NCBI GenBank assembly: GCA_964565195.1
Contig: CAZMCQ010000004.1
Coordinates: 133-64,132 of the forward strand
DNA from: an uncultured Candidatus Saccharibacteria bacterium
GTDB lineage: Bacteria > Patescibacteriota > Doudnabacteria > UBA920 > 2-01-FULL-46-14
DNA: 64,000 bases
Direction of reading: 5' to 3'
Of the stretch, positions 1 through 64,000 are shown piece after piece (the stretch's first letter is position 1; each line of letters begins with the position of its first letter). Position numbers and translations under genes: made by a program. The notes under the pieces were generated by a model. That model did not search any database and was not told the origin of the DNA. It was given only the letters and a program-made list of their open reading frames with translations.

Positions 1-254
1 TCTGCTAAAATGAGATGGACTGAAGTGCGTTAAAAGGTGCTGTCAAAGACCGCCGGAAAAGCCCTCAACCGTCTCACTCTGGCCGGTTCTAAACGGAGTT
101 GGCACCCCATAATACAATACACAACAACATCCTTATAAACTTAAGAATGTAAGGATGTTTGGGTGGACGCAGCTCAACGGCTGAAACGCGTTTCAGCCGT
201 TGAAAGTAGCCGGAAACATTGAATCTGTGCAAGAAAATTGGCATAGATTACCCC

Positions 255-290
255 TGTAGGAAAATCAAAAACCGCAACCGGAGTTGCGGG
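255..290 (-). terminator. Putative intrinsic terminator of cdd. Minus-strand hairpin CCGCAAC-TCCGG-TTGCGG followed by a T-run that overlaps the stop codon.
   Basis: Inverted repeat ccgcaaccggagttgcgg at about 273-290; the reverse complement is followed by TTTTTGATTTT. Confidence 0.45.
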
Positions 291-744
291 ATGAAGCACT
301 AAAACCGTTTTGCTTCAGAAGTTCCTGGAGGGTGAAATATTCGCCAGGTTCGTTCTCGTTAATCGAGGCGCAATAGATCGGGGTTTGTCCGGACAGCCGA
401 TAGACTCTTTGCATGAGCTTTAAACACTCCAGGCAGGGACGCAGCGTTCGGTTCTGCTGCGGCTTACCAATAACCACAATGCCCTGGATGCTTTCATGGC
501 CGGCGAGTGAGGCATGCTTTATCGCCTGCTGTTCGGCGCAAACCTTCTGCCCGTTTTTTTTGGGCTTCAGGTTGGCGCCGCCGAAAATGCGGAGATTTTT
601 ACCGTTGGCGGCCAGCACGGCCGCGCCAACATGGTATCTGCGCCACGATACTGCGTATTTTTTTCTCTGCTGCCTGGCCTCTTTCAGCAAAAGTTCAATA
701 TTCTCTATGAAAACCAAAGGAACAGTTTTCAAGTGCTTTTTCAA
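265..744 (-). CDS. cdd: Cytidine deaminase (CMP/dCMP deaminase zinc-binding family).
   Basis: Zinc-ligand motifs VCAEQQAI (C/HAE) and PCLECLKLM (PCxxC); length 159 aa. Confidence 0.8.
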   Translation of the reverse strand: MKKHLKTVPLVFIENIELLLKEARQQRKKYAVSWRRYHVGAAVLAANGKNLRIFGGANLKPKKNGQKVCAEQQAIKHASLAGHESIQGIVVIGKPQQNRTLRPCLECLKLMQRVYRLSGQTPIYCASINENEPGEYFTLQELLKQNGFSASSRNSGCGF

Positions 745-856
745 TCTTTCCTCCTTTTATCTACAAAAAGCACTAGAATGAGTCTATCAGATTTTTTCGG
801 CGAAAGCCAGTGTTTTTATTTTGCCTCCCCGCCTCGGCTGGGGTATGATTATAATT

Positions 857-1213
857 ATGGAAATAGAGATTATTGACGAACCAATTACGCTTGACAGGCT
901 TGAGTTAGCTAAACGCCGCTGGTTTACGCTTTCGCTTGCCGAACAGCTCGGCAATGCTGGGAGTGAATTTGGCCGTGCGGCCGGCGCGCGGAGGCGGGGA
1001 GACGAGCCGCGTTTTGAGAGCGCGGCGACACGATTTTTTGAATTGATGATCCTCACTGTTGCTGATCCGCGGTGGCGCGGCCAGCGCCGTCGGGAACTGG
1101 CGCGCGTCAAAGAGCTTAGCGGCGATGCACTTTATGGGGATGACAAAGAAGCCGCAGCGTCGCTCGAGAAATATTTTTTCCAATTTGCCCTTTTGGCCCG
1201 CGCCGGCCGATAG
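857..1213 (+). CDS. Hypothetical small alpha-helical protein (ORF-track frame 821..1213, likely start ATG near 857 directly after a TATAAT).
   Basis: Only open frame in the 500-bp gap between cdd and msrB. No recognisable motif, and competing antisense ORFs exist. Confidence 0.25.
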   Translation: MEIEIIDEPITLDRLELAKRRWFTLSLAEQLGNAGSEFGRAAGARRRGDEPRFESAATRFFELMILTVADPRWRGQRRRELARVKELSGDALYGDDKEAAASLEKYFFQFALLARAGR

Positions 1214-1249
1214 GCATCGACAACCACGAGGATCGCGCCGCGTCTGCCG

Positions 1250-1675
1250 GTGGAGGGGAAGATTAAAAGGATCATCATATATATGAAAATCGACGAAGAG
1301 AAATTGAAAAAACAGCTCACGTCGGAGCAGTATCATATCCTGCGCGAGAAGGGGACCGAGGCGCCGTTTTCGAGCGAACTGTTGCACGCCAAAGGTCCGG
1401 GGATGTTTGCCTGCGCAGTCTGTGGTAATCAACTCTTTTCTTCAGATGCCAAATTTGACTCCGGCACCGGCTGGCCGAGCTTTGATGAGGCCCTGCCTCG
1501 AGCGATCGAGTTTTCTCCCGACAGCTCGCAAGGGATGAGTCGCACCGAGGTAACCTGCGCCACTTGCGGCTCGCACCTTGGCCATGTTTTTGACGATGGT
1601 CCGGCGGAAACTACGGGCAAGCGGTTTTGCATCAACGGCGCGTGCTTGGTGATGAAGCAAGGAAATCAGAAGTAA
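1250..1675 (+). CDS. msrB: Peptide methionine sulfoxide reductase MsrB (probable true start at the internal Met near 1283).
   Basis: CAVCGNQLFSSDAKFDSGTGWPSF and RTEVTCATCGSHLGHVFDDGP (SelR signature, CxxC pairs). Confidence 0.9.
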   Translation: MEGKIKRIIIYMKIDEEKLKKQLTSEQYHILREKGTEAPFSSELLHAKGPGMFACAVCGNQLFSSDAKFDSGTGWPSFDEALPRAIEFSPDSSQGMSRTEVTCATCGSHLGHVFDDGPAETTGKRFCINGACLVMKQGNQK

Positions 1676-1771
1676 AAAAAATCGCCCTGCCCTTGGCTCT
1701 GTAAGCCCCGCCGTTTGACTGGAGCGGTTTTTTCTGCTATCCTCTTTGATCATCTTCAAGGAGGAACAGGG

Positions 1772-2434
1772 ATGGAATATTGGGTGGAATATCAGCAGTG
1801 GGGCTGGAATGCCCTGACGCTAAGTTTCCTGGCCACGGTGCTCTTGAGCATTTTTGACGGCTACGGGCTCTGGGACCAACGGCGAAAGATTAAAGAAGAA
1901 GAATCGGTCAGGTCGCTCGGCACGATTTGGTTTTTAAACCAGATGTTCGTCTTCGCGCAGTTTTTGCTTTATGGCATTTACATCCGGAGCTTCGCGCTGG
2001 CTTTCCACGGCCTGGAATTTTTTCTCCATCTGCCGATCCTGCTCTACATTTGGAAGTATCACTGGAAGGAGAAAGGGACGACAGCGTGGGAAAAGTTCTG
2101 GCTTGGAACATTTGTACTGACAACAGCCGGAATCATCGCACTGCCGGAGTGGCGCACAGAGCTCTTTTCGGTGATGTACCTCTCGCGGCTGCCGGCTTTT
2201 ATGAACAAGCCGTGGGCGATCTGGAAGGAAAAATCTCCGGGCGTGGTCAGCATCAAAATGGTGCTCATCTTTCTCGCGGGGTCAGTGTTCTGGGTGATCT
2301 ACGCATTTAAATTTGGGCGAAGTTTCATCCTCAAGTTTATGTGCACCGCGATTGGTCTCATCTTGTTCGCCACCTTGCTCCTTTGGCTATATTTCTCCTA
2401 CAAGGAAAAGGAGGCGCGAATAGCGGCGGCTTGA
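1772..2434 (+). CDS. Hypothetical polytopic membrane protein.
   Basis: GGAGG RBS at 1761-1765 lies 6 nt before the ATG at 1772. There are multiple hydrophobic helices. The track ORF starts upstream at 1715. Confidence 0.6.
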   Translation: MEYWVEYQQWGWNALTLSFLATVLLSIFDGYGLWDQRRKIKEEESVRSLGTIWFLNQMFVFAQFLLYGIYIRSFALAFHGLEFFLHLPILLYIWKYHWKEKGTTAWEKFWLGTFVLTTAGIIALPEWRTELFSVMYLSRLPAFMNKPWAIWKEKSPGVVSIKMVLIFLAGSVFWVIYAFKFGRSFILKFMCTAIGLILFATLLLWLYFSYKEKEARIAAA

Positions 2435-2508
2435 AAGTTGTAAAGGCGCGGAAGCGTGGTCATTGACCGCCTTTCCGCGCCGTATTTTTTTATGTTAAAA
2501 TTCAGTTT

Positions 2509-3366
2509 GTGGATTTGAAATACGAATTTAAAACTCTTTACGATCCCGGAACGGCCAAGGTGCGGGAGGATAAATTTGTCGCGGCGCCGCCGTTTTTTGC
2601 CGTGTTCGACGGCGCAAGCGGGCTCTATCACCCGGACACTGGACCACAGAAGTTTGATGGCGTGGCTGGCGGGCAAAAAGCCGTGGAACTGGCCGTGGAG
2701 GCGGTGAAGAACGCGCCAAGCAGTGATTCGATTGAGGATGTGGCGCTTCGCATCAACGAGGCACTTCGGAAATTTATAAAAGCGAACGCGCTCGATCCCG
2801 CGCATCCGGAAAATTTGCCGGGTATGGAATTCGCTGCCGCCAAAGTTTCGGATGCAGGCATAGATATTATCCAGGGCGGCGACACGTTCGCGGTTTGGGT
2901 GAAAAAAGACGGCCGCAGCGGCGCGACGCCGAATCAAAATTATTCATACGAAAAAGCGCTTATTGAACTTCTGCAGCCGCTCATTGAGAAGCACAAGGGA
3001 GACGGCAAGGCCTATTGGCAGGAATATCTGCCGCTCATCGCCAAAGCGCGGCGCGAACGCGCGAACAAAGGCGGAGCAAAAGATTATGTAGTGCTAAACG
3101 GCGATCCGGCAGTGGAAAAAGTTTGGAATAAAATTGCATTCGCCCCCGGGGATTTGCAAAAACTTTTCCTCTTCACTGACGGCTTCGTAGATTTTCCGGA
3201 AACGCGCGACGAAAAAACTATGGCGGCCTTGATTGCCGAGACTTACGCCCAAGGCGGCTTCTCAAAATTATTGTCGCGAATTCGCGAGATTGAAACGCAC
3301 GAACTCAAGAAGCGGCACATTGACCATGCGGAAGCCACTGCCATCGCGATTGAATTTGCGGTATAA
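2509..3366 (+). CDS. PP2C-family (PPM) Ser/Thr phosphatase-like protein.
   Basis: FAVFDGASGLYHPDTG resembles the PP2C motif FxVxDGHGG; a later motif is FLFTDGFVDF. Confidence 0.5.
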   Translation: MDLKYEFKTLYDPGTAKVREDKFVAAPPFFAVFDGASGLYHPDTGPQKFDGVAGGQKAVELAVEAVKNAPSSDSIEDVALRINEALRKFIKANALDPAHPENLPGMEFAAAKVSDAGIDIIQGGDTFAVWVKKDGRSGATPNQNYSYEKALIELLQPLIEKHKGDGKAYWQEYLPLIAKARRERANKGGAKDYVVLNGDPAVEKVWNKIAFAPGDLQKLFLFTDGFVDFPETRDEKTMAALIAETYAQGGFSKLLSRIREIETHELKKRHIDHAEATAIAIEFAV

Positions 3367-3378
3367 TTTTCTATCGGA

Positions 3379-4422
3379 ATGAAAAATAAAATTTTTTTAA
3401 TGATCATCGCGGCCGTTCTGGCAATCCCATTTGTCGCCGCGACGAAGGATGGAAAGAAGGTTTTGCTGGATCGCAGCGGAATTTTGCCGGGTTGGCAAGT
3501 CGTGGCAGACGAACGGACTGCGGTGGAACCCGTGGCCGAGGGCTATTTGCTGAAAAATTTCGGCACGACAAATTTTGTTTACACTGAAGTGTTTGGTTAC
3601 CGAGACTATGACCGACTGCTTTTGGTTTTGCAAAATTCGGCGCCGCTTCAACTCCGGATTATTCCTGACATCACGACAACCGCGAATTATACTTTTGAAA
3701 ATGAATTGGCCATTCCGGCTTCTGCCAGCCCGAGAACATACCAGTTTTCGCTGCGCTACCCCAACTTCAGGCAGATTAACAATTTTGGAATAAAATTTAT
3801 CACCGCGGAAAGCGCCGAGATTTTGATTCAGGAGATTAGTCTAGAGAAAGCATCGCTTTGGCAAAATTTGGGCCAGGCCGCCAGAGATTATTTCCACGCT
3901 GCCCCGTATTCGCCTTTTACGGTCAATGTCCTGGCCACGCCGCGAATTTTTGGCCGTTCGGCTTTTGTCTATTTTTTGCCGGTATTTCTGGGCCTTGCAG
4001 GATTGTTGTTTTCGCGCCGCTTCCGCCGCGGCGCGCTGTGGGGACTTTTGGCGTTGTGGCTTTTGACTGATTTTCGCATGGGCTATGAATTTTTGCGCTA
4101 TCAAATGGCAGATTATCAAACCTGGGTCAAGCCGCCTGCGTCGCAGAAGGTTTTGCGGAGTTATGGCAATTTTTATGCTTTTCTCGATTGGCTTTCCAAA
4201 AATTTACCTGCAGAAACGGCGGCCGTCAATTTTTACTCATCCGACACCGCTCATTTTCCGCGCCTCGCGCAGTATTATCTTTATCCGATCAGGGTTTTTC
4301 CAGAATCGCGTGAGATGGGAGCGGTCTACGTGATTTATCAAAAACCGGCAAGTCCGTTGCCAGAGGAAGGGCGAGTGATCGCTTCTTTTGACGAGCAATC
4401 ATTCATTTTCGTAAGTCCATGA
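3379..4422 (+). CDS. Hypothetical secreted or membrane-anchored protein.
   Basis: N-terminal signal peptide MKNKIFLMIIAAVLAIPFVAA; C-terminal hydrophobic segments; ATGA overlap with the next gene. Confidence 0.6.
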   Translation: MKNKIFLMIIAAVLAIPFVAATKDGKKVLLDRSGILPGWQVVADERTAVEPVAEGYLLKNFGTTNFVYTEVFGYRDYDRLLLVLQNSAPLQLRIIPDITTTANYTFENELAIPASASPRTYQFSLRYPNFRQINNFGIKFITAESAEILIQEISLEKASLWQNLGQAARDYFHAAPYSPFTVNVLATPRIFGRSAFVYFLPVFLGLAGLLFSRRFRRGALWGLLALWLLTDFRMGYEFLRYQMADYQTWVKPPASQKVLRSYGNFYAFLDWLSKNLPAETAAVNFYSSDTAHFPRLAQYYLYPIRVFPESREMGAVYVIYQKPASPLPEEGRVIASFDEQSFIFVSP

Positions 4423-5771
4423 CCTGGCTTTATTTAAAGTTAATGCTTGCTTACTTTCTGCCATTCGTCCTTGGTTATTTGCTGGTGCGCCTTCTTGACT
4501 ATGAGCGAAAATTTTCCGGCGGCTTGATCATATTTAGCGCCTTGCCGGTCGGGTTCGGCCTCTTTACCCTGCAGGTATTTACCGCCGGGGTCTTGGGCGC
4601 GCCGCTTCGGCTGCCAACCTTTTTGGCAATTCTGCTTGTTGATCTGGCAGTTTTGCTATCCTCGGTATTTTGGTGGCGCATACCGCTTTGGCCGCGGAAT
4701 TTTTCATTCCGTTTCTCCGGATCAAAATTATTATGGAGTATCATTATTTTAATCTTGTTTTTCAAGATCGGCGCGGCCGTTTGGCAGATCATGCATACGC
4801 CGGTCTATGAGTTCGATGCCTGGAATACCTGGGATTTGCGGGGCAAAGTGATTTACACGGAAGCAAGGATCCCTTTAGACAGGACCGAGCCGTTTTATCT
4901 AGGCGGCGGACTGAATAGTTATCCTTTGAACGACGCATTGTGGAAAGTCTGGGTCGCGAGCATGCTCGGTTCGTGGCAGGAAGGACTTATCAATCTTTAC
5001 AGTGTAGTTTTTTACGCCCTTTTGCTTGGACTTTTTTATTTTCTGCTGCCGCAAGCGTGGTCAGCAAACTTCCGGCTGTTTTCGACTTATGCTCTGGCCA
5101 GTCTGCCCTTTTTATATTTCCATTCCTGGGTCGCGTATGCGGATCTGGAGCTTGCCCTCTATTTATTTTTGGCCGTCGCCGCCGGGTGGCGGTTTCTCAG
5201 AGATTCCTATTCGTCATACCTTTTTTTATCGGCCGTCGCCTTGGGACTGGCCATCTGGACCAAAAACGAGGGCTTGGTCATTCTCGCGCCCGCGCTTTTC
5301 CTGCTTACTGTTTATTTCACTTTCCGCAAGTCGCTTTCTAAAAAACAGCTCCTGCAATACTGGCTTCTGGCTTTCGTTGCGGCGTCGCCCTGGCTTATTT
5401 TTCGGTTCGTAAATCAGCTGGACCTGCTCAACGGCAACTCGAGTTCGTTTCAAATAGTTTTGAATTCACCATTTTTTCCTGACTGGTTCTCATCCGTGTT
5501 TCTGCGCAGCCATTTCAATTTTTTGTGGCCGTTGTTATTCCTGCTGGTTGTTTGGCAATGGCGCGCCATCCGGAGCACCGCCGCGCTTCGGTATTTGGCT
5601 ATCACCGCAGGACTTCTGTTTTCGTTCTACAATGGTATCGTCTTGTTCACGGACCGCGCGTATGATCTAAGCGTGCTGGCGCGGGCGGATCTGCAGATCG
5701 TTCCGGTGGCCGTGTTTTTGTGCGCCTTGCTTCTTCATCCGCTAGTGTTCCGAAGTGGGAATGAAAAATAA
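4419..5771 (+). CDS. Large polytopic membrane protein, possibly a GT-C (family 39/ArnT-like) glycosyltransferase.
   Basis: At least 10 predicted TM helices with long loops; translationally coupled to the upstream secreted protein. The family assignment is a guess. Confidence 0.5.
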   Translation: MTWLYLKLMLAYFLPFVLGYLLVRLLDYERKFSGGLIIFSALPVGFGLFTLQVFTAGVLGAPLRLPTFLAILLVDLAVLLSSVFWWRIPLWPRNFSFRFSGSKLLWSIIILILFFKIGAAVWQIMHTPVYEFDAWNTWDLRGKVIYTEARIPLDRTEPFYLGGGLNSYPLNDALWKVWVASMLGSWQEGLINLYSVVFYALLLGLFYFLLPQAWSANFRLFSTYALASLPFLYFHSWVAYADLELALYLFLAVAAGWRFLRDSYSSYLFLSAVALGLAIWTKNEGLVILAPALFLLTVYFTFRKSLSKKQLLQYWLLAFVAASPWLIFRFVNQLDLLNGNSSSFQIVLNSPFFPDWFSSVFLRSHFNFLWPLLFLLVVWQWRAIRSTAALRYLAITAGLLFSFYNGIVLFTDRAYDLSVLARADLQIVPVAVFLCALLLHPLVFRSGNEK

Positions 5772-6339
5772 AGTTTGGCTGCTTCTGTTTGGCGCGGCGA
5801 TTCTCGCTTTTGGCTCTTATTACCGCGTCAACTTGAGTCCGCTGCATTCGCGCGTCGCGGGCGTGGTTTTGGATCGGACCGTCAAAACCGAACATGGCGC
5901 TTTTATCAAAGTCGCCGAAGCCGTGGACGGCGATACAGTCCTGCTGATCAACGGCGAGCGCCTGCGCTACATTGGCATTGATACGCCGGAAGAAGTGGAT
6001 GAGCGCAAACCCGTGCAATGCTATGCGCGCGAAGCCGCCGCAAAAAACCGGCAGCTCGTTGCCGGCACAAATATCAAATTTTACAAAGACGTGAACGAAA
6101 AAGATATTTACGGCCGGTGGCTGGGGTTTGTTTATCTCGAGGATGGGACGTTTGTCAATTTGGAATTAGTCAGGCAGGGGTTTGCCTTTGCCTATCCCTA
6201 TCCGCCGGATATTTCCAAGAGCGCGGAGTTCGCGCAAGCTGAAACATTTGCCCGCGAAAATAAACTTGGCCTGTGGGGCGGGCAGTGCACCATTACCAAG
6301 CTTAAAAGTGGACGATCGCAGACCAATCCGATAGAATAA
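5755..6339 (+). CDS. Thermonuclease (staphylococcal nuclease, SNase) family protein, secreted.
   Basis: VDGDTVLLINGERLRYIGIDTPE ... YGRWLGFVYLEDGTFVNLELVRQGFAFAY ... NKLGLWGG. Confidence 0.85.
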   Translation: MGMKNKVWLLLFGAAILAFGSYYRVNLSPLHSRVAGVVLDRTVKTEHGAFIKVAEAVDGDTVLLINGERLRYIGIDTPEEVDERKPVQCYAREAAAKNRQLVAGTNIKFYKDVNEKDIYGRWLGFVYLEDGTFVNLELVRQGFAFAYPYPPDISKSAEFAQAETFARENKLGLWGGQCTITKLKSGRSQTNPIE

Positions 6340-6347
6340 CTTTCGCT

Positions 6348-7109
6348 ATGAGTCTGCTTGCAAAAATCATTCTGGCGAGTTTGTTCGGGGGAATTTTGGC
6401 GCTCATCGGCGGGATCGCGCTGCTGTTTCGGACAACCTGGGTGAGAAAGTTTGCGGTGCATTTCACCTCCTTTGCGGTCGGCGTGCTGCTGGCCGCCGCG
6501 TTTTTGGATCTCTTGCCCGAGGGCCTCGCACTGGCCGGCGAGCATTTCCAGCCGGTTTTGCTGATGGCGCTTGCGGGCATTTTGGGGATGTTTCTCCTCG
6601 AGCAGCTCGTCTACAAATTTCACCCTCATCACCACGAGGATACTCCCGAGCACCATCACCCCGTGCCGGTGATGCTCATGCTCGGCGATACCACGCATAA
6701 CTTCATTGACGGGGTTTTGATCGCGATAACTTTTTTGACTGACCCTGCGCTCGGCGTCCTCGCCACGCTCGCGGTGTTTGCGCACGAGTTGCCGCAGGAG
6801 ATCAGCGATTTTTCCGTGATGTTAAACCACGGCTGGGGACGGGCCAGAGTGCTGTGGATGAATATTATTTCTTCCCTGGCCAGTCTCGCGGGCGCGCTTG
6901 TTGCTTTTTCCGCCCGCGCATTTATCGAACCGTTTTTGCCGCAAATGCTCGGGCTGACAGGCGGCATTTTCCTCTATATTGCCATGGCTGACCTCATGGC
7001 CGATATTTCGACCGAAAAATTCCGTGACAAAACCTGGCACGTGATTCTGTTAGTCTGTTTGGGCGTTTTGAGCATCTGGATCCTGGGCACCCTGTTTGTA
7101 GAGAACTAG
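6348..7109 (+). CDS. zupT: ZIP family divalent metal transporter (ZupT-like).
   Basis: HNFIDGVLIA and HELPQEISDF signature helices; His-rich loop HPHHHEDTPEHHHP. Confidence 0.85.
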   Translation: MSLLAKIILASLFGGILALIGGIALLFRTTWVRKFAVHFTSFAVGVLLAAAFLDLLPEGLALAGEHFQPVLLMALAGILGMFLLEQLVYKFHPHHHEDTPEHHHPVPVMLMLGDTTHNFIDGVLIAITFLTDPALGVLATLAVFAHELPQEISDFSVMLNHGWGRARVLWMNIISSLASLAGALVAFSARAFIEPFLPQMLGLTGGIFLYIAMADLMADISTEKFRDKTWHVILLVCLGVLSIWILGTLFVEN

Positions 7110-7123
7110 ATTGTGGATAACTT

Positions 7124-7155
7124 TTTTGACAAATTTGACAAATAGTTCACATAAT
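7124..7155 (+). promoter_or_regulatory. Sigma70-like promoter with a tandem TTTGACAAA direct repeat.
   Basis: TTGACA (7126-7131), 18-nt spacer, CATAAT (7150-7155); AAGGAG RBS at about 7192 before the ATG at 7205. Confidence 0.5.
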
Positions 7156-7204
7156 AAAGGTGCAAAATTTATCAATTAAGAAATAAATATCAAGGAGCAA
7201 AGCA

Positions 7205-8515
7205 ATGAGAAATAAATGGCTCATTGGAACAGGCATAGCTGTTCTAAGTGTTTTGTTTAGTGTCAGTGTTGCCTATGCGGCGCTCACTTTTACGGCCACG
7301 GCGGTAACAAGTGACGGCGCTTTAACATTAACTACAGGTGCTGCATCAACGGCAGTAACTGTGACTTATGGCATTAGCGCCAATGCGGCCACGACCACGG
7401 ATTCCCTCTATGTCGGCGGCCTTGCCCAGCACACGGGCGCCACAGCCTCGGCCACAGCCCTGGTCCTTGGTAGCGACGTTTCGCTTTACCGCAGCGCGGC
7501 CAACTTCCTGACGATAGGGCAGGCAGGACTCGGGATTCCCACGGCCACGGCTTCGGGGACTGGTTTGGTGATCGGCGGTGATGTGACGCTGTTCCGCAGT
7601 GCTGCCAACACTTTGAAAATCCAAGGCAATCTGGCCAATGCCACCACCACGGATTCCCTCTATGTCGGCGGCCTCGCCCAGCTCACTGGCGCCACAGCTT
7701 CGGCTACGGCTCTGGTGATCGGCGGGGATATACCGATTTACCGTTTATTCGCTAATAGCTTGGCGGTAGTAGCAGGTCAGCAGCTTCTCGCCTCGACAGC
7801 TTCGGCAACAGCTTTGACGATCGGCGGCGACGTCCCGCTCTTCCGCTCCGCTGCCAACACTTTGAAAATCCAAGGCAATCTGGCCAATGCCACCACCACG
7901 GATTCCCTCTATGTCGGCGGCGTATTGCAACATACGGCAGGAACAGCTTCGGCTACGGCTCTGGTCATCGGCGGCGACGTCCCGCTCTTCCGCAATGCCG
8001 CCAACCAGCTGCGACTGCAGGGGACGCTGTCCGTCTCGGCCGGCGTCACGCCAAATGCGGCCACCACCACGGACTCCCTCTATGTCGGCGGCGTATTGCA
8101 ACACACGGCAGGAACAGCTTCGGCTACGGCTCTGGTGATCGGCAACGATGTGCCGCTCTTCCGCAACGCCGCCAATCAGTTGAGATTACAGGGCACACTT
8201 TCGGTTTCAGATGGCGTGACGCCGAATGCCGCCACGACTACCGACTCACTCCGTGTCGGTGGTATTGCGCAGATTGTCAGCTTTACTTCTTTGGCCACGA
8301 CTTCAGCGACCACGACTCGTTCCTTACTCGTTGGTGCCCCTGCTGGTACCGCAACTACCACACTTTCCTTCGGCAACGTATCAGGATCAAAGGGTAACTG
8401 TATTGAGATGAGTAGAGAGGGAACTAGTTACCGCATGTTCCTGACAGCCAGTTCGGGCATGCAGACTGTGGCCGGTGTCGGGCTGCAAGTGGAAGCCGGT
8501 TCCTGCCGCGACTAA
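7205..8515 (+). CDS. Secreted repetitive surface protein (Thr/Ala-rich tandem repeats, adhesin-like beta-solenoid candidate).
   Basis: Signal peptide; at least 5 repeats of T(T)TDSLYVGG(L/V)AQ(H/L)T(G/A)ATASATALVIGGDVPLFR(S/N)AAN(T/Q)L(K/R)(I/L)QG(N/T)L. Confidence 0.7.
   Translation: MRNKWLIGTGIAVLSVLFSVSVAYAALTFTATAVTSDGALTLTTGAASTAVTVTYGISANAATTTDSLYVGGLAQHTGATASATALVLGSDVSLYRSAANFLTIGQAGLGIPTATASGTGLVIGGDVTLFRSAANTLKIQGNLANATTTDSLYVGGLAQLTGATASATALVIGGDIPIYRLFANSLAVVAGQQLLASTASATALTIGGDVPLFRSAANTLKIQGNLANATTTDSLYVGGVLQHTAGTASATALVIGGDVPLFRNAANQLRLQGTLSVSAGVTPNAATTTDSLYVGGVLQHTAGTASATALVIGNDVPLFRNAANQLRLQGTLSVSDGVTPNAATTTDSLRVGGIAQIVSFTSLATTSATTTRSLLVGAPAGTATTTLSFGNVSGSKGNCIEMSREGTSYRMFLTASSGMQTVAGVGLQVEAGSCRD
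7603..8195 (+). repeat. Nucleotide-level tandem duplications inside the surface-protein gene.
   Basis: Exact 68-69-nt copy at 7603-7670 and 7852-7920. Near-identical blocks of about 90 nt at 7930-8020 and 8103-8195. Confidence 0.8.
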
Positions 8516-8540
8516 GGCTTGTTAAAGGCAGGTTAATTTT

Positions 8541-9797
8541 ATGATGATTACCAGAAAATCATTTCTATTCCTGCTGGTTTTGGCGGTCGCGTTTTTTCCC
8601 GGGGTCGTGTCAGCCGCAGCCCTCACTTATAACGCGGACGTCACCGTCACCCTGACTTCTCCCGCGATTAACTACACTATTATCTCCGGCTCCGCAGCGA
8701 CCGAAGTGGTTGTCAATGCCGGCAATGTCCAGGCCACGGTCCCGGCAGACAGCCAGTTTCAGCTCTCTTCCGCGAACCGCAGTCTGACGGTTCTGAAAAG
8801 CGATGGCTCGACCACTTCCCGAGTCTCGATTTCCTGTTCAAATCTCAATGTTGACACAGCTACTGTCTTAACCGGCAGTTCTGTGGAAACTTTGATTTTT
8901 TATCCCAATGCCAGCCAGTGCGCCGGCGGCGCCGGCGGTGGGGGTGGGGGCGGCGGGGGTGGGGGCGGCGGTTCGCCGACCCCAACACCGACTCCGACCC
9001 CAACACCTACGCCCACGCCTACCCCGACCCCAACACCGACTCCGGGTACGCAGGGCAGCAGTGCCACGAGCGCGCACGCCAACGGCACTTTGATTCTGGA
9101 TACAGACGGTACCATCTACCTCATTGTCAATGGCCAGCGCCAGGGTTTCCGCAACCCCGAGGAGTATTTCTCGCACGGCTATGAGTTCAGCCAGGCGGTC
9201 TCTGCCAATGACGCGGACCGCGCGCTGCCCGGCGCTTCCGGCAGCGCGGCCGTGGCCAAGGCGCTCGACGGCACGCTCGTTTTGGACAAAACCGACAACC
9301 GCACGATCTATATGATCGCGGATGGCAAGAAAGCCGGCTTTACCTCGGCAGATATTTTCCTGGCCCTCGGCTACAAATTCAGCCAGGCCGTTCCCGTTGA
9401 CCTTTCCGATTATGAAGCCACGAGCCCGATCGACGATATCGCCAAACCGCATCCAAACGGCGCTTTGGTTCTCGATAAAACGGATGGCCGGACAGTGTGG
9501 TGGGTATTGAACGGCGTGCGCCAGGGTTTCCAGTCAGCGGAAGTGTATTACACTTATGGTTTTGATTTCAGCAAGATCGTCCCGGCGACTGACGCCGACA
9601 TGGCGTTGACTGTCGGCGACGTCGTAAAATTCCGCGACGGGACACTCGTTAAGGATGGGGAAACTTACTACCTCATTTCTGATGGAACCAAACGTCCGTT
9701 TGCGAGCGCGGATACGCTCACAGCGCGCGGGTATACCTTGGCCAGTGTCATCAATGCTGACTTGAGCGTCTACTCAAGCGGCGCAGGGATTCAATAG
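8541..9797 (+). CDS. Secreted protein with a poly-Gly/(PT)n linker and 4 tandem repeats of about 55 aa of unknown domain.
   Basis: Signal peptide; [39 protein letters not shown]; repeats of the form (N/D)G(T/A)L(V/I)LD.TD..T.Y.I..G.R.GF.S.......GY.FS..V. Confidence 0.7.
   Translation: [418 protein letters not shown]
8933..9050 (+). repeat. Low-complexity poly-GGN then ACN-CCN (PT) microsatellite-like coding repeat.
   Basis: ggcggtgggggtgggggcggcgggggtgggggcggcgg followed by ccgaccccaacaccgactccgaccccaacacc... Confidence 0.8.
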
Positions 9798-12064
9798 CCG
9801 CCAATATCAAAATAACCTTTTGTAGAACTCGCCGCAGAGGCGAGTTCTGCTATTGTCGCTCCCGCGGGCGGTGGTTCTGGCTCGGGCGGCGGGGGTAGGT
9901 AGGGATAAAAATTATTCGCGGCGAGCCACTTCTGGACACCCTGTTCCCAGTGCGGATCATTTGGTTTTTCGCTGTGGTAAACTGGCACAACGGAGATTTC
10001 TTCGCCAATTTGGATGGACTGGTACAAATCATCCGCGCCAGGAAGGTTGTCGGCGGTGAAAATTTCAATTTTGGTTTCTTGCGTCCGCTTGCCCGGCAAC
10101 TTGCCGGAAATTTTATCAACCGCGAGTTCGATTATCCCCTCGGGCCTCGCGAATTCTTCGGGCAGCGTGTCCGCGAGCGCGCGGCGCATAAATTCGTTCC
10201 AAATGGGCGCGGCCACCACTGACCCGTCGCTGCCTGCGCGCATGGGACGGTTATCATTGTTCCCCACCCACACGCCGGCGACGAGAGAGGGCGTATAGCC
10301 GATCGTCCAGGCATCGCGGTTGTTTTGCGTGGTGCCGGTCTTCGCGGCCACTGGCCGGTCGGGCAATACCAAATTTTTGCTAAGCGAGCCGAAGATAAAT
10401 TTGCGCGTCTCGCGGTCGGAGAGGATGCTGGTGATCTGATAGGCAATCGGCGGATCCAGAACCTGCTTCGGAAAGCGCGCCTCGCCATCATCCAAAATAT
10501 TACCGACGCGGTCAGTAACGCGCATAATGGCCTGCGGGGCGTGTCTCGCTCCATTTGTCGCAAACACGCCAAACGCCGAGGTGTGGTCAAGCAGGGTTAC
10601 CTCGGCCCCGCCGAGAACGATGGCCGGGCCGTATTTTTGGGAATCGGCGAGCGTGGTGATGCCCATGGCGCGGGCCGTGGCAACGGATTTATCAATGCCG
10701 GTGAGGAGCAAGGTTTTGACCGCCGGGATATTGAGCGAGCCGGCCAGCGCCTGCCGAACGGAAACCGGTCCATGCTCGCGGCCGTCATAATTGCGCGGGA
10801 TATAATCACGGCTGCCGTAGCGGCCGAAATTGGTGCGAACGTCCATCAGCATGGTCGCGGGGTTCATGCCATTCATAAAGGCCGTGGCATAAACATAGGG
10901 CTTAAAGGACGAGCCTGGCTGCCTCGGACGCGTGGCCACATTCACCTGGCCGTCGTGGGCCAAATCAAAATAATTGCGGCTGCCGACCATAGCGAGGATT
11001 TCCCCGGTTCGAGGATCAATGGCGACCAGCGCGGCATTGCCGGCGTGGTAACGTTTTTCGTTTTTCGGCCCCTCGCGCCGGATGATTTCTTCGCCAAGCT
11101 TTTGCAGCGAGAGATCCAGAGTCGTTACGACTTGCAAACCTTGCCGCAGCTGCTCTTCGCTGTAGGTTTTTTTCAGTTCTTCGATCACGTGCATTACAAA
11201 ATGCGGCGCTTGAATGGGCGCGACCGGTTTTTTAAATGCGACCGTTTGCTCGGCGGCCAGCAGCGCCTGCCCGGGCGAAAGATAGCCCTGTTCGGTCATA
11301 AGCTTGATGATTAAACGCGCCCGCGCGTCCAGCTCCTCGCGATGCGCGCCATAGGGCGAGTAATAGGTCGGCGCTTTGGGCAGGGCGGCAAGATAAGCTG
11401 CTTCCATCACCGTGAGCTCGCGCACGTGCTTGCCGAAAAAAGTCTGGCTGGCGGCCTCCACGCCGTAGGCGTTCGAACCATAGGGGATGCGGTTTAAATA
11501 CATATCCAGGATTTCCGTTTTGCTATAAAGGCGTTCCAGTTCCAGGCTTAAAACCGCTTCCTGAAATTTTCTCACGAAAGTCTTCCGGCGGCTTAGAATC
11601 GAAGCGCGCACCAGCTGCTGGGAAATCGTGCTCCCTCCCTCCCGCAGCGAGCGGGTGCGGAGATTGACCAGCGCCGCGCGGACGATGCTGGTGGGGTTCA
11701 CGCCGATGTGGGTATAAAAATTTTTATCTTCAATAGCAATCGTCGCATTTTGAACGCTCATCGGGATCTCGGCGAGCGGAATCGGGGTGCGCTTGACCTC
11801 GCCATATAGTTCGTAAAGCCGAGTGCCGCTTCTGTCATAGATTTTGGTGGACTCCGGAAAATCCATTGCGAGAAGTTCCACGCTCGGTTTGAAAAAAAAC
11901 ATCGCGAACAGCCCCGCGCTCGTAACGAGCAGGGTGACGGCAAGTTTGTTGGTGCGCTTTCCAGTCAAAAACCTCGAATTTTTTTCGGGGTTTTTGTTCT
12001 CTTCCTGTTCGGGTTCCCGGCCGGTTTGCGTGTTGGCGCCGCGATCGGTTTTGTCGTCCGCCAT
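9791..12064 (-). CDS. Class A penicillin-binding protein (bifunctional transglycosylase/transpeptidase, PBP1A-like) with a Pro-rich C-terminal tail.
   Basis: GT51 motifs IEDKNFYTHIGVNP and RIPYGSNAYGVEAASQTFFGK; transpeptidase motifs SSFKP, SLN, KTGT. Confidence 0.9.
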   Translation of the reverse strand: MADDKTDRGANTQTGREPEQEENKNPEKNSRFLTGKRTNKLAVTLLVTSAGLFAMFFFKPSVELLAMDFPESTKIYDRSGTRLYELYGEVKRTPIPLAEIPMSVQNATIAIEDKNFYTHIGVNPTSIVRAALVNLRTRSLREGGSTISQQLVRASILSRRKTFVRKFQEAVLSLELERLYSKTEILDMYLNRIPYGSNAYGVEAASQTFFGKHVRELTVMEAAYLAALPKAPTYYSPYGAHREELDARARLIIKLMTEQGYLSPGQALLAAEQTVAFKKPVAPIQAPHFVMHVIEELKKTYSEEQLRQGLQVVTTLDLSLQKLGEEIIRREGPKNEKRYHAGNAALVAIDPRTGEILAMVGSRNYFDLAHDGQVNVATRPRQPGSSFKPYVYATAFMNGMNPATMLMDVRTNFGRYGSRDYIPRNYDGREHGPVSVRQALAGSLNIPAVKTLLLTGIDKSVATARAMGITTLADSQKYGPAIVLGGAEVTLLDHTSAFGVFATNGARHAPQAIMRVTDRVGNILDDGEARFPKQVLDPPIAYQITSILSDRETRKFIFGSLSKNLVLPDRPVAAKTGTTQNNRDAWTIGYTPSLVAGVWVGNNDNRPMRAGSDGSVVAAPIWNEFMRRALADTLPEEFARPEGIIELAVDKISGKLPGKRTQETKIEIFTADNLPGADDLYQSIQIGEEISVVPVYHSEKPNDPHWEQGVQKWLAANNFYPYLPPPPEPEPPPAGATIAELASAASSTKGYFDIGGY

Positions 12065-12165
12065 TGTTTATCACCCCCTTCCAGTTTTACTATAGTGAAC
12101 CAGCAGTGAAAGACGGATTAAAAAAATAATCGCCTGGCCGTTCACAGAATTTTAATTGTTCCGGG

Positions 12166-12489
12166 TTGTATAATCAAACCATGCGATTCGTAATTTTTCT
12201 CGTAAATTTCGTAACGGGAATCGCCGAGGCGATCCTCGGTATCCGCCTCGTGTTGAAGCTGCTCGGCGCAAACCGCGCCGCACCCTTCGTGCAGTGGATT
12301 TACGATATGAGCCAGCCGCTGCTGCGGCCGTTTTTGGGGATTTTTCCCTCGCCGGTGCTCGACCGGATCTATGTTTTGGAGTTCACGACGCTGTTCGCGA
12401 TCCTGATTTACGCGCTGTTTGGCTATTTTCTCGACGAATTGCTGCGTTATTTGTCTTACCGGCTGAATCTCAAGCCGCCTAGGCCTTGA
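12166..12489 (+). CDS. YggT-family small membrane protein.
   Basis: IRLVLKLLGANRAAPFVQWIY...PLLRPF...RIYVLEF pattern typical of YggT; extended -10 TGTATAAT immediately upstream. Confidence 0.55.
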   Translation: MYNQTMRFVIFLVNFVTGIAEAILGIRLVLKLLGANRAAPFVQWIYDMSQPLLRPFLGIFPSPVLDRIYVLEFTTLFAILIYALFGYFLDELLRYLSYRLNLKPPRP

Positions 12490-13147
12490 TTTTATAACCC
12501 GTGCCGTGAATTGTATGGATCAGCGGTTTCAAGCCTGGGGTATCAATTTTTTGCCGCAGGCGCGTGATGTAAACGTCGATGACGTTGCTTTTGACGTAGT
12601 TGAAGCCCCAGATGTGTTCGTTGATCATGGTTCGCGTGCAGACGCGGCCTTCGTTGCGGATGAGATATTCCAGGATGCGGTATTCTTTGCTGGTAAGTTT
12701 GATCGGTCGGTCGCCGCGGGACACTTCGTGCGAGAGCGAGTCCAGCACGAGGTCGCTGACCTCGAGTTGGTCGGGCTTCAGGGTTTGCGAGCGGCGGGCC
12801 AGGGCATGGATGCGCGCGACGAGTTCTCCCATCTCAAACGGCTTCACCATGTAGTCGTCCGCCCCCAAGTTTAGGCCCTGGATTTTATCGTCAGACAATT
12901 TTTTTTGGGCCGTCAAGATCAGTACCGGCGTAGCCAGCTGCAAGGCTCGCATTTCCCGGACCACCGCAAAGCCGTCTTTCTTCGGCAGCATCACGTCGAG
13001 AATGACTAAATCATAGTCATTGACGCTGATTTTTTTTATGGCCTGTTCCCCGTCTGAAGCGAGCTCCACGGTAAATTGCTCCTTTTCGAGAGCATCTTTG
13101 ATAAATTCAGCCAGTTTGGCCTCATCTTCGGCCAGTAATATCACCAT
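12479..13147 (-). CDS. OmpR-family response regulator (receiver plus winged-helix DNA-binding domain); orphan, with no kinase adjacent.
   Basis: ILLAEDE...DLVILDVMLPKKDG...LILTAQ receiver motifs; C-terminal YVKSNVIDVYITRLRQKID winged helix. Confidence 0.9.
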   Translation of the reverse strand: MVILLAEDEAKLAEFIKDALEKEQFTVELASDGEQAIKKISVNDYDLVILDVMLPKKDGFAVVREMRALQLATPVLILTAQKKLSDDKIQGLNLGADDYMVKPFEMGELVARIHALARRSQTLKPDQLEVSDLVLDSLSHEVSRGDRPIKLTSKEYRILEYLIRNEGRVCTRTMINEHIWGFNYVKSNVIDVYITRLRQKIDTPGLKPLIHTIHGTGYKIKA

Positions 13148-13245
13148 AATGTCATTATACCTGAATATTAAATTAAAGATTCATTAATTATGTTTGACGA
13201 CATTGAATTTGTTGTTCCATAAATTTTAATTTATAATTATGCTCC

Positions 13246-13272
13246 AAACCCCTCCCTTACTAAAAGGGGAGC
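13246..13272. repeat. GC-rich palindromic element, intergenic copy (CCCCTCCC...GGGGAG).
   Basis: aacccctcccttactaaaaggggagc upstream of the AAGGAGG RBS of the 13298 gene. Confidence 0.5.
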
Positions 13273-13297
13273 AAAAAGGAGGATAAAGATAAAAATA

Positions 13298-14101
13298 ATG
13301 GTAAAGCCTGCATTACGTCTTTACCGATCATTCGAACTGACTGCCGAGCAGACACCAGAGCTGCGTGAAGAACAACACAAATGGGACGCAAAACTCCGGG
13401 AGCGCTGGCCGCTTGCCCCCACGCATCTTAAGGAACTTGGACTCGTTAACGATGACTCTTACCGTCGGGAGTGCAAACTCTTTAAGCAATTTACCGGAAA
13501 CTTCATGCGAAAGGAGATTATAGATTTCACCGATAGTTTCCATCCACCCGAACCGGATTATTGGAAAATAATCCATATCGGAGTTGGGGAAGCAGACGAT
13601 TTCGGTTACCTGGCGGCTGCACGAAAGAAAGGGCTTGAGGTAATTGCTTTGGATATCAGCAGGGTGGCTTGTCTGAATGTTCGCGCGCATTTTCGGCAAA
13701 AGAGTTATTCTCTCGTTTCACCTGATCCGTACATCGGGCAGCGGATTTGGCAGGGAGATGTAGAACAGTGCTTTGCAGCAGACCTGAACCTGACTCATAT
13801 CGCAGGCCAGATTGGCTTGATATATGCTTCCCGGATTTTTCAGCACCTGCCTTTTCAGAAGCTCATGCGAACCCTGTTTAGTATGGGAGAGCTGCTCCGG
13901 CGGAGTGCCAGGCTGGTGATCGTCCATGCTTTTATGGAGGATAACCTGTCTATTCAATGGACAAAAAGCATCCCACACAGTCGAGATCTGATACTTTGTG
14001 GCCTCGAGGCAGGAGCGCAGATGCCGCTCAAAATTCTGCGGGAAGAAAAGGAGAAAGGTTGGTTCGGGCAAGTCTATACGGCTTTTACAGTCGGGACCTA
14101 A
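13298..14101 (+). CDS. Hypothetical protein, possibly a class I SAM-dependent methyltransferase fold.
   Basis: IIHIGVGEADDFGYLA ... LEVIALDISRVACLNV resemble MTase motifs I and II. Weak. Confidence 0.4.
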   Translation: MVKPALRLYRSFELTAEQTPELREEQHKWDAKLRERWPLAPTHLKELGLVNDDSYRRECKLFKQFTGNFMRKEIIDFTDSFHPPEPDYWKIIHIGVGEADDFGYLAAARKKGLEVIALDISRVACLNVRAHFRQKSYSLVSPDPYIGQRIWQGDVEQCFAADLNLTHIAGQIGLIYASRIFQHLPFQKLMRTLFSMGELLRRSARLVIVHAFMEDNLSIQWTKSIPHSRDLILCGLEAGAQMPLKILREEKEKGWFGQVYTAFTVGT

Positions 14102-14163
14102 GTTTTGTCAGGCGGAGTACTTCGAAATTTTCGGAATGCTCCGCCCGCCCTTTTAAGCAACTT

Positions 14164-15711
14164 ATGGATAAATCAATAGCAAATAGAATAACTCTTTTAA
14201 ATCAGACCGCGCTTGATTCGTTAAATGATGTCTCCGAGCGGGAGATAATCGGAAGATTTACTGAAACTGGAGTGAAGATCTTGGATGGCGATTTTGGTTT
14301 TGCCTGGCTCAAAGGCAAGGCTTCAAAGTATGAACTGGCTTACAAGAGCCCAGGCCTGCCTTACGAGCCGCCTCCACCGCGGCGCGGGGGCATTAATTAC
14401 CAAGTGAAAAGAACCCGAATCCCGTTTTTTGCCATTCGAGTTAAAAAAGAAACTGATCCCAGATATGATGTATCGCGATACATGGAAAGTTACGTGATTA
14501 TTCCTGTTTTTAGCAACAAGGTACGCTACGGCAATATTGTCATCTGTTTTGTGGAGCATCGGACTTTTTCCGCATACCAGAGAAGTTTATGCGCCTTTTT
14601 GGGTAATATCGCCGCCCAGGCCATAACTCTTCACGGGCTTTATAGTGATTTAAAACATTTCAAGGACAGCCTGGATCGCACGCTCGATTCAATTATCATT
14701 TTCGATTCCTCATCTTTCCGTATCGAATACGCCAATCACGGGGCAGCAGCTTTGCTAAATATCCCTCAAAACAAGCTGCTCAGGCAAAAGATCCTCGAGG
14801 TTTTGCCACAAGGGGCCAGGGCAAGGTTTATGGCTATCTTGCAGTCGCTGCTCAAAGATGAAAATAAGACTTTTGTTTTTGAAACCAACCTGCCCTCTGC
14901 CCAAAAAAAGAGTGTTTCTACTGAATTTTTCATTCAACTCATTGAAACTTCGAGCCAGCCAAGAAAATTTTTGATGATCGGTCAAGACATCAGCGGCCGG
15001 AAAATCTCGGAGAGACAGATTCAAAAACTCCTCCGGCAAAAGGATGAGTTTTTGGGCGTGGCGAGCCATGAGCTGCGCACGCCGATCACCACCATCAAAG
15101 GCTTTGCCCAGCTTTTGCAGAAAAGAAGTCTCTCCGGCGACAAGCAGATGAATTATTACGCGACCAAGATCAATACACAGACGGACAAACTCGCGCGGCT
15201 CGTGGAGGAATTGCTGGATGTTTCCAAAATTGAGGCTGGCAAACTCGCCCTCAAGCGCCAGAAAATTAAGCTTAATGATCTGCTGCAGGAGATCAGTGAA
15301 GGGCTGCAGTTGAGCACGACCCAGCACGAATTTATTTTGAACGGAAAGGTGCGCGGCTTCGTACCCGGCGATCCCGACCGCTTGAGCCAGGTCTTCACCA
15401 ATATTTTGGCCAACGCGATCAAGTATTCTCCAAACGGCGGGCAGATCATTGTGCGTCTGCGGCAAAAGCGCGGGGTCGCGCGCATCAGCATCCAGGATTT
15501 TGGCGTTGGTATTCCGAAGCGTCATCAGCGGCAGATTTTCAACCGGTTTTTTCAGGGCCGCAATGTCAGCGCCTTTCCCGGCCTGGGCCTCGGGCTTTAC
15601 ATCTCGCGGGAAATTGTGCGGCGACACGGCGGCGATATTTGGTTTGAAAGCGAGCAAGGCCAGGGGACGACTTTTCATGTGGAATTGCCGCGGAGAAAAA
15701 TAAGCGTATGA
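14164..15711 (+). CDS. Cytoplasmic sensor histidine kinase (GAF/PAS-like N-terminal region plus HisKA plus HATPase_c).
   Basis: H-box LGVASHELRTPITTIKGFAQLL; N/G-boxes NILANAIKYS, DFGVGIP, GLGLGLYISREIV. The track ORF begins at 13957 inside the upstream gene, so I place the start at the ATG at 14164, just after that gene's stop at 14101. Confidence 0.85.
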   Translation: MDKSIANRITLLNQTALDSLNDVSEREIIGRFTETGVKILDGDFGFAWLKGKASKYELAYKSPGLPYEPPPPRRGGINYQVKRTRIPFFAIRVKKETDPRYDVSRYMESYVIIPVFSNKVRYGNIVICFVEHRTFSAYQRSLCAFLGNIAAQAITLHGLYSDLKHFKDSLDRTLDSIIIFDSSSFRIEYANHGAAALLNIPQNKLLRQKILEVLPQGARARFMAILQSLLKDENKTFVFETNLPSAQKKSVSTEFFIQLIETSSQPRKFLMIGQDISGRKISERQIQKLLRQKDEFLGVASHELRTPITTIKGFAQLLQKRSLSGDKQMNYYATKINTQTDKLARLVEELLDVSKIEAGKLALKRQKIKLNDLLQEISEGLQLSTTQHEFILNGKVRGFVPGDPDRLSQVFTNILANAIKYSPNGGQIIVRLRQKRGVARISIQDFGVGIPKRHQRQIFNRFFQGRNVSAFPGLGLGLYISREIVRRHGGDIWFESEQGQGTTFHVELPRRKISV

Positions 15712-16097
15712 GTGTGCCGAAGAAAATTTTAATTGCCGAGGATGATCCGGGGATTTCCGAACTCATCGAGACCGTCTTGGAAGAGCGCGGCTACGCTGTG
15801 GAAATTTGCCCGGATGGACACGTGATGCAAGAGTTGCTCGCGGGCTTGCGTGAGAACGGTTTTATTCCGGACCTCATTTTGCTTGATCTTTGGATTCCGG
15901 GAATAGATGGAGAAAAAATGGCGCGGCTGTTAAAGAATAATACAGCGACCAGGCAAATTCGAATCGTTATTGTTTCCGCGCAGCGGAATCTGCAGGCGAT
16001 CGTGGACCGAACCGGCGCGGACGGGTTTCTCGCCAAACCGTTTGACATCGATACCTTGTTAGCCGTCGTTCGCCAGCACACCGGCGAAGTCGTATAA
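15708..16097 (+). CDS. Single-domain (CheY-like) response regulator, ATGA-coupled to the kinase.
   Basis: KILIAEDDPG...DLILLDLWIPGIDG...VIVSAQ...LAKPFD. Confidence 0.85.
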   Translation: MSVPKKILIAEDDPGISELIETVLEERGYAVEICPDGHVMQELLAGLRENGFIPDLILLDLWIPGIDGEKMARLLKNNTATRQIRIVIVSAQRNLQAIVDRTGADGFLAKPFDIDTLLAVVRQHTGEVV

Positions 16098-16104
16098 TTG
16101 CCAT

Positions 16105-16935
16105 ATGGTAACTCTGGCGGCCATCCAGCTCAAAGCCTCAATTGATTTGGATTACAATCTTGGGAAGGCGGTGCGTCTCGCGCGCGCGGCCGCGAGGAAA
16201 GGCGCGCAGATCATCTGCCTGCCCGAGCTGTATCGCACGATTTATTTTCCCCAATTCAAAAAGCAAGGCGCCAGGCATTATGCGGAAACTGTTCGCGGGC
16301 AGTCCTTTGCGCGATTGGCGGAAATTGCGAGGGACTTTGGCGTGGTGATCATCGCGCCCATCTATGAGCGGTCCGGACGCTCGTACTACAATACCGCGCT
16401 CGTGATTGACGAGCAGGGCCGCCTCCGGCCGCCCTACCGCAAGACCCATATCCCGTTTGACAAGTATTTCTACGAGAAAAATTATTTCAGGCGCGGGGAC
16501 ACCGGCTACCGCGTTTATAAAACTAAATTTGCGACATTTGCGGTGCTCATTTGCTACGACCAGTGGTTTCCGGAGGCCGCGCGCACGGTCGTGCTCCGAG
16601 GCGCGGAAATAATTTTCTACCCAACCGCCATTGGTTATATTGCGGGTTATAAATCTCCGGACGGCGACTGGCATGACGCCTGGGAGACGGTCATGCGCGG
16701 GCACGCGATCGCCAATGGCGTGCATATCGTGGCCGTGAACCGCACGGGCCGCGAGGGCCGGCTCCAGTTCTGGGGCCAGTCATTTGTCTCGGGCGCCTTT
16801 GGCAAGATTTTGGCACGGGCTGGCGCAAACCGCGAGCAGATTTTAATTACAAAAATAAATCTTGCGCATAATAAACGTATCCGTGAGGGTTGGGGGTTTT
16901 TGCGCAATCGCTGGCCTGACACGTATGAATTATAG
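16105..16935 (+). CDS. aguB: N-carbamoylputrescine amidase (carbon-nitrogen hydrolase family).
   Basis: CN-hydrolase catalytic Cys context LICYDQWFPE; E-K-C triad layout; adjacent to agmatine deiminase. Confidence 0.75.
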   Translation: MVTLAAIQLKASIDLDYNLGKAVRLARAAARKGAQIICLPELYRTIYFPQFKKQGARHYAETVRGQSFARLAEIARDFGVVIIAPIYERSGRSYYNTALVIDEQGRLRPPYRKTHIPFDKYFYEKNYFRRGDTGYRVYKTKFATFAVLICYDQWFPEAARTVVLRGAEIIFYPTAIGYIAGYKSPDGDWHDAWETVMRGHAIANGVHIVAVNRTGREGRLQFWGQSFVSGAFGKILARAGANREQILITKINLAHNKRIREGWGFLRNRWPDTYEL

Positions 16936-17902
16936 ACTGCCGGCCGAGTGGGAGGAGCATGCGGCAGTGTGGCTTTGCTGGCCGCACGACGAAATTACTT
17001 TTCCGGAGCGCCTTCCCAAAGTGGAACAGGAGTTTGTGAAGATCATCAGCGCGCTTCACGAAAGCGAGCGCGTGGCGCTCATTGTTTTGGATGAGCCGAT
17101 GCAGCGGCGCGCGGCCGCAATGCTGCAGGCGGCGGGAGTTGGATTAGATAAAATTACTTTTCACCAAACCCGCTACGTGGACGGCTGGCTGCGCGACTGC
17201 GCGCCGCTGTTTGTCCGCGATGAACATAACGACCTTGCGGCCTCCATCTGGCGGTTCAATGCCTGGGGCAATAAGTTTCCGGATCTGCTGCCGGACGCGG
17301 CCTTGTCAGAGAAGATTGCGAGTTGGCTGGCGCTTCCCGCTCGCCGGGCAAATTTGGTCCTGGAAGGCGGGGCGATTGAGGTCAACGGGCAGGGGGTGTG
17401 TCTCGCGACCGAGCAGTGTCTTTTAAACCCCAACCGCAACGGAAACATTACTTGGGAGGTGATGGAAAGCTATCTCAAGGATTATTTAGGCGTGCAGAAG
17501 ACGATCTGGCTCCCCGAGGGCATTGTCAATGATCACACCGACGGGCACATTGACGAGGTGGCGCGGTTTGTGAGCGAAAACAGGGTTGTTTGCGGCTACG
17601 AAGAGGATACCAGTGATCCGAACTATAAAATTCTGCAGGCCAGTTACGAAATTTTATCCCAACATTTTGAAGTTATAAAATTACCCATGCCGCACCAGGC
17701 GCTGCCCGCTTCTTATACTAATTTTTATATTGGTAATCAGGTCGTGTTGGCTCCGGTTTTCGGCGATCTCAATGATGAGCGAGCTTTGCAAATTCTAACC
17801 GAACAATTTCCGGGCCGGAAAATCGTGCCGATTGACTGCCGCGAGATCATTTCCGGCGGGGGCGCGGTGCACTGCCTTGTTATGCAGCAGCCAAAGCCAT
17901 GA
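16925..17902 (+). CDS. aguA: Agmatine deiminase.
   Basis: WLCWPHDE, GGAIEVNGQGVCL, DGHIDEVARFV, GGGAVHCLVMQQP (catalytic Cys). The start ATG at 16925 overlaps the end of aguB. Confidence 0.85.
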   Translation: MNYRLPAEWEEHAAVWLCWPHDEITFPERLPKVEQEFVKIISALHESERVALIVLDEPMQRRAAAMLQAAGVGLDKITFHQTRYVDGWLRDCAPLFVRDEHNDLAASIWRFNAWGNKFPDLLPDAALSEKIASWLALPARRANLVLEGGAIEVNGQGVCLATEQCLLNPNRNGNITWEVMESYLKDYLGVQKTIWLPEGIVNDHTDGHIDEVARFVSENRVVCGYEEDTSDPNYKILQASYEILSQHFEVIKLPMPHQALPASYTNFYIGNQVVLAPVFGDLNDERALQILTEQFPGRKIVPIDCREIISGGGAVHCLVMQQPKP

Positions 17903-18459
17903 AGAGAAGAATTTTATACCTTGTTTTGCTGATCGGTTTTCTGGCCGCGATTTTCTCGGCCTCGACTTATCTGCAGGATGTATTTTTTCGCTTCACTGAT
18001 GTTTTGGCGCGGTTTGTCGCGGCCCACGGGTTTTGGGGAGTGCTGATTTTTGTCGGCCTCGCCGCTCTCTCGGCCATGCTCGGGGCAGTCTCAAGCATTC
18101 CCTTGGTTCCCTCGGCAGTGCTGATCTGGGGCATTCCCCAGACCCTGGCCCTGCTCCTTTCCGGCTGGGTGATCGGCAATGTTTTTTCCTTTGGCGTCGG
18201 CCGCCGGTTTGGCTACCCGCTGGTGCAGCGCGTTGTCGGCAGGCAGCGCCTCTCGGCCTGGCTGTCCTCTTTGGAATCCCGGCTGTCTTTTTTTGTTTTG
18301 CTCCTGTTTCGCCTGACCACGCCCTCGGAAACCGGCTACGTCTTTGGCATTCTCAAGTATAATTTCTGGAAATATCTCCTGATTACCATGCTCTCGGAAA
18401 TCCCCATCGCGCTTATTGCGGTTTACGGCAGCGAGGTGTTTATTGACGTTTTAAGATAA
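17899..18459 (+). CDS. DedA/TVP38-family membrane protein.
   Basis: Hydropathy pattern and GxxxG(R)RFGYP motif; ATGA overlap with aguA. Confidence 0.55.
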   Translation: MKRRILYLVLLIGFLAAIFSASTYLQDVFFRFTDVLARFVAAHGFWGVLIFVGLAALSAMLGAVSSIPLVPSAVLIWGIPQTLALLLSGWVIGNVFSFGVGRRFGYPLVQRVVGRQRLSAWLSSLESRLSFFVLLLFRLTTPSETGYVFGILKYNFWKYLLITMLSEIPIALIAVYGSEVFIDVLR

Positions 18460-18483
18460 AACCGTTAAAGTTTAGGACAGGAA

Positions 18484-19068
18484 ATGCTGATCGGCAATTT
18501 TTTTAAAAAATACAGGAAATATCTGGGGATTATCGTGCCCTGGTTTTCCGCGACCGCGATCGTCACCATCATTTTCGTGACGCTATACGCGAGCATTCAG
18601 AAGATTTACCGCGCGAGCGCCAACGACCCTCAAATCGAGCTCACCGAGAATGTTGCGAACGCCTTGCTTGCCGGTGCCAATCCGGAAGCAGTGGTAACGA
18701 ACCAAGTCGTGCCGATTGATAAAAGTCTCTCGGTGTTTGTCTCGATTTTTGATGAATCCCTGAACCCGGTCATCTCCAACGCCAATCTTGAAGGAGAACC
18801 GCCGATTCTTCCGCGCGGGGTATTTGACCAGGCCCGCGCCTATGACGAAAACCGCGTCACCTGGGAGCCGCGGCCCGGCGTGCGCGCCGCGATCGTGGTC
18901 CGGCATTTTGCCAACGACCGGGTGGCCGGTTTCGTTTTGGCCGGCCGTAATTTGCGCGAGATCGAGACCCGCGAGCAGGCACTCACGCTGATGGTGTTTA
19001 TCGCCTGGCTCGTCTCGCTTGCCATCATCGCCGCGCGGTATCTGGCCCGGCTGCTCGCCGGCTTGTAA
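18484..19068 (+). CDS. Hypothetical protein with N- and C-terminal TM helices.
   Basis: ORF only; hydrophobic termini. Confidence 0.45.
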   Translation: MLIGNFFKKYRKYLGIIVPWFSATAIVTIIFVTLYASIQKIYRASANDPQIELTENVANALLAGANPEAVVTNQVVPIDKSLSVFVSIFDESLNPVISNANLEGEPPILPRGVFDQARAYDENRVTWEPRPGVRAAIVVRHFANDRVAGFVLAGRNLREIETREQALTLMVFIAWLVSLAIIAARYLARLLAGL

Positions 19069-19077
19069 AAGCGTTTC

Positions 19078-21699
19078 ATGAAACAAAAATGGTATAAGAA
19101 AAACATCAGCAGCGTTTTGAGACAGCTCGAAACCGCTCCCGAAGGGCTGACCGCGGCCGTGGCGCGGGGGCGGCTCCAGAGCCACGGGCCGAACGTTTTG
19201 CCCGAAGCGCCGCGCGACAACCGCTTCGCGGTTTTTTTGCGCCAATTCCAAAGTCCGCTCATCTATATTTTAGCGTTGGCGGCTTTGGCAGTGTTTTTCA
19301 TTAGCGAACGTTCTGACGCGTTTATCATTCTGGCCGTTCTGTTGTTCAACGCAGTCGTCGGCACGATTCAGGAAGGCCGCGCGCAGAATACGCTCGCGGC
19401 GCTCCGCAAAGTGGTTGAAACCAAAGCCACGGTTTTGCGCGGCGGCGTGGAATCGATTATTCCCGACGCGGAAGTGGTGCCGGGCGATCTCGTAATTTTG
19501 CAGGAGGGCGACCGCGTCCCAGCGGATTTGCGGCTTTCGGATGTGAACAATTTGAAAATTGACGAGGCCGGCCTTACGGGCGAGTCGGTTCCAGTCAATA
19601 AATTTACCAAAGCGATTCCGGCTGTCACGCTCACGGTCGGAGACAGGAAAAATATGGCTTTCCGTGGGACGCATGTAGTCGCCGGGCATGGGTACGGCGT
19701 CGTCGTGGCGACCGGAGCGCAGACGGAAATCGGAAAAATTTCTCGCGAAATCACAGATATCAAATCGGACAGCCCGCTCAAAGGCGACATTGCTTTTCTC
19801 TCGCGCCTCATCATGATCGTCGTGGGCATTTTGAGCGTCTTGTTTTTTACCCTTGGTCTGGTCATGGGGCAGGACGCGCAGCAGATGTTTGCCACAGTTG
19901 TTTCGCTCGCAGTTTCGGTTATCCCGGAAGGATTGCCCATCGTGATGACTCTGGTGTTGGCCACCGGCGTCTGGCGGATGAGCAAGCGGAGCGTCCTTGT
20001 GAAAAAACTTCAGGCCGTGGAGGCGCTGGGCCAGGCGCGAGTCATCGCCGTGGATAAAACCGGCACCATCACCAAAAACGAAATGGCCGTGGAAAAAGTT
20101 TATTTCAATGGCGAGTCCTACGATATTCCTGGCAGTGGTTATGATCCGCGGGTGGTATTTCGCCCGAGCGGCGGGGGTTGGCGCCGTCTCGCTACCGCTT
20201 TGGGGTTTATTTCGAACGCGCGGGTTTTTTATTCAGAAGCCGATAAACAGTGGCTGCCGATCGGAGATCCGACCGAGGCCGCGATGCAGGTGCTCGCTGA
20301 AAAGCTCGGGGTGAACAAAGACGAACTCGAGGAGGGGCACCGGAAAGTGGGGGAAGCGTCGTTTGATTATCGGACCAAATACCACATCACGGTTCACAAG
20401 GTGGAAAATGGATTTTTTTTCAGCGCCGCAGGCGCGCCGGAAGCGATTTTTAAACTCTGCGCCCGGACGGCGAGGAAAAAGCTTGAACGGATTTACAAAA
20501 CCTTTTCCGAGTCAGGGCTTCGCGTTTTGGCCGTGGCTTATCGCGTCAGCAAAACCGCGCAGATCGTAAAGAGACCGAAAGGTTTCAAATTTTTGACTTT
20601 GGTGGGGATCAAAGATGCGCTGCGTCCCGAAGCGCGGCAAAGTCTGGCGCTTGCGCATTCGGCCGGACTCCAAGTGGTGATGATTACCGGTGACAATGCC
20701 GTCACGGCTGAAGCCATCGCCCGCGAGGCCGGGATATACCGCGGCGGCGAAATTTTGACCGGCGAACAGCTGGAAGAGATGCGGCTTCCGGAATTGGCCC
20801 GCACAGTTTCGAAAGTGGAAGTTTTTGCCCGGGTTACTCCGGAGCACAAGCTGCGGATTATTGAGGCCTATAAAAAAAACGGAAACATCGTGGCCATGAC
20901 TGGCGACGGGGTCAATGACGCGCCCTCCCTAGTAGCGGCTGATCTCGGCGTGGCCATGGGCGTGATCGGCACCGAGGTCGCAAAAGAAGCGTCAGACATC
21001 GTGCTGCTTGATGATAACTTCGGCAGCATTGTCGCCGCTATTGAGGAAGGCCGGTCCATATATAAAACGATTAAAAAAGTCATTTTGTACCTTTTCTCAA
21101 CGAGTTTGGGCGAGGTTTTGACTATTGGCGGCGCATTGCTGCTGGCCTGGCCTTTGCCAATTTTGCCCGCGCAGATCATCTGGCTAAATTTTGTGACAGA
21201 CGGCTTTTTGGATGTTGCCCTGGCCATGGAGCCGAAAGAGCGAGGGCTTTTGAAGCCCGGCTTTGCCAAACAAAAAAGGTATCTTCTCGATTGGGGTATG
21301 GGCCGGCGCATGATCTATATGGCGCTGCCGATGGCGATCGGGGCGTTGGTGATTTTCGGCAATTTCAAAAGTTCGAGCGAAGCCAAGGCCTGGACCATCA
21401 CGCTCACCGTTCTGGCCGTCTTCCAGTGGTTCAACGCCTGGAATTGCCGCAGCGAAACTGAATCCATTTTTAACCGACGATTTTTCGGCAATATTTACCT
21501 CGTCGCGGCCACGGTCGTGGTGGTGTTTTTGCAACTTTTCGCGGTTTATCATCCGGCGCTGCAGAAAATTTTGCACACCACCGCGCTTACTGGCGCGGAG
21601 TGGCTTTTGGTCCTGACCGTGGCCGCATCCATAATTATAGTCGAGGAGCTGCGCAAATCTTTTGCACGGAATTTGACAAAAAAGCCGGCCAGTATATAA
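19078..21699 (+). CDS. P-type cation-transporting ATPase (P2-type, Ca2+/Mg2+-like).
   Basis: DKTGTITKNEM phosphorylation motif, MITGDN, TGDGVNDAPSL, 8-10 TM helices. Confidence 0.9.
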   Translation: MKQKWYKKNISSVLRQLETAPEGLTAAVARGRLQSHGPNVLPEAPRDNRFAVFLRQFQSPLIYILALAALAVFFISERSDAFIILAVLLFNAVVGTIQEGRAQNTLAALRKVVETKATVLRGGVESIIPDAEVVPGDLVILQEGDRVPADLRLSDVNNLKIDEAGLTGESVPVNKFTKAIPAVTLTVGDRKNMAFRGTHVVAGHGYGVVVATGAQTEIGKISREITDIKSDSPLKGDIAFLSRLIMIVVGILSVLFFTLGLVMGQDAQQMFATVVSLAVSVIPEGLPIVMTLVLATGVWRMSKRSVLVKKLQAVEALGQARVIAVDKTGTITKNEMAVEKVYFNGESYDIPGSGYDPRVVFRPSGGGWRRLATALGFISNARVFYSEADKQWLPIGDPTEAAMQVLAEKLGVNKDELEEGHRKVGEASFDYRTKYHITVHKVENGFFFSAAGAPEAIFKLCARTARKKLERIYKTFSESGLRVLAVAYRVSKTAQIVKRPKGFKFLTLVGIKDALRPEARQSLALAHSAGLQVVMITGDNAVTAEAIAREAGIYRGGEILTGEQLEEMRLPELARTVSKVEVFARVTPEHKLRIIEAYKKNGNIVAMTGDGVNDAPSLVAADLGVAMGVIGTEVAKEASDIVLLDDNFGSIVAAIEEGRSIYKTIKKVILYLFSTSLGEVLTIGGALLLAWPLPILPAQIIWLNFVTDGFLDVALAMEPKERGLLKPGFAKQKRYLLDWGMGRRMIYMALPMAIGALVIFGNFKSSSEAKAWTITLTVLAVFQWFNAWNCRSETESIFNRRFFGNIYLVAATVVVVFLQLFAVYHPALQKILHTTALTGAEWLLVLTVAASIIIVEELRKSFARNLTKKPASI

Positions 21700-21915
21700 T
21701 GGTTTTAGTTCCTTCAGACAATGATTAAGCAACGATTTTTCCAGGGGAAGTAGGGCCTGTCCCGTCGCATGACGGGATGATCCCTCGCTGTGCCGCAACC
21801 GTATAGCCGGATTACCTGAAAAAATCAGCAAGTATGTATAGTTTCTTCCGAGCAGAAGAGCAGCATTTTTTTATTTCAAAAATTGCCCTCATCCGCCCCG
21901 GAATGAGGTTTTTTT

Positions 21916-23694
21916 ATGACAAAATATAAATTTATCGTTGCCCTTTCCCTTATCGCGCTTGTTTTTGATTTATTCGCGCCGCTCCCGGCAGCCGCGAGCT
22001 ATGATGCGGCCAAGGCCGTCCAGTATCTAAAATCGGGCAGTATTGATGAGTGGACGGTAATGGCGCTGGCTGCAGCAGGAAGTTTATCCGGAGTAAATAC
22101 CGACTTTTTGCAAAATGACGCCGGCGGAGCCGCAACAGCAACAGAGAAGCGGATTCTGGCAGCCGTCGCTGCCGGGCAAAACCCGCAAAATCATCTCACC
22201 GCGCTGACCGCACTTTACAATGGCACGGAGATAAATGCCGCCGCTGGCCTGCTCAACGATGATATCTGGGGACTCCTTGCCTTTGCGGCCGCGCGCGCCA
22301 ACTCAAGTGCGCAGGCGCAGCTGGCGAGTTTTATCAGGCAGAATCAGAACGTTAACGGAGGCTGGAGCTATGCCAAGGCGCCATCGGATTCGGACAGCAA
22401 TGACACGGCCGTGGCGATTATGGCGCTGCTGGCCGCCGGGGAAAGCCCGGATGCCGGGGCCATAACGCGCGGTTTTGGCTATCTGGCCAGCACCCTCACT
22501 GACACGGGTTTTGCCTTTGACGCTGATTCCGGCTTTGGGCCGGATTCGGCTTCAACTTCCTGGGCCATTTCCGCTTATCTGGCCGCGGCGAGAACCGTGC
22601 CGGTAAGCGCGCGGGTTTATCTTGAGAATTTGCAGAAAACCGATGGCTCGTTTCCCTGGCAGCAAGGCGGCTCGGGCAATCCGCAGATGACGGCCCATGC
22701 GGTTATCGCGCTTTCCGGAAAATTTTTCCCGGTGCGCGCCGGGGGAGTGAATTCCAGTTTTGAAGTATCAATCATCGGCCCGAGCGCGACCATTTTCAGC
22801 GGTCATATCACGCTGCCCCCTGGGGCTACCGCGCTTGCCGTTTTGGCCGAAAGTGCAAAGACTGGCAATTTTTCGTATGTGGTCAAAGATACTTCCCTGG
22901 GGTTATTTGTTGAATCCATCGGTGGCATCGGCCCCAGCGGGGACAAGGGATGGATGTATGCTGTGAATGGTGTAAAACCGTCAGTTGGCGCATCGCAATA
23001 TGTGTTGCAAAACGGGGATAAATTAGTTTGGTTTTACGGCGCGCCAGAGATCGCGGTGCCAATTGGTCCACCTTCAGGCAATGGACAAAATTCTGCTGTA
23101 GTCAACCTCTCGCTTCAAGTTTCTGTTCCCGCGGATCCGGAGCCGACAATTATGCTCGCGGCTTCGCGGACCAGCATCGGGCTCGGCGACACTGTTCAGC
23201 TTTCCTGGAGTGCGCAAAACGCGAGCGCGGTTGTAACTTCCACTCCTGGCAATTGGGCGGGCGCTGCCCTGTCCGACACAGTCACTGGCGGACCCCCGCA
23301 GACTACAATTTATTCCATTATGGTGTCCGGCCCGGGAGGCACCAAACAAGCGACAGTGCAGATCAACGTGGACACAACGCCGCAGATTGTGTTCGGGGTC
23401 AATCCTAACAATCTGCATCTGGGCGATTTATCGCCGTCGCATACCACCGTGCAGGGTTCGCTTGTGCTCGCCAATGCAGGCCGAAACAATTTGGCTGTCA
23501 CCGCCACCCTTCAGAACGCGGATGGTCTCTACCAGCAGGCGTTGTTTTTGAACGGTTTTTTGTGGTCCGCGTTTCGCGAGAATTTAGACACGAATTTTTC
23601 CAAAAACGTGAACGTCAGCGTTGTTTTGCCGGCCGGATACAGAAATAACGGCATCAAGACTGGCACGCTGATTTTTTGGGCAGTCCTTCGATGA
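21916..23694 (+). CDS. Secreted surface protein with prenyltransferase/squalene-oxidase-like repeats and a DUF4430 (transcobalamin-like) domain.
   Basis: Signal peptide; repeats NVNGGWSY...DTAVAIMALLAAG; DUF4430-like FSYVVKD...GWMYAVNGVKPSVGASQYVLQNGDKLVWFY. Confidence 0.6.
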   Translation: MTKYKFIVALSLIALVFDLFAPLPAAASYDAAKAVQYLKSGSIDEWTVMALAAAGSLSGVNTDFLQNDAGGAATATEKRILAAVAAGQNPQNHLTALTALYNGTEINAAAGLLNDDIWGLLAFAAARANSSAQAQLASFIRQNQNVNGGWSYAKAPSDSDSNDTAVAIMALLAAGESPDAGAITRGFGYLASTLTDTGFAFDADSGFGPDSASTSWAISAYLAAARTVPVSARVYLENLQKTDGSFPWQQGGSGNPQMTAHAVIALSGKFFPVRAGGVNSSFEVSIIGPSATIFSGHITLPPGATALAVLAESAKTGNFSYVVKDTSLGLFVESIGGIGPSGDKGWMYAVNGVKPSVGASQYVLQNGDKLVWFYGAPEIAVPIGPPSGNGQNSAVVNLSLQVSVPADPEPTIMLAASRTSIGLGDTVQLSWSAQNASAVVTSTPGNWAGAALSDTVTGGPPQTTIYSIMVSGPGGTKQATVQINVDTTPQIVFGVNPNNLHLGDLSPSHTTVQGSLVLANAGRNNLAVTATLQNADGLYQQALFLNGFLWSAFRENLDTNFSKNVNVSVVLPAGYRNNGIKTGTLIFWAVLR

Positions 23695-24086
23695 TCGGCG
23701 TTTCTCCTGACCATTTGGAGCTTGATCTGGCGCAAAGCGGCGCGAGCAGCCAGAATATTTTTTTGAAGAATCTGGATACAAAGCCGGTTGAGATTTCTAT
23801 CGAAGCAGAGAGATATGCCCATCACCTTGAAATCGAGGCGGCCGCATTGATATTGCCGAGTGCAGGGGAGAGAGCCGTCAAAATCACCGCGAGAGCAGGA
23901 AAAAATTTTTCTACAAATTTGGAGGTGGTCGCTCATGAAAATTCCGAAATTGCCGCCGGAATAAAAATCCCCTTAACAGTGACCGGCAATAAATTTATAA
24001 CGCAGTATCAATATGGCTTTATCCTTCTCGGCGCTTTTTTGATTACATTTTTGGCGTACGCGATTAACAAAAAACGAAAAAAATAA
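23691..24086 (+). CDS. Small tail-anchored protein (C-terminal TM plus KKRKK); probable start is an ATGA overlap with the upstream gene.
   Basis: C-terminal FILLGAFLITFLAYAINKKRKK. Confidence 0.5.
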   Translation: MIGVSPDHLELDLAQSGASSQNIFLKNLDTKPVEISIEAERYAHHLEIEAAALILPSAGERAVKITARAGKNFSTNLEVVAHENSEIAAGIKIPLTVTGNKFITQYQYGFILLGAFLITFLAYAINKKRKK

Positions 24087-24109
24087 ACTAGACAAACATA
24101 AAGGAGGTA

Positions 24110-24646
24110 GTGATGCAACGCAGAGAATGGCTGTTTTCCGCGCTGGGGGTTTTGGCAACGGGATTACCCATTGCCGCCGAGGTCATCGGCCGACGTGTCA
24201 ATCCTCGGCCGGATATTGAGACGGTTCGCCTCCCCGCCGGGGATTATTGGCTCGACGTCGGCGTTGACGGCGATCCACTCCGCGGCCTCGTGACTTATTT
24301 TTACGCGACGCTCGTACCTGCTGCTCCGGACGCTTTTTATGGGACTCGTCCCTTGGAACGATTGCGGGCATCCGGGATGATCGAACCAAACGAGCCGCGA
24401 CAAGGATTTTTCCCGACCCGTGCGCGGCCGCCCGATTCTGACAAAACTGAACCAGATGCGTTTTTCAGGATCGTGACGGTGAGAGTTGGGAAAGATATTT
24501 ACCGGATTGCCAGCGAGGCATTTTGGTTTCTGGTGAACGGTAACCTCGTGCTTGGCAGCGAGGTGAGCGCCGCGAGCTTTGACATTAAGCCCGCCGACAC
24601 GGTGAGCGTGGTCATCGCCCCCGGCGCAACTGGTCAGCTGCTTTGA
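24110..24646 (+). CDS. Hypothetical secreted protein (possible Tat-like RR signal).
   Basis: AAAGGAGG RBS 6-8 nt upstream; N-terminus MMQRREWLFSALGVLATGLPIAA. Confidence 0.55.
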   Translation: MMQRREWLFSALGVLATGLPIAAEVIGRRVNPRPDIETVRLPAGDYWLDVGVDGDPLRGLVTYFYATLVPAAPDAFYGTRPLERLRASGMIEPNEPRQGFFPTRARPPDSDKTEPDAFFRIVTVRVGKDIYRIASEAFWFLVNGNLVLGSEVSAASFDIKPADTVSVVIAPGATGQLL

Positions 24647-24655
24647 AAGCAAGAG

Positions 24656-24697
24656 AGCCGCGGGGTTGTAGCTCCGCGGCTTACATTTTTATTTTAT
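24656..24697 (+). terminator. Strong rho-independent terminator.
   Basis: Perfect stem AGCCGCGG-N10-CCGCGGCT followed by TTACATTTTTATTTTATT. Confidence 0.8.
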
Positions 24698-24712
24698 TAA
24701 AAAATGTTCAGT

Positions 24713-24741
24713 TTGCAAAATTGTGCGAAAAGTGCTATAAT
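24713..24741 (+). promoter_or_regulatory. Near-consensus sigma70 promoter of the giant-protein operon.
   Basis: TTGCAA, 17-nt spacer, TATAAT (duplicated TATAAT), within a 160-bp AT-rich gap. Confidence 0.6.
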
Positions 24742-24863
24742 TATAATAGTCAAAACAAAGACCAATAACCAAAAATAACAATGCATTTTCTGCCGATTTT
24801 GGCATTTGACAATTCTGCTTTGGTTAAATTTGGATTTATCCAAGGCAGAGTTTTTTAAATTAT

Positions 24864-27839
24864 ATGGCGAGACCCGAAGCGCACATTCCCGAAATAAACC
24901 CGCAGCGCGATGCAGATATGCGCCTGATGCCGGCGCGTTCTTTGATGCGTCAGCTTGAGAAACTCGAAAATGAATTCTCTGCAGAGAACACGGACGAGAC
25001 AAAACGGCGTTTGGGAATTATTGAAAAACAAATTATTGAAAAGGCGGGTCCGGAGAATGACCAGCCGAAATCTGACGAATTAACTGATCTATGGTACGAG
25101 CTTTGGGTAAAAGTAAATGGTCTAAAAAATGTTATCGGAACTTACAACAAGGAAACGCCTGCCCCAACTCCAACCGCACAAGTCGTAGATATTGAGCTTG
25201 GCCGCAAAAAGCCGCCGGCAGCCAAAGAAGGGAAAGGTGATGCAAGCGAGGTTGGAGGAGGAACAGGAGCCGCGACAGCTGGTGGCGGCGAGGGCGGCGA
25301 GCCGCCGGATGATGGCGAAAAGAAAAAACTGACCAAAGCGGAAAGGAAAGGGAGCAAAGGAAAGAAGGGGAAAGTCGATGCTGCGGAAGAAGAGCTGGCG
25401 AGCCGCGCGGAAGAGATACGATTTAAACAGGAGGCGGAGGCGGCTGCAAAATTAGCGGCTGAAAAATTGGAGACTGACGAGCAGCCGGCCAAGAAAGAGA
25501 AACACTATGAAGCGATTGGCAACATTGCGCGGCAGAATGCGGTATCGGGTGAGGAATGGCTTCGTGACAAACCGAAACCGGGTTTTGCGGAAGAGGATGC
25601 GCAAAGAATAGCCGAGGCGTTCCAGCAGACAATAGCGGCGCAAACACCTCCCGTGCCGGCGGAAGCAACGCCGGGAGTTTTTGCGGGCAAGGAAGAGCCG
25701 CCCGCCCCGCCGCCTGAAGGCGCGCCAGAGGCAGAACCTGCCCCTGTCCCAACCGCAGGCAGCGGCAAGATTGAGAGGGCGATCAGCGGCCGAGAAAAAC
25801 GAAGCGCGCGCCAGACAGTTGTTGAACAAAATGAGGCGCGCTTTAGAGAGAGAGATGAACGGTTCCGCCAAGCGAAGGCGATGGTCGTCAAGGCCAAAAC
25901 CGGCGATTTTGGCAAAGAGGAAGTCGCAGAATTTGATGAGGTTGCCGGGCCGCTTTTCGAGCACTACCGCGGCCTTCTAAATGTTGCCAAAAGACAAGTT
26001 AAAGCCCATGCCAAACGGAAGCTGGCTGAACTAGACGGAATGCGCAAACTTGTTGAGGCTGGCGAGTTAAAAGGGAAAGCCGAGCAGAACCCCGAGGAGC
26101 GGTTAAGAAACTCGAGGGATTACAAATTGCTGGAAAAGCAGTTTTTGCGCGGCATGAATGTGAGAGAGATGAAATTTAAATTTAATCGCGAAGATGAAAA
26201 GAGGATTGTTGAACTTTTCGAGCGGGATGTGAAGGCAGGACGCGATCCGCTGCAGCGGATCGCTGGAGATATACTTTACAAGGTGCTTGGCGATTACGAT
26301 TTCAATGAACTAAATGCGAAGGACAAAGAGGAATCCGAAAAAAAGTTTCTGGAGGTTGTGCGCCAAGTTTGGAATAATTTCGTCTACGAAAGAAAGGTCA
26401 ACCCGCGGACTGGCCAGTTTGGCATTGGCGAAGGCTCAATGGATACTGACGTCAAGGTGTCGCTTTGGCTTCTCAAAAAAGCGGGTATGGTCGGAGCAGA
26501 GGATGCGCAGTCAGTAAAGGCCGGTGAGGTCGTACCCGGTGCAACCCACGTCGATACCGGGCCGCAAGGCGTTTCCGGAGTCTTTCTCGACCGGCTCGAC
26601 GGAGAAATGATTGCCGGTTTTACCAATCACCCCGAAGGCCGTGATTTCCGAACCTCCAGCGCCAAGATTTTGTTTGAGTTCCTACGCCAGGCCGGTTTTA
26701 TTGAGACGAACGACAGTTCACAGGATGGTTTCAAGCAAAGGCGCGCAATGGAGATGATGGTCCAGTACACAATTGATGAAGATAACGCATCTTTTCCGGT
26801 AAGTAAAGAGGGGAGCATCGCTGATTTTAAAAAAAGCGCTGAAACATTGCGCGGCCTTGGGCGATATCTGTCTGCCGATCAAATGCATGCAGTTTTTATA
26901 GCGTATGATGAGGGCGGACCGTTTGGCGAAACTTATCGGAAAATTTTACAGCGCAAATTCACTCGTGAAGAATTGAGCAATCTAGGATTGCTTGACGAGT
27001 ACAAGCTTGCAGAGTTTCCAAATCGTGATTTTGATTTTGACGCTTACGCCAAGGAATACAGACAAAACAAAATTACGATTCCGGCTTTCGCCCAGTACGC
27101 CATCGAGCAGGCGGGCAGGCGTTTTGACAAATCACCCAAGAGGCGGTTTTCCGAAGGGTGGACGCTTCGGACGCGGTTTGGAAATTATGTCGTGGATATC
27201 GTGCAAGGCCGCGGAGACAAGACACTGGCCGGTTATAATGCCGTACAGGCCTATGGGTTCGATGGTTATATTTCTTATGATGTCCGCAACAACAGCTTTC
27301 TAATCAATACCTTCAATCCCAAAGTTGACTTAAGCCGTGATCCGGGGATTCACGAGCTTCAGAAAAAAACCGGTGCAGTGATTGTTCGCGGCAATATAAT
27401 GATTCGCCCGGGAGCGAAGGACAAACCGTTTAATACCACTCTCAAAGAAATTCTACAGATTCTGACCGGGAAAGAGGAAATTCAAGCCGGGGAGTTGATC
27501 ACCCGCGCTTTGGAACTCGAGAGTAAAGGCGAACTGAAACCCGTCGAGCGATCGGTAGAGAAGTGGAAGAAGAAAAAGAAGAGACAAGAAGCCGCGCCTT
27601 CCCCGAAAGCCAAGGAATTCTCACCCCCTGAAAGGAGAGGGGGCGGGAGTGAAGCGGTAGCAGAAAAAACGGAAAAAGAGAAACAGCGCGAGCAAGTTAC
27701 TAGAGATTGGGAAGAAAAAACAAGGGGTTGGCTCATTGGAGAAAAGAAAACTGAAGAACAAATTCAAAAGTATTTTGACATATTTAGGGATAGCGAAGTT
27801 GAGAAAATAATGAAAATGATCGAGGAAGAAAATGCCTGA
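24864..27839 (+). CDS. Giant (991 aa) charged, K/E/A-rich hypothetical protein with a low-complexity N-terminal third and no signal peptide or TM helices.
   Basis: Long uninterrupted ORF. Its stop overlaps the next start (ATGCCTGA). I recognise no catalytic motif. Confidence 0.7.
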   Translation: MARPEAHIPEINPQRDADMRLMPARSLMRQLEKLENEFSAENTDETKRRLGIIEKQIIEKAGPENDQPKSDELTDLWYELWVKVNGLKNVIGTYNKETPAPTPTAQVVDIELGRKKPPAAKEGKGDASEVGGGTGAATAGGGEGGEPPDDGEKKKLTKAERKGSKGKKGKVDAAEEELASRAEEIRFKQEAEAAAKLAAEKLETDEQPAKKEKHYEAIGNIARQNAVSGEEWLRDKPKPGFAEEDAQRIAEAFQQTIAAQTPPVPAEATPGVFAGKEEPPAPPPEGAPEAEPAPVPTAGSGKIERAISGREKRSARQTVVEQNEARFRERDERFRQAKAMVVKAKTGDFGKEEVAEFDEVAGPLFEHYRGLLNVAKRQVKAHAKRKLAELDGMRKLVEAGELKGKAEQNPEERLRNSRDYKLLEKQFLRGMNVREMKFKFNREDEKRIVELFERDVKAGRDPLQRIAGDILYKVLGDYDFNELNAKDKEESEKKFLEVVRQVWNNFVYERKVNPRTGQFGIGEGSMDTDVKVSLWLLKKAGMVGAEDAQSVKAGEVVPGATHVDTGPQGVSGVFLDRLDGEMIAGFTNHPEGRDFRTSSAKILFEFLRQAGFIETNDSSQDGFKQRRAMEMMVQYTIDEDNASFPVSKEGSIADFKKSAETLRGLGRYLSADQMHAVFIAYDEGGPFGETYRKILQRKFTREELSNLGLLDEYKLAEFPNRDFDFDAYAKEYRQNKITIPAFAQYAIEQAGRRFDKSPKRRFSEGWTLRTRFGNYVVDIVQGRGDKTLAGYNAVQAYGFDGYISYDVRNNSFLINTFNPKVDLSRDPGIHELQKKTGAVIVRGNIMIRPGAKDKPFNTTLKEILQILTGKEEIQAGELITRALELESKGELKPVERSVEKWKKKKKRQEAAPSPKAKEFSPPERRGGGSEAVAEKTEKEKQREQVTRDWEEKTRGWLIGEKKTEEQIQKYFDIFRDSEVEKIMKMIEEENA
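27620..27653 (+). repeat. GC-rich palindromic element in frame in giant protein A (encodes SPPERRGGGSE).
   Basis: tcaccccctgaaaggagagggggcgggagtgaag. Confidence 0.5.
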
Positions 27840-30800
27840 TGGAGAAGGCCACTCACCAGAAGAAGTGCAGCGAATTATCCGCGAAGAGATCGCGGCTAAA
27901 TTTCGCAAACCAAAAGTAGATAAACAAGAACAGCCAGCGGCGGAAAAAATTGAAATTGCCGCGCCGCTGGTGGAATCCGAACTTCCGGCTCCAGAGCCGG
28001 AATTGCCCGCGCCAACCCTGCCGGAGAAAAAAGAGGAACTCCCGCCAGCTGCAAAATTCAAAACGGGTGACCGAGTTCGTCGGTATGTTGTTAGAGATAA
28101 AGACGAAAAGCCGGAGGTAGATCCGACCCCGCGGATCATTCGTGAAGTCAAGCTACGCCCAGGGATGCAAACTGCCTATGTTTTAAGTGACGGCAGTGAA
28201 ACCGTGGAGAGCTGGTTGGAAAAAGCGCCGGACGATGCGCTTGCCGCCAGCCAAGAAATTAAACCTCCTTCCAGCACAGAACCAAAAGTGGAAGCAGAAT
28301 CACAGCCCGAAAGAACTTTAGAACAAACCGTGGCCGAAGTGGCCAAGGATTTCTTCGCGGAGAAGGCCCGGCAGGCCAATTTGTCGGAAGACGAGCAGAG
28401 GCATCTGCGCGCGATGTATGACAAAATAGTTCGTGAAAAAGGTTTTATTGAAAAAGTTTCCGATGCGACGATAGGGAAAATAAAGCAACGGAAATATCTG
28501 GGGTGGGCGCCTGAATTTATCGCATCCGGTGTGAGCGGGTATATTCTTCGCAGCACGGTTCGAAGCGGTCTCGAAGCAGCAATATCACTAGGCACGGTCG
28601 GAACAGGCGCGGGCGTTGGCGCACTCGTCGGCGGCGCGATGGGTTCGTTTTCCGAATACCGGAAAGCAAGAAAAGAAGCGTACGGGGTTGCCAGTTGGGC
28701 TAAGGAGCTTGAAGGCAAGGACAACGTCGTTCTAGCCGGACAATATGAAGCCTTAAAACAAGCGATCGCTGACGCCAAAGTTAAGGGCAATGAAAATGAA
28801 GCTTGGGAACTCGTGATGAAGCTGCGCGATATTGGAACGAAACTGGCGCAGGAGGGGGGGCCTGAACAAATCTTTTCCCAAAGACTGGATGATGACAAAA
28901 CCACAGCCCTTACTGGCGCGCGCGGTGAGATCTATAAAAAAATGTTGGATACACGGAGCAAGCACATCAGAAGTAAAGCAGGCATAGGGCTTCTCAAAGG
29001 AGCGGCTATTGGAGCAGTCGGTGGAACCCTTGGCGCGCTTATCAGCGATTATGTCGCGGGGTGGCGGCATCTCGAGGATTTAAAGACGGCGAAAGCACCG
29101 GTCAATCAGGAGATAATCGATTATGTTCAAGACAGAGCAAGGGAGGCCAAAGAAGCAGCGATTGAGAGATCGCTCGACCATTCCATGGATCAGCTAGCGA
29201 GCCATTCCTTTACCCAGCATGTTCAGAGCGGAGAAGGACTTACGCATGTTGCCCGTGGCTTTATTCATGATTATCTGACACAGGATAACCGTATCAGACT
29301 TTCCCGCGAACAGCTTTTGTACGCGGAGGATTATTTGCAAAAGCATATGACCGACCATCTCCAGCCCGGCCAGGAATATGTACTGAAAGGTCAGCAAATT
29401 TTGGATGCCATCAGTGCCGCGCGAACTTTAACCGAAGATAAGATCGAAAATCTTAAGCAAAATTGGGTATCGAAAGTGGCGGAGAAAGTTTGGGATAGGA
29501 CGCAGGACTATAGCCAGACTTTCGACAGTACTAACCAATTTACGCAAGGATTTGTCAGGGAAGCCCAGGCGCAGGGCGAAGCGGCTGCGCAAAAATATCT
29601 CGATGAAGCCGCGGGAATGTCGCTTGAACAAATGGCAGAAGTTGCCAAAGCAGCCGGCGCGGCAGCGGCTACTGCCGAGCGCAATAATCTAATCATGAGA
29701 TACGTTGCGGGAGCCGTAGGTATAACCGCAGTCGGATTTGGAATAAAAAGAGCTTTTGATCGATTCCGCGCGCCAAAACAGGAAACAAAAACTTCGATGT
29801 TGGGACTGGATGACAAAAAGGGGCCGGAGCCAACCGAACCGCCACGGCCAGGGCCACAGCCTGCGCCCGACCAAGAACTTAGAGATATAATGGGATTGGA
29901 GCCAGAGGAACCACAACCGGTACCCCAAACGCCAAAGTCTGAGAACAAATCGCTGTTAGGATTTCTGAAGCGAAAGAAAGAGGGGCCGCAACTAGACAGG
30001 ACTGCACAGGAAGCAGCGCAAAAGGAAGCAGAAAAATTGGAAGAGGCAAAACAGGCGGCAGATCCGATTATTGCTTGGTACCAGAGCCAAGGATTAGAAG
30101 CAAAGCCAGGGGATGTGTATTACAGAGCAATTATTCCAGAAGACATCGGCAAAGCGAGTGCCAGCACCTTGAGTTTTTCGAATTACTCGGATTACAGGGC
30201 TCATATGGAAAGCCTTTCTCCGTATATAAGGGGTCGTGCGCTCCGTTATGATCGAGTTGGGCCTTTGAGTTCAGAAGAGTTTTGGGAGCAAAAGAATAAA
30301 TTATCTAAGTCAGCATTGACTGAATGGAGAACATCTTATAGCAAAATCCTTTTGGGTTTATATGAAGATAGATTTACGGGAAAGCCGGAATCGGTAATGA
30401 AAACGGAGGAGGAAATGAAGGCGATACGAAAAGAATTGGAAGATGAGTATGGTCTTTATTTTGCAGACGACTGGTCGGTAGGATATGACGCTAATTATTA
30501 TGCGGCGGAAAAAATAAAAGAAGTTTTGCCGAAGATTCCAAAAGAAAGACTAAACCGTGTACGTTTTAAGCCCGCATTAAAGAATGAAATTAGCAAAGAA
30601 GGGATAATTCTTTTCAATCCTGATGCAGGCCCTTCTGAACTCCAGAAGTATATTGGAGATATCGCGCTCGAAGCCGCAAATGTAATTAACACGAAAACTG
30701 AAGATGCCCGAGAGAAAATTTATGAGTTGGAGCGTACATATAATATAGAAGTTTACAGTACCGTCTATGGGGATAAATTTTTGAGAGCAGCGGAAGTTTT

Positions 30801-30987
30801 TAAAGAAGCATTAGCTGGTCAGACAAATTTGCCTTCAGATTTAGGATTTGCCATTTTGAATAGTCCAGAGGATTATCATTACAAAAATCGTATAAACCTC
30901 CTATGGAATATGACGTCGGAGGAAATGCGAACGGAAATAGCAAGATTTTTAGAAAATAAAAACAAAGAAGGGAATCAAAATGGCTGA
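27832..30987 (+). CDS. Giant (1051 aa) hypothetical protein: charged N-terminus, three glycine-zipper hydrophobic segments, a Pro-rich linker, and a C-terminal module of about 290 aa that is compositionally distinct (AT-rich).
   Basis: Segments AISLGTVGTGAGVGALVGGAMGSF, AGIGLLKGAAIGAVGGTLGALISDYVAGW, YVAGAVGITAVGFGI; linker KGPEPTEPPRPGPQPAPDQ...PEEPQPVPQTPK. GC drops from about 55% to about 37% after about 30060. Confidence 0.7.
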   Translation: MPDGEGHSPEEVQRIIREEIAAKFRKPKVDKQEQPAAEKIEIAAPLVESELPAPEPELPAPTLPEKKEELPPAAKFKTGDRVRRYVVRDKDEKPEVDPTPRIIREVKLRPGMQTAYVLSDGSETVESWLEKAPDDALAASQEIKPPSSTEPKVEAESQPERTLEQTVAEVAKDFFAEKARQANLSEDEQRHLRAMYDKIVREKGFIEKVSDATIGKIKQRKYLGWAPEFIASGVSGYILRSTVRSGLEAAISLGTVGTGAGVGALVGGAMGSFSEYRKARKEAYGVASWAKELEGKDNVVLAGQYEALKQAIADAKVKGNENEAWELVMKLRDIGTKLAQEGGPEQIFSQRLDDDKTTALTGARGEIYKKMLDTRSKHIRSKAGIGLLKGAAIGAVGGTLGALISDYVAGWRHLEDLKTAKAPVNQEIIDYVQDRAREAKEAAIERSLDHSMDQLASHSFTQHVQSGEGLTHVARGFIHDYLTQDNRIRLSREQLLYAEDYLQKHMTDHLQPGQEYVLKGQQILDAISAARTLTEDKIENLKQNWVSKVAEKVWDRTQDYSQTFDSTNQFTQGFVREAQAQGEAAAQKYLDEAAGMSLEQMAEVAKAAGAAAATAERNNLIMRYVAGAVGITAVGFGIKRAFDRFRAPKQETKTSMLGLDDKKGPEPTEPPRPGPQPAPDQELRDIMGLEPEEPQPVPQTPKSENKSLLGFLKRKKEGPQLDRTAQEAAQKEAEKLEEAKQAADPIIAWYQSQGLEAKPGDVYYRAIIPEDIGKASASTLSFSNYSDYRAHMESLSPYIRGRALRYDRVGPLSSEEFWEQKNKLSKSALTEWRTSYSKILLGLYEDRFTGKPESVMKTEEEMKAIRKELEDEYGLYFADDWSVGYDANYYAAEKIKEVLPKIPKERLNRVRFKPALKNEISKEGIILFNPDAGPSELQKYIGDIALEAANVINTKTEDAREKIYELERTYNIEVYSTVYGDKFLRAAEVFKEALAGQTNLPSDLGFAILNSPEDYHYKNRINLLWNMTSEEMRTEIARFLENKNKEGNQNG

Positions 30988-31285
30988 TCCAAACGCGCTA
31001 ACGTTGAAACTGCTTGCGGAGATGGGGGTGATGAACCCGACGCAGAAAATGGCGGATAATATAAAAGATCACTTTGAGAATGTGATCCTGGAAGTGTTTC
31101 TGCGCCGCGTGCCGGAAAATAAATTGCCGGAGATTCGCGCGAAAATGGAAGCCGACGATCCGGAGCTGCATGATTATTTTGCCGCGCTCGCGGCAGAGAC
31201 CCCGGGGCTTGCCGAAGAGCTGGAGGCCGCGGTCACCCGCGAGTATGCGGTGATGAAAGAAGCTCTGCAGACCGCGCCAAAATAG
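30980..31285 (+). CDS. Small (101 aa) acidic alpha-helical protein, translationally coupled (ATGGCTGA) to the giant protein; immunity/chaperone-like by position.
   Basis: ORF plus coupling; the composition returns to GC-rich. Confidence 0.55.
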   Translation: MADPNALTLKLLAEMGVMNPTQKMADNIKDHFENVILEVFLRRVPENKLPEIRAKMEADDPELHDYFAALAAETPGLAEELEAAVTREYAVMKEALQTAPK

Positions 31286-31294
31286 AAAGGCGAT

Positions 31295-33943
31295 TTACTT
31301 CTTCGCGACTGCCGCGATGCGCAAAGGGCGAAAGCTGATTTCGCCTTTTTTGGCGGAAACGTCAATGATGTCGCCGCGCTCGGCCTCGCCTTTGATCATG
31401 AGGAGCGCGAGCCGGTCGAGAATTTCCTTTTGGATGAGGCGTTTTAGCGGCCGCGCGCCGAAGATCGGGTCATAGCCCTTGTCCGAAAGCAGTTTTTTCG
31501 CGGGTGCACCAACCCGTAGCGTGAGGCCGTGCTCGAGGAGGCGGTCGGCGATCTGCTCGAGCTGCAGCTCCACGATTTTTTCGATGTGTTCTTTTTTCAG
31601 CGGATGGAAGATGATGATCTCGTCAATGCGGTTTAAGAATTCCGGCCGGAAGTGTTTGTGCAAAATATCCAAAACCCGCTCGCGCATCTGGGCCTCCGAG
31701 GCCTCGGCCTCCCCGCGGTTTTCCGAAAAACCCAGGACCTGGGTGCGGATCATCTCCGAACCGAGGTTCGAGGTCATGATGATGATCGTGTTTTTGAAAT
31801 TCACGGTCCGGCCTTTGGCGTCCGTGAGCTGCCCGTCATCCAGAATCTGCAGCAGGATGTTGAAGATCTCGGGGTGCGCCTTCTCGATCTCGTCGAAGAG
31901 GATGATGCTGTAGGGGCGCCGCCGCACAATTTCCGTAAGCTGGCCGCCCTCCTCGTAGCCAACATAGCCGGGCGGCGAGCCGATGAATTTCGCGACCGAA
32001 TGTTTTTCGCTGTATTCGGACATATCAATGCGCACGAGCGCTTTTTCGTCATTGAAGAGAAATTCGGCGAGCGCCTTGGCGGTCTCGGTTTTGCCGACGC
32101 CGGTCGGCCCCATGAAGATGAACGACCCGATCGGCCGTTTTTCCTCGGCAATGCCGGCGCGGGAGCGGCGGATGGCGTTGGAGATCGAGACAATGGCTTC
32201 ACCCTGGCCCACAATCCGTTTTTTGAGCTCCTTTTCCATGTTGGTGAGCTTGATGCTCTCGCTCTCCAGCATCTTCATGACCGGGATGCCGGTCCAGCGC
32301 GAGACGTTCTGGGCGATATCCTCTTCGGTTATTTTTTCGCGCAGGACCTTGGTTTTGCTCTGCAGTTTGATGAGCTCGCGCTCTTTGACCGTGATCTCGT
32401 TTTGCAATTTGGGCAGCAGGCCGTAGCGGATCTCGGCGACGCGGTTCAGGTCGCCCTCGCGTTCGGCGCGCTCGGCCTGCATCTTGAGATCGTCAATCCG
32501 GCTTTTGGCCTCGCGGATTTTCGCGATCACTTCTTTTTCCGCTTCCCAGTGCAGGCGCAGGGTGCGCGCCTGCTCCTGGGTTTCGGCGAGTTCCTTTTCC
32601 ACTTTTTTGCGGTTTTCCCCGCTCGACTCGGACTCCTCGTTTTTGAGCGCCTGTTTTTCGATCTCCAGCTTGCGGATTTTGCCGGTCAAGGTCTCCAGCT
32701 CCTCGGGCATGCTGTCAATCTGGAGGCGCAGATTGGACGCCGCCTCGTCAATGAGGTCAATGGCCTTATCCGGCAGATACCGGTCCGTGATGTAGCGGTG
32801 CGAAAGTTCGGCCGCGGCCACGAGCGCCTCGTCCGTGATCTTCACGCCGTGGTGCACCTCGTATTTTTCCTTGATGCCGCGCAGGATGGAAATCGTATCT
32901 TCCACGGATGGCTCGAAAATCGTGACCGGCTGGAAGCGCCGCTCCAAAGCCGCGTCTTTTTCAATGTATTTCTGGTATTCCTTGAGCGTGGTGGCGCCGA
33001 TGGCGTGCAGCTGCCCCCGCGCGAGCATGGGTTTGAGCATATTGGAGGCATCCAGGCCCCCCTCGGCCGCGCCGGCGCCCACGACCGTGTGCAGTTCATC
33101 AATAAAGAGAATGATCTTGCCGCTAGAGCGTTCGATCTCCCGCAGCACGGATTTCAGGCGCTGCTCAAATTCCCCGCGGAATTTGGCGCCGGCCAGCAGC
33201 GCGCCGAGGTCGAGGGCTAAGAGCATTTTATTTTTGAGACTTTCCGGCACGTCGCCGTCCGCGATGCGCTGCGCCAGGCCCTCCGCGACCGCCGTTTTGC
33301 CCACGCCCGGCTCGCCGATCAAAACCGGATTATTTTTCGTCCGGCGGGAAAGCACCTGCATCACGCGGCGGATTTCCGCGTCGCGGCCGATCACCGGATC
33401 GAGTTTGTTTTTGCGCGCGAGGTCCGTGAGATTCAGGGTGTATTTTTCCAGCGACTGATAGCTCTGCTCGGGTTCCTGATTGACCACGCGCTCTGACCCG
33501 CGGATCTCTTTCAGACTTTCCAGAACGTCGTCCGTTGAGAGGCCGAACTGCTCGAGGAGGTTTTTGGTCTGCCCGCCGCGCTCCAGAATGGCCAGAAACA
33601 AATGTTCGGTCGAGACATATTCGTCTTTGAGCTTCACGGCCTCTTTCATTGACTGCGTGAGCACTTCGTTCAGATTGCGCGTCACGTAAATCTGTCCCAG
33701 GCCCGAGGGAAAGGCCGAAATCTGCGGCAGGACGCGCAGGATTTTCTGGATTTGGTTTTCCAGGAGCCGCGTGTCCACTTTCATTTTTTCCAGGAGCGAG
33801 CCAATCACGCCGCCTTCCTGCTGGATGAGCGCCAGAAGCAGGTGAATGGTGTCCACCTGCTGGTGTTCAAAATCCGAGGCAATGGTCTGCGAAGAGGCGA
33901 TCGCTTCCTGGGCTTTTTGCGTGAATTTATCTAAGGGGATCAT
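31295..33943 (-). CDS. clpB: ATP-dependent chaperone ClpB.
   Basis: Two AAA+ modules ([15 protein letters not shown]; [15 protein letters not shown]), coiled-coil M-domain, N-domain; 882 aa. Confidence 0.95.
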
Positions 33944-34049
33944 AATAATAAATGCAAAATTTAAAAATCAAAATGCAAAATGACAGTCGAAAATTAAACA
34001 TTTTGGATTTGGCATTGTCATTTTGATTTTTGCACTTTGCATTTTACAT
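33944..34049. repeat. Intergenic imperfect inverted-repeat element (family copy A).
   Basis: Arms aaaaatcaaaatgcaaaatgaca (33963-33985) and tgtcattttgatttttgcactttgcatttt (34017-34046). Confidence 0.6.
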
Positions 34050-34086
34050 TTAGCACTCAATTATGTCAACTGCTAATATATTAATT

Positions 34087-34248
34087 TTACCTTGTTTTGA
34101 TGAATTTGCCGTGAAACCGGCGGTGGATCTCCTTCAGGCGGCGATTGGTGACGTGCGTATAAACCTGCGTTGTGGTGATGGAGGCGTGGCCGAGAATTTC
34201 CTGAACAGACCGCAAATCCGCGCCCGCGGCGAGCAAATCCGTGGCCAT
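34087..34248 (-). pseudogene. Relic C-terminal fragment (53 codons) of a tyrosine recombinase/integrase (XerC/D-phage integrase family).
   Basis: Minus-strand translation [45 protein letters not shown] matches box II (LLxxGxDLRxVQxLLGHxxxxTTxxYTH with the catalytic Tyr). The frame is closed by TAA immediately upstream of the ATG, so the N-terminal roughly 250 aa are absent. Confidence 0.7.
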
Positions 34249-34348
34249 CGGCGGTTCTTTTTAGTTTCTACAAGTCATTGCGCACAATACCACAGTACCA
34301 CAAGATCGCGCATTTGCAAAGTGCTCCGGCATGTGGTAGAATCTATTT

Positions 34349-34618
34349 ATGCTTTCGCCGAAGGAAAAGGATAATATCATCAAGAAATTCCAGACGCATA
34401 AAGGCGACACGGGGTCGCCGGAAGTGCAGATCGCGATTTTGACCGAAGAAATCGACCAGGTTTCCGAGCATCTGAAAGAGCACCGCAAGGATAACCACTC
34501 GCGCCGCGGGCTTTTGAAGATGGTGGGCAACCGCCGCCGGCTGCTGCGGTACCTGCGCGATGAGGACAAGAAGCGCTACGAAAAGCTGACGGAACGACTG
34601 AAGATTAAAACGAAATAA
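34349..34618 (+). CDS. rpsO: 30S ribosomal protein S15.
   Basis: 89 aa; ...[17 protein letters not shown]...[19 protein letters not shown]... Confidence 0.95.
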
Positions 34619-34715
34619 TTAAGAGCGATACTGATATACCAATTCGTGCTCATGGTGCCAAGCAATTAGCATCATTGGTACGCATTCGTATATTGGCATC
34701 GCGAAAAAGGATTAA

Positions 34716-36899
34716 GTGATGCAGACAAAAGAATATTCCGTTACCGCGGAGATCGGAGGGAAGTCTTGGAATTTATCAGCCGGCAAGCTCGCCCTGCAGG
34801 CCTCGGGCTCGGTTTTGGCGCGGGTCGGCGACACCATGGTGATGGCGACGGTGGTGATGAGTCCGCAGCAGCGCGAAGGAATTGACTATCTGCCTTTGCT
34901 GGTGGACTATGAGGAGAAACTCTACGCCGCCGGCAAGATCAAGGGCTCGAGGTGGGTGAAGCGCGAAGGCCGGCCGTCGGATGAGGCGATTCTCTCGGGT
35001 CGCGTGATTGACCGCACCCTGCGCCCGATGTTTAACAGCAAAATTCGCAATGACATTCAGGTTGTCGTGACAGTCCTGTCTGTGGACGGCGAGAACGATC
35101 CGGATGTCATCGGCCTCTGCGCCGCCTCGGCCGCGGTCGAGGTTTCGGATGTGCCGTGGGATGGGCCGGTGGCCGGCGTGCGCGTCGGCAAGTTGAGCGG
35201 CGAATTTGTTTTGAATCCCTCCTTCAAACAAAAAGAGGAGCAAAGCACGCTTGACCTCATCGTCGCCGGAACCGCCGAGCACATCATCATGGTGGAAGCC
35301 GGTGCCAAGGAAGTGCCGGAAGACGAGATGATTGCCGCCGTGGAATTCGCGCAGAAAGAAATCGGCAAGATCATCGCGGTCATCAAGGAGCTGGCCGCCA
35401 AAGGCGGCGTCGTGAAGCGCGAGGTCGTGGTGTTTGTGCCGGACGCGGGAGTCGCGGAAAAGATGAAGGCCAAAGAGGCGGAATTTGCGAAAGTTTTATT
35501 TAATCCCGATAAAGACGCGCGCGAGCAGGGCCTTCGCGAGTTTACAGAAAACGCGGTGCAAGCGGTCGCCGGCGACGACGATAACCTGAAAGTGCATGTG
35601 AAATATCTGATCGAGGAGATGACCAAAGCGCTTATGCAGAAGAACATTCTCGAGCACGGCAGGCGCGTGGACGGCCGCGCGCTCGATGAGATCAGGGCCG
35701 TCACCTGCGAAGTGGGGTTGCTGCCGCGCGTGCACGGCTCGGGCCTGTTCCGCCGCGGCGAGACGCAGGTGCTGACCACGGTGACGCTTGGCGGCCCGGG
35801 CGATGAGCAGCTGCTCGAGGATCTCGATACAGTCGAGGAGCGCGGCAAACGCTATATCCATCACTACAACTTTCCGGCCTTTTCGGTCGGCGAGGTGGCG
35901 CCGATGCGTTCGCCGGGACGCCGCGAGATCGGCCACGGAGCGCTGGCCGAGCGCGCGCTCGAGCCCATGATCCCGAAAAAGGAAGATTTTCCCTACACGC
36001 TGCGGCTCGTGTCTGAAGTTTTGTCCTCCAATGGCTCGACCTCCATGGCTGCCACTTGCGGTTCCACGCTGGCCCTGATGGATGCCGGCATTCCGATCAA
36101 AGCGCCGGTTTCCGGCATTGCCATGGGCCTGGTTTTGGATACCGAGAGCGGGAAATATAAAATTTTGAGCGACATTCAAGGGGTGGAAGACGGCTCGGGA
36201 CATATGGATTTTAAGGTCGCCGGAACGAAAGGCGGCATCACAGCCCTGCAGCTGGATATCAAAGTTAAAGGGCTCACCGTGGCGATTCTCCGCGACGCGC
36301 TGGCGCAGGCGCATGCCGGCCGGCAGTTTATTTTGGAGAAAATTTTCGGTGCGATCGCGGCCCCGCGCCCGGAAATGTCGCCGTACGCGCCCCGCATCAC
36401 CTCGTTTATGATCAATCCGGACAAGATCCGCGACGTAATCGGGCCGGGCGGCAAGATCATCAACACGATCATTGCCGAGACGGGCGTGAAGATTGATATT
36501 GAGGATTCGGGGCTCGTGATGGTGACCTCAACAAACGCCGAGGCATCGGCAAGGGCAGTGGAGTGGATCAAAAACCTGGTGCGCGAGGTAAAACCGGGCG
36601 AGGTTTTTCAGGGCAAGATCACGCGTATCCTGGATTTCGGCGCGTTTGCCGAGATCCTGCCTGGCCAGGAGGGGCTGATCCATATCTCGGAACTCGAAAA
36701 TTATCGCGTGGAGAAAGTTACGGATGTCGTGAATATCGGCGACATCGTGCCGGTCAAGGTAAAAAATATCGACGAGATGGGCCGCATCAACCTCTCCCGC
36801 AGGGCGCTGCTGCCTGGCGCAGAGAATCATCCCGGGCGAAACCATCCGCCCCGAGACGATAGGCCGCGCGGGGGCAGGCGTTTCCTGGCTAGACATTGA
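34716..36899 (+). CDS. pnp: Polyribonucleotide nucleotidyltransferase (PNPase) with an unusual Arg/Pro/Gly-rich C-terminal tail.
   Basis: Two RNase PH domains, KH (GPGGKIINTIIAETG) and S1 (GEVFQGKITRILDFGAFAEI); rpsO-pnp synteny. Confidence 0.95.
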   Translation: MMQTKEYSVTAEIGGKSWNLSAGKLALQASGSVLARVGDTMVMATVVMSPQQREGIDYLPLLVDYEEKLYAAGKIKGSRWVKREGRPSDEAILSGRVIDRTLRPMFNSKIRNDIQVVVTVLSVDGENDPDVIGLCAASAAVEVSDVPWDGPVAGVRVGKLSGEFVLNPSFKQKEEQSTLDLIVAGTAEHIIMVEAGAKEVPEDEMIAAVEFAQKEIGKIIAVIKELAAKGGVVKREVVVFVPDAGVAEKMKAKEAEFAKVLFNPDKDAREQGLREFTENAVQAVAGDDDNLKVHVKYLIEEMTKALMQKNILEHGRRVDGRALDEIRAVTCEVGLLPRVHGSGLFRRGETQVLTTVTLGGPGDEQLLEDLDTVEERGKRYIHHYNFPAFSVGEVAPMRSPGRREIGHGALAERALEPMIPKKEDFPYTLRLVSEVLSSNGSTSMAATCGSTLALMDAGIPIKAPVSGIAMGLVLDTESGKYKILSDIQGVEDGSGHMDFKVAGTKGGITALQLDIKVKGLTVAILRDALAQAHAGRQFILEKIFGAIAAPRPEMSPYAPRITSFMINPDKIRDVIGPGGKIINTIIAETGVKIDIEDSGLVMVTSTNAEASARAVEWIKNLVREVKPGEVFQGKITRILDFGAFAEILPGQEGLIHISELENYRVEKVTDVVNIGDIVPVKVKNIDEMGRINLSRRALLPGAENHPGRNHPPRDDRPRGGRRFLARH

Positions 36900-36917
36900 A
36901 CAATTTTGCATTAACAA

Positions 36918-36970
36918 AACCCCCGGCATCATCGGTCCGATTAGGATTGGACCATCATGCGGGGGTTTTT
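36918..36970 (+). terminator. Rho-independent terminator after pnp.
   Basis: ACCCCCGGCATCATCGGTCC...GGACCATCATGCGGGGGT stem followed by TTTTT. Confidence 0.65.
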
Positions 36971-37151
36971 ACTCCTTGTGCATTGAAAAATGTTAATGGA
37001 AATTAGATCATGCTTTTGCCACGCCTGGGGCGTCGCTCATTTGTTTTTGTATTCAATTGTTAAGGTGCAGGCCCGATTTGCTTATAAGCAATTTCATAAT
37101 ATCCCCGGTACGCTAATTGGTCAAGATGAAAATGCCTGCTTTTAACTCCCT

Positions 37152-38390
37152 TTGGCGACCATGAATTTTTTTGAAATCACAAAAAAGGACGAAAATTCGC
37201 CGGCCCGCGCCGCAATTTTACATACGGCCGCAGGCCGGGTGCACACGCCGGCTTTTTTGCCGATCGCCACGCGCGGGGGAGTCAAGGCCGTGACCATGGA
37301 GGAGGTAAAATTCTGGGGCGCGGAAATAATTTTAGCCAATACTTATCATCTTTGGCAGCGGCCCGGAGACAATCTCATCCGCAAGCAGGGCGGGCTCCAC
37401 AAATTCATTGGCTGGTCCGGCCCGATCCTCACGGATTCGGGCGGGTTTCAGGTATTTTCCTTGGGAGAGAAAAGACATGTCCCTCTTCCGAAAAACCCTC
37501 TCCTTGAGAGGGGGGGGTGGCCGGAGGCCGGGAGGGGTAGAGATGCCCATGGCCGCGTTCTGAAGATAAGTGCAAAAGGCGTTCTATTTCACTCAGACCT
37601 TGATGGCGCGACCCGTGAGCTCACTCCCGAGGATTCGCTCAATATTCAATCTAACCTGGGGTCTGACATTGCGCTTGTCCTGGATTATTTTCCCGCATAC
37701 CCGTTTACGAAAGAAGGGATGCGGAAAGCAGTGCAGTTGACTTTGCAATGGGCCGAACGCAGCGCCAGACATTTTGAGAAAATCCGCGCTGCGGGCGTGA
37801 ACCCCGCGCAGCGCCTGTTCGGCATCGTGCAGGGCGGCGATTTCGCAGATTTGCGTAAACTGTGCGCGGAGAAATTGCGGGCAATGGATTTTGCGGGCTA
37901 CGCGATTGGCGGCGTGGCGGTCGGGGAGCCGATCGATGCGATGTACCGCGCGGTGGAGATGACAGTCCCTCATCTTGAGGAAGACAAGCCGCGGCACCTT
38001 TTGGGCGTCGGCACGCCGGAGCAGCTCATCGGCGCGGTCGCTCGTGGCTGTGATCTCTTTGATTGTGTTTTGCCGACGCGCAACGCGCGGCATGGCACGC
38101 TGTTTATAAATAATAAAAACGAGGGCGGCTACTCGATCCTGAACATTGACAACGCCAGTTTCGCCGAAGACGGGACGCCCGTGGACAACACCTGCAACTG
38201 CTACCTCTGCCTGCGGCACACGCGGGCCTATCTGCGGCACTTGTTTGCCACGCGCGATCCGCTTGCGGTGCGCCTCGCAACCATGCACAATCTGCGCTTT
38301 TATCTGAATCTGATGGAAAAAATCCGTCGCGCGATCGAGTATGATACTATGAGCGAGCTGCTTGGTGGTTTCCGGCGGAGTATTGTATAA
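37152..38390 (+). CDS. tgt: Queuine tRNA-ribosyltransferase carrying an in-frame insertion of about 30 aa.
   Basis: DSGGFQVFSL, LLGVGTPE, CVLPTRNARHG, Zn site CNCYLC...H; inserted segment GEKRHVPLPKNPLLERGGWPEAGRGRDAHG. Confidence 0.9.
   Translation: MATMNFFEITKKDENSPARAAILHTAAGRVHTPAFLPIATRGGVKAVTMEEVKFWGAEIILANTYHLWQRPGDNLIRKQGGLHKFIGWSGPILTDSGGFQVFSLGEKRHVPLPKNPLLERGGWPEAGRGRDAHGRVLKISAKGVLFHSDLDGATRELTPEDSLNIQSNLGSDIALVLDYFPAYPFTKEGMRKAVQLTLQWAERSARHFEKIRAAGVNPAQRLFGIVQGGDFADLRKLCAEKLRAMDFAGYAIGGVAVGEPIDAMYRAVEMTVPHLEEDKPRHLLGVGTPEQLIGAVARGCDLFDCVLPTRNARHGTLFINNKNEGGYSILNIDNASFAEDGTPVDNTCNCYLCLRHTRAYLRHLFATRDPLAVRLATMHNLRFYLNLMEKIRRAIEYDTMSELLGGFRRSIV
37481..37540 (+). repeat. GC-rich palindromic element in frame in tgt.
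   Basis: ccctcttccgaaaaaccctctccttgagaggggggggtggccggaggccgggagggg. Confidence 0.65.
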
Positions 38391-38404
38391 TTTATACAAA
38401 CCAA

Positions 38405-39298
38405 ATGAAGAAACTTCTCCTGATAATTTGTCTTAGTTTTATCCTCATTTCTCCATTTTTCGCTCTCGCGGCCGAATCAGGGCTCGGCGACACTGGTTTT
38501 GAAACAGTTTGTAAGAAGGGGGGCGAACTCGCCTTAGGTGCCTGCATTGCCAACATCTATAAACTTTCCCTGGGTTTAGGCGCCGTGGTGGCGCTCTTCA
38601 TGACCATTCTGGCCGGCTACCGGTATATGAATGCGGCCGGCAACGCCGAGCAGGTGGAGAGCGCCAAGGAATCCTTTACCTACGCGATCACCGGCCTCAT
38701 CATCCTCTTCGTGGCCTATGCCCTGCTCTACACGATCAACCCAGACCTGGTGAAATTCCGCAAGGTCGGGGACATCGGCAAGCTGCCGGCGATAGTGTTT
38801 CAGGCGCCGGCTCCGCCTATCACGGGTCCAGCTATTGATTTGGCCAAACAGATCCAGGGTCTAGCCGCACGGATCACTTTGGCCATGGTGCATGCCTCCG
38901 GCAATTCCGACAACGCGACCGCGAGAAAGAATATTGACGATACGGCAGAGGGCCGGGAGGCTTTGCACAGCTGCTATGGTACAGCACCTTGCAAAAGTGT
39001 GGCTTTGGATGAAACCATGCTCGGCGCGATGATCGAACTCGCGAAAACTTATTCATTTTCTGTAAGCGAGATCGCCGGCGGCGCACACAGCGCCAATTCC
39101 GCTCATTATGCCGGTCGCGCTTTTGATGTGAATTATATAAATGGAACTCGTGTTAACGCGAGCCACCCTTCGCAGCAGGCGTTCAGAGATAAATGCCGGA
39201 CCTTGGGCGCGGTGCAATATCTGGGCCCGGGCGCTGCCGGACATTCGACCCATATCCACTGCGCCTGGGCAGCCGGCGGGACGGATATAGGAGATTAA
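38405..39298 (+). CDS. Fusion protein: TrbC/VirB2-like pilin N-terminal region plus peptidase M15 (VanY/D-Ala-D-Ala carboxypeptidase-like) domain.
   Basis: Signal peptide plus two TM helices (LGLGAVVALFMTILAGYRYM...ITGLIILFVAYALLYTINP); M15 motifs SAHYAGRAFDVNY and HSTHIHCAW. Confidence 0.55.
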   Translation: MKKLLLIICLSFILISPFFALAAESGLGDTGFETVCKKGGELALGACIANIYKLSLGLGAVVALFMTILAGYRYMNAAGNAEQVESAKESFTYAITGLIILFVAYALLYTINPDLVKFRKVGDIGKLPAIVFQAPAPPITGPAIDLAKQIQGLAARITLAMVHASGNSDNATARKNIDDTAEGREALHSCYGTAPCKSVALDETMLGAMIELAKTYSFSVSEIAGGAHSANSAHYAGRAFDVNYINGTRVNASHPSQQAFRDKCRTLGAVQYLGPGAAGHSTHIHCAWAAGGTDIGD

Positions 39299-39299
39299 T

Positions 39300-40625
39300 A
39301 TGGCTAGTATCAATAATCTGATGGACAAAATTGTTGCGCTGTGCAAACGGCGGGGTTTCGTTTTTCCCGGCTCGGAAATTTACGGCGGCCTGGCCGGGAC
39401 ATGGGATTATGGCCCTCTGGGGTCGCTTTTGAAAAAAAACATTAAAGATGAATGGTGGCGCGACACGGTTCAGTTAAGGGATGATATGGTGGGTCTGGAT
39501 GCCTCCATCATGATGAATCCCAGGGCTTGGGAAGCGTCAGGGCACGTTGAGGCATTTACCGATCCTTTGGTGGAATGCAAAGTCTGCCATGAAAGATTCA
39601 GGGCCGACAATGCAAGCGAAATCAAGCAGCACGAGAAAACCCATCAGGGCAGGGAGGTCAGCTGGACTGCACCTAGAAAATTTAATCTTTTGGTTAAAGC
39701 TTACCTCGGGATCATTGAAGGCGAGCAGTCAGAGGTTTATTTACGGGGCGAAATTACAAACGGCGTGAGCGTGAACTTTAAAAATGTTTTGAATTCAACT
39801 CGAGTCAAAGTTCCTTTTGGCATCGCGCAAATCGGAAAGGCGTTCAGAAACGAAATCACGCCGGGCAATTTTATGTTCCGCTCGCGCGAGTTCGAGCAAA
39901 TGGAGACCCAGTTTTATATCAAACCAGACGAAGGCCAAGGTCAAAAATGGTTTGCGTATTGGAAACAGAACCGAATGGATTGGTATGTGGGGATGGGCAT
40001 CAGGAAGGAAAATCTGCGCTTCAAGGATCACAAACCCGAGGAGCGTGCGCATTACGCGAGGGCCGCGACAGATCTCGAATACAACTCTCCGTTTGGCTGG
40101 GCGGAATTCATGGGGATTCACCACCGCGGTGACTGGGATTTAAAGCGGCACCAGGAATTTTCAAAAGTTGCTTTGCAATACAAGGATCCGGAGAGCGGCG
40201 AGGAATATTTACCGCATGATATTGAAACATCCGCCGGGGTGGACCGATCGCTGCTATTTTTTCTTATGGATGCCTATTCGGAAGAGAAAGAGAGGATTGT
40301 CTTGAAACTCCACCCGAAACTCGCACCCTATAAAGTTGCGGTTTTTCCGCTCCTCAAAAACAAACCCGAGCTTGTGAAACTCGCGCGTAAAATTTATGAC
40401 GACCTCCGCCCCGTCTTTCTGACGGCTTGGGACGACCGCGGCAACATCGGCAAACGTTATTTCTCGCAGGACGAGATCGGCACACCCTATTGCATCACCG
40501 TGGATTTTGACTCCTTGGAAAAAAATGATGTGACGGTGAGGGATCGGGATACAATGAAGCAAATTCGTCTCCCGATAATCCAATTAACTGATTACTTAAA
40601 TAAAAAATTAAATATCAAAATGTAA
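39300..40625 (+). CDS. glyQS: Glycine--tRNA ligase (alpha2-type class II).
   Basis: Class II motifs, FRNEITPGNFMFRSREFEQME, GIHHRGDWDL; 441 aa. Confidence 0.9.
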   Translation: MASINNLMDKIVALCKRRGFVFPGSEIYGGLAGTWDYGPLGSLLKKNIKDEWWRDTVQLRDDMVGLDASIMMNPRAWEASGHVEAFTDPLVECKVCHERFRADNASEIKQHEKTHQGREVSWTAPRKFNLLVKAYLGIIEGEQSEVYLRGEITNGVSVNFKNVLNSTRVKVPFGIAQIGKAFRNEITPGNFMFRSREFEQMETQFYIKPDEGQGQKWFAYWKQNRMDWYVGMGIRKENLRFKDHKPEERAHYARAATDLEYNSPFGWAEFMGIHHRGDWDLKRHQEFSKVALQYKDPESGEEYLPHDIETSAGVDRSLLFFLMDAYSEEKERIVLKLHPKLAPYKVAVFPLLKNKPELVKLARKIYDDLRPVFLTAWDDRGNIGKRYFSQDEIGTPYCITVDFDSLEKNDVTVRDRDTMKQIRLPIIQLTDYLNKKLNIKM

Positions 40626-40700
40626 AATGACAATGTAAAATCCAAAGTTTTTAATTTTTATTTGTCATTTTGATTTTTGATATTTTCATTTTAAATTACC
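40626..40700. repeat. Intergenic inverted-repeat element (family copy B).
   Basis: caaaatgtaaaatgacaatg ... tttgtcattttgatttttga. Confidence 0.6.
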
Positions 40701-40701
40701 C

Positions 40702-41805
40702 GTGGATTATCTTCCGAGAGTCAAAAAACTCCAATCATATCTTCGAGAAAACGCGCTGGACGCGTTTCTTGTTCTCACGAAGGTCAATCGTCAATATCTT
40801 TCCGGCTTCACGGGCTCTGCCGGAGCGCTTTTAATTCGCAAAAACAAGGTCGGGCTTTATGTTGACGACCGCTATACGATCCGCGCGAGGCGAGAGAGTA
40901 AATTGCCGATCAAACCCCTCACCCGGCTTAGAGCCGACCTCTCCCGCAAGGGGCGAGGTAAGACGGGGATAGAAGACAAGATCATGCTGCGGGAATTTTT
41001 GAAGATTCAGAAAATAACGCGGCGACTCGAGGTAACTTCAAATGTTATCGAAAACATCCGCGCGGTTAAATCCAAAGAAGAGTTAAGACACATTGCCAAG
41101 GGCAGCCGGATCATCGACGAGATATTTCGCCGCGTTAAGCGATTGGCAAAGCCAGGCATCACCGAGGCCGCGGTATCTCTCGAGATCGGCAGATTGGCAA
41201 AAAAACTGGGCGGCGACGGGCTCGCGTTTGATCCGATCGTGGCTTTTGGGGCCAATGCTGCCTCGCCGCACCAATTTTCGGAAAATCGGAAAATCGGAAA
41301 AAATAACTTTCTCTTGCTCGATTTCGGCGTTCTGGTAAAAGGATATCATTCCGATTTCACAAGGACTTTGTTTATCGGAAAACCAAACCGAAAGCAGGAA
41401 AAGATTTATCATACTGTTCTCGAAGCGCAGCTTCGCGCCATTGAGGCTACCGCGACCCCTTCTCAACCTCCCCCTCGTGAGGGGGAGAAGAAAGAGGGGG
41501 TCATAGTTGTCAAAGCAAAAGATATCGATTCGGTAGCGCGCCGATTTATCGGCAATGCCGGCTTCGGCAAATATTTTACGCACAACACCGGCCACGGGGT
41601 GGGGTTGGAAATTCACGAGCTGCCCAATTTTTCGCCGGATTCGACGGACATTTTACAAAAAGATATGGTTGTCACAGTCGAACCTGGTATTTATCTGCCA
41701 CAATCCGGGGGAGTGAGGATTGAAGATATGGTCATCGTTGGAGAGAAGCCACGAGTGCTTTCGGAAATCCACAAGGATTTAAAGAGTATGGTTGTTGATG
41801 TATAA
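40702..41805 (+). CDS. pepP: Xaa-Pro aminopeptidase (M24B family) carrying two in-frame palindromic insertions.
   Basis: HNTGHGVGLEIHELP, metal ligands; creatinase-like N-domain. Confidence 0.85.
   Translation: MDYLPRVKKLQSYLRENALDAFLVLTKVNRQYLSGFTGSAGALLIRKNKVGLYVDDRYTIRARRESKLPIKPLTRLRADLSRKGRGKTGIEDKIMLREFLKIQKITRRLEVTSNVIENIRAVKSKEELRHIAKGSRIIDEIFRRVKRLAKPGITEAAVSLEIGRLAKKLGGDGLAFDPIVAFGANAASPHQFSENRKIGKNNFLLLDFGVLVKGYHSDFTRTLFIGKPNRKQEKIYHTVLEAQLRAIEATATPSQPPPREGEKKEGVIVVKAKDIDSVARRFIGNAGFGKYFTHNTGHGVGLEIHELPNFSPDSTDILQKDMVVTVEPGIYLPQSGGVRIEDMVIVGEKPRVLSEIHKDLKSMVVDV
40914..40966 (+). repeat. GC-rich palindromic element in frame in pepP (encodes ...DLSRKGRGKTG).
   Basis: cccctcacccggcttagagccgacctctcccgcaaggggcgagg shares cccctcaccc and ctctcccgcaagggg with the copies at 53324 and 58531. 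Confidence 0.7.
41467..41500 (+). repeat. GC-rich palindromic element in frame in pepP (encodes SQPPPREGEKKEG).
   Basis: Perfect palindrome CTCCCCCTC-GTG-AGGGGGAG. Confidence 0.7.
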
Positions 41806-41893
41806 TGAAAAATGTAAAGATCAAAAATCAAAATTACAGATTAAAATTTAAAATTTTGCATTGTCATTTTCCATTTTGATTTTTTATTTTTGA
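41806..41893. repeat. Intergenic inverted-repeat element (family copy C).
   Basis: aaaaatcaaaattacag ... gcattgtcattttccattttgatttttt. Confidence 0.55.
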
Positions 41894-41896
41894 TTT

Positions 41897-43162
41897 ATGT
41901 ATAGCAAAACTACTCTCAAGAACGGCTTGACGATACTAAAAGTCCCCATCCCTTCGGCCAAGTCAGTCCTCGTGGACGTTTTTGTCAAAGTCGGCTCGCG
42001 GCAGGAGCGGCCGCAGGTCAACGGCATTTCCCATTTCCTGGAGCATTTGTTTTTCAAAGGCTCAAAAAAATTCCCGACGGCCCAGGATCTCTCACACGCG
42101 CTGGACGCGATCGGCGCGGAATACAATGCCAATACCGGCAAGGAGCACACCCAATTTTACATCAAGGCCGCCAAAAAACACTTGCCGTTTATTTTCGAAG
42201 TTCTCACGGACATGCTGCAGAGCCCGGTTTTTGATCCGGCGGAGATTGAGCGTGAAAAAGGCGTGATCATCGAGGAGATCAATATGTATGAGGATACGCC
42301 GATGCGCCACGTCGAGGACATTCTCGAGGAGACGATGTGGCCGCGTCATCCCTTGGGCCGCAATATTGCCGGGACCAAAGCAGTCGTCCGTAAAATCACG
42401 CCGGCTGACATCCATAATTACGTCAGTATCTATTACCAGCCGCAAAACATTATCCTGGCAGTGACCGGCAGCTTCCCGGATGCCGTTGTGGATAAATTTA
42501 TCAATCGCTACTGGGCGCGGCTTACGCGGAAGCGATCCCCGGCCTGGCGGCGGGTGCGCGGCCGGCAGCGGAGCCTGCGCGCGGCCGCCCTGGCGAAAAA
42601 GACCGAACAGTACCACCTCGCGCTTGGTTTTTTATCTTATTCGCACAATCACCCGGACAACATCGCGCAGACGGTGCTCGCGACTATTCTCGGCGGAGGA
42701 ATGAGTTCGCGGCTTTTCACCGAGATTCGCGAGCGGCGTGGCTGGGCGTATTATGTCCGCGCGAGCGCGGCGAACTACCAGGACACCGGGAACTTTGTGA
42801 TTCAGGCCGGCGTGCGGCGGGAAGTTTTGTTAAATGTCTTGAAGACCGTCTCACTGGAACTGGCCAAGATCAAATCCATTCCGGTCGGCAAGCGCGAGCT
42901 CGATAAAGCCAAGGAATATCTCAAAGGCACGCTCACCCTTTCTCTGGAGGCAAGCGAAAGTCTCCTCGGGTGGTTTCTGGAACAGACTGCCTTCCGTAAG
43001 AAAATTTTAATTCCAGAAGAGGCCTTTCGGCTGGTGGACCGCGTGACGGCGGGCGATATCCGGCGCGTGGCGCGGGATATTTTTCAAATGAAGCGAGCGA
43101 GTTTTGCCCTGATTGGCCCAAAAAAACAGGACAGCCGCCTGAAAAAGCTGCTCCGCTTCTAG
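41897..43162 (+). CDS. M16-family zinc peptidase (insulinase-like).
   Basis: HxxEH motif HFLEHLFFKGS plus downstream E; 421 aa. Confidence 0.85.
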   Translation: MYSKTTLKNGLTILKVPIPSAKSVLVDVFVKVGSRQERPQVNGISHFLEHLFFKGSKKFPTAQDLSHALDAIGAEYNANTGKEHTQFYIKAAKKHLPFIFEVLTDMLQSPVFDPAEIEREKGVIIEEINMYEDTPMRHVEDILEETMWPRHPLGRNIAGTKAVVRKITPADIHNYVSIYYQPQNIILAVTGSFPDAVVDKFINRYWARLTRKRSPAWRRVRGRQRSLRAAALAKKTEQYHLALGFLSYSHNHPDNIAQTVLATILGGGMSSRLFTEIRERRGWAYYVRASAANYQDTGNFVIQAGVRREVLLNVLKTVSLELAKIKSIPVGKRELDKAKEYLKGTLTLSLEASESLLGWFLEQTAFRKKILIPEEAFRLVDRVTAGDIRRVARDIFQMKRASFALIGPKKQDSRLKKLLRF

Positions 43163-43180
43163 ACGTGGTATAATGAATTT

Positions 43181-44224
43181 ATGACAGCCAATCCGCCGCA
43201 GAAGGTGCTGGTGCAGATCTCCACCATGGCGATTGTTAAGGTGGTCGCCGCCGGGCTGCTTTTGGTCGGGCTGTTTATCATCCGCGACGTGCTTTTGACC
43301 TTGCTGGTCGCGATCGTGATTGCCTCGGCCATTGATCCGCTTGTAGACTGGCTGTACCGCAAGGCCAGATTTCCCCGCGGACTCACGGTCGTATTGGTCT
43401 ACCTCATCGTGATCGGGGTTGTGGCGACGATCGTTTACTTCATGGTTCCGCCGATTGTGATCCAGTTTCAGGAGCTCTCGGGGCGTCTGGGCGAATTCCG
43501 CGAGGAGCTCGCCGGCGGGCGAACGTCCTTTACGCGCCTCCTAAACCAGCTTGGCATTACCAACGTCGTCTCTACCGTGCGCGATTATTTCGGCAGTTTT
43601 GCGGGCAACGTTTTCCGAACCACCCTCGGCGTTTTCAGCGGGGTAGCCGACCTCATCGCTATTCTGGTCATCTCTTTTTATCTTGTTTCTTCGGAGAGCG
43701 GGATGAAAAATCTCGTCCGGTCGCTGGTGCCGTTCAAACACCAGGCCTATGCTGTGCGCCTCACTGACAAAGTGCAGAACAAAATCGGTCACTGGCTTTT
43801 GGGGCAACTCATCCTCTCCTTCTCCATTTTTCTGCCGACCTACATCGGCCTGTCCATCCTCGGCGTGAAATTTGCTTTGGCGCTCGCGCTCCTGGCCGGA
43901 CTCCTGGAAATTGTGCCCTACCTCGGGCCAGTACTCTCGGCGCTGCCCGCGTTGTTTATCGCGGTTGTGCAGTATCCGCCTCTGGCGCTGTTTGTGCTTC
44001 TCCTTTATATCATCATTCAGCAGGTGGAAAATTACGTGCTGGTCCCGAAAATAATGGGCCGCACAGTGGGTGCCAATCCGGTGGTGATTTTGCTTGCGGT
44101 GCTGATCGGTTTCAAATTGGCAGGCATTCTGGGAATGCTGCTCGCGGTCCCGATTGTCGCGGCCCTGCAGGTGTTTTTCAGCGACTTTATCGAGACGCGG
44201 GAGCAGCGCGCGCGAGAAATTTGA
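43181..44224 (+). CDS. AI-2E family transporter (PerM/YhhT, UPF0118).
   Basis: Eight TM helices with the typical AI-2E topology and conserved C-terminal helices. Confidence 0.7.
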   Translation: MTANPPQKVLVQISTMAIVKVVAAGLLLVGLFIIRDVLLTLLVAIVIASAIDPLVDWLYRKARFPRGLTVVLVYLIVIGVVATIVYFMVPPIVIQFQELSGRLGEFREELAGGRTSFTRLLNQLGITNVVSTVRDYFGSFAGNVFRTTLGVFSGVADLIAILVISFYLVSSESGMKNLVRSLVPFKHQAYAVRLTDKVQNKIGHWLLGQLILSFSIFLPTYIGLSILGVKFALALALLAGLLEIVPYLGPVLSALPALFIAVVQYPPLALFVLLLYIIIQQVENYVLVPKIMGRTVGANPVVILLAVLIGFKLAGILGMLLAVPIVAALQVFFSDFIETREQRAREI

Positions 44225-44240
44225 AATTGCGAAAACATTA

Positions 44241-44284
44241 AAAACCCCGTATAATAAAAGGGTTTTAAGGCCCTTATTTTTTTA
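44241..44284 (+). terminator. Rho-independent terminator (AAAACCCC-loop-GGGGTTTT plus T-run); the loop contains a TATAAT that may serve metG.
   Basis: aaaaccccgtataataaaagggtttt...cttatttttttatt. Confidence 0.6.
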
Positions 44285-44289
44285 TTCCG

Positions 44290-45693
44290 ATGGACAAATT
44301 TTACATCACCACGCCGATTTATTACGTGAATGACAAACCACACATCGGCTCGGCCTACCCGACCATTGCGGCCGATGTTTTGGCGCGTTTTTACCGCGCG
44401 GCCGGCGTGCCGACGTTTTTTCTTGCGGGCACGGCTGAACACGGCACGAAAATCGAAAACAGCGCCAAACAAGCCGGGAAAAACATCCAGGAATTTGTGG
44501 ACGAGAATTCGGCTAAATTTTCCCTGGCCTGGGATATTTTGGAAATCAGCAACGACGATTTTATCCGGACGACTGAAGATAGACACGAACAGGCGGTAGT
44601 TTCTTTTTTTGAGAAACTCAAAGCATCCGGCAAAGTTTATGAGGGAGAGTATGAAGGGCTGTATTGTGTGGGTCATGAATCATTTGTCAAAGAAGGGGAT
44701 TTGGTTGGCGGGCTATGCCCGGATCACAAAACCAAGCCGGAAAGAGTTAAAGAAAAAAATTGGTTTTTTAAACTTTCCGACTATACCGGAATTTTGAAGA
44801 GCAAAATCGAGAGCGGCGAATTCGCGATTGAGCCGGAGTCGCGACGGAACGAAATCCTTTCGTTTATTGCGCAGGGGCTTGAGGATATCGCCATCTCGCG
44901 GCAGAACGTGCGCTGGGCGATCCCTCTGCCCTGGGACAAATCGCAGACCATCTATGTCTGGCTCGACGAACTTTATAATTATGTTTCCGCGGGAGGGAAA
45001 AACTGGCCGGCAGATCTGCATATTGTCGGTAAGGACATCATCAAATTCCACTGTATCATCTGGCCGGCACTGCTCGAGGCGGTTGGATTGCCGTGGCCGA
45101 GAAAGGTTTTTGCGCATGGGTTCTTTACCATCGATGGTCAGAAGATCAGCAAAACACTTGGCAATGCGATTGATCCCGTGGAACTTGCCCAAAAATACGG
45201 CGCGGACGCAGTACGATATTTTTTGCTGCGAGAGATTCCGTTTGGCCAGGACGGCGATTTCTCTATAAAGAAGCTCGAGGCGCGCTACGAAGGGGATCTC
45301 GCCAACGGCCTGGGCAATCTGTTTTCGCGCCTGGCGACTTTAGTGGCGCAAAACTTGGCTGGAAAAATTCCTGATATTGTGGAGAGCCCCAAAGATTTAA
45401 GCGCAGTGGATAAACTGACGCAAGATTTGAAGTTTCACGAGGCCCTGGCGCGGATTTGGGAGCAGATCGCCTGGGCGAATAAATACATTGACGAGACCAA
45501 GCCGTGGGAGTTGGTGAAGAAAGACCCCAAACTTTTTGCGGAAGTGATCTCATCGCTGGCCGCGCTGCTTTGTGAGATTGCTTTGAAACTCGCGCCGTAT
45601 CTGCCGGAAACGGCGGAGCAGATCAGATCGGCTCTCTCTGCTGAAAAGATCGTGAAGCCCGAACCGCTCTTTCCGAGATTCAATGTTGATTGA
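44290..45693 (+). CDS. metG: Methionine--tRNA ligase (short form).
   Basis: PHIGSAY (HIGH), KISKTLGN (KMSKS), anticodon-binding domain. Confidence 0.95.
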   Translation: MDKFYITTPIYYVNDKPHIGSAYPTIAADVLARFYRAAGVPTFFLAGTAEHGTKIENSAKQAGKNIQEFVDENSAKFSLAWDILEISNDDFIRTTEDRHEQAVVSFFEKLKASGKVYEGEYEGLYCVGHESFVKEGDLVGGLCPDHKTKPERVKEKNWFFKLSDYTGILKSKIESGEFAIEPESRRNEILSFIAQGLEDIAISRQNVRWAIPLPWDKSQTIYVWLDELYNYVSAGGKNWPADLHIVGKDIIKFHCIIWPALLEAVGLPWPRKVFAHGFFTIDGQKISKTLGNAIDPVELAQKYGADAVRYFLLREIPFGQDGDFSIKKLEARYEGDLANGLGNLFSRLATLVAQNLAGKIPDIVESPKDLSAVDKLTQDLKFHEALARIWEQIAWANKYIDETKPWELVKKDPKLFAEVISSLAALLCEIALKLAPYLPETAEQIRSALSAEKIVKPEPLFPRFNVD

Positions 45694-46588
45694 CACCCAC
45701 AGCCATGTTAATTTTCAGGCTTTCAAAAACGACTATGACGATGTTATTCGTCGGTCATTGGGAAGTGGCGTTTGGCTGATCAATGTCGGCACGCAGTTTG
45801 AGACTTCGCGCCGCGCCGTGGAACTTGCGGAACAATACTCGGACGGCGTTTACGCGGCTGTGGCGCTCCACCCGATCCACCTTTTCGAGCACCACGTGGA
45901 TGAGGAGGAAACGAGCTTCAACGCGCGCGGCGAAGAGTTCAATCTGCAAAGCTACAAAGATCTAGTCCTGCGCTCAACCAAGGTGGTTGCCATCGGCGAG
46001 TTTGGCCTGGATTACTACCGGATGCCAGAGGGTGAGGATCAAGAGGGGGTGAAAAAAGTCCAAGAGGAGGCGGTGAAGCAGCATCTAATTTTAGCCAAGG
46101 CGGTTGATAGGCCGTTGATGTTGCATGTTCGCTCCTCGCAAGGAAGCCAAGATGCCTACGAAGATTTATTAAGAATTCTCGACCGCCAAGCAGGCAACCT
46201 CTCCCCCCACCCCTCCCCAGGCTTGGGGAGGGCGACCGACAGGCCGGGAGAGGTCGAATCATGGTACCGAGGAGTAATTCATAGTTTTACCGGCAGCCTT
46301 GAAACAGCACAAGAGTTTGTTAAGCGCGGTTTTTATATTGGTCTCAATGGCATCATCACCTTTGATAAAACTGGCCGGAGCGAGGAGGTTGTCAAAAACA
46401 CGCCGCTTGATATGATAGTTCTCGAGACTGACGCGCCCTACCTTACGCCCGCGCCGTACCGCGGCCAGCGCAACGAACCATCGTATGTAAAATACGTCGC
46501 CGACAAGATCGCCGCGATCAAGGGCATTGAGGTAGCCGAAGTCGAATTTGCCACTACGCGCAACGCGCGCCAACTGTTTCGAGTGTAA
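45683..46588 (+). CDS. tatD: TatD-family metal-dependent deoxyribonuclease carrying an in-frame palindromic insertion.
   Basis: MLIDTHSHVNF, ...GEFGLDYY..., HVRSS..., DAPYLTP. Confidence 0.85.
   Translation: MLIDTHSHVNFQAFKNDYDDVIRRSLGSGVWLINVGTQFETSRRAVELAEQYSDGVYAAVALHPIHLFEHHVDEEETSFNARGEEFNLQSYKDLVLRSTKVVAIGEFGLDYYRMPEGEDQEGVKKVQEEAVKQHLILAKAVDRPLMLHVRSSQGSQDAYEDLLRILDRQAGNLSPHPSPGLGRATDRPGEVESWYRGVIHSFTGSLETAQEFVKRGFYIGLNGIITFDKTGRSEEVVKNTPLDMIVLETDAPYLTPAPYRGQRNEPSYVKYVADKIAAIKGIEVAEVEFATTRNARQLFRV
46197..46253 (+). repeat. Nested GC-rich palindromic element in frame in tatD (encodes NLSPHPSPGLGRATDRPGEV).
   Basis: cctctcccc..ccacccctcccc-aggctt-ggggaggg...gggagagg. Confidence 0.7.
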
Positions 46589-46609
46589 AAAACCTAAACT
46601 TTATTTATT

Positions 46610-46641
46610 ACCAAAATTTACGCAATTGCATAAAATTTGGT
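46610..46641 (+). promoter_or_regulatory. 32-bp palindromic operator-like site (ACCAAAATTTACGCAATTGCATAAAATTTGGT) overlapping a TAGAAT -10 upstream of 46653.
   Basis: Dyad symmetry about GCAATTGC; a near-identical copy lies at 47341. Confidence 0.55.
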
Positions 46642-46652
46642 AGAATAGAACC

Positions 46653-47330
46653 ATGAGCTATATTAAGAGCTATATTAAGCTTGGCAACATCATCCGCCGT
46701 TCTTTGCCACAAGAGAAAGCCCCGCGATTTAGTCCGGAGCAGATCGAAAAAATCAAGACCGCGAGTGGCATCGCCCTGGTGATTATTGCGGCCGCCGGCG
46801 TGATTGCCGTTTCGGCCGTTGCTCCCAATATCTTTATTGCGATAGACAAACTATTTCTACGCAAACATCCCAACCGGCGCTTGTCACGAAAACAGCGCGA
46901 GGCCAAAGCGATTCGGGCATTTTATTACCTCAAAAAGCACAAATATATACGGATGAAGCGCACCAAAGAAGACTTTAAAATTTTTCTCACAAATTTAGGA
47001 GAAAAGAAGGTCAGACAACTCCAATTCGAACAGCTGCGCGTTCCAAAACCGGGACACTGGAACAGAAAATGGTGGCAAGTCGCGGCAGACATCCCCACGG
47101 AAGAATATAAATGGGCGGCGGACCTTTTGCGACAAAAATTGAAAGATATGAACTTCTTCCCACTCCAACGGACACTTTGGTTTTATCCTTATGATCCGAG
47201 AAAGGAAGTCGAATGGATAGTGCAAAATTATGGGATTGCGGACTTTGTAACCGTTATGGAGATAAACCGTCTGGATAAAGATGATGAGAGAAAGATGGAG
47301 AAGTTTTTTGGAAAGGAAAAAATCCTTTAA
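46653..47330 (+). CDS. Hypothetical protein with one TM helix, flanked by twin palindromic sites.
   Basis: ORF; TM segment IALVIIAAAGVIAVSAVAPNIFIAI. Confidence 0.55.
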   Translation: MSYIKSYIKLGNIIRRSLPQEKAPRFSPEQIEKIKTASGIALVIIAAAGVIAVSAVAPNIFIAIDKLFLRKHPNRRLSRKQREAKAIRAFYYLKKHKYIRMKRTKEDFKIFLTNLGEKKVRQLQFEQLRVPKPGHWNRKWWQVAADIPTEEYKWAADLLRQKLKDMNFFPLQRTLWFYPYDPRKEVEWIVQNYGIADFVTVMEINRLDKDDERKMEKFFGKEKIL

Positions 47331-47340
47331 ATTTATTTGA

Positions 47341-47372
47341 ACCAAAATTAACGCAATTGCGTGGATTTTGGT
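47341..47372 (+). promoter_or_regulatory. Second copy of the 32-bp palindromic site (ACCAAAATTAACGCAATTGCGTGGATTTTGGT).
   Basis: 28/32 identical to the copy at 46610. Confidence 0.55.
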
Positions 47373-47478
47373 AGGAACGATTTAAGGAGGGTTTGGGCTT
47401 TTGAGAAAAGGAGGGCAAGGGAGGGCAAAGCGAAAAGAGACTGAATATCATTTTGTCCAGCTGCGGAAAAATGATACA

Positions 47479-48243
47479 ATGAATTCTATGGAAAAGTTTA
47501 TCAAAAATTTAGCACGGGATGCGGGAAGAATTCTCCGCGATGGTTTTCGAAGCAAACTGAAGATCAATTACAAAAGCGGCAATATTTTTGATATTGTTAC
47601 GCAGTACGATTTGAAATCAAAGGAATTCATCATCGGGAAAATTTTGCAAAAATATCCAAGGCACGGCATCATGGCCGAGGAGTCAGGATATAATAATAAA
47701 AGAGACAACATTTGGATTATTGATCCTTTGGATGGCACACGCGCCTTCAGTCGCGGGATCCCGCAGTTCTCGGTAAGCATCGCTTTTGTGAGCAGGAATA
47801 AAATTCAGCTTGGAGTAATCTACGACCCAATCCATGATGAATTATTTTTTGGTCAAAGCGGGAGAGGGAGCAGGTTAAATGCACGGCGAATGTTAGTCAA
47901 TCCAACGCAGCAGCTTACTCATGCGCTAACTTTCTTGCAATTTGTATCCAACAAAATACCAAAGCTCCATAAAAGGGTATTTCGGTTCATGGCTGAACGC
48001 GATGTTACTATTTCTCAATTTGGCAGCACGGCCTTGGCCGGGGCGAATGTGGCCTGCGGGCGATTTGATGCGGTTGTCAGCAATCGTCAATCACCCTGGG
48101 ATATTGCCGCCGCGGGGTTGATCCTCCGCGAGGCGGGAGCGAAAGTCACGGATTTTGATAATCAGCCTTATTCTTGGCAAAAACGGCAGATGCTCGCCGC
48201 CAATTCTACTTTACATAAGCAAATAATTAAAATTTTGAATTAG
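47479..48243 (+). CDS. suhB: Inositol monophosphatase family protein (SuhB/CysQ-like).
   Basis: WIIDPLDGTRAF, EE..., WDIAAAGLIL. The track ORF starts at 47401; the internal Met at 47479 is the likelier start. Confidence 0.8.
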   Translation: MNSMEKFIKNLARDAGRILRDGFRSKLKINYKSGNIFDIVTQYDLKSKEFIIGKILQKYPRHGIMAEESGYNNKRDNIWIIDPLDGTRAFSRGIPQFSVSIAFVSRNKIQLGVIYDPIHDELFFGQSGRGSRLNARRMLVNPTQQLTHALTFLQFVSNKIPKLHKRVFRFMAERDVTISQFGSTALAGANVACGRFDAVVSNRQSPWDIAAAGLILREAGAKVTDFDNQPYSWQKRQMLAANSTLHKQIIKILN

Positions 48244-48669
48244 ATGGAAAGACCGCCATTGCACATTGTTGCCGTAACGGGGGTGGTGATCAACGGAGCA
48301 AGATTTCTAGCCGGAAAAAGATCCGAAGATGAAATAGCATTTCCTGGAAAATATGTTGTACCGGGAGGCAAGGTGGATAATGGAAAAAGCATAGAGGAAA
48401 CACTAAGGGAAGAAATCCGGGAGGAGGCCGGAGTGGAGGTTCAAAATATTTTTTACGTTGGAGATTTTCAGTTTATAAGACCGGATCACAACCCGGTAAT
48501 GGGTTTGGAATTTGGCTGTGAATATATCTCGGGTGAAGTGCAGCCAGGGGAAGACATGGACACTATGGAGTGGTTGACTATTGAGGAAGCAGAAAAATTA
48601 GATTTTATCCCCGGAGTGATTGATTATGTGAAGAAGGCATTTGAACTTTATAATAACCAGCGAAAATAG
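48244..48669 (+). CDS. NUDIX hydrolase.
   Basis: Nudix box GGKVDNGKSIEETLREEIREEAGVEV. Confidence 0.85.
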   Translation: MERPPLHIVAVTGVVINGARFLAGKRSEDEIAFPGKYVVPGGKVDNGKSIEETLREEIREEAGVEVQNIFYVGDFQFIRPDHNPVMGLEFGCEYISGEVQPGEDMDTMEWLTIEEAEKLDFIPGVIDYVKKAFELYNNQRK

Positions 48670-48690
48670 TGCGAAGCCTTTATTATTTAC

Positions 48691-51600
48691 ATGTATAGCC
48701 ACAAAAAGATTGAACCGAAGTGGCAGCGTTGGTGGCAGAAGCAGAAACTTTATGCCACGCCGAAGAAGCTGGGCCGGAAAAAGCAGTATGTTTTGGATAT
48801 GTTTCCATACCCTTCGGGCGCGGGGCTGCATGTCGGGCACCCCGAGGGCTATACCGCGACGGACATTTACTCACGCTATTTGCGGATGAACGGCTATAAT
48901 GTGCTGCATCCGATGGGCTGGGACGCGTTTGGGCTGCCGGCGGAAAACTATGCCATCAAAGAGGGAATTCACCCGGCCAAATCGACAGCCGCGAATATCA
49001 AACGCTTTCGCGAGCAGATAAAGATGCTCGGGCTTTCCTATGACTGGGACCGCGAGATAAACACTGCTGATCCTGACTACTATAAATGGACGCAGTGGCT
49101 GTTTTTGAAATTCTACGAGAAAGGCCTCGCGTACCGCAAAGAGGCCAGCGTGAACTGGTGTCCCGAGGACCAGACAGTGCTCGCCAATGAGCAGGTCATC
49201 AATGGCCACTGCGAGCGCTGCGGCACCGCAGTCGTGCAAAAACTTCTGCCACAATGGTTTTTGAAGATCACTGACTATGCCGACCGCCTTCTGGCAGGTT
49301 TGGACAAGATTGATTGGCCGGAGCCGATCAAGCTGATGCAGCGAAACTGGATCGGCCGCTCGGAAGGCGCGGAAATGGAGTTTGGAATCAAGAATCAAGA
49401 ATCAAGAATCAAGAATTTTGTCTTGCTACATGGATTTAATGGTAATCCCTCGGGTGTGTTTTTGCCGTGGGTTGCAAAAGAATTACGAAAAGCGGGATTC
49501 AAAGTTCAAATTCCGCAGTTGCCTAATCCTGCAAATCCGACTGAAGAAGAACAGGTTTGGCATGTGCTAAAAAATATTGAATTTGATGAAAATACAGTTT
49601 TGCTTGGTCATAGTCTTGGTGCAGTTGTCGCTATGAAAGTTCTTGAAAGATTAAATATAAAGATCGCGGGACTTGTTTTGGTGGGCGGTTTCGTTGAGCA
49701 TAATTTCAAAGATAGGCCGCGGCCTTTTGATAAAACTTTTTCCTGGAAGTTTGATTTTTCAAAGATTCGAAAAAAAGCAGGCTTTGTAAAAATTCTAAGT
49801 TCGGTGGATGATTATGCGGTTCCTATCGAACAAGGACGGATATTACAAGAGAAATTGCGAGGCGAATTGGTCGAAATCAAAGGCGAGAAGCCGCATTTTA
49901 CGAATACTGAAGAGCCAGTTGTTTTGGAAGCATTACTGCCGAAGATTAAGATCTTCACCACGCGCCCGGACACGATCTATGGCGCGACATATATGGTGCT
50001 GGCGCCGGAACACCCGCTCGTCGTTTCGCTCCTCGCGTCCACCCCCTCCTTTTCCTCCCCCCTCGAGGGGGAGGAGGGGTGGGGGGGAATTCAAAATCCA
50101 AAGGAAGTCAGAAAATACATTGATGAGGCAAGGAAGAAGACAGAGCTGCAGCGTACCGCGCTTGAGAAGGATAAGACTGGCGTTGAGCTGAAAGGGATCA
50201 AGGCGATCAATCCAGCGACTAAAGAAGAAATTCCGGTCTGGATCGCGGATTATGTCCTGATGGGCTATGGCACAGGCGCCATCATGGCCGTGCCGGCTCA
50301 CGACGAGCGGGATTTTGTTTTTGCAAAAAAATATAAGCTGCCGATTAGAAAGGTAATTATTCCACCGGAAATAGTTAGTGAACCAGTCCAGCCGCCCAGT
50401 CCTGGCGCTTGGGGGCATCTTGACGCGGATTTGGAAGCTGACGTGTGGATTGGAGACGGTAAGCTTGTGAATTCCGGAAAGTTTAACGGACAGGATTCGG
50501 AAAAGGCCAAATGGAAAATAACGGCTTTGGTAAACGGGGTTAAAAAGGTCCAGTACAAACTCCGCGATTGGTTGATAAGTCGCCAGCGGTACTGGGGGGC
50601 GCCGATTCCGATTGTTTATTGTGAGGACTGTGGAATACAGCCGGTTCCTGAAAAAGATCTGCCAGTGAAACTGCCGACAGACGTGGATTTCCGGCCGACT
50701 GGCGAGTCCCCGCTTGCGCGGTCAAAAAGTTTTCATGAAGTGAAATGCCCGAATTGCGGCAAAGCCGCGCGGCGCGATACGGATACAATGGATACATTTG
50801 TGGATTCCTCCTGGTACTATTTGCGTTTCACTGACCCGCACAACAAAAAAGAATTCGCCTCGAAAAAAGAGACAAGTAAATGGTGTCCGGTGGATGTGTA
50901 TGTCGGCGGCGCGGAGCACGCGGTGCTGCACCTGATGTACGCGCGGTTTTTCTGGAAGGCGCTCGCGGATATGAAGCTGGTCAACGGCTCAACCGCGGAT
51001 GAGCCGTTTCTGAAGCTGCGCAATCAGGGTCTGATTTTGGGCCCGGATGGCCAGAAAATGAGCAAATCACGAGGCAATGTGATAAATCCGGACGATGTCG
51101 TGGATGAATATGGCGCGGACTCAATGCGGATGTTCGAGATGTTTATGGGGCCCCTGGAGGACGCCAAGCCTTGGAGTACGCAGGGGATAAAAGGGGTGCG
51201 AAGATTTTTGGAGAAGGGATGGCGATTGTTCTCTGACGTCATTCCCGCGCAGGCGGGAATCCAGACTGGATCCCGGATCAAGTCCGGGATGACAGAAACA
51301 CAAAGACTCCTTCATAAAACCATTAAGAAAGTAGGCGAGGATATTAAATCTTTCAAATTTAACACCGCGGTTTCGGCAATGATGATATTGGTGAATGAAA
51401 TGACCCTTCGACAAGCTCAGGGTATAAATAAAAAAGATTGGGAGACATTTTTGAAACTCCTCGCCCCCTTTGCGCCGCACATGGCCGAGGAGTTATGGCA
51501 GAAATTGGGTCACAAGAAATCCGTTCACCTCGAGCCATGGCCGCAGTATGACGAAAAATTGGTTGAAGAGGAAGAGGTAAATATCGTCGTCCAGGTGAAT

Positions 51601-51756
51601 GGCAAAGTTCGGGCGACTTTTAAGGCGTCGAGGAGCGCGTCGCAGGTCGATATTGAAAAATTGGCCAAAGCAGATGAGAACGTGGCAAAATATCTCGAAG
51701 GCAAAGTCAGGAAAGTTATTTTTGTTCCAGGCAAGGTAATTAACTTCGTCATCTGA
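48691..51756 (+). CDS. leuS: Leucine--tRNA ligase carrying an inserted serine-hydrolase domain and two short palindromic insertions.
   Basis: HVGHPEGY (HIGH), KMSKSRGN, CP1 TTRPDTIYGATY, anticodon-binding region; 1021 aa. Confidence 0.95.
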   Translation: MYSHKKIEPKWQRWWQKQKLYATPKKLGRKKQYVLDMFPYPSGAGLHVGHPEGYTATDIYSRYLRMNGYNVLHPMGWDAFGLPAENYAIKEGIHPAKSTAANIKRFREQIKMLGLSYDWDREINTADPDYYKWTQWLFLKFYEKGLAYRKEASVNWCPEDQTVLANEQVINGHCERCGTAVVQKLLPQWFLKITDYADRLLAGLDKIDWPEPIKLMQRNWIGRSEGAEMEFGIKNQESRIKNFVLLHGFNGNPSGVFLPWVAKELRKAGFKVQIPQLPNPANPTEEEQVWHVLKNIEFDENTVLLGHSLGAVVAMKVLERLNIKIAGLVLVGGFVEHNFKDRPRPFDKTFSWKFDFSKIRKKAGFVKILSSVDDYAVPIEQGRILQEKLRGELVEIKGEKPHFTNTEEPVVLEALLPKIKIFTTRPDTIYGATYMVLAPEHPLVVSLLASTPSFSSPLEGEEGWGGIQNPKEVRKYIDEARKKTELQRTALEKDKTGVELKGIKAINPATKEEIPVWIADYVLMGYGTGAIMAVPAHDERDFVFAKKYKLPIRKVIIPPEIVSEPVQPPSPGAWGHLDADLEADVWIGDGKLVNSGKFNGQDSEKAKWKITALVNGVKKVQYKLRDWLISRQRYWGAPIPIVYCEDCGIQPVPEKDLPVKLPTDVDFRPTGESPLARSKSFHEVKCPNCGKAARRDTDTMDTFVDSSWYYLRFTDPHNKKEFASKKETSKWCPVDVYVGGAEHAVLHLMYARFFWKALADMKLVNGSTADEPFLKLRNQGLILGPDGQKMSKSRGNVINPDDVVDEYGADSMRMFEMFMGPLEDAKPWSTQGIKGVRRFLEKGWRLFSDVIPAQAGIQTGSRIKSGMTETQRLLHKTIKKVGEDIKSFKFNTAVSAMMILVNEMTLRQAQGINKKDWETFLKLLAPFAPHMAEELWQKLGHKKSVHLEPWPQYDEKLVEEEEVNIVVQVNGKVRATFKASRSASQVDIEKLAKADENVAKYLEGKVRKVIFVPGKVINFVI
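49383..49953 (+). other. In-frame insertion encoding a complete YdeN-family serine hydrolase (alpha/beta hydrolase, PF06821-like) within leuS.
   Basis: NFVLLHGFNGNPSGVFLPWVAKELRKAGFKVQIPQLPNP...VLLGHSLGAVVAMKVL...GGFVEHNF...SSVDDYAVP...GEKPHF. It aligns along its length with Bacillus YdeN and is AT-rich relative to the flanks. Confidence 0.75.
50040..50087 (+). repeat. Nested GC-rich palindromic element in frame in leuS (encodes TPSFSSPLEGEEGWGG).
   Basis: caccccctcc-ttt-tcctcccccctcgagggggagga-ggggtggggg. Confidence 0.7.
51237..51293 (+). repeat. Second-type double-hairpin element in frame in the 3' part of leuS.
   Basis: GTCAT-TCCCGC-GCAG-GCGGGA-atccagactgg-ATCCCGGA-tcaag-TCCGGGAT-GAC; encodes VIPAQAGIQTGSRIKSGMT. 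Confidence 0.5.
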
Positions 51757-52427
51757 TGCAGGCGGTAATTCTCGCAGCTGGTTTGGGGACCCGGATGGGC
51801 AGGCTCACCGAGGACACCCCCAAGCCGCTGCTTCGAATAGGAAACAGGACGATTATCGAGCAAAGTTTGGAATCCTTGCCGGAAGAGATCGGCGAGGTGG
51901 TCGTTGTTATTGGTTATCTGGGTGACAAAATAAAACAGTTCTTAGGCAAGGAGTTTGGTGGAAAGAAAATAAAATATGTGATGCAGGCAAAGCTGAAAGG
52001 TACTGCTGACGCGCTCTTTCGGTGCAAGGATTTTCTATATAATGATTTCTTAGTTTTGATGGGGGATGATATTTATTCCAGAGAAGATTTGAGCGAATTA
52101 ACCGGGAAAACACTGGCCATACTGACTTTAGAACTGCAAACCGACGATGTTGCTGGCGAAAAGCACGCCATAGTTAAAACCGATGAAGCGGGCAATGTTA
52201 TGGATATAGTCGAGCGGCAACCAGGTAAAAAGGGGGATTTGGTCAATGCGGGCGCGTATATGCTAAATACCGAAGTCTTTCAGTATCCTCAGGTCAAAGC
52301 CGGCAATCAGACAGAGGAGTTCGGCCTGCCGCAGACTTTTATGCAAATGATCCGGGCTGGCGCGAAAATGCAGGTGGTCAAGGCGAAAAATTGGAGAAAG
52401 ATCACTTCGCCGGAGGACCTCAAATGA
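51756..52427 (+). CDS. Nucleotidyltransferase (sugar-phosphate NTP-transferase family).
   Basis: MQAVILAAGLGTRMGRLTEDTPKPLL; TGATG overlap with leuS. Confidence 0.75.
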   Translation: MQAVILAAGLGTRMGRLTEDTPKPLLRIGNRTIIEQSLESLPEEIGEVVVVIGYLGDKIKQFLGKEFGGKKIKYVMQAKLKGTADALFRCKDFLYNDFLVLMGDDIYSREDLSELTGKTLAILTLELQTDDVAGEKHAIVKTDEAGNVMDIVERQPGKKGDLVNAGAYMLNTEVFQYPQVKAGNQTEEFGLPQTFMQMIRAGAKMQVVKAKNWRKITSPEDLK

Positions 52428-53665
52428 AGATATTTCTAGATTTTGACGGGGTTTTGCACGATACGCGTCGGATGATAGACCGCACCAACACCCTGCTTAA
52501 GAAATTTGGCGTAGACCCGCAGGTGTGGGCTGATTCCTGGGAAGCCATGAGCCAGCCGGATCATTATAAGGTCGGGCTTTACACCATTGAACAGCACGCG
52601 CAGCAATATGCCAAAATTCGTAAATTCAACACAAGAAAATTTGTCGAGGATTATTGGAAGTTTCACGACGGGATTAATTACCTGCACAAAGAGACGCGAG
52701 ATTTTATTAGGAGGGTCAACAAAATTAGCGAGCCGACCCTGCTTACGCATGGCGACCCCGAATTTCAGATGCGTAAGATCACCAGAAGCGGTACGTATAA
52801 ATTAGTCAAAAAGATTGTCGTCGTGCCGAGCTTGAAATCACGCAGCATTGGAAAATTATTGGACAAAAAAGCACTTAATGTGCTGATTGATGACAATCCT
52901 TTTGAAGTTGAGGAGATGAAGCGAAGTTTTCCCAAGGTTGTCGTCATCCACATTAGCCGTCAAATTTTGAGGCATTGGACGAAACCAGTGAGCGCAGATT
53001 TTTATGTGAGCAATCTCAAGCAAGCTCTGGTAATCCTCGAATTGCTGGACGAAACATTCACGAAAGATGCGAGCAAAGTTGTGCAGTATCTCAAAAAAGG
53101 CAAAGCCGTGGTTTATCCCACGGACACGGCTTATGGGCTGGGCGTGGATGCTTTTAATCCAAAAGCCGTGAGAAACCTTTACCGAATCAAAAATCAGAGC
53201 TTGAAAAAACCCGTGCATGTGATTGTGGACAGTGTGGCAATGGTGGAGAAGATCGCAGTACTAGATTCTATTGCTCGAAAACTGATGAAGAAATATTGGC
53301 CGGGCCCGTTGACCTTGGTGCTACCCCTCACCCCCACCCTCTCCCGCAAGGGGAGAGGGGGTTCATGGAAATTACTTTCCAGCGGGACGGGGACGATCGG
53401 CGTGCGAATGCCGGATAATAAGATTGCCTTGCAATTAGTTAGAAAACTTGGTCGGCCAATCACAACCACGTCCGCGAATCTACACGGCGGGCCGACGTCT
53501 TATTCCGCGATTGATTCGTTCAAACAATTTTTCCTCAAAAAGTACCAGCCGGATTTGTATTTGGACGCTGGGGTTTTGCCGAAACAAAAACCATCAACTA
53601 TCATCAAAATAGAACAAAATAAAATAAAAACTTTGCGAAAGGGGCCGATTCGTGCTTCGCCTTAG
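52424..53665 (+). CDS. Fusion protein: HAD-like hydrolase N-domain plus L-threonylcarbamoyladenylate synthase (YrdC/TsaC) C-domain, carrying an in-frame palindromic insertion.
   Basis: N-domain DFDGVLHD (HAD motif I) and LIDDNP (motif IV); C-domain KGKAVVYPTDTAYGLGVDAFNPKAVRNLYRIKNQSLKKPVHV. The track ORF begins at 52391. Confidence 0.7.
   Translation: MKIFLDFDGVLHDTRRMIDRTNTLLKKFGVDPQVWADSWEAMSQPDHYKVGLYTIEQHAQQYAKIRKFNTRKFVEDYWKFHDGINYLHKETRDFIRRVNKISEPTLLTHGDPEFQMRKITRSGTYKLVKKIVVVPSLKSRSIGKLLDKKALNVLIDDNPFEVEEMKRSFPKVVVIHISRQILRHWTKPVSADFYVSNLKQALVILELLDETFTKDASKVVQYLKKGKAVVYPTDTAYGLGVDAFNPKAVRNLYRIKNQSLKKPVHVIVDSVAMVEKIAVLDSIARKLMKKYWPGPLTLVLPLTPTLSRKGRGGSWKLLSSGTGTIGVRMPDNKIALQLVRKLGRPITTTSANLHGGPTSYSAIDSFKQFFLKKYQPDLYLDAGVLPKQKPSTIIKIEQNKIKTLRKGPIRASP
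53324..53361 (+). repeat. GC-rich palindromic element in frame in the HAD-YrdC gene (encodes PLTPTLSRKGRGGS).
   Basis: cccctcacccccaccctctcccgcaaggggagaggg; its 21-mer core matches the parB copy. Confidence 0.75.
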
Positions 53666-54806
53666 CCATTTTCATTACTTTTCCCGCGCGCTCTCCCGCG
53701 AAACCTCGGAGGTATACTGGCATGCGATCATAAATAACCTGGCGCTCGCCATGGTGTTTATTTTCGAGCCGATCTATCTCTGGACGCTTGGTTATTCGCT
53801 TATTCAGATAATGTGGTTTTACGTCCAGGTTTACGTCTGGTACGCGTTTTTAGTGGGCGCCGGCGCCAAATTTGCCAGCCGCCTCGGCTACAAGCATTCC
53901 ATCTTCCTCTCCAATTTTTTCTACGTATTTTACTGGCTCGCGCTTTTTTCCACAAAAAGTTACCCCCTGTTATTTTTCATCGCGCCAATTTTATTTGCTT
54001 CGCAAAAGTCCCTGTTCTGGCCGGCCTACAATGCGGATATCGCGCTTGCGGAGCAGAAAAAGCAGCGCGGCCGCGAGCTCGGCGTGCTCTTTTCGCTGCA
54101 GCAGCTGGCCTTCATTGCCGGGCCATTCTTGGGAGGTTTTATCTCCGGCGTCTTTGGCTTCAAAATTTTGTTTTCCATAAGCTCGGCGCTGATGATGCTC
54201 TCTGTTTATCCGCTTTTTCGCAGTCCGGAGATCTATTCGCGGCACAGATTTCACTTCCGCCGGCTCTGGCAGATTCTGCGGCGGCACACCCGCAATTTCT
54301 TCGGCTACTGGGGCTATGCCGAGGATCTGATGTTGATGAGTTTATGGCCGATATATATGTTCATGGTCGTGCCGAATTTCTTTGGCCTCGGCACGGTTTC
54401 GATGATTGCGACCCTCGTCGGAACTGTTATAATGTTGTATGTCGGACGGCTTACGGATCGAACCAATAAACGCAAGCTCGTGGAGGAGGCCGCCGTTTTT
54501 TATGGGATCACCTGGCTTATCCGGTTTGTGGCGCGCGACCTGCCGACCGTGTTGATTATGGATTCCGTAACGAAGACCGGCAAAAGTGTCACCAACCTGC
54601 CCATGGTCGCGCTCACTTTTGACCGGACCGGGCAGGGGAGCGCGGATTTCGCGATCGCCTACAGCGTGTTTGTGGAATTTGCCCTTTCCATCGGCAAAGT
54701 TATCACGGCCCTTGCCGCCATCGCGATTTTATATTTCACCGGCAGCCTGTTCCTCGTTTTTGCCCTCGTTGGCTTTATGACCATGTTATATAGCTTAATA
54801 AAGTGA
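53652..54806 (+). CDS. MFS-type transporter.
   Basis: 12 TM helices; motif-A-like GRLTDRTNKRKL. Confidence 0.6.
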   Translation: MLRLSHFHYFSRALSRETSEVYWHAIINNLALAMVFIFEPIYLWTLGYSLIQIMWFYVQVYVWYAFLVGAGAKFASRLGYKHSIFLSNFFYVFYWLALFSTKSYPLLFFIAPILFASQKSLFWPAYNADIALAEQKKQRGRELGVLFSLQQLAFIAGPFLGGFISGVFGFKILFSISSALMMLSVYPLFRSPEIYSRHRFHFRRLWQILRRHTRNFFGYWGYAEDLMLMSLWPIYMFMVVPNFFGLGTVSMIATLVGTVIMLYVGRLTDRTNKRKLVEEAAVFYGITWLIRFVARDLPTVLIMDSVTKTGKSVTNLPMVALTFDRTGQGSADFAIAYSVFVEFALSIGKVITALAAIAILYFTGSLFLVFALVGFMTMLYSLIK

Positions 54807-54807
54807 T

Positions 54808-56130
54808 ATGGATTATCAGCATTTAGAAGAGCAGGACAGCGAGATTTACGATCTCATCAAAAAAGAAGAGCAGCGCCAGAAGGAAGGCCTCGAACTCATT
54901 CCATCCGAAAATTATGTGTCGCCCGCGGTTTTGGAAACGATAGGGAGCATCTTAAATTATAAATACGCCGAGGGCTATCCGGGGCGCCGCTATTACGCTG
55001 GCAACCAATACATTGATGAGGTAGAAAAACTTGCTCAAGTTCGCGCGCGCGAGGTTTTTCAGGCCAACGATTATCATATCAATGTGCAGCCGCTTTCCGG
55101 CAGTCCGGCCAATCTGGCCGTTTACTGGGGGCTCCTCGAGCCCGGCGACACGATTCTGGCTCTGAAGCTCGAAGAGGGCGGGCATCTCACGCACGGATCG
55201 GCTGTGAATTTTTCCGGCAGGACTTTTAAATTCGTGTTTTATCCGCTTGCGAAGGACGAAACGCTCGATTATGAAGCGGTGCGTAAATTAGCCAGGGAGC
55301 ACAAACCGAAATTGATTCTTTCCGGCTACACGGCCTACCCGCGCACGATTGATTTCAAGAAATTTCACAAGATCGCCAAGGAGATCGGCGCTATCTCGAT
55401 GGCTGACATTTCTCACATTTCCGGCCTTGTGATCGGGGGCGTGCATCCATCACCGTTTCCATTTACTGATGTGGTAACCACCACGACCCATAAAACCCTG
55501 CGCGGCCCGCGCGCAGCCATAATTTTCTGCAAGCCGGAATACAAAGAGCAGATTGATAAAGCGGTTTTTCCGGGGATGCAGGGCGGTCCGCACGAGCATA
55601 CGATCGCCGGGATTGCCGTGGCCTTGAAAGAAGCAGCGACGCCAGAGTTTAAAAATTATGCAGAACAAATTGTCAAAAATTCAAAGGCACTAGCCGAAAC
55701 TTTAATTGTAGAAGAGCTAAAGCTCGTGGCCGGCGGTACGGATAATCATTTAATGCTTATTGATTTGCGGCCGTTTGGTCCGGGCCGCGGTATTTTTATC
55801 GAAAAAGCGCTTGAGGCCGCGCACATCACGGTCAATAAAACCACTGTGCCCGGTGATACCGCAACGCCATTTTATCCCTCTGGCATCCGTCTCGGACCGC
55901 CGGCAGTCACCTCACGAGGAATGAAAGAGGGGGAAATGACGCAAGCTGGCAAACTCATCGCGCGTATTGTCAAAGAGTTCGCGACCACCGAGCTTCCGGA
56001 TGACAAAGAAAAACGCAGCGCGGCAGTGAAAGAATTTGTGGCAAAATTGAAAAACCACCCAGTGATTAAAGAGGTGAAAGTGGCGGTAATGAAATTATCG
56101 AGACAATTCCCCGTGCCGGGGATCGAATAA
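54808..56130 (+). CDS. glyA: Serine hydroxymethyltransferase.
   Basis: GGHLTHGS, TTTHKTLRGPR (PLP lysine). Confidence 0.95.
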   Translation: MDYQHLEEQDSEIYDLIKKEEQRQKEGLELIPSENYVSPAVLETIGSILNYKYAEGYPGRRYYAGNQYIDEVEKLAQVRAREVFQANDYHINVQPLSGSPANLAVYWGLLEPGDTILALKLEEGGHLTHGSAVNFSGRTFKFVFYPLAKDETLDYEAVRKLAREHKPKLILSGYTAYPRTIDFKKFHKIAKEIGAISMADISHISGLVIGGVHPSPFPFTDVVTTTTHKTLRGPRAAIIFCKPEYKEQIDKAVFPGMQGGPHEHTIAGIAVALKEAATPEFKNYAEQIVKNSKALAETLIVEELKLVAGGTDNHLMLIDLRPFGPGRGIFIEKALEAAHITVNKTTVPGDTATPFYPSGIRLGPPAVTSRGMKEGEMTQAGKLIARIVKEFATTELPDDKEKRSAAVKEFVAKLKNHPVIKEVKVAVMKLSRQFPVPGIE

Positions 56131-56133
56131 TTT

Positions 56134-56904
56134 ATGTCTATTTTTCAAGCTGTCGTTCTCGGAGTGGTGCAGGGGATTACCGAGTTTTTGCCGATCTCGT
56201 CGCAGGCGCACCTGCTGCTCGTGCCGTATTTTTTGAAGTGGAATTATCAGGGGCTTGGGTTTGACATCGCTCTGCATTGGGGAACTCTGCTTGGCGTGCT
56301 CGCGTTTTTTGGAAAAGATTACTGGAACATTCTCACAGGCAAGATGGGTTCGAAAATGTTTTGGTATCTCGTACTTGGCTCCATCCCGGCCGCGGCAGCG
56401 GGATTTCTTTTTGAGAAGCAGGCCGAAACAATTTTTCGAAGTCCGTTGATCACAGTTTTCACGCTCGCGGGTTTTGGGTTTCTGCTCTGGCTTGCGGATC
56501 GGAACCCCTCCCTCAATCCCTCCCCTCGTCAGGAGAGTGAGGTGCTGAATTGGAAAAAAGTCCTCGGCATTGGCCTCGCGCAGGCCATCGCCATCATCCC
56601 TGGCGTGTCGCGTTCCGGCGCGACCATCACAGCCGGTCTTTTTTCCGGGCTCTCCCGCGAAGCCGCGGCGCGTTTTTCGTTTCTGCTCTCCGGCCCGATC
56701 ATTTTCGGAGCGGGACTCGTCGCCTCGCGCGATTTAGTTTCCATAACCGCCCCACTCATCGCCGGCTTTCTGGCCGCCGCCATCGCCGGCTTTCTGGCCA
56801 TAGAGTTTCTTCTGCGATACGTGAGTAAAAATAATTTTAATGTCTTTGTTTGGTATAGATTAGTATTAGCCGTTGCGGTTTTGCTGACCATTCTCTATCG
56901 TTGA
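56134..56904 (+). CDS. uppP: Undecaprenyl-diphosphatase (BacA/UppP) carrying an in-frame palindromic insertion.
   Basis: GITEFLPISSQAHLLL, SRSGATIT. Confidence 0.9.
   Translation: MSIFQAVVLGVVQGITEFLPISSQAHLLLVPYFLKWNYQGLGFDIALHWGTLLGVLAFFGKDYWNILTGKMGSKMFWYLVLGSIPAAAAGFLFEKQAETIFRSPLITVFTLAGFGFLLWLADRNPSLNPSPRQESEVLNWKKVLGIGLAQAIAIIPGVSRSGATITAGLFSGLSREAAARFSFLLSGPIIFGAGLVASRDLVSITAPLIAGFLAAAIAGFLAIEFLLRYVSKNNFNVFVWYRLVLAVAVLLTILYR
56504..56543 (+). repeat. Degenerate GC-rich palindromic element in frame in uppP (encodes NPSLNPSPRQESEV).
   Basis: cccctccctcaatccctcccctcgtcaggagagtgagg. Confidence 0.55.
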
Positions 56905-56962
56905 GATGTTCCTGAAAATAGAATATAATAGTCCCAGTATTTTGTGTTTAGAATGATATTAT

Positions 56963-57049
56963 GCCGCCGTGGCGGAACTGGCAGACGCACGGGACTCAAA
57001 ATCCCGCGGTAGCAATACCATATCGGTTCGACTCCGATCGGCGGCACCA
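56963..57049 (+). tRNA. tRNA-Leu (anticodon CAA), type II with a long variable arm and encoded CCA.
   Basis: Acceptor GCCGCCG/CGGCGGC, anticodon stem CGGGA/TCCCG with loop CTCAAAA, T-arm CGGTTCGACTCCG, ends ...GCACCA. Confidence 0.85.
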
Positions 57050-57082
57050 GAAGATAGTAAAAATGAAGGGAGGTGATAAATT

Positions 57083-57481
57083 GTGCCGACAGTAAATTAT
57101 TTGGGAGTGTTGATCGCGGCTATCGCCAGCATGGTGGTGGCCGGAATTTGGTTCACAGGCATTTTCTCCAAGCCCTGGAAGAGAGAGACAGGCAAGAGTG
57201 AAGAAGAGCTCAAAAAGGGAACAAAAACCGGACTCATAGTTTCCTTCATCCTGGCCTTGGTGATGGCTTATGCCTTAGGCGTTGTCATGAAGTTTGCCAA
57301 TGCGGATACGGCGGGAGAAGTACTGCCAATCGCCTTTCTGGTCTGGCTCGGGTTTGTGATTGCCACCAGCGGCCAGGACTACGTGACCGCCCTGCGTTCC
57401 AGAAAACTTTTTTTCATCAACAACTTCTATCAGTTGGTGAGTTTGGTGGTTATGGGTCTGATTTTGCTTCGTTGGGGTTGA
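57083..57481 (+). CDS. Small membrane protein (DUF1761-like), GTG start after a GGGAGGTG RBS.
   Basis: Four hydrophobic helices. Confidence 0.5.
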   Translation: MPTVNYLGVLIAAIASMVVAGIWFTGIFSKPWKRETGKSEEELKKGTKTGLIVSFILALVMAYALGVVMKFANADTAGEVLPIAFLVWLGFVIATSGQDYVTALRSRKLFFINNFYQLVSLVVMGLILLRWG

Positions 57482-57499
57482 TTCCTTCTTGCCGCTTAG

Positions 57500-57961
57500 A
57501 TGAATTTTATAAAAAGTTTTAGCCTCACTTCTTTAGCGGTGCTCCTGGGGCTGCTGGTTGCGATCGCGATGATCGAACTTGATTTAGTCTTCGGTCTAAA
57601 AAATTTCCAAAGCGAAATGCTGGCAAAGCTCGGTTGGACTTTTTTGGCGCTGGGCGCAGCCTTGCGTTTCTGGGCAACCCATCTCTTTTACCAAAAGCAA
57701 ATGCGGGTTATTGCCACTCGGCCGCAAGCGCAGCTTCTCACAACGGGGCCTTATAAATATTCCCGGAATCCTCTGTATCTGGGATTGATTTTGATTTTTG
57801 CCGGGGCAGCGCTCTTGGCCGGTTCAGTGAGCGCCCTGTTGCTGACTTTGGCCATCTTCATTGTTTTAAGTTTCTGGATCAGGGTTGAAGAGCGGCAGCT
57901 GGCCGAGGCGTTTGGCGAGCAATACGCAAAGTTTCAAAGCCAAATCCGCCGTTGGCTTTAG
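57500..57961 (+). CDS. Isoprenylcysteine carboxyl methyltransferase (ICMT/PEMT) family membrane methyltransferase.
   Basis: TTGPYKYSRNPLYLGLILIFAGAALL, C-terminal EE...L motif. Confidence 0.7.
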   Translation: MNFIKSFSLTSLAVLLGLLVAIAMIELDLVFGLKNFQSEMLAKLGWTFLALGAALRFWATHLFYQKQMRVIATRPQAQLLTTGPYKYSRNPLYLGLILIFAGAALLAGSVSALLLTLAIFIVLSFWIRVEERQLAEAFGEQYAKFQSQIRRWL

Positions 57962-58021
57962 CTGGACAACCTTTACACGATCGTATAACACTTGTCGCGG
58001 CGGATTTTGAGGTTGCGGGAC

Positions 58022-58062
58022 TCGCTCTAAAGAGCAGTCCCGTCCTGTTTTATTTTCTGCTA
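58022..58062 (+). terminator. Intrinsic terminator after the ICMT gene, followed by TATAAT (58061-58066) for the next gene.
   Basis: GGGACTCGCTC-TAAA-GAGCAGTCCC followed by GTCCTGTTTTATTTT. Confidence 0.6.
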
Positions 58063-58066
58063 TAAT

Positions 58067-58486
58067 TTGTGCATGGAATTACAGGTTGGCGTGAAGGCGC
58101 TCTTGCGAAAGAAAGGTGGTAAATATTTGCTGGTGCGAAGATCTCCAGAGAAATACCCGGAGGTTGGTGCCCGCTGGGACATTGTTGGCGGCAGGATTGA
58201 TCCCGGCACAACCCTGCTTGAAAATTTGCGCCGCGAAATCAAGGAAGAAACGCATTTGGAATTAAGATCTACACCGAAACTTATCGCTGCGCAGGATATT
58301 CTACGCGTTCCCGGGCGTCACGTGGTACGATTAACTTATATTGCCGAAATTGAAGGCGAGCCAAAACTCGATCGTGATCATATGGAATTTGGCTGGTTTA
58401 CGATGGATCAACTGAAAAATTTGGAAAATTTAGATATTTATTTTAAGGAATTGCTGGATTCCGGCTTGCTGGCCGGAATGACATAG
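58067..58486 (+). CDS. NUDIX hydrolase (TTG start).
   Basis: Nudix box GGRIDPGTTLLENLRREIKEETHLEL. Confidence 0.8.
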   Translation: MCMELQVGVKALLRKKGGKYLLVRRSPEKYPEVGARWDIVGGRIDPGTTLLENLRREIKEETHLELRSTPKLIAAQDILRVPGRHVVRLTYIAEIEGEPKLDRDHMEFGWFTMDQLKNLENLDIYFKELLDSGLLAGMT

Positions 58487-58491
58487 AAGCC

Positions 58492-59409
58492 ATGGACGAT
58501 ACGTTTAAATTGGGGAACTTCGAGGAGGAGACCCCCTCACCCTCCCCTCTCCCGCAAGGGGAGAGGAGTATGATAAAACACCCGACCGTGGAGTCGGATG
58601 CGCAGGTTAGGTTCCGTTCGCCGCGCGACGGTTCGCCGCTTCTGGAGATTGAACTGGACAAGATTATTCCCAACGAATTTCAGCCGCGGCGCATTTTCAA
58701 CGAAGAAAAATTGCAGGAACTGGCGGACTCCATCGTGGTGCACGGCATCATTCAGCCGCTGGTTGTGCTGGCGCGGACTGACGGCACTTATGAAATCCTG
58801 GTCGGCGAGCGGCGCTACCGCGCCGCGAAGATCGCGGGTTTATCCAGCGTTCCGGCCTTTGTAAGAGAAGGGCTGTCCGCACAGGCCAAGCTCGAGATTT
58901 CCCTTATTGAAAATATCCAGCGCGCGGATCTCAATCCCATCGAAGAGGCCAAGGCCTACCAGCAGCTTTCGGTGGAGTTTGGACTCACGCAAATGCAGAT
59001 TGCAAAGCGCGTCGGCAAAAACCACTCGACAGTGGCCAACCTCATGCGTTTATTAAATTTGCCGGCAGAGATCCAGAAGGCGCTTGTCTCCGAGGAAATT
59101 TCCGAAGGGCAGGCGCGGCCGCTCCTGACCTTGCGCGACCGCGAAGAGATGCTCGCCATGTTCAAAATTGTCGTTAGGGATAAGATGAAAGTGCGGGACA
59201 TTGAAAATAAAGTTCGCGAAATCGTGAACCGGAAGATAAGAGTCCGCGAGATGTTTATACCTGACCCGTTTATTGAATCGCTGGAAAATCAGCTTCGCGA
59301 CAAACTCGGCACACGCGTGGAGGTGAGCAAAAAGGCGAAAGGCGGGCAGATTACGATCCAGTTTTATTCGGACGATGAGCTAAAAGGAATCATTGAAAAA
59401 TTAACCTAA
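58492..59409 (+). CDS. parB: ParB/Spo0J-family chromosome partition protein carrying an N-terminal in-frame palindromic insertion.
   Basis: GIIQPLVVL...ILVGERRYRAAKIAGLSSVPAFV (ParB box), HTH, C-terminal dimerisation region. Confidence 0.9.
   Translation: MDDTFKLGNFEEETPSPSPLPQGERSMIKHPTVESDAQVRFRSPRDGSPLLEIELDKIIPNEFQPRRIFNEEKLQELADSIVVHGIIQPLVVLARTDGTYEILVGERRYRAAKIAGLSSVPAFVREGLSAQAKLEISLIENIQRADLNPIEEAKAYQQLSVEFGLTQMQIAKRVGKNHSTVANLMRLLNLPAEIQKALVSEEISEGQARPLLTLRDREEMLAMFKIVVRDKMKVRDIENKVREIVNRKIRVREMFIPDPFIESLENQLRDKLGTRVEVSKKAKGGQITIQFYSDDELKGIIEKLT
58531..58567 (+). repeat. GC-rich palindromic element in frame near the parB N-terminus (encodes TPSPSPLPQGERS).
   Basis: ccccctcaccctcccctctcccgcaaggggagagg. 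Confidence 0.75.
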
Positions 59410-59458
59410 TTATTCTAAGCAGCTATTTTTAAGCTGTTGATAACGTGGGGAGAAATAC

Positions 59459-59487
59459 TTGACTATCACGCTAAACCGACTTATTAT
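59459..59487 (+). promoter_or_regulatory. Consensus-like sigma70 promoter (TTGACT, 17-nt spacer, TATTAT).
   Basis: Read directly from the sequence. Confidence 0.55.
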
Positions 59488-59605
59488 GTGAGTAGATTGA
59501 TATTTTAAGCCAAGGTCTGCTTGGTATCGCGCTCACAATTGTCATTTTGGCGGAACTTATGATCAAAGTTTAAAACTTTCAATCGACTCGCAGCAAAAAC
59601 CTAAG

Positions 59606-59633
59606 TTCCGCGAAAGCGGAATTTTGGTTTTTA
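59606..59633 (+). terminator. Leader hairpin with a GAAA tetraloop plus U-tract (attenuator-like) immediately upstream of an AAGGAGG RBS.
   Basis: TTCCGC-GAAA-GCGGAA followed by TTTTGGTTTTTA; the RBS at 59635-59641 is followed by the ATG at 59647. Confidence 0.45.
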
Positions 59634-59646
59634 TAAGGAGGACGGA

Positions 59647-59808
59647 ATGTCAAAAAAGATTTATCGCGCGGCTTTTCCAAGAAACTATGGGTCGTTTGCT
59701 TTTTCCCATCCGTGGCTTTGCCCTGGCTGCAATAGGCGGCTTAAGGATCCGATCAGCCACGAGAGAAGATGTCAGAAACTGCGGGTGCGGTCCAAACTTT
59801 GGTTATAA
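59647..59808 (+). CDS. Small (53 aa) basic zinc-ribbon-like protein; not in the ORF track (under 60 aa).
   Basis: MSKKIYRAAFPRNYGSFAFSHPWLCPGCNRRLKDPISHERRCQKLRVRSKLWL. It has a perfect RBS, an ATG, C-x2-C-x8-H-x3-C, and a downstream terminator. Confidence 0.4.
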   Translation: MSKKIYRAAFPRNYGSFAFSHPWLCPGCNRRLKDPISHERRCQKLRVRSKLWL

Positions 59809-59845
59809 TGATTTGCCGGTTCGATTGGCATTCGGCGGTTACCTA

Positions 59846-59876
59846 GGTGGTTCTTCGGGGCCACCTTTCTTTTTTA
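59846..59876 (+). terminator. Intrinsic terminator (GGTGG-N10-CCACC plus TTTCTTTTTT).
   Basis: ggtggttcttcggggccacctttctttttt. Confidence 0.55.
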
Positions 59877-59893
59877 TGCTAAAATTACCAAAC

Positions 59894-59964
59894 CGGGGTA
59901 TGGGGTAGTGGTAGCCCGCGTGCATGGGGTGCATGTAGCGGCGGTTCAATTCCGCCTACCCCGA
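59894..59964 (+). tRNA. tRNA-Pro (anticodon GGG); CCA not encoded.
   Basis: Acceptor CGGGGTA/TACCCCG, D-arm GGGT-AGTGGTA-GCCC, anticodon stem CGTGC/GCATG with loop ATGGGGT, T-arm GGCGG-TTCAATT-CCGCC. Confidence 0.8.
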
Positions 59965-60030
59965 TTATGTGAGAATTTTGTTATAGTCGCCTCATCGGCG
60001 ACCCGCCGGAGAGGCGGGTACGCGTGCATT

Positions 60031-61188
60031 ATGACAAAACATTTAGCAAATAGCGGAGCAACCGAGATTAATTTTGTCCGAGGCGCAGGGTGTTTTTTGT
60101 TTGACGAAGCTGGCAAAAAATACATTGACTTTTTAGGCGGTTGGTGCGTCGCCACAGTCGGCTGGAAGCATCCGGAAATGGAGAAAGCTTTAGCCGAAGC
60201 AGGGAAACTTGGCTTATATGTTCCACCGAGTTTTGGCTGGCCGGAGTGGGATAAATTCGCCGAGCGGCTTTGCCGGCTGGCGCCGGGAAACTTATCGCGC
60301 GCGTTTCGCTGCACGAGCGGCTCGGAAGCCGTGGAATTCGCCATTAAGCTGGCCCGCGCGGCCACGGGGAGGAAGAAAATAATTTCGGTTGAGGGCGTCT
60401 ATCATGGTCATACTTATGGCGCGGCCACGGTCGGCACGGGGCTTACTTCTGCGATGGCGCCGGGCGTGCCGGAAATGCAAAAAATTTCACTGCGCGATGG
60501 TGTCACGGAATTTGAAAAGATCGCTAATGGCGGCGATGTAGCCGCGTTTTTGAGCGAGCCGGTTTTCACCAATGCTGGCGCGATCATTCCACCAGCGGAT
60601 TTTTATCCGCACATTGCCCAGATTTGTCGCAAGCAAGATATTCTTCTTGTTATGGACGAGGTCGCGACTGGCTTTGGCCGCACAGGCAAAATGTTCGCAA
60701 GCGAACATTGGAATCTCGAGCCGGATATTATTTGCCTCGGCAAAGCGATCTCCGGCGGGTACGCGACTCTCGGCGCCACGCTTACGACCGAAGAAGTCTT
60801 TGAGAAGGGCCAGGATATCCCATTGTATTCCACCTTTGGCTGGATGCCGTCAAGCTTGGTCGTCGCACGGCGCAATGTGGAACTTATTGCAGAAGAAAAA
60901 CTGGTCGAAAACTCCGCGAAACTGGGGGAGTACATGCTTGGCAAATTGAAGGGCCTCGAGAAGCTTCCGACAGTAAAAGAAGTTCGCGGCTTGGGCCTCA
61001 TGTTTGGCATAGATTTAGAGCCGCGCGGACTTTCGGAAAAAATTTATAATGATTGTTTGCAGCAGGGATTAATAATTGACACCGCGCATCACGGCACCCT
61101 GTTTTTCACGCCGCCGCTTTGCCTAGATCAGAAAACCGCGGATCAAGGTATCATGATATTGGGAAAGGTTTTGAATGAAGCTGGTTAG
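60031..61188 (+). CDS. Class III pyridoxal-phosphate-dependent aminotransferase (acetylornithine/GABA aminotransferase-like).
   Basis: ICLGKAISGGYATLGA (PLP lysine context), GHTYGA. The track ORF starts at 59908 across the tRNA; MTKHL at 60031 is the plausible start. Confidence 0.8.
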   Translation: MTKHLANSGATEINFVRGAGCFLFDEAGKKYIDFLGGWCVATVGWKHPEMEKALAEAGKLGLYVPPSFGWPEWDKFAERLCRLAPGNLSRAFRCTSGSEAVEFAIKLARAATGRKKIISVEGVYHGHTYGAATVGTGLTSAMAPGVPEMQKISLRDGVTEFEKIANGGDVAAFLSEPVFTNAGAIIPPADFYPHIAQICRKQDILLVMDEVATGFGRTGKMFASEHWNLEPDIICLGKAISGGYATLGATLTTEEVFEKGQDIPLYSTFGWMPSSLVVARRNVELIAEEKLVENSAKLGEYMLGKLKGLEKLPTVKEVRGLGLMFGIDLEPRGLSEKIYNDCLQQGLIIDTAHHGTLFFTPPLCLDQKTADQGIMILGKVLNEAG

Positions 61189-61891
61189 TTTAAATATTTT
61201 AATGGGTGAGGTGCACGAGCCGTTTATGGAGTTCGTGAAATCTTCCCGCGAAACCACGGATATTTTTTGCTTTCAGGAAGTCTTCGATGCGCCCAAGGCG
61301 AGCATCCTCAAAGAGCTAAAAGCCGCCCTGTCGGAGTTCGACGCATATTTCGCGCCAAGCATGCGGTGGAAAGGCCGTGACTGTGGACTTGGTATGTTTG
61401 TCCGCAAAGAAATTTCCATAAAATCGCAGGGCGATTTTTTCGTCTTCGGGAAGTTTGTCAAAATCATTAGTAACGATTTTTCCCAACAAGGCAAAAAACT
61501 CCAGTACATAAGGTTTACAAAGGACGGCCAGCAGTTCACCATAGCCAACTTTCACGGCTGGTGGTTTGACGGTCCGAAAGTAGATAATCCAGGGACACTC
61601 GAGCAGATGAAATTGGTTAAAGAATTTTTGGATAAGCAACTGGGCGAAAAAATCATCTGCGGGGATTTCAATCTCAACCCTGACACCCAGTCAATGGAGC
61701 TTCTGGAAGACAATATGATAAACCTCATCAAAAAGTTTCGGATTGCCTCGACGCGGCCGGACTCATTTCCCAAACACTTTTCGCGTTTTGCGGACTATAT
61801 TTTGGTTTCGCGCGGAGTGAAAATAAAAAACTTCGAAGTGCCGAACCTCGAAATTTCCGACCATTTACCGATGATTTTGGAGTTTGATTAG
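61175..61891 (+). CDS. Endonuclease/exonuclease/phosphatase (EEP) family protein.
   Basis: LNILMGE...FCFQEV...GDFNL...SDHLPMILEF. Confidence 0.7.
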   Translation: MKLVSLNILMGEVHEPFMEFVKSSRETTDIFCFQEVFDAPKASILKELKAALSEFDAYFAPSMRWKGRDCGLGMFVRKEISIKSQGDFFVFGKFVKIISNDFSQQGKKLQYIRFTKDGQQFTIANFHGWWFDGPKVDNPGTLEQMKLVKEFLDKQLGEKIICGDFNLNPDTQSMELLEDNMINLIKKFRIASTRPDSFPKHFSRFADYILVSRGVKIKNFEVPNLEISDHLPMILEFD

Positions 61892-62094
61892 ACGACTTGC
61901 GGGATTTTGACTTTGCCCGAACTTACTGACTTAATACACTTAGTGCAGGCGCGGACGCGTTTGCCGGGCCGGACAGTCAACCACTGCAAATTCGGCTGCA
62001 GACGGCGAATGGTGGCCTGCATAGAGTGCGAGCGCGCGAAACCGCGGCTGTAGCCCTTATCGCAAATTTTACAAATTTTGTTTGGTGAAATCAT
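61888..62094 (-). CDS. rpmB: 50S ribosomal protein L28.
   Basis: CKICDKGYSRGFARSHSMQATIRRLQPNLQ matches the L28 core (C..CGK...G...SHS..AT.RR..PNLQ). Confidence 0.8.
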   Translation of the reverse strand: MISPNKICKICDKGYSRGFARSHSMQATIRRLQPNLQWLTVRPGKRVRACTKCIKSVSSGKVKIPQVV

Positions 62095-62098
62095 TGAA

Positions 62099-62130
62099 GT
62101 ACGAACTACGAACTTTTACGAATCTACGAA
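62099..62130. repeat. Four direct TACGAA(C/T) heptamer repeats in the divergent rpmB/M50 promoter region.
   Basis: gTACGAACTACGAACttTTACGAATCTACGAACat. Confidence 0.6.
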
Positions 62131-62153
62131 CATGAAATAAAGGATAACATAAT

Positions 62154-62780
62154 ATGGATATTGGGTCAATCGTTATTACTCTAATCATTTTGCTTTTTTC
62201 GGTCATTATTCATGAGGTTTGCCATGGGATAGTGGCCGACAAACTCGGCGACCAGACCGCGCGGCTTTCGGGACGGCTCACCTTGAACCCGCTTCCGCAT
62301 CTGGATTTGTTTGGTTCGATTTTATTGCCGTTATTTTTGTATCTCGTGAATTCTCCGATCTTGTTTGGCGCGGCCAAACCCGTACCCGTGAATTTTTTCA
62401 ACCTGCGCCGGCCCAAGCGCGACATGGCCCTGGTTTCGCTAGCCGGTCCTGGATCGAACTATTTACTTGCGATCATCTTCGCCCTGCCGATCCGTCTCGG
62501 CGCGGCCATGCCGGAAACTTTTATTTTTGATATTTTAGTGCAGGCCGCGCTTCTAAATCTCGTGCTTGGCACTTTCAACTTTCTGCCCATTCCACCGCTC
62601 GATGGCTCCAAGGTTCTCGCGTCGTTTCTCTCGGACAATATGATGTATCGCATCCTGGAGTGGGAGCGCTTCGGCTTTTTGTTGATTATCTTTTTTCTCT
62701 ACACCGGCCTCGTCGGCGCGGTTCTGGTCCCGATCATAACTTTTCTGGCCAAACTTTTTCTCGGGTTTTCGATTATTTGA
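62154..62780 (+). CDS. M50-family (site-2 protease-like) intramembrane zinc metalloprotease.
   Basis: HExxH within a TM helix (IIHEVCHGIVA), LNLVLGTFNFLPIPPLDG. Confidence 0.75.
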   Translation: MDIGSIVITLIILLFSVIIHEVCHGIVADKLGDQTARLSGRLTLNPLPHLDLFGSILLPLFLYLVNSPILFGAAKPVPVNFFNLRRPKRDMALVSLAGPGSNYLLAIIFALPIRLGAAMPETFIFDILVQAALLNLVLGTFNFLPIPPLDGSKVLASFLSDNMMYRILEWERFGFLLIIFFLYTGLVGAVLVPIITFLAKLFLGFSII

Positions 62781-62833
62781 CTTTTTCCAGCATACTTTGC
62801 AATCATATACTTACTTCAAGGAGGAAGTCATGA

Positions 62834-64000
62834 ATATAAAAAGGTTGGTCGTTTTGCTTATCAGGCCGAGTAAATACCACAGTGACGGGTATTTACTGCA
62901 GTTGCTGCGCGGATCGCTCCCGAGCAACAGCCTGGCGGTAATGAACTCTCTGACAGAAGCGGCGTTTAACGGCCCGCTCGCCGATATCGCTCGCAAAGAG
63001 GTTTATGTTTATGATGAGCTGGTCTGCGACGGCCGGGTCCAAGTATCACAACTTATGAAGCGACACGCCCGCGAGGGCACTGTTGTGGTGGCCGGGTTGG
63101 TGGGCGTGCAAACCAATATGTTTCCGCGGGCCTGCGATTTGGCCAAGGAGTTTACTCGCGCCGGCGCGGTTGTGGTCATGGGCGGCTTCCACGTGAGCGG
63201 TTCTATCACCATGCTGCACGACAAGCAACATCCGGTCGGGTCGTGTCCTCATGAGGCGCAACCCTCTGACTGCGAGCTGATGCCGCCCGAGTGCGCAGAG
63301 ATAATGCGCGAGGGTGTAATCATCTTCCACGGCGAGGCGGAAAACCTCTGGCCGGCTGTGCTGGCCGACATCTGCCGCGGGACACCAAAATCCCTTTACC
63401 GGGGCGGGCGGCCCGATCTCGCAAAAGCGCCGCCGCCGAGCTATCCGCCGAATTACTTCAACGGCTTTTTTGGCAAGCTTCGGACCATGGATTCCGGACG
63501 CGGGTGTCCGTTCGACTGCAGTTTCTGCACGATCATCAATGTGCAGGGGCACGATATGCGCTTTCGGACTCTCGATGCGATCAAGGCATGGATCCGCAGC
63601 GCGTGTGCCGTTGACGGCCGGACGTTCTGGTTTTTTACGGACGACAATTTCTGCCGCAATCCTTGCTGGGAAGATATCCTGCTGGCCTGCAGCAATCTCC
63701 AGGCCGAAGGCCTGCAGTTCAGCTTTATGATCCAGTCAGACCTGGCGGCCTGGCGTCTCAAGGGTAAAAAGACCGGGCGTCGTTTCGTCGAACTGCTGGC
63801 AGAAGCCGGTTGTTCGCAGGTCTTCCTCGGTGTCGAATCCGTTCGGCAAGACACGCTGCAGCACACCGGCAAGCCGCAAAACCGGGTTGAGACCTATCAG
63901 CACATGGTCGATCTCTACCACAGTGCCGGCATTGCTTGTCACGCGAGTTTCATCATCGGTTTCCCGGGTGACACGCCGGCAACCGTTGCCGAAGACGTGC
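62834..64000 (+). CDS. Radical SAM protein with an N-terminal B12-binding-like domain (partial; runs off the window).
   Basis: AGGAGG RBS; CxxxCxxC motif GRGCPFDCSFC; the N-terminal Rossmann-like region precedes it. Confidence 0.7.

What the first reader, a model, noticed from the sequence alone, without database searches (positions are those of the whole stretch)
49383..49953. A complete YdeN-type serine hydrolase domain embedded in frame inside leucyl-tRNA synthetase
The LeuRS ORF is continuous over 1021 codons. Between the catalytic-core segment ...NWIGRSEGAEMEF and the start of the CP1 editing domain (FTTRPDTIYGATY...) it contains about 190 extra residues. These align along their length with the Bacillus YdeN/PF06821 serine hydrolase: LLHGFNGNPSGVFLPWVAKEL...MPNP-like QLPNP...VLLGHSLGAVVAMKVL...LVGGF...SSVDDYAVP...GEKPHF. 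The Ser/Asp/His triad positions are present. The insert is AT-rich relative to leuS, which implies foreign origin. Its 5' junction is a perfect (AATCAAG)x4 tandem heptamer (49386-49414). There are no intein signatures: no N-terminal Cys/Ser and no C-terminal HN plus nucleophile. So this would be a domain-insertion fusion in an essential aaRS, at a surface hinge that tolerates insertions. A palindromic element (50040-50087) lies about 90 nt downstream, which suggests the region is an insertion hotspot.
Basis: partly seen in the sequence, partly recalled or inferred. Interest (0 to 1): 0.75.

Follow-up and report, generated by a model that had tools for sequence, protein, structure and literature searches.

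The report
Serine hydrolase domain built into leucyl-tRNA synthetase
The enzyme that loads leucine onto tRNA in this ultra-small bacterium carries a complete second enzyme, a serine hydrolase, spliced into a surface loop; the same arrangement occurs in at least 80 related species but seems never to have been described or tested.

Summary
leuS (48691-51756, +) is one uninterrupted 1021-codon ORF. About 186 extra residues (aa 232-417, nt 49384-49941) replace the tip of the first beta-hairpin of the CP1 editing domain.

The extra segment is a genuine YdeN/RBBP9-type (PF06821) alpha/beta serine hydrolase:
- Pfam gives 35.6 bits against a cut-off of 22.
- The sequence matches PDB 1uxo at E = 1e-16.
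- The AlphaFold model has pLDDT 95 and TM 0.83-0.85 to 1uxo and RBBP9.
- The HG motif, Ser308, Asp374 and His402 are all present.

It is not an assembly artefact, an intein or a one-off. 96 of the 120 closest LeuRS proteins carry it at the same site, as do all 80 loci fetched from species-representative genomes (Patescibacteria/CPR and some DPANN archaea). The triad is kept in about 94% of them.

The same module also occurs after CP1, in a ValRS, in a UvrA, and as a free gene directly upstream of leuS in four of five informative contexts.

The function is untested. My best inference is an active accessory hydrolase coupled to LeuRS, probably acting on aminoacyl-type esters or amides. The main rival is an unrelated housekeeping enzyme parked in a permissive loop.

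The AT-richness is real (GC3 0.32 against about 0.6-0.7) but does not prove recent foreign origin. I found no paper describing this architecture.

The parts
48691..51756 (+). leuS, one continuous ORF of 1021 codons plus stop. It is identical to the NCBI protein 'MAG: leucine--tRNA ligase [Candidatus Doudnabacteria bacterium]' (P0004).
48691..49383 (+). N-terminal part of the LeuRS catalytic (Rossmann) core, aa 1-231. It includes the HVGH motif and ends in the strand GAEMEF, which leads into CP1.
   Evidence: Pfam tRNA-synt_1 matches aa 10-211. It aligns to T. thermophilus LeuRS residues 193-243. AF2 predicts a strand at 223-233.
49384..49941 (+). The insert as delimited against insert-less LeuRS (aa 232-417). 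It replaces the roughly 8-11-residue tip of the first CP1 beta-hairpin.
49385..49416 (+). Perfect tandem heptamer (GAATCAA x4.6) encoding the linker GIKNQESRIKN. It is specific to this window and adds about 4 residues relative to other LeuRS. Gain or loss of a single unit would shift the frame, giving a stop at codon 252 (gain) or 291 (loss).
   Evidence: TRF; alignment; linker pLDDT below 50 to 75; frameshift simulation
49411..49941 (+). Folded alpha/beta serine hydrolase domain of the YdeN/RBBP9 family (PF06821), aa 241-417.
   Evidence: Pfam; PDB sequence hits; AF2 pLDDT 95.4 and pTM 0.92; Foldseek TM 0.83-0.85 to 1uxo and 0.80-0.83 to RBBP9
49429..49434 (+). H247-G248, the HG (oxyanion-hole) motif after the first strand.
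   Evidence: conserved in 89 of 96 inserts
49612..49614 (+). Ser308, the nucleophile in the GHSLG elbow.
   Evidence: conserved in 93 of 96 inserts; aligns with RBBP9 Ser75 and the YdeN HSLG motif
49810..49812 (+). Asp374, the triad acid.
   Evidence: conserved in 90 of 96 inserts; aligns with RBBP9 Asp138
49894..49896 (+). His402, the triad base.
   Evidence: conserved in 91 of 96 inserts; aligns with RBBP9 His165
49942..50571 (+). CP1 editing domain (aa 418-627), with intact TTRPDT and GTG...HDERD editing motifs.
   Evidence: Pfam tRNA-synt_1_2 matches aa 418-612. T423, T424, R425, D427, T428, H537, D538, R540 and D541 are invariant in all 120 sequences.
50038..50088 (+). G/C-rich palindromic element read in frame as STPSFSSPLEGEEGWGG. 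It is a window-only insertion in a disordered CP1 loop and a separate event from the hydrolase insertion.

Best explanation
SHOWN. This is the LeuRS of a Doudnabacteria-like (Patescibacteria/CPR) organism. A complete 177-residue YdeN/RBBP9-type alpha/beta serine hydrolase is inserted through two short linkers into the tip of the first beta-hairpin of the CP1 editing domain.
- Both host and guest are intact. The HIGH and KMSKS motifs, the CP1 editing motifs and the Ser308-Asp374-His402 triad with the HG motif are all present.
- The architecture is conserved across many CPR lineages and some DPANN archaea.

INFERRED. The module is a catalytically active accessory hydrolase that is functionally coupled to LeuRS, not a passenger. 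It most likely cleaves an ester or amide bond to an amino-acyl group close to where such compounds arise on the synthetase. Candidate substrates are mis-acylated or otherwise unwanted aminoacyl-tRNA 3' ends, aminoacyl-adenylate-like compounds (including inhibitor mimics), and leucine-yielding esters or peptides. It works alongside CP1, not in place of it.

The coupling is inferred from repeated, independent association of the same module with leuS. It appears as a neighbouring gene, inserted before CP1 and inserted after CP1, and it also occurs in ValRS. A second line of inference comes from the only characterised family member. RBBP9 is acylated on its serine by single free-amine hydrophobic amino acids, and a cited paper that I did not read reports that it activates an aminoacyl-ester prodrug.

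Roughly, the anatomy is 0.95 certain, an active hydrolase 0.8, coupling to LeuRS 0.5, and any one named substrate no more than 0.2.
For: Anatomy:
- The ORF is continuous, the Pfam, NCBIfam and PDB hits agree, and the AF2 models are confident. The insert alone has pLDDT 95.4. The full-length protein has pLDDT 90.0 and pTM 0.84, with flanking strands 223-233 and 418-423 preserved.

Conservation:
- 96 of the 120 best LeuRS hits have a 172-233-aa insert at the same site.
- In these inserts the HG motif is kept in 89, Ser in 93, Asp in 90 and His in 91 of 96.
- 80 of 80 genome loci have the order N-core, hydrolase, CP1, C-core in one frame.

Independent associations:
- The module lies after CP1 in P0129 and P0180, next to NUDIX or GNAT in P0145, P0160, P0171 and P0196, and in tandem in P0183.
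- In the ValRS P0165 it has an intact GHSLG/D/H triad.
- The free-standing closest homologues P0127, P0133, P0138 and P0002 lie immediately upstream of leuS on the same strand. The gaps are 7, 36 and 24 nt for the first three. For P0002 the LeuRS match begins about 220 nt downstream.

CP1 is not degenerate in insert-bearing proteins, so the hydrolase is an addition, not a replacement.

Family chemistry:
[quoted passage not shown] It needs a free alpha-amine, and the bond cleaved is described as 'amide (or ester or thioester)' (PMC8866121).
- RBBP9 is cited as a valacyclovir (valyl-ester) activating enzyme (reference list of PMC7730578).
Against: - No activity data exist for any member, and I could not obtain model coordinates. 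The distance from Ser308 to the CP1 or synthetic sites and to the tRNA CCA path is therefore unknown.
- By sequence alignment, the RBBP9 residues that anchor the alpha-amine (Glu108, Ser76) correspond to Arg344 or Asp341 and to Leu309. The 'free-amine aminoacyl' specificity is therefore not demonstrably conserved.
- The module is not exclusive to aaRS. It is also inserted in a UvrA (P0206) and fused to NUDIX, Peptidase_S51 or methyltransferase domains outside any synthetase.
- The CP1 region also hosts domains with no obvious link to aminoacylation, such as an IS200-type transposase domain in P0179. This argues for a merely permissive region.
- Close relatives (P0116, P0063, P0118) lack both the insert and a neighbouring hydrolase gene, so the module is dispensable.
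- P0180 appears to have lost the Asp and the elbow His.
Confidence: 0.5

Rival explanations
1. Permissive-loop passenger. The hydrolase is an ordinary housekeeping esterase or peptidase, for example one scavenging amino acids from peptides in an auxotrophic CPR cell. Its gene became lodged in a loop of an essential, constitutively expressed protein. It is active and selected for its own sake, but has no mechanistic link to aminoacylation or editing.
For: - Diverse domains sit in or beside CP1 in relatives: NUDIX, GNAT and an IS200 Y1 transposase domain. Ham1 and methyltransferase families are also listed for some relatives.
- The same hydrolase module is inserted in UvrA and fused to S51 peptidase, NUDIX and methyltransferase domains elsewhere.
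- Close relatives do without it.
- The insert evolves faster than the host: mean pairwise identity is 0.41 against 0.58.
- Its synonymous composition sits at the low-constraint end of this genome.
Against: - Four of five informative free-standing homologues lie directly upstream of leuS. That is hard to get by chance in genomes of roughly a thousand genes.
- The module has entered LeuRS at two or more different sites, and also ValRS, another CP1-editing class Ia synthetase.
- However, gene adjacency could be the cause of the local insertions, not a sign of shared function.
Confidence: 0.38
2. Non-catalytic scaffold. The fold is kept for a structural or binding role, such as a docking surface for tRNA, a partner protein or the host cell, and hydrolysis is irrelevant.
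For: - RBBP9 was first described as a binding protein.
- A few relatives have altered elbows or lack triad residues (3-7 of 96; P0180).
Against: The Ser, Asp, His and HG motifs are each kept in 93-97% of 96 inserts, although mean pairwise identity is only about 41%. This is the pattern expected of an active enzyme.
Confidence: 0.07
3. Artefact or dead gene. The segment is a chimeric assembly, or leuS is a pseudogene being disrupted by foreign DNA.
For: - The GC3 drop is sharp at both junctions.
- The 5' junction carries a slippage-prone heptamer repeat.
- One relative contig (L001) has an in-frame TAA after the hydrolase and a truncated 5' end.
Against: - The reading frame is intact over 1021 codons.
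- The same architecture appears in independent assemblies of 80 or more species and in the NCBI record of this protein.
- All LeuRS motifs are invariant.
- The full-length AF2 model is confident.
Confidence: 0.02
4. Intein or other self-splicing or mobile protein element that is removed from the mature LeuRS.
For: It is a large in-frame insertion in an essential, highly conserved gene, which is the typical niche of inteins.
Against: - There is no Hint or intein Pfam hit.
- The first residue is Gly, and there is no C-terminal His-Asn followed by Cys, Ser or Thr.
- The fold is an alpha/beta hydrolase.
Confidence: 0.01

Closest known systems
B. subtilis YdeN (PDB 1uxo) and human RBBP9 (PDB 2qs9, 7oex): the PF06821 'Ser_hydrolase' family
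   Same: - Same fold and size: TM 0.80-0.85, rmsd 2.1-3.4 A, 22-28% identity.
- Same Ser-Asp-His triad positions and HG motif.
- RBBP9's hydrophobic cage positions Tyr99 and Leu103 correspond to the conserved Phe334 and Phe339.
   Different: - Those proteins are free-standing. This one is embedded in a synthetase.
- RBBP9's amine anchors Glu108 and Ser76 and its cage residues Phe140 and Leu141 align with Arg344 or Asp341, Leu309, and Ala376 and Val377. The pocket, and hence the substrate, may therefore differ.
- YdeN has no known substrate.
The CP1 editing domain of class Ia synthetases (LeuRS, IleRS, ValRS)
   Same: It is a hydrolytic domain inserted into the Rossmann core through two linker strands, and it acts on an aminoacyl ester. 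The new module sits at the root of that domain.
   Different: The fold is unrelated, with no serine nucleophile. CP1 is universal, whereas the hydrolase is lineage-specific and dispensable. No editing role has been shown for the hydrolase.
Synthetases with embedded accessory enzymes, for example NCBIfam NF040702 'isoleucine--tRNA ligase, N-acetyltransferase domain-containing'
   Same: A small-molecule enzyme domain is carried inside a class Ia synthetase. A GNAT also occurs next to the hydrolase in LeuRS P0196.
   Different: The guest domain and the host are different. I did not look for a functional study of that family, and none exists for this one.
Free-standing trans-editing and deacylase factors (YbaK/ProXp, AlaX, Dtd) and aminoacyl-nucleotide detoxifying enzymes (MccF serine peptidase, MccE GNAT). 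These are cited from general knowledge and were not tested here.
   Same: They show that extra hydrolases or acetyltransferases acting on aminoacyl-tRNA or aminoacyl-adenylate mimics exist and can be genetically linked to synthetases.
   Different: There is no sequence or fold relationship to the insert. Pfam reports only alpha/beta-hydrolase families. The analogy is functional speculation.

Membership tests
PF06821 Ser_hydrolase (YdeN/RBBP9) | Score above the Pfam gathering threshold over most of the model | tested here: met
   35.6 bits against a cut-off of 22, covering profile positions 2-154 of 172
PF06821 Ser_hydrolase (YdeN/RBBP9) | Compact alpha/beta-hydrolase fold of about 180 residues that superposes on solved family members | tested here: met
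   AF2 pLDDT 95.4. Foldseek gives TM 0.83/0.85 to 1uxo and 0.80-0.83 to 7oex. The next-best hits are six orders of magnitude weaker in E-value.
PF06821 Ser_hydrolase (YdeN/RBBP9) | Ser (in GxSxG), Asp and His triad plus the HG motif | tested here: met
   S308, D374, H402 and H247-G248 align to RBBP9 S75, D138 and H165. They are kept in 93, 90, 91 and 89 of 96 LeuRS inserts.
PF06821 Ser_hydrolase (YdeN/RBBP9) | RBBP9-type recognition of a free alpha-amine (Glu108, Ser76) | tested here: inconclusive
   The sequence alignment places Arg344 or Asp341 and Leu309 at these positions. No structural superposition with coordinates was possible.
PF06821 Ser_hydrolase (YdeN/RBBP9) | Hydrolase activity dependent on the serine | not testable with these tools
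   Needs biochemistry
Bacterial-type leucyl-tRNA synthetase (TIGR00396) | Equivalog HMM above its cut-off | tested here: met
   1065 bits against 548, in two stretches that flank the insert
Bacterial-type leucyl-tRNA synthetase (TIGR00396) | HIGH and KMSKS class I signatures | tested here: met
   HVGH at aa 47-50 and KMSKS at aa 789-793 in the translation. H47, G49, H50, M790 and K792 are invariant in 120 sequences.
Bacterial-type leucyl-tRNA synthetase (TIGR00396) | CP1 editing domain with the Thr-rich motif and the conserved Asp | tested here: met
   PF13603 scores 195.8 bits. The TTRPDT and HDERD residues are invariant.
Inteins | Hint fold; N-terminal Cys/Ser/Thr; C-terminal His-Asn followed by Cys/Ser/Thr | tested here: not met
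   There is no Hint Pfam hit. The insert starts with Gly232 and ends ...LLP followed by KIKIF.
Known aaRS editing or trans-editing domains (CP1, INS/YbaK, AlaX, ThrRS N2, Dtd) | Homology of the insert to one of these families | tested here: not met
   Pfam and NCBIfam report only alpha/beta-hydrolase families for the insert. PDB fold hits are all alpha/beta hydrolases.

The most novel reading that the evidence does not exclude
The embedded YdeN/RBBP9-type hydrolase is a previously unrecognised, alpha/beta-hydrolase-fold class of synthetase-integrated quality-control or self-defence module. The NUDIX and GNAT domains that join it in relatives would belong to the same system. Together they would clear aminoacyl esters or aminoacyl-adenylate-like compounds, such as mischarged tRNA-Leu or LeuRS-directed inhibitor mimics, right at the enzyme. 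If so, many Patescibacteria and DPANN archaea run a second proofreading or detoxifying site in cis on LeuRS, and sometimes on ValRS.
Probability: 0.25. Interest if true: 0.85.

Novelty: new variant of a known kind. Interest (0 to 1): 0.62.

Why it matters
Aminoacyl-tRNA synthetases are among the most conserved enzymes known. Their accessory domains have repeatedly turned out to carry proofreading or signalling functions.

Here an entire radiation of ultra-small, host-dependent bacteria and archaea carries a catalytically intact serine hydrolase inside LeuRS. The module is often joined by a NUDIX domain.
- If it acts on aminoacyl-tRNA or adenylate-like compounds, it would be a new structural class of editing or inhibitor-resistance domain. 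It would also give a first physiological substrate clue for the poorly understood YdeN/RBBP9 family.
- If it is only a passenger, it is still a clean, abundant natural example of how streamlined genomes nest whole enzymes in the loops of essential proteins. [quoted passage not shown]

Either way, the question can be tested directly with a recombinant protein and an S308A mutant.

Tried and rejected
1. The word-indexed search with the insert alone returned only 3 hits and missed even the identical protein. This looked like rarity but reflects a limit of the index. The full-length search and the exhaustive profile search corrected it.
It was rerun with the tighter alignment A3, so the 80 loci sample mainly the GHSLG subtype.
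3. An exact-pattern scan of JGI metagenome contigs for the heptamer junction, allowing variable copy number, found nothing. There is therefore no information on repeat-number polymorphism.
4. I tested whether the NUDIX gene upstream of leuS (48244-48669) is the unfused counterpart of the NUDIX inserted in relatives. The similarity is limited to the Nudix box (hmmsearch 14 bits), so I do not use it as evidence.
5. I tested recent horizontal import as the cause of the low GC3. It is weakened by the same bias in 72 of 77 loci and by saturation of synonymous sites against P0005.
6. I tested module swapping between lineages. Insert and body identities correlate poorly (r = 0.28). The elbow subtype needs 12 changes on the body tree against 5 on the insert tree. 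These are NJ trees on 175 columns, so the result is suggestive only.
7. The afdb50 fold library was unavailable.
8. Model coordinates are not exposed, so I could not measure inter-domain geometry or superpose the pocket on RBBP9.
9. Nine literature searches found no description of this architecture.
Full report
WHAT IS THERE

The ORF 48691..51756 (+) is uninterrupted for 1021 codons. It is a bacterial-type leucyl-tRNA synthetase. TIGR00396 scores 1065 bits against a cut-off of 548, matched in two pieces, the second being aa 418-1021 on profile positions 239-842. Pfam finds the class I core, the LeuRS editing domain (aa 418-612) and the anticodon-binding domain. Between core and editing domain it finds PF06821 Ser_hydrolase. 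The identical protein is in NCBI as 'MAG: leucine--tRNA ligase [Candidatus Doudnabacteria bacterium]' (P0004).

THE INSERT

Translated alone, nt 49384-49953 hits PF06821 at 35.6 bits (cut-off 22) along nearly the whole model. It also hits B. subtilis YdeN (1uxo, E 1e-16) and human RBBP9 (E 8e-12). An AlphaFold2 model of the segment, built with 30 aligned sequences, has mean pLDDT 95.4 and pTM 0.92, and only the first 5-10 residues are disordered. Foldseek against the PDB returns 1uxo (TM 0.83/0.85, rmsd 2.1 A) and RBBP9 (TM 0.80-0.83). Nothing else scores better than E 4e-7.

The alignment with 119 LeuRS relatives (A1) fixes the insert at aa 232-417. Insert-less relatives have an 11-residue loop between ...GAE[IM]EF and KIK[IV]FTTRPDT. 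Against T. thermophilus LeuRS, the insert replaces the loop around residues 236-243. That loop is the tip of the first hairpin of CP1, just before the Thr-rich editing motif.

In the full-length model (pLDDT 90.0, pTM 0.84) the two flanking strands (223-233 and 418-423) are retained. The hydrolase scores 94-98 throughout.

The catalytic apparatus is complete: H247-G248, S308 in GHSLG, D374 and H402. These align with RBBP9 S75, D138 and H165. There is no intein signature.

THE SMALLER OBSERVATIONS

- The heptamer array is real. It has period 7, 4.6 copies and 100% identity at 49385-49416. It is the only perfect array with more than three copies in the window.
- It encodes the flexible N-terminal linker, is absent from relatives, and adds about four residues. 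Loss or gain of one unit would truncate the protein at codon 291 or 252.
- The palindrome is real. It is single-copy in the window. It is a window-only in-frame insertion of 16-17 residues in a CP1 loop, absent even from the closest relative.
- The palindrome and two other lineage-specific stretches (aa 568-578 and 855-863) are the only low-confidence parts of the full-length model.

HOW WIDESPREAD

96 of the 120 best LeuRS matches carry a 172-233-residue insert at exactly this site. Where a source names them, they are Patescibacteria: Doudna-, Sung-, Komeili-, Uhr-, Kerfeld-, Vogel-, Campbell-, Woese-, Kaiser- and Falkowbacteria, and Paceibacterota. Across these 96 inserts the HG motif is kept in 89, the serine in 93, the aspartate in 90 and the histidine in 91. 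Mean pairwise identity of the insert is only 0.41, against 0.58 for the host.

A scan of one genome per GTDB species found 96 confirmed loci and kept 80. All 80 read N-core, hydrolase, CP1, C-core in one frame. Their titles add Curtiss-, Levyi-, Taylor-, Nomura- and Spechtbacteria and others. They also include MAGs labelled Woesearchaeota, Pacearchaeota and Nanoarchaeota, whose bacterial-type LeuRS carries the same insert.

Assembly error, pseudogene and one-off fusion are therefore excluded. The CP1 editing motifs are invariant in all 120 sequences, so the hydrolase is an addition and not a substitute.

THE MODULE ELSEWHERE

An exhaustive profile search of 1.84 billion cluster representatives gave 264 hits at E <= 1e-30. 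Pfam scans of the oddly placed hits and a direct alignment show the module in several other settings:
- After CP1 instead of before it (P0129, P0180).
- Together with a NUDIX domain before, within or after CP1 (P0145, P0150, P0160, P0171, P0178).
- Next to a GNAT (P0196) or an IS200-type transposase domain (P0179), and duplicated in tandem (P0183).
- Inside a ValRS with an intact triad (P0165), and inside a UvrA-like protein (P0206).
- Fused to NUDIX (P0239, P0256), Peptidase_S51 (P0217) or a methyltransferase (P0268) with no synthetase present.

About 38 of the 120 LeuRS also carry a NUDIX insert of about 150 residues inside CP1.

The closest free-standing homologues are the most telling. P0127, P0133, P0138 and P0002 are each encoded immediately upstream of a leuS gene on the same strand. 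The gaps are 7, 36 and 24 nt for the first three, and for P0002 the LeuRS match begins about 220 nt downstream. One further context (P0135) shows no leuS nearby, and one (P0143) is uninformative.

Conversely, three close relatives with insert-less LeuRS have no hydrolase gene beside leuS, although the surrounding synteny is conserved. The module is therefore dispensable.

COMPOSITION AND ORIGIN

GC3 of the insert is 0.32-0.34, against 0.70 and 0.59 in the two halves of leuS, and the edges are sharp. This is three standard deviations below the window mean for 170-codon windows (0.617 +/- 0.098). Only the tail of ORF 27832..30987 matches it.

However, the insert has lower GC3 than its host in 72 of 77 related loci (mean difference -0.066; the window, at -0.29, is the extreme). 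The insert is also shared with P0005, whose leuS is saturated at synonymous sites relative to the window and shows a milder dip. A persistent, family-wide bias fits weaker selection on a faster-evolving segment at least as well as recent import.

Insert and host identities correlate poorly (Pearson 0.28). The GHSLG/GHSFG subtype needs 12 changes on the host tree against 5 on the insert tree, with 18 expected after shuffling. This hints at module exchange, but the trees are crude.

HOW IT MOST LIKELY WORKS

The shown facts are an intact, conserved catalytic triad in a confidently folded domain, tethered by a flexible linker to the base of the editing domain of an otherwise complete LeuRS.

I infer that it is an active hydrolase coupled to LeuRS. 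The coupling rests on comparative genomics: gene neighbourhood plus fusion at several independent sites plus occurrence in a second CP1-editing synthetase.

The chemistry rests on RBBP9, the only characterised member.
- It requires a free alpha-amine.
- The authors describe the bond cleaved as an amide, ester or thioester to these amino acids (PMC8866121).
- A paper listed in the references of PMC7730578 reports it as a valacyclovir-activating enzyme.

An aminoacyl ester on a ribose is exactly what LeuRS makes. Candidate substrates are therefore unwanted aminoacyl-tRNA, aminoacyl-adenylate-like compounds including natural inhibitor mimics, and leucine-yielding esters or peptides. Another serine hydrolase that activates valacyclovir, BPHL, is an efficient homocysteine thiolactonase (PMC4198189). 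From general knowledge, editing synthetases generate that thiolactone, so it is a further candidate.

Against over-reading this, RBBP9's amine anchors are not visibly conserved, and the module and the insertion region are both promiscuous. The passenger model therefore remains a strong rival.

COMPARISON WITH WHAT IS KNOWN, AND NOVELTY

Membership in PF06821 and in bacterial LeuRS is met on every sequence and fold criterion tested. Membership in inteins and in known editing-domain families is not.

Domain insertions in synthetases are a known kind. NCBIfam even has an exception model for an IleRS carrying a GNAT. Nine full-text searches found no description of a serine hydrolase (or NUDIX) inside LeuRS, nor of CPR or DPANN synthetase insertions of this type. 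A 2026 survey of domain insertions reports LeuRS editing domains as exclusively guests, never hosts (PMC13114784).

I therefore rate this a new variant of a known kind. It is visible in databases, where such proteins are annotated as 'leucine--tRNA ligase' or 'alpha/beta fold hydrolase', but it is apparently unstudied.

VERDICT

The function is open but can be tested directly.

Noticed in passing
window 50038-50088: A G/C-rich palindrome (hairpin of -40.2 kcal/mol) is read in frame as STPSFSSPLEGEEGWGG inside CP1. It is absent from the nearest relative, single-copy in the window, and falls in a low-confidence loop. It looks like a recent in-frame insertion of a small palindromic element into an essential gene.
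   Followed up: partly
window 51241-51297 (also 50362-50448): A hairpin-rich element is read in frame as IPAQAGIQTGSRIKSGMTE. A Pro-rich loop (PPEIVSEPVQPPSPGAWGHLDADLEADVW) lies at the second location. Both are shared only with the closest relative P0005 and predicted disordered (pLDDT < 50). leuS in this lineage has accumulated several small in-frame DNA-element insertions.
   Followed up: partly
window 48244-48669 (+): A 141-aa NUDIX gene lies 21 nt upstream of leuS. About a third of related LeuRS carry a NUDIX domain inside CP1, but the similarity between the two is limited to the Nudix box, so a fission/fusion link is unproven.
   Followed up: yes
window 27832-30987 (+): A 1051-aa ORF has no Pfam hit. 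Its last 300 or so codons have GC3 0.32-0.38, as low as the leuS insert and far below the window mean of 0.62. It may be another fast-evolving or acquired segment.
   Followed up: no
L001 (JGI contig Ga0416814_0279862) 198-2912: A leuS relative (49% identity) has a single in-frame TAA exactly between the hydrolase and CP1, and its first 85 or so codons are replaced by unrelated sequence. It could be a split gene, a pseudogene or a chimeric short contig.
   Followed up: partly
L006, L032, L040, L041, L053, L054, L058, L062, L069, L072, L085; also L002, L089, L090: MAGs labelled as DPANN archaea (Woese-, Pace- and Nanoarchaeota) encode a bacterial-type LeuRS with the same hydrolase insert and a shortened C-terminus. 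Contigs with an archaeal-looking context (L002 has RNA_pol_N/RNA_pol_L genes; all three have ribosomal L13-S9) have the hydrolase as a separate gene just upstream of leuS. This suggests transfer of the whole arrangement between CPR bacteria and DPANN archaea.
   Followed up: partly
P0179, P0090, P0196, P0122/P0123, P0059 (LeuRS relatives): The CP1 region of CPR LeuRS also hosts an IS200-type Y1 transposase domain (P0179) and a GNAT acetyltransferase (P0196). P0090, P0122/P0123 and P0059 list Y1 transposase, Ham1 (ITPase) and methyltransferase Pfam families respectively, whose position I did not map. Some proteins reach 1200-1300 residues.
   Followed up: partly
P0206 (UvrA-like, module at aa 200-375): The hydrolase module is also inserted in a UvrA-like protein. 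Its conserved glycines read as tryptophans (WHSLWW). This suggests an organism using genetic code 25 (UGA = Gly) whose genes were translated with UGA = Trp.
   Followed up: no
window 52391-53665 (+): A Sua5/YrdC-family protein carries an N-terminal extension of about 220 residues with weak HAD-hydrolase similarity. Relatives encode a Sua5 of only about 200 aa at the syntenic position, so this is another lineage-specific domain addition next to leuS.
   Followed up: no
L092, L093, L094 (insert-less leuS of close relatives): The gene order TatD - leuS - Sua5 - MFS - SHMT is conserved among close relatives, whether or not leuS carries the hydrolase. The smallest relative (P0116, 757 aa) also has a much reduced CP1 region (138 residues).
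   Followed up: partly
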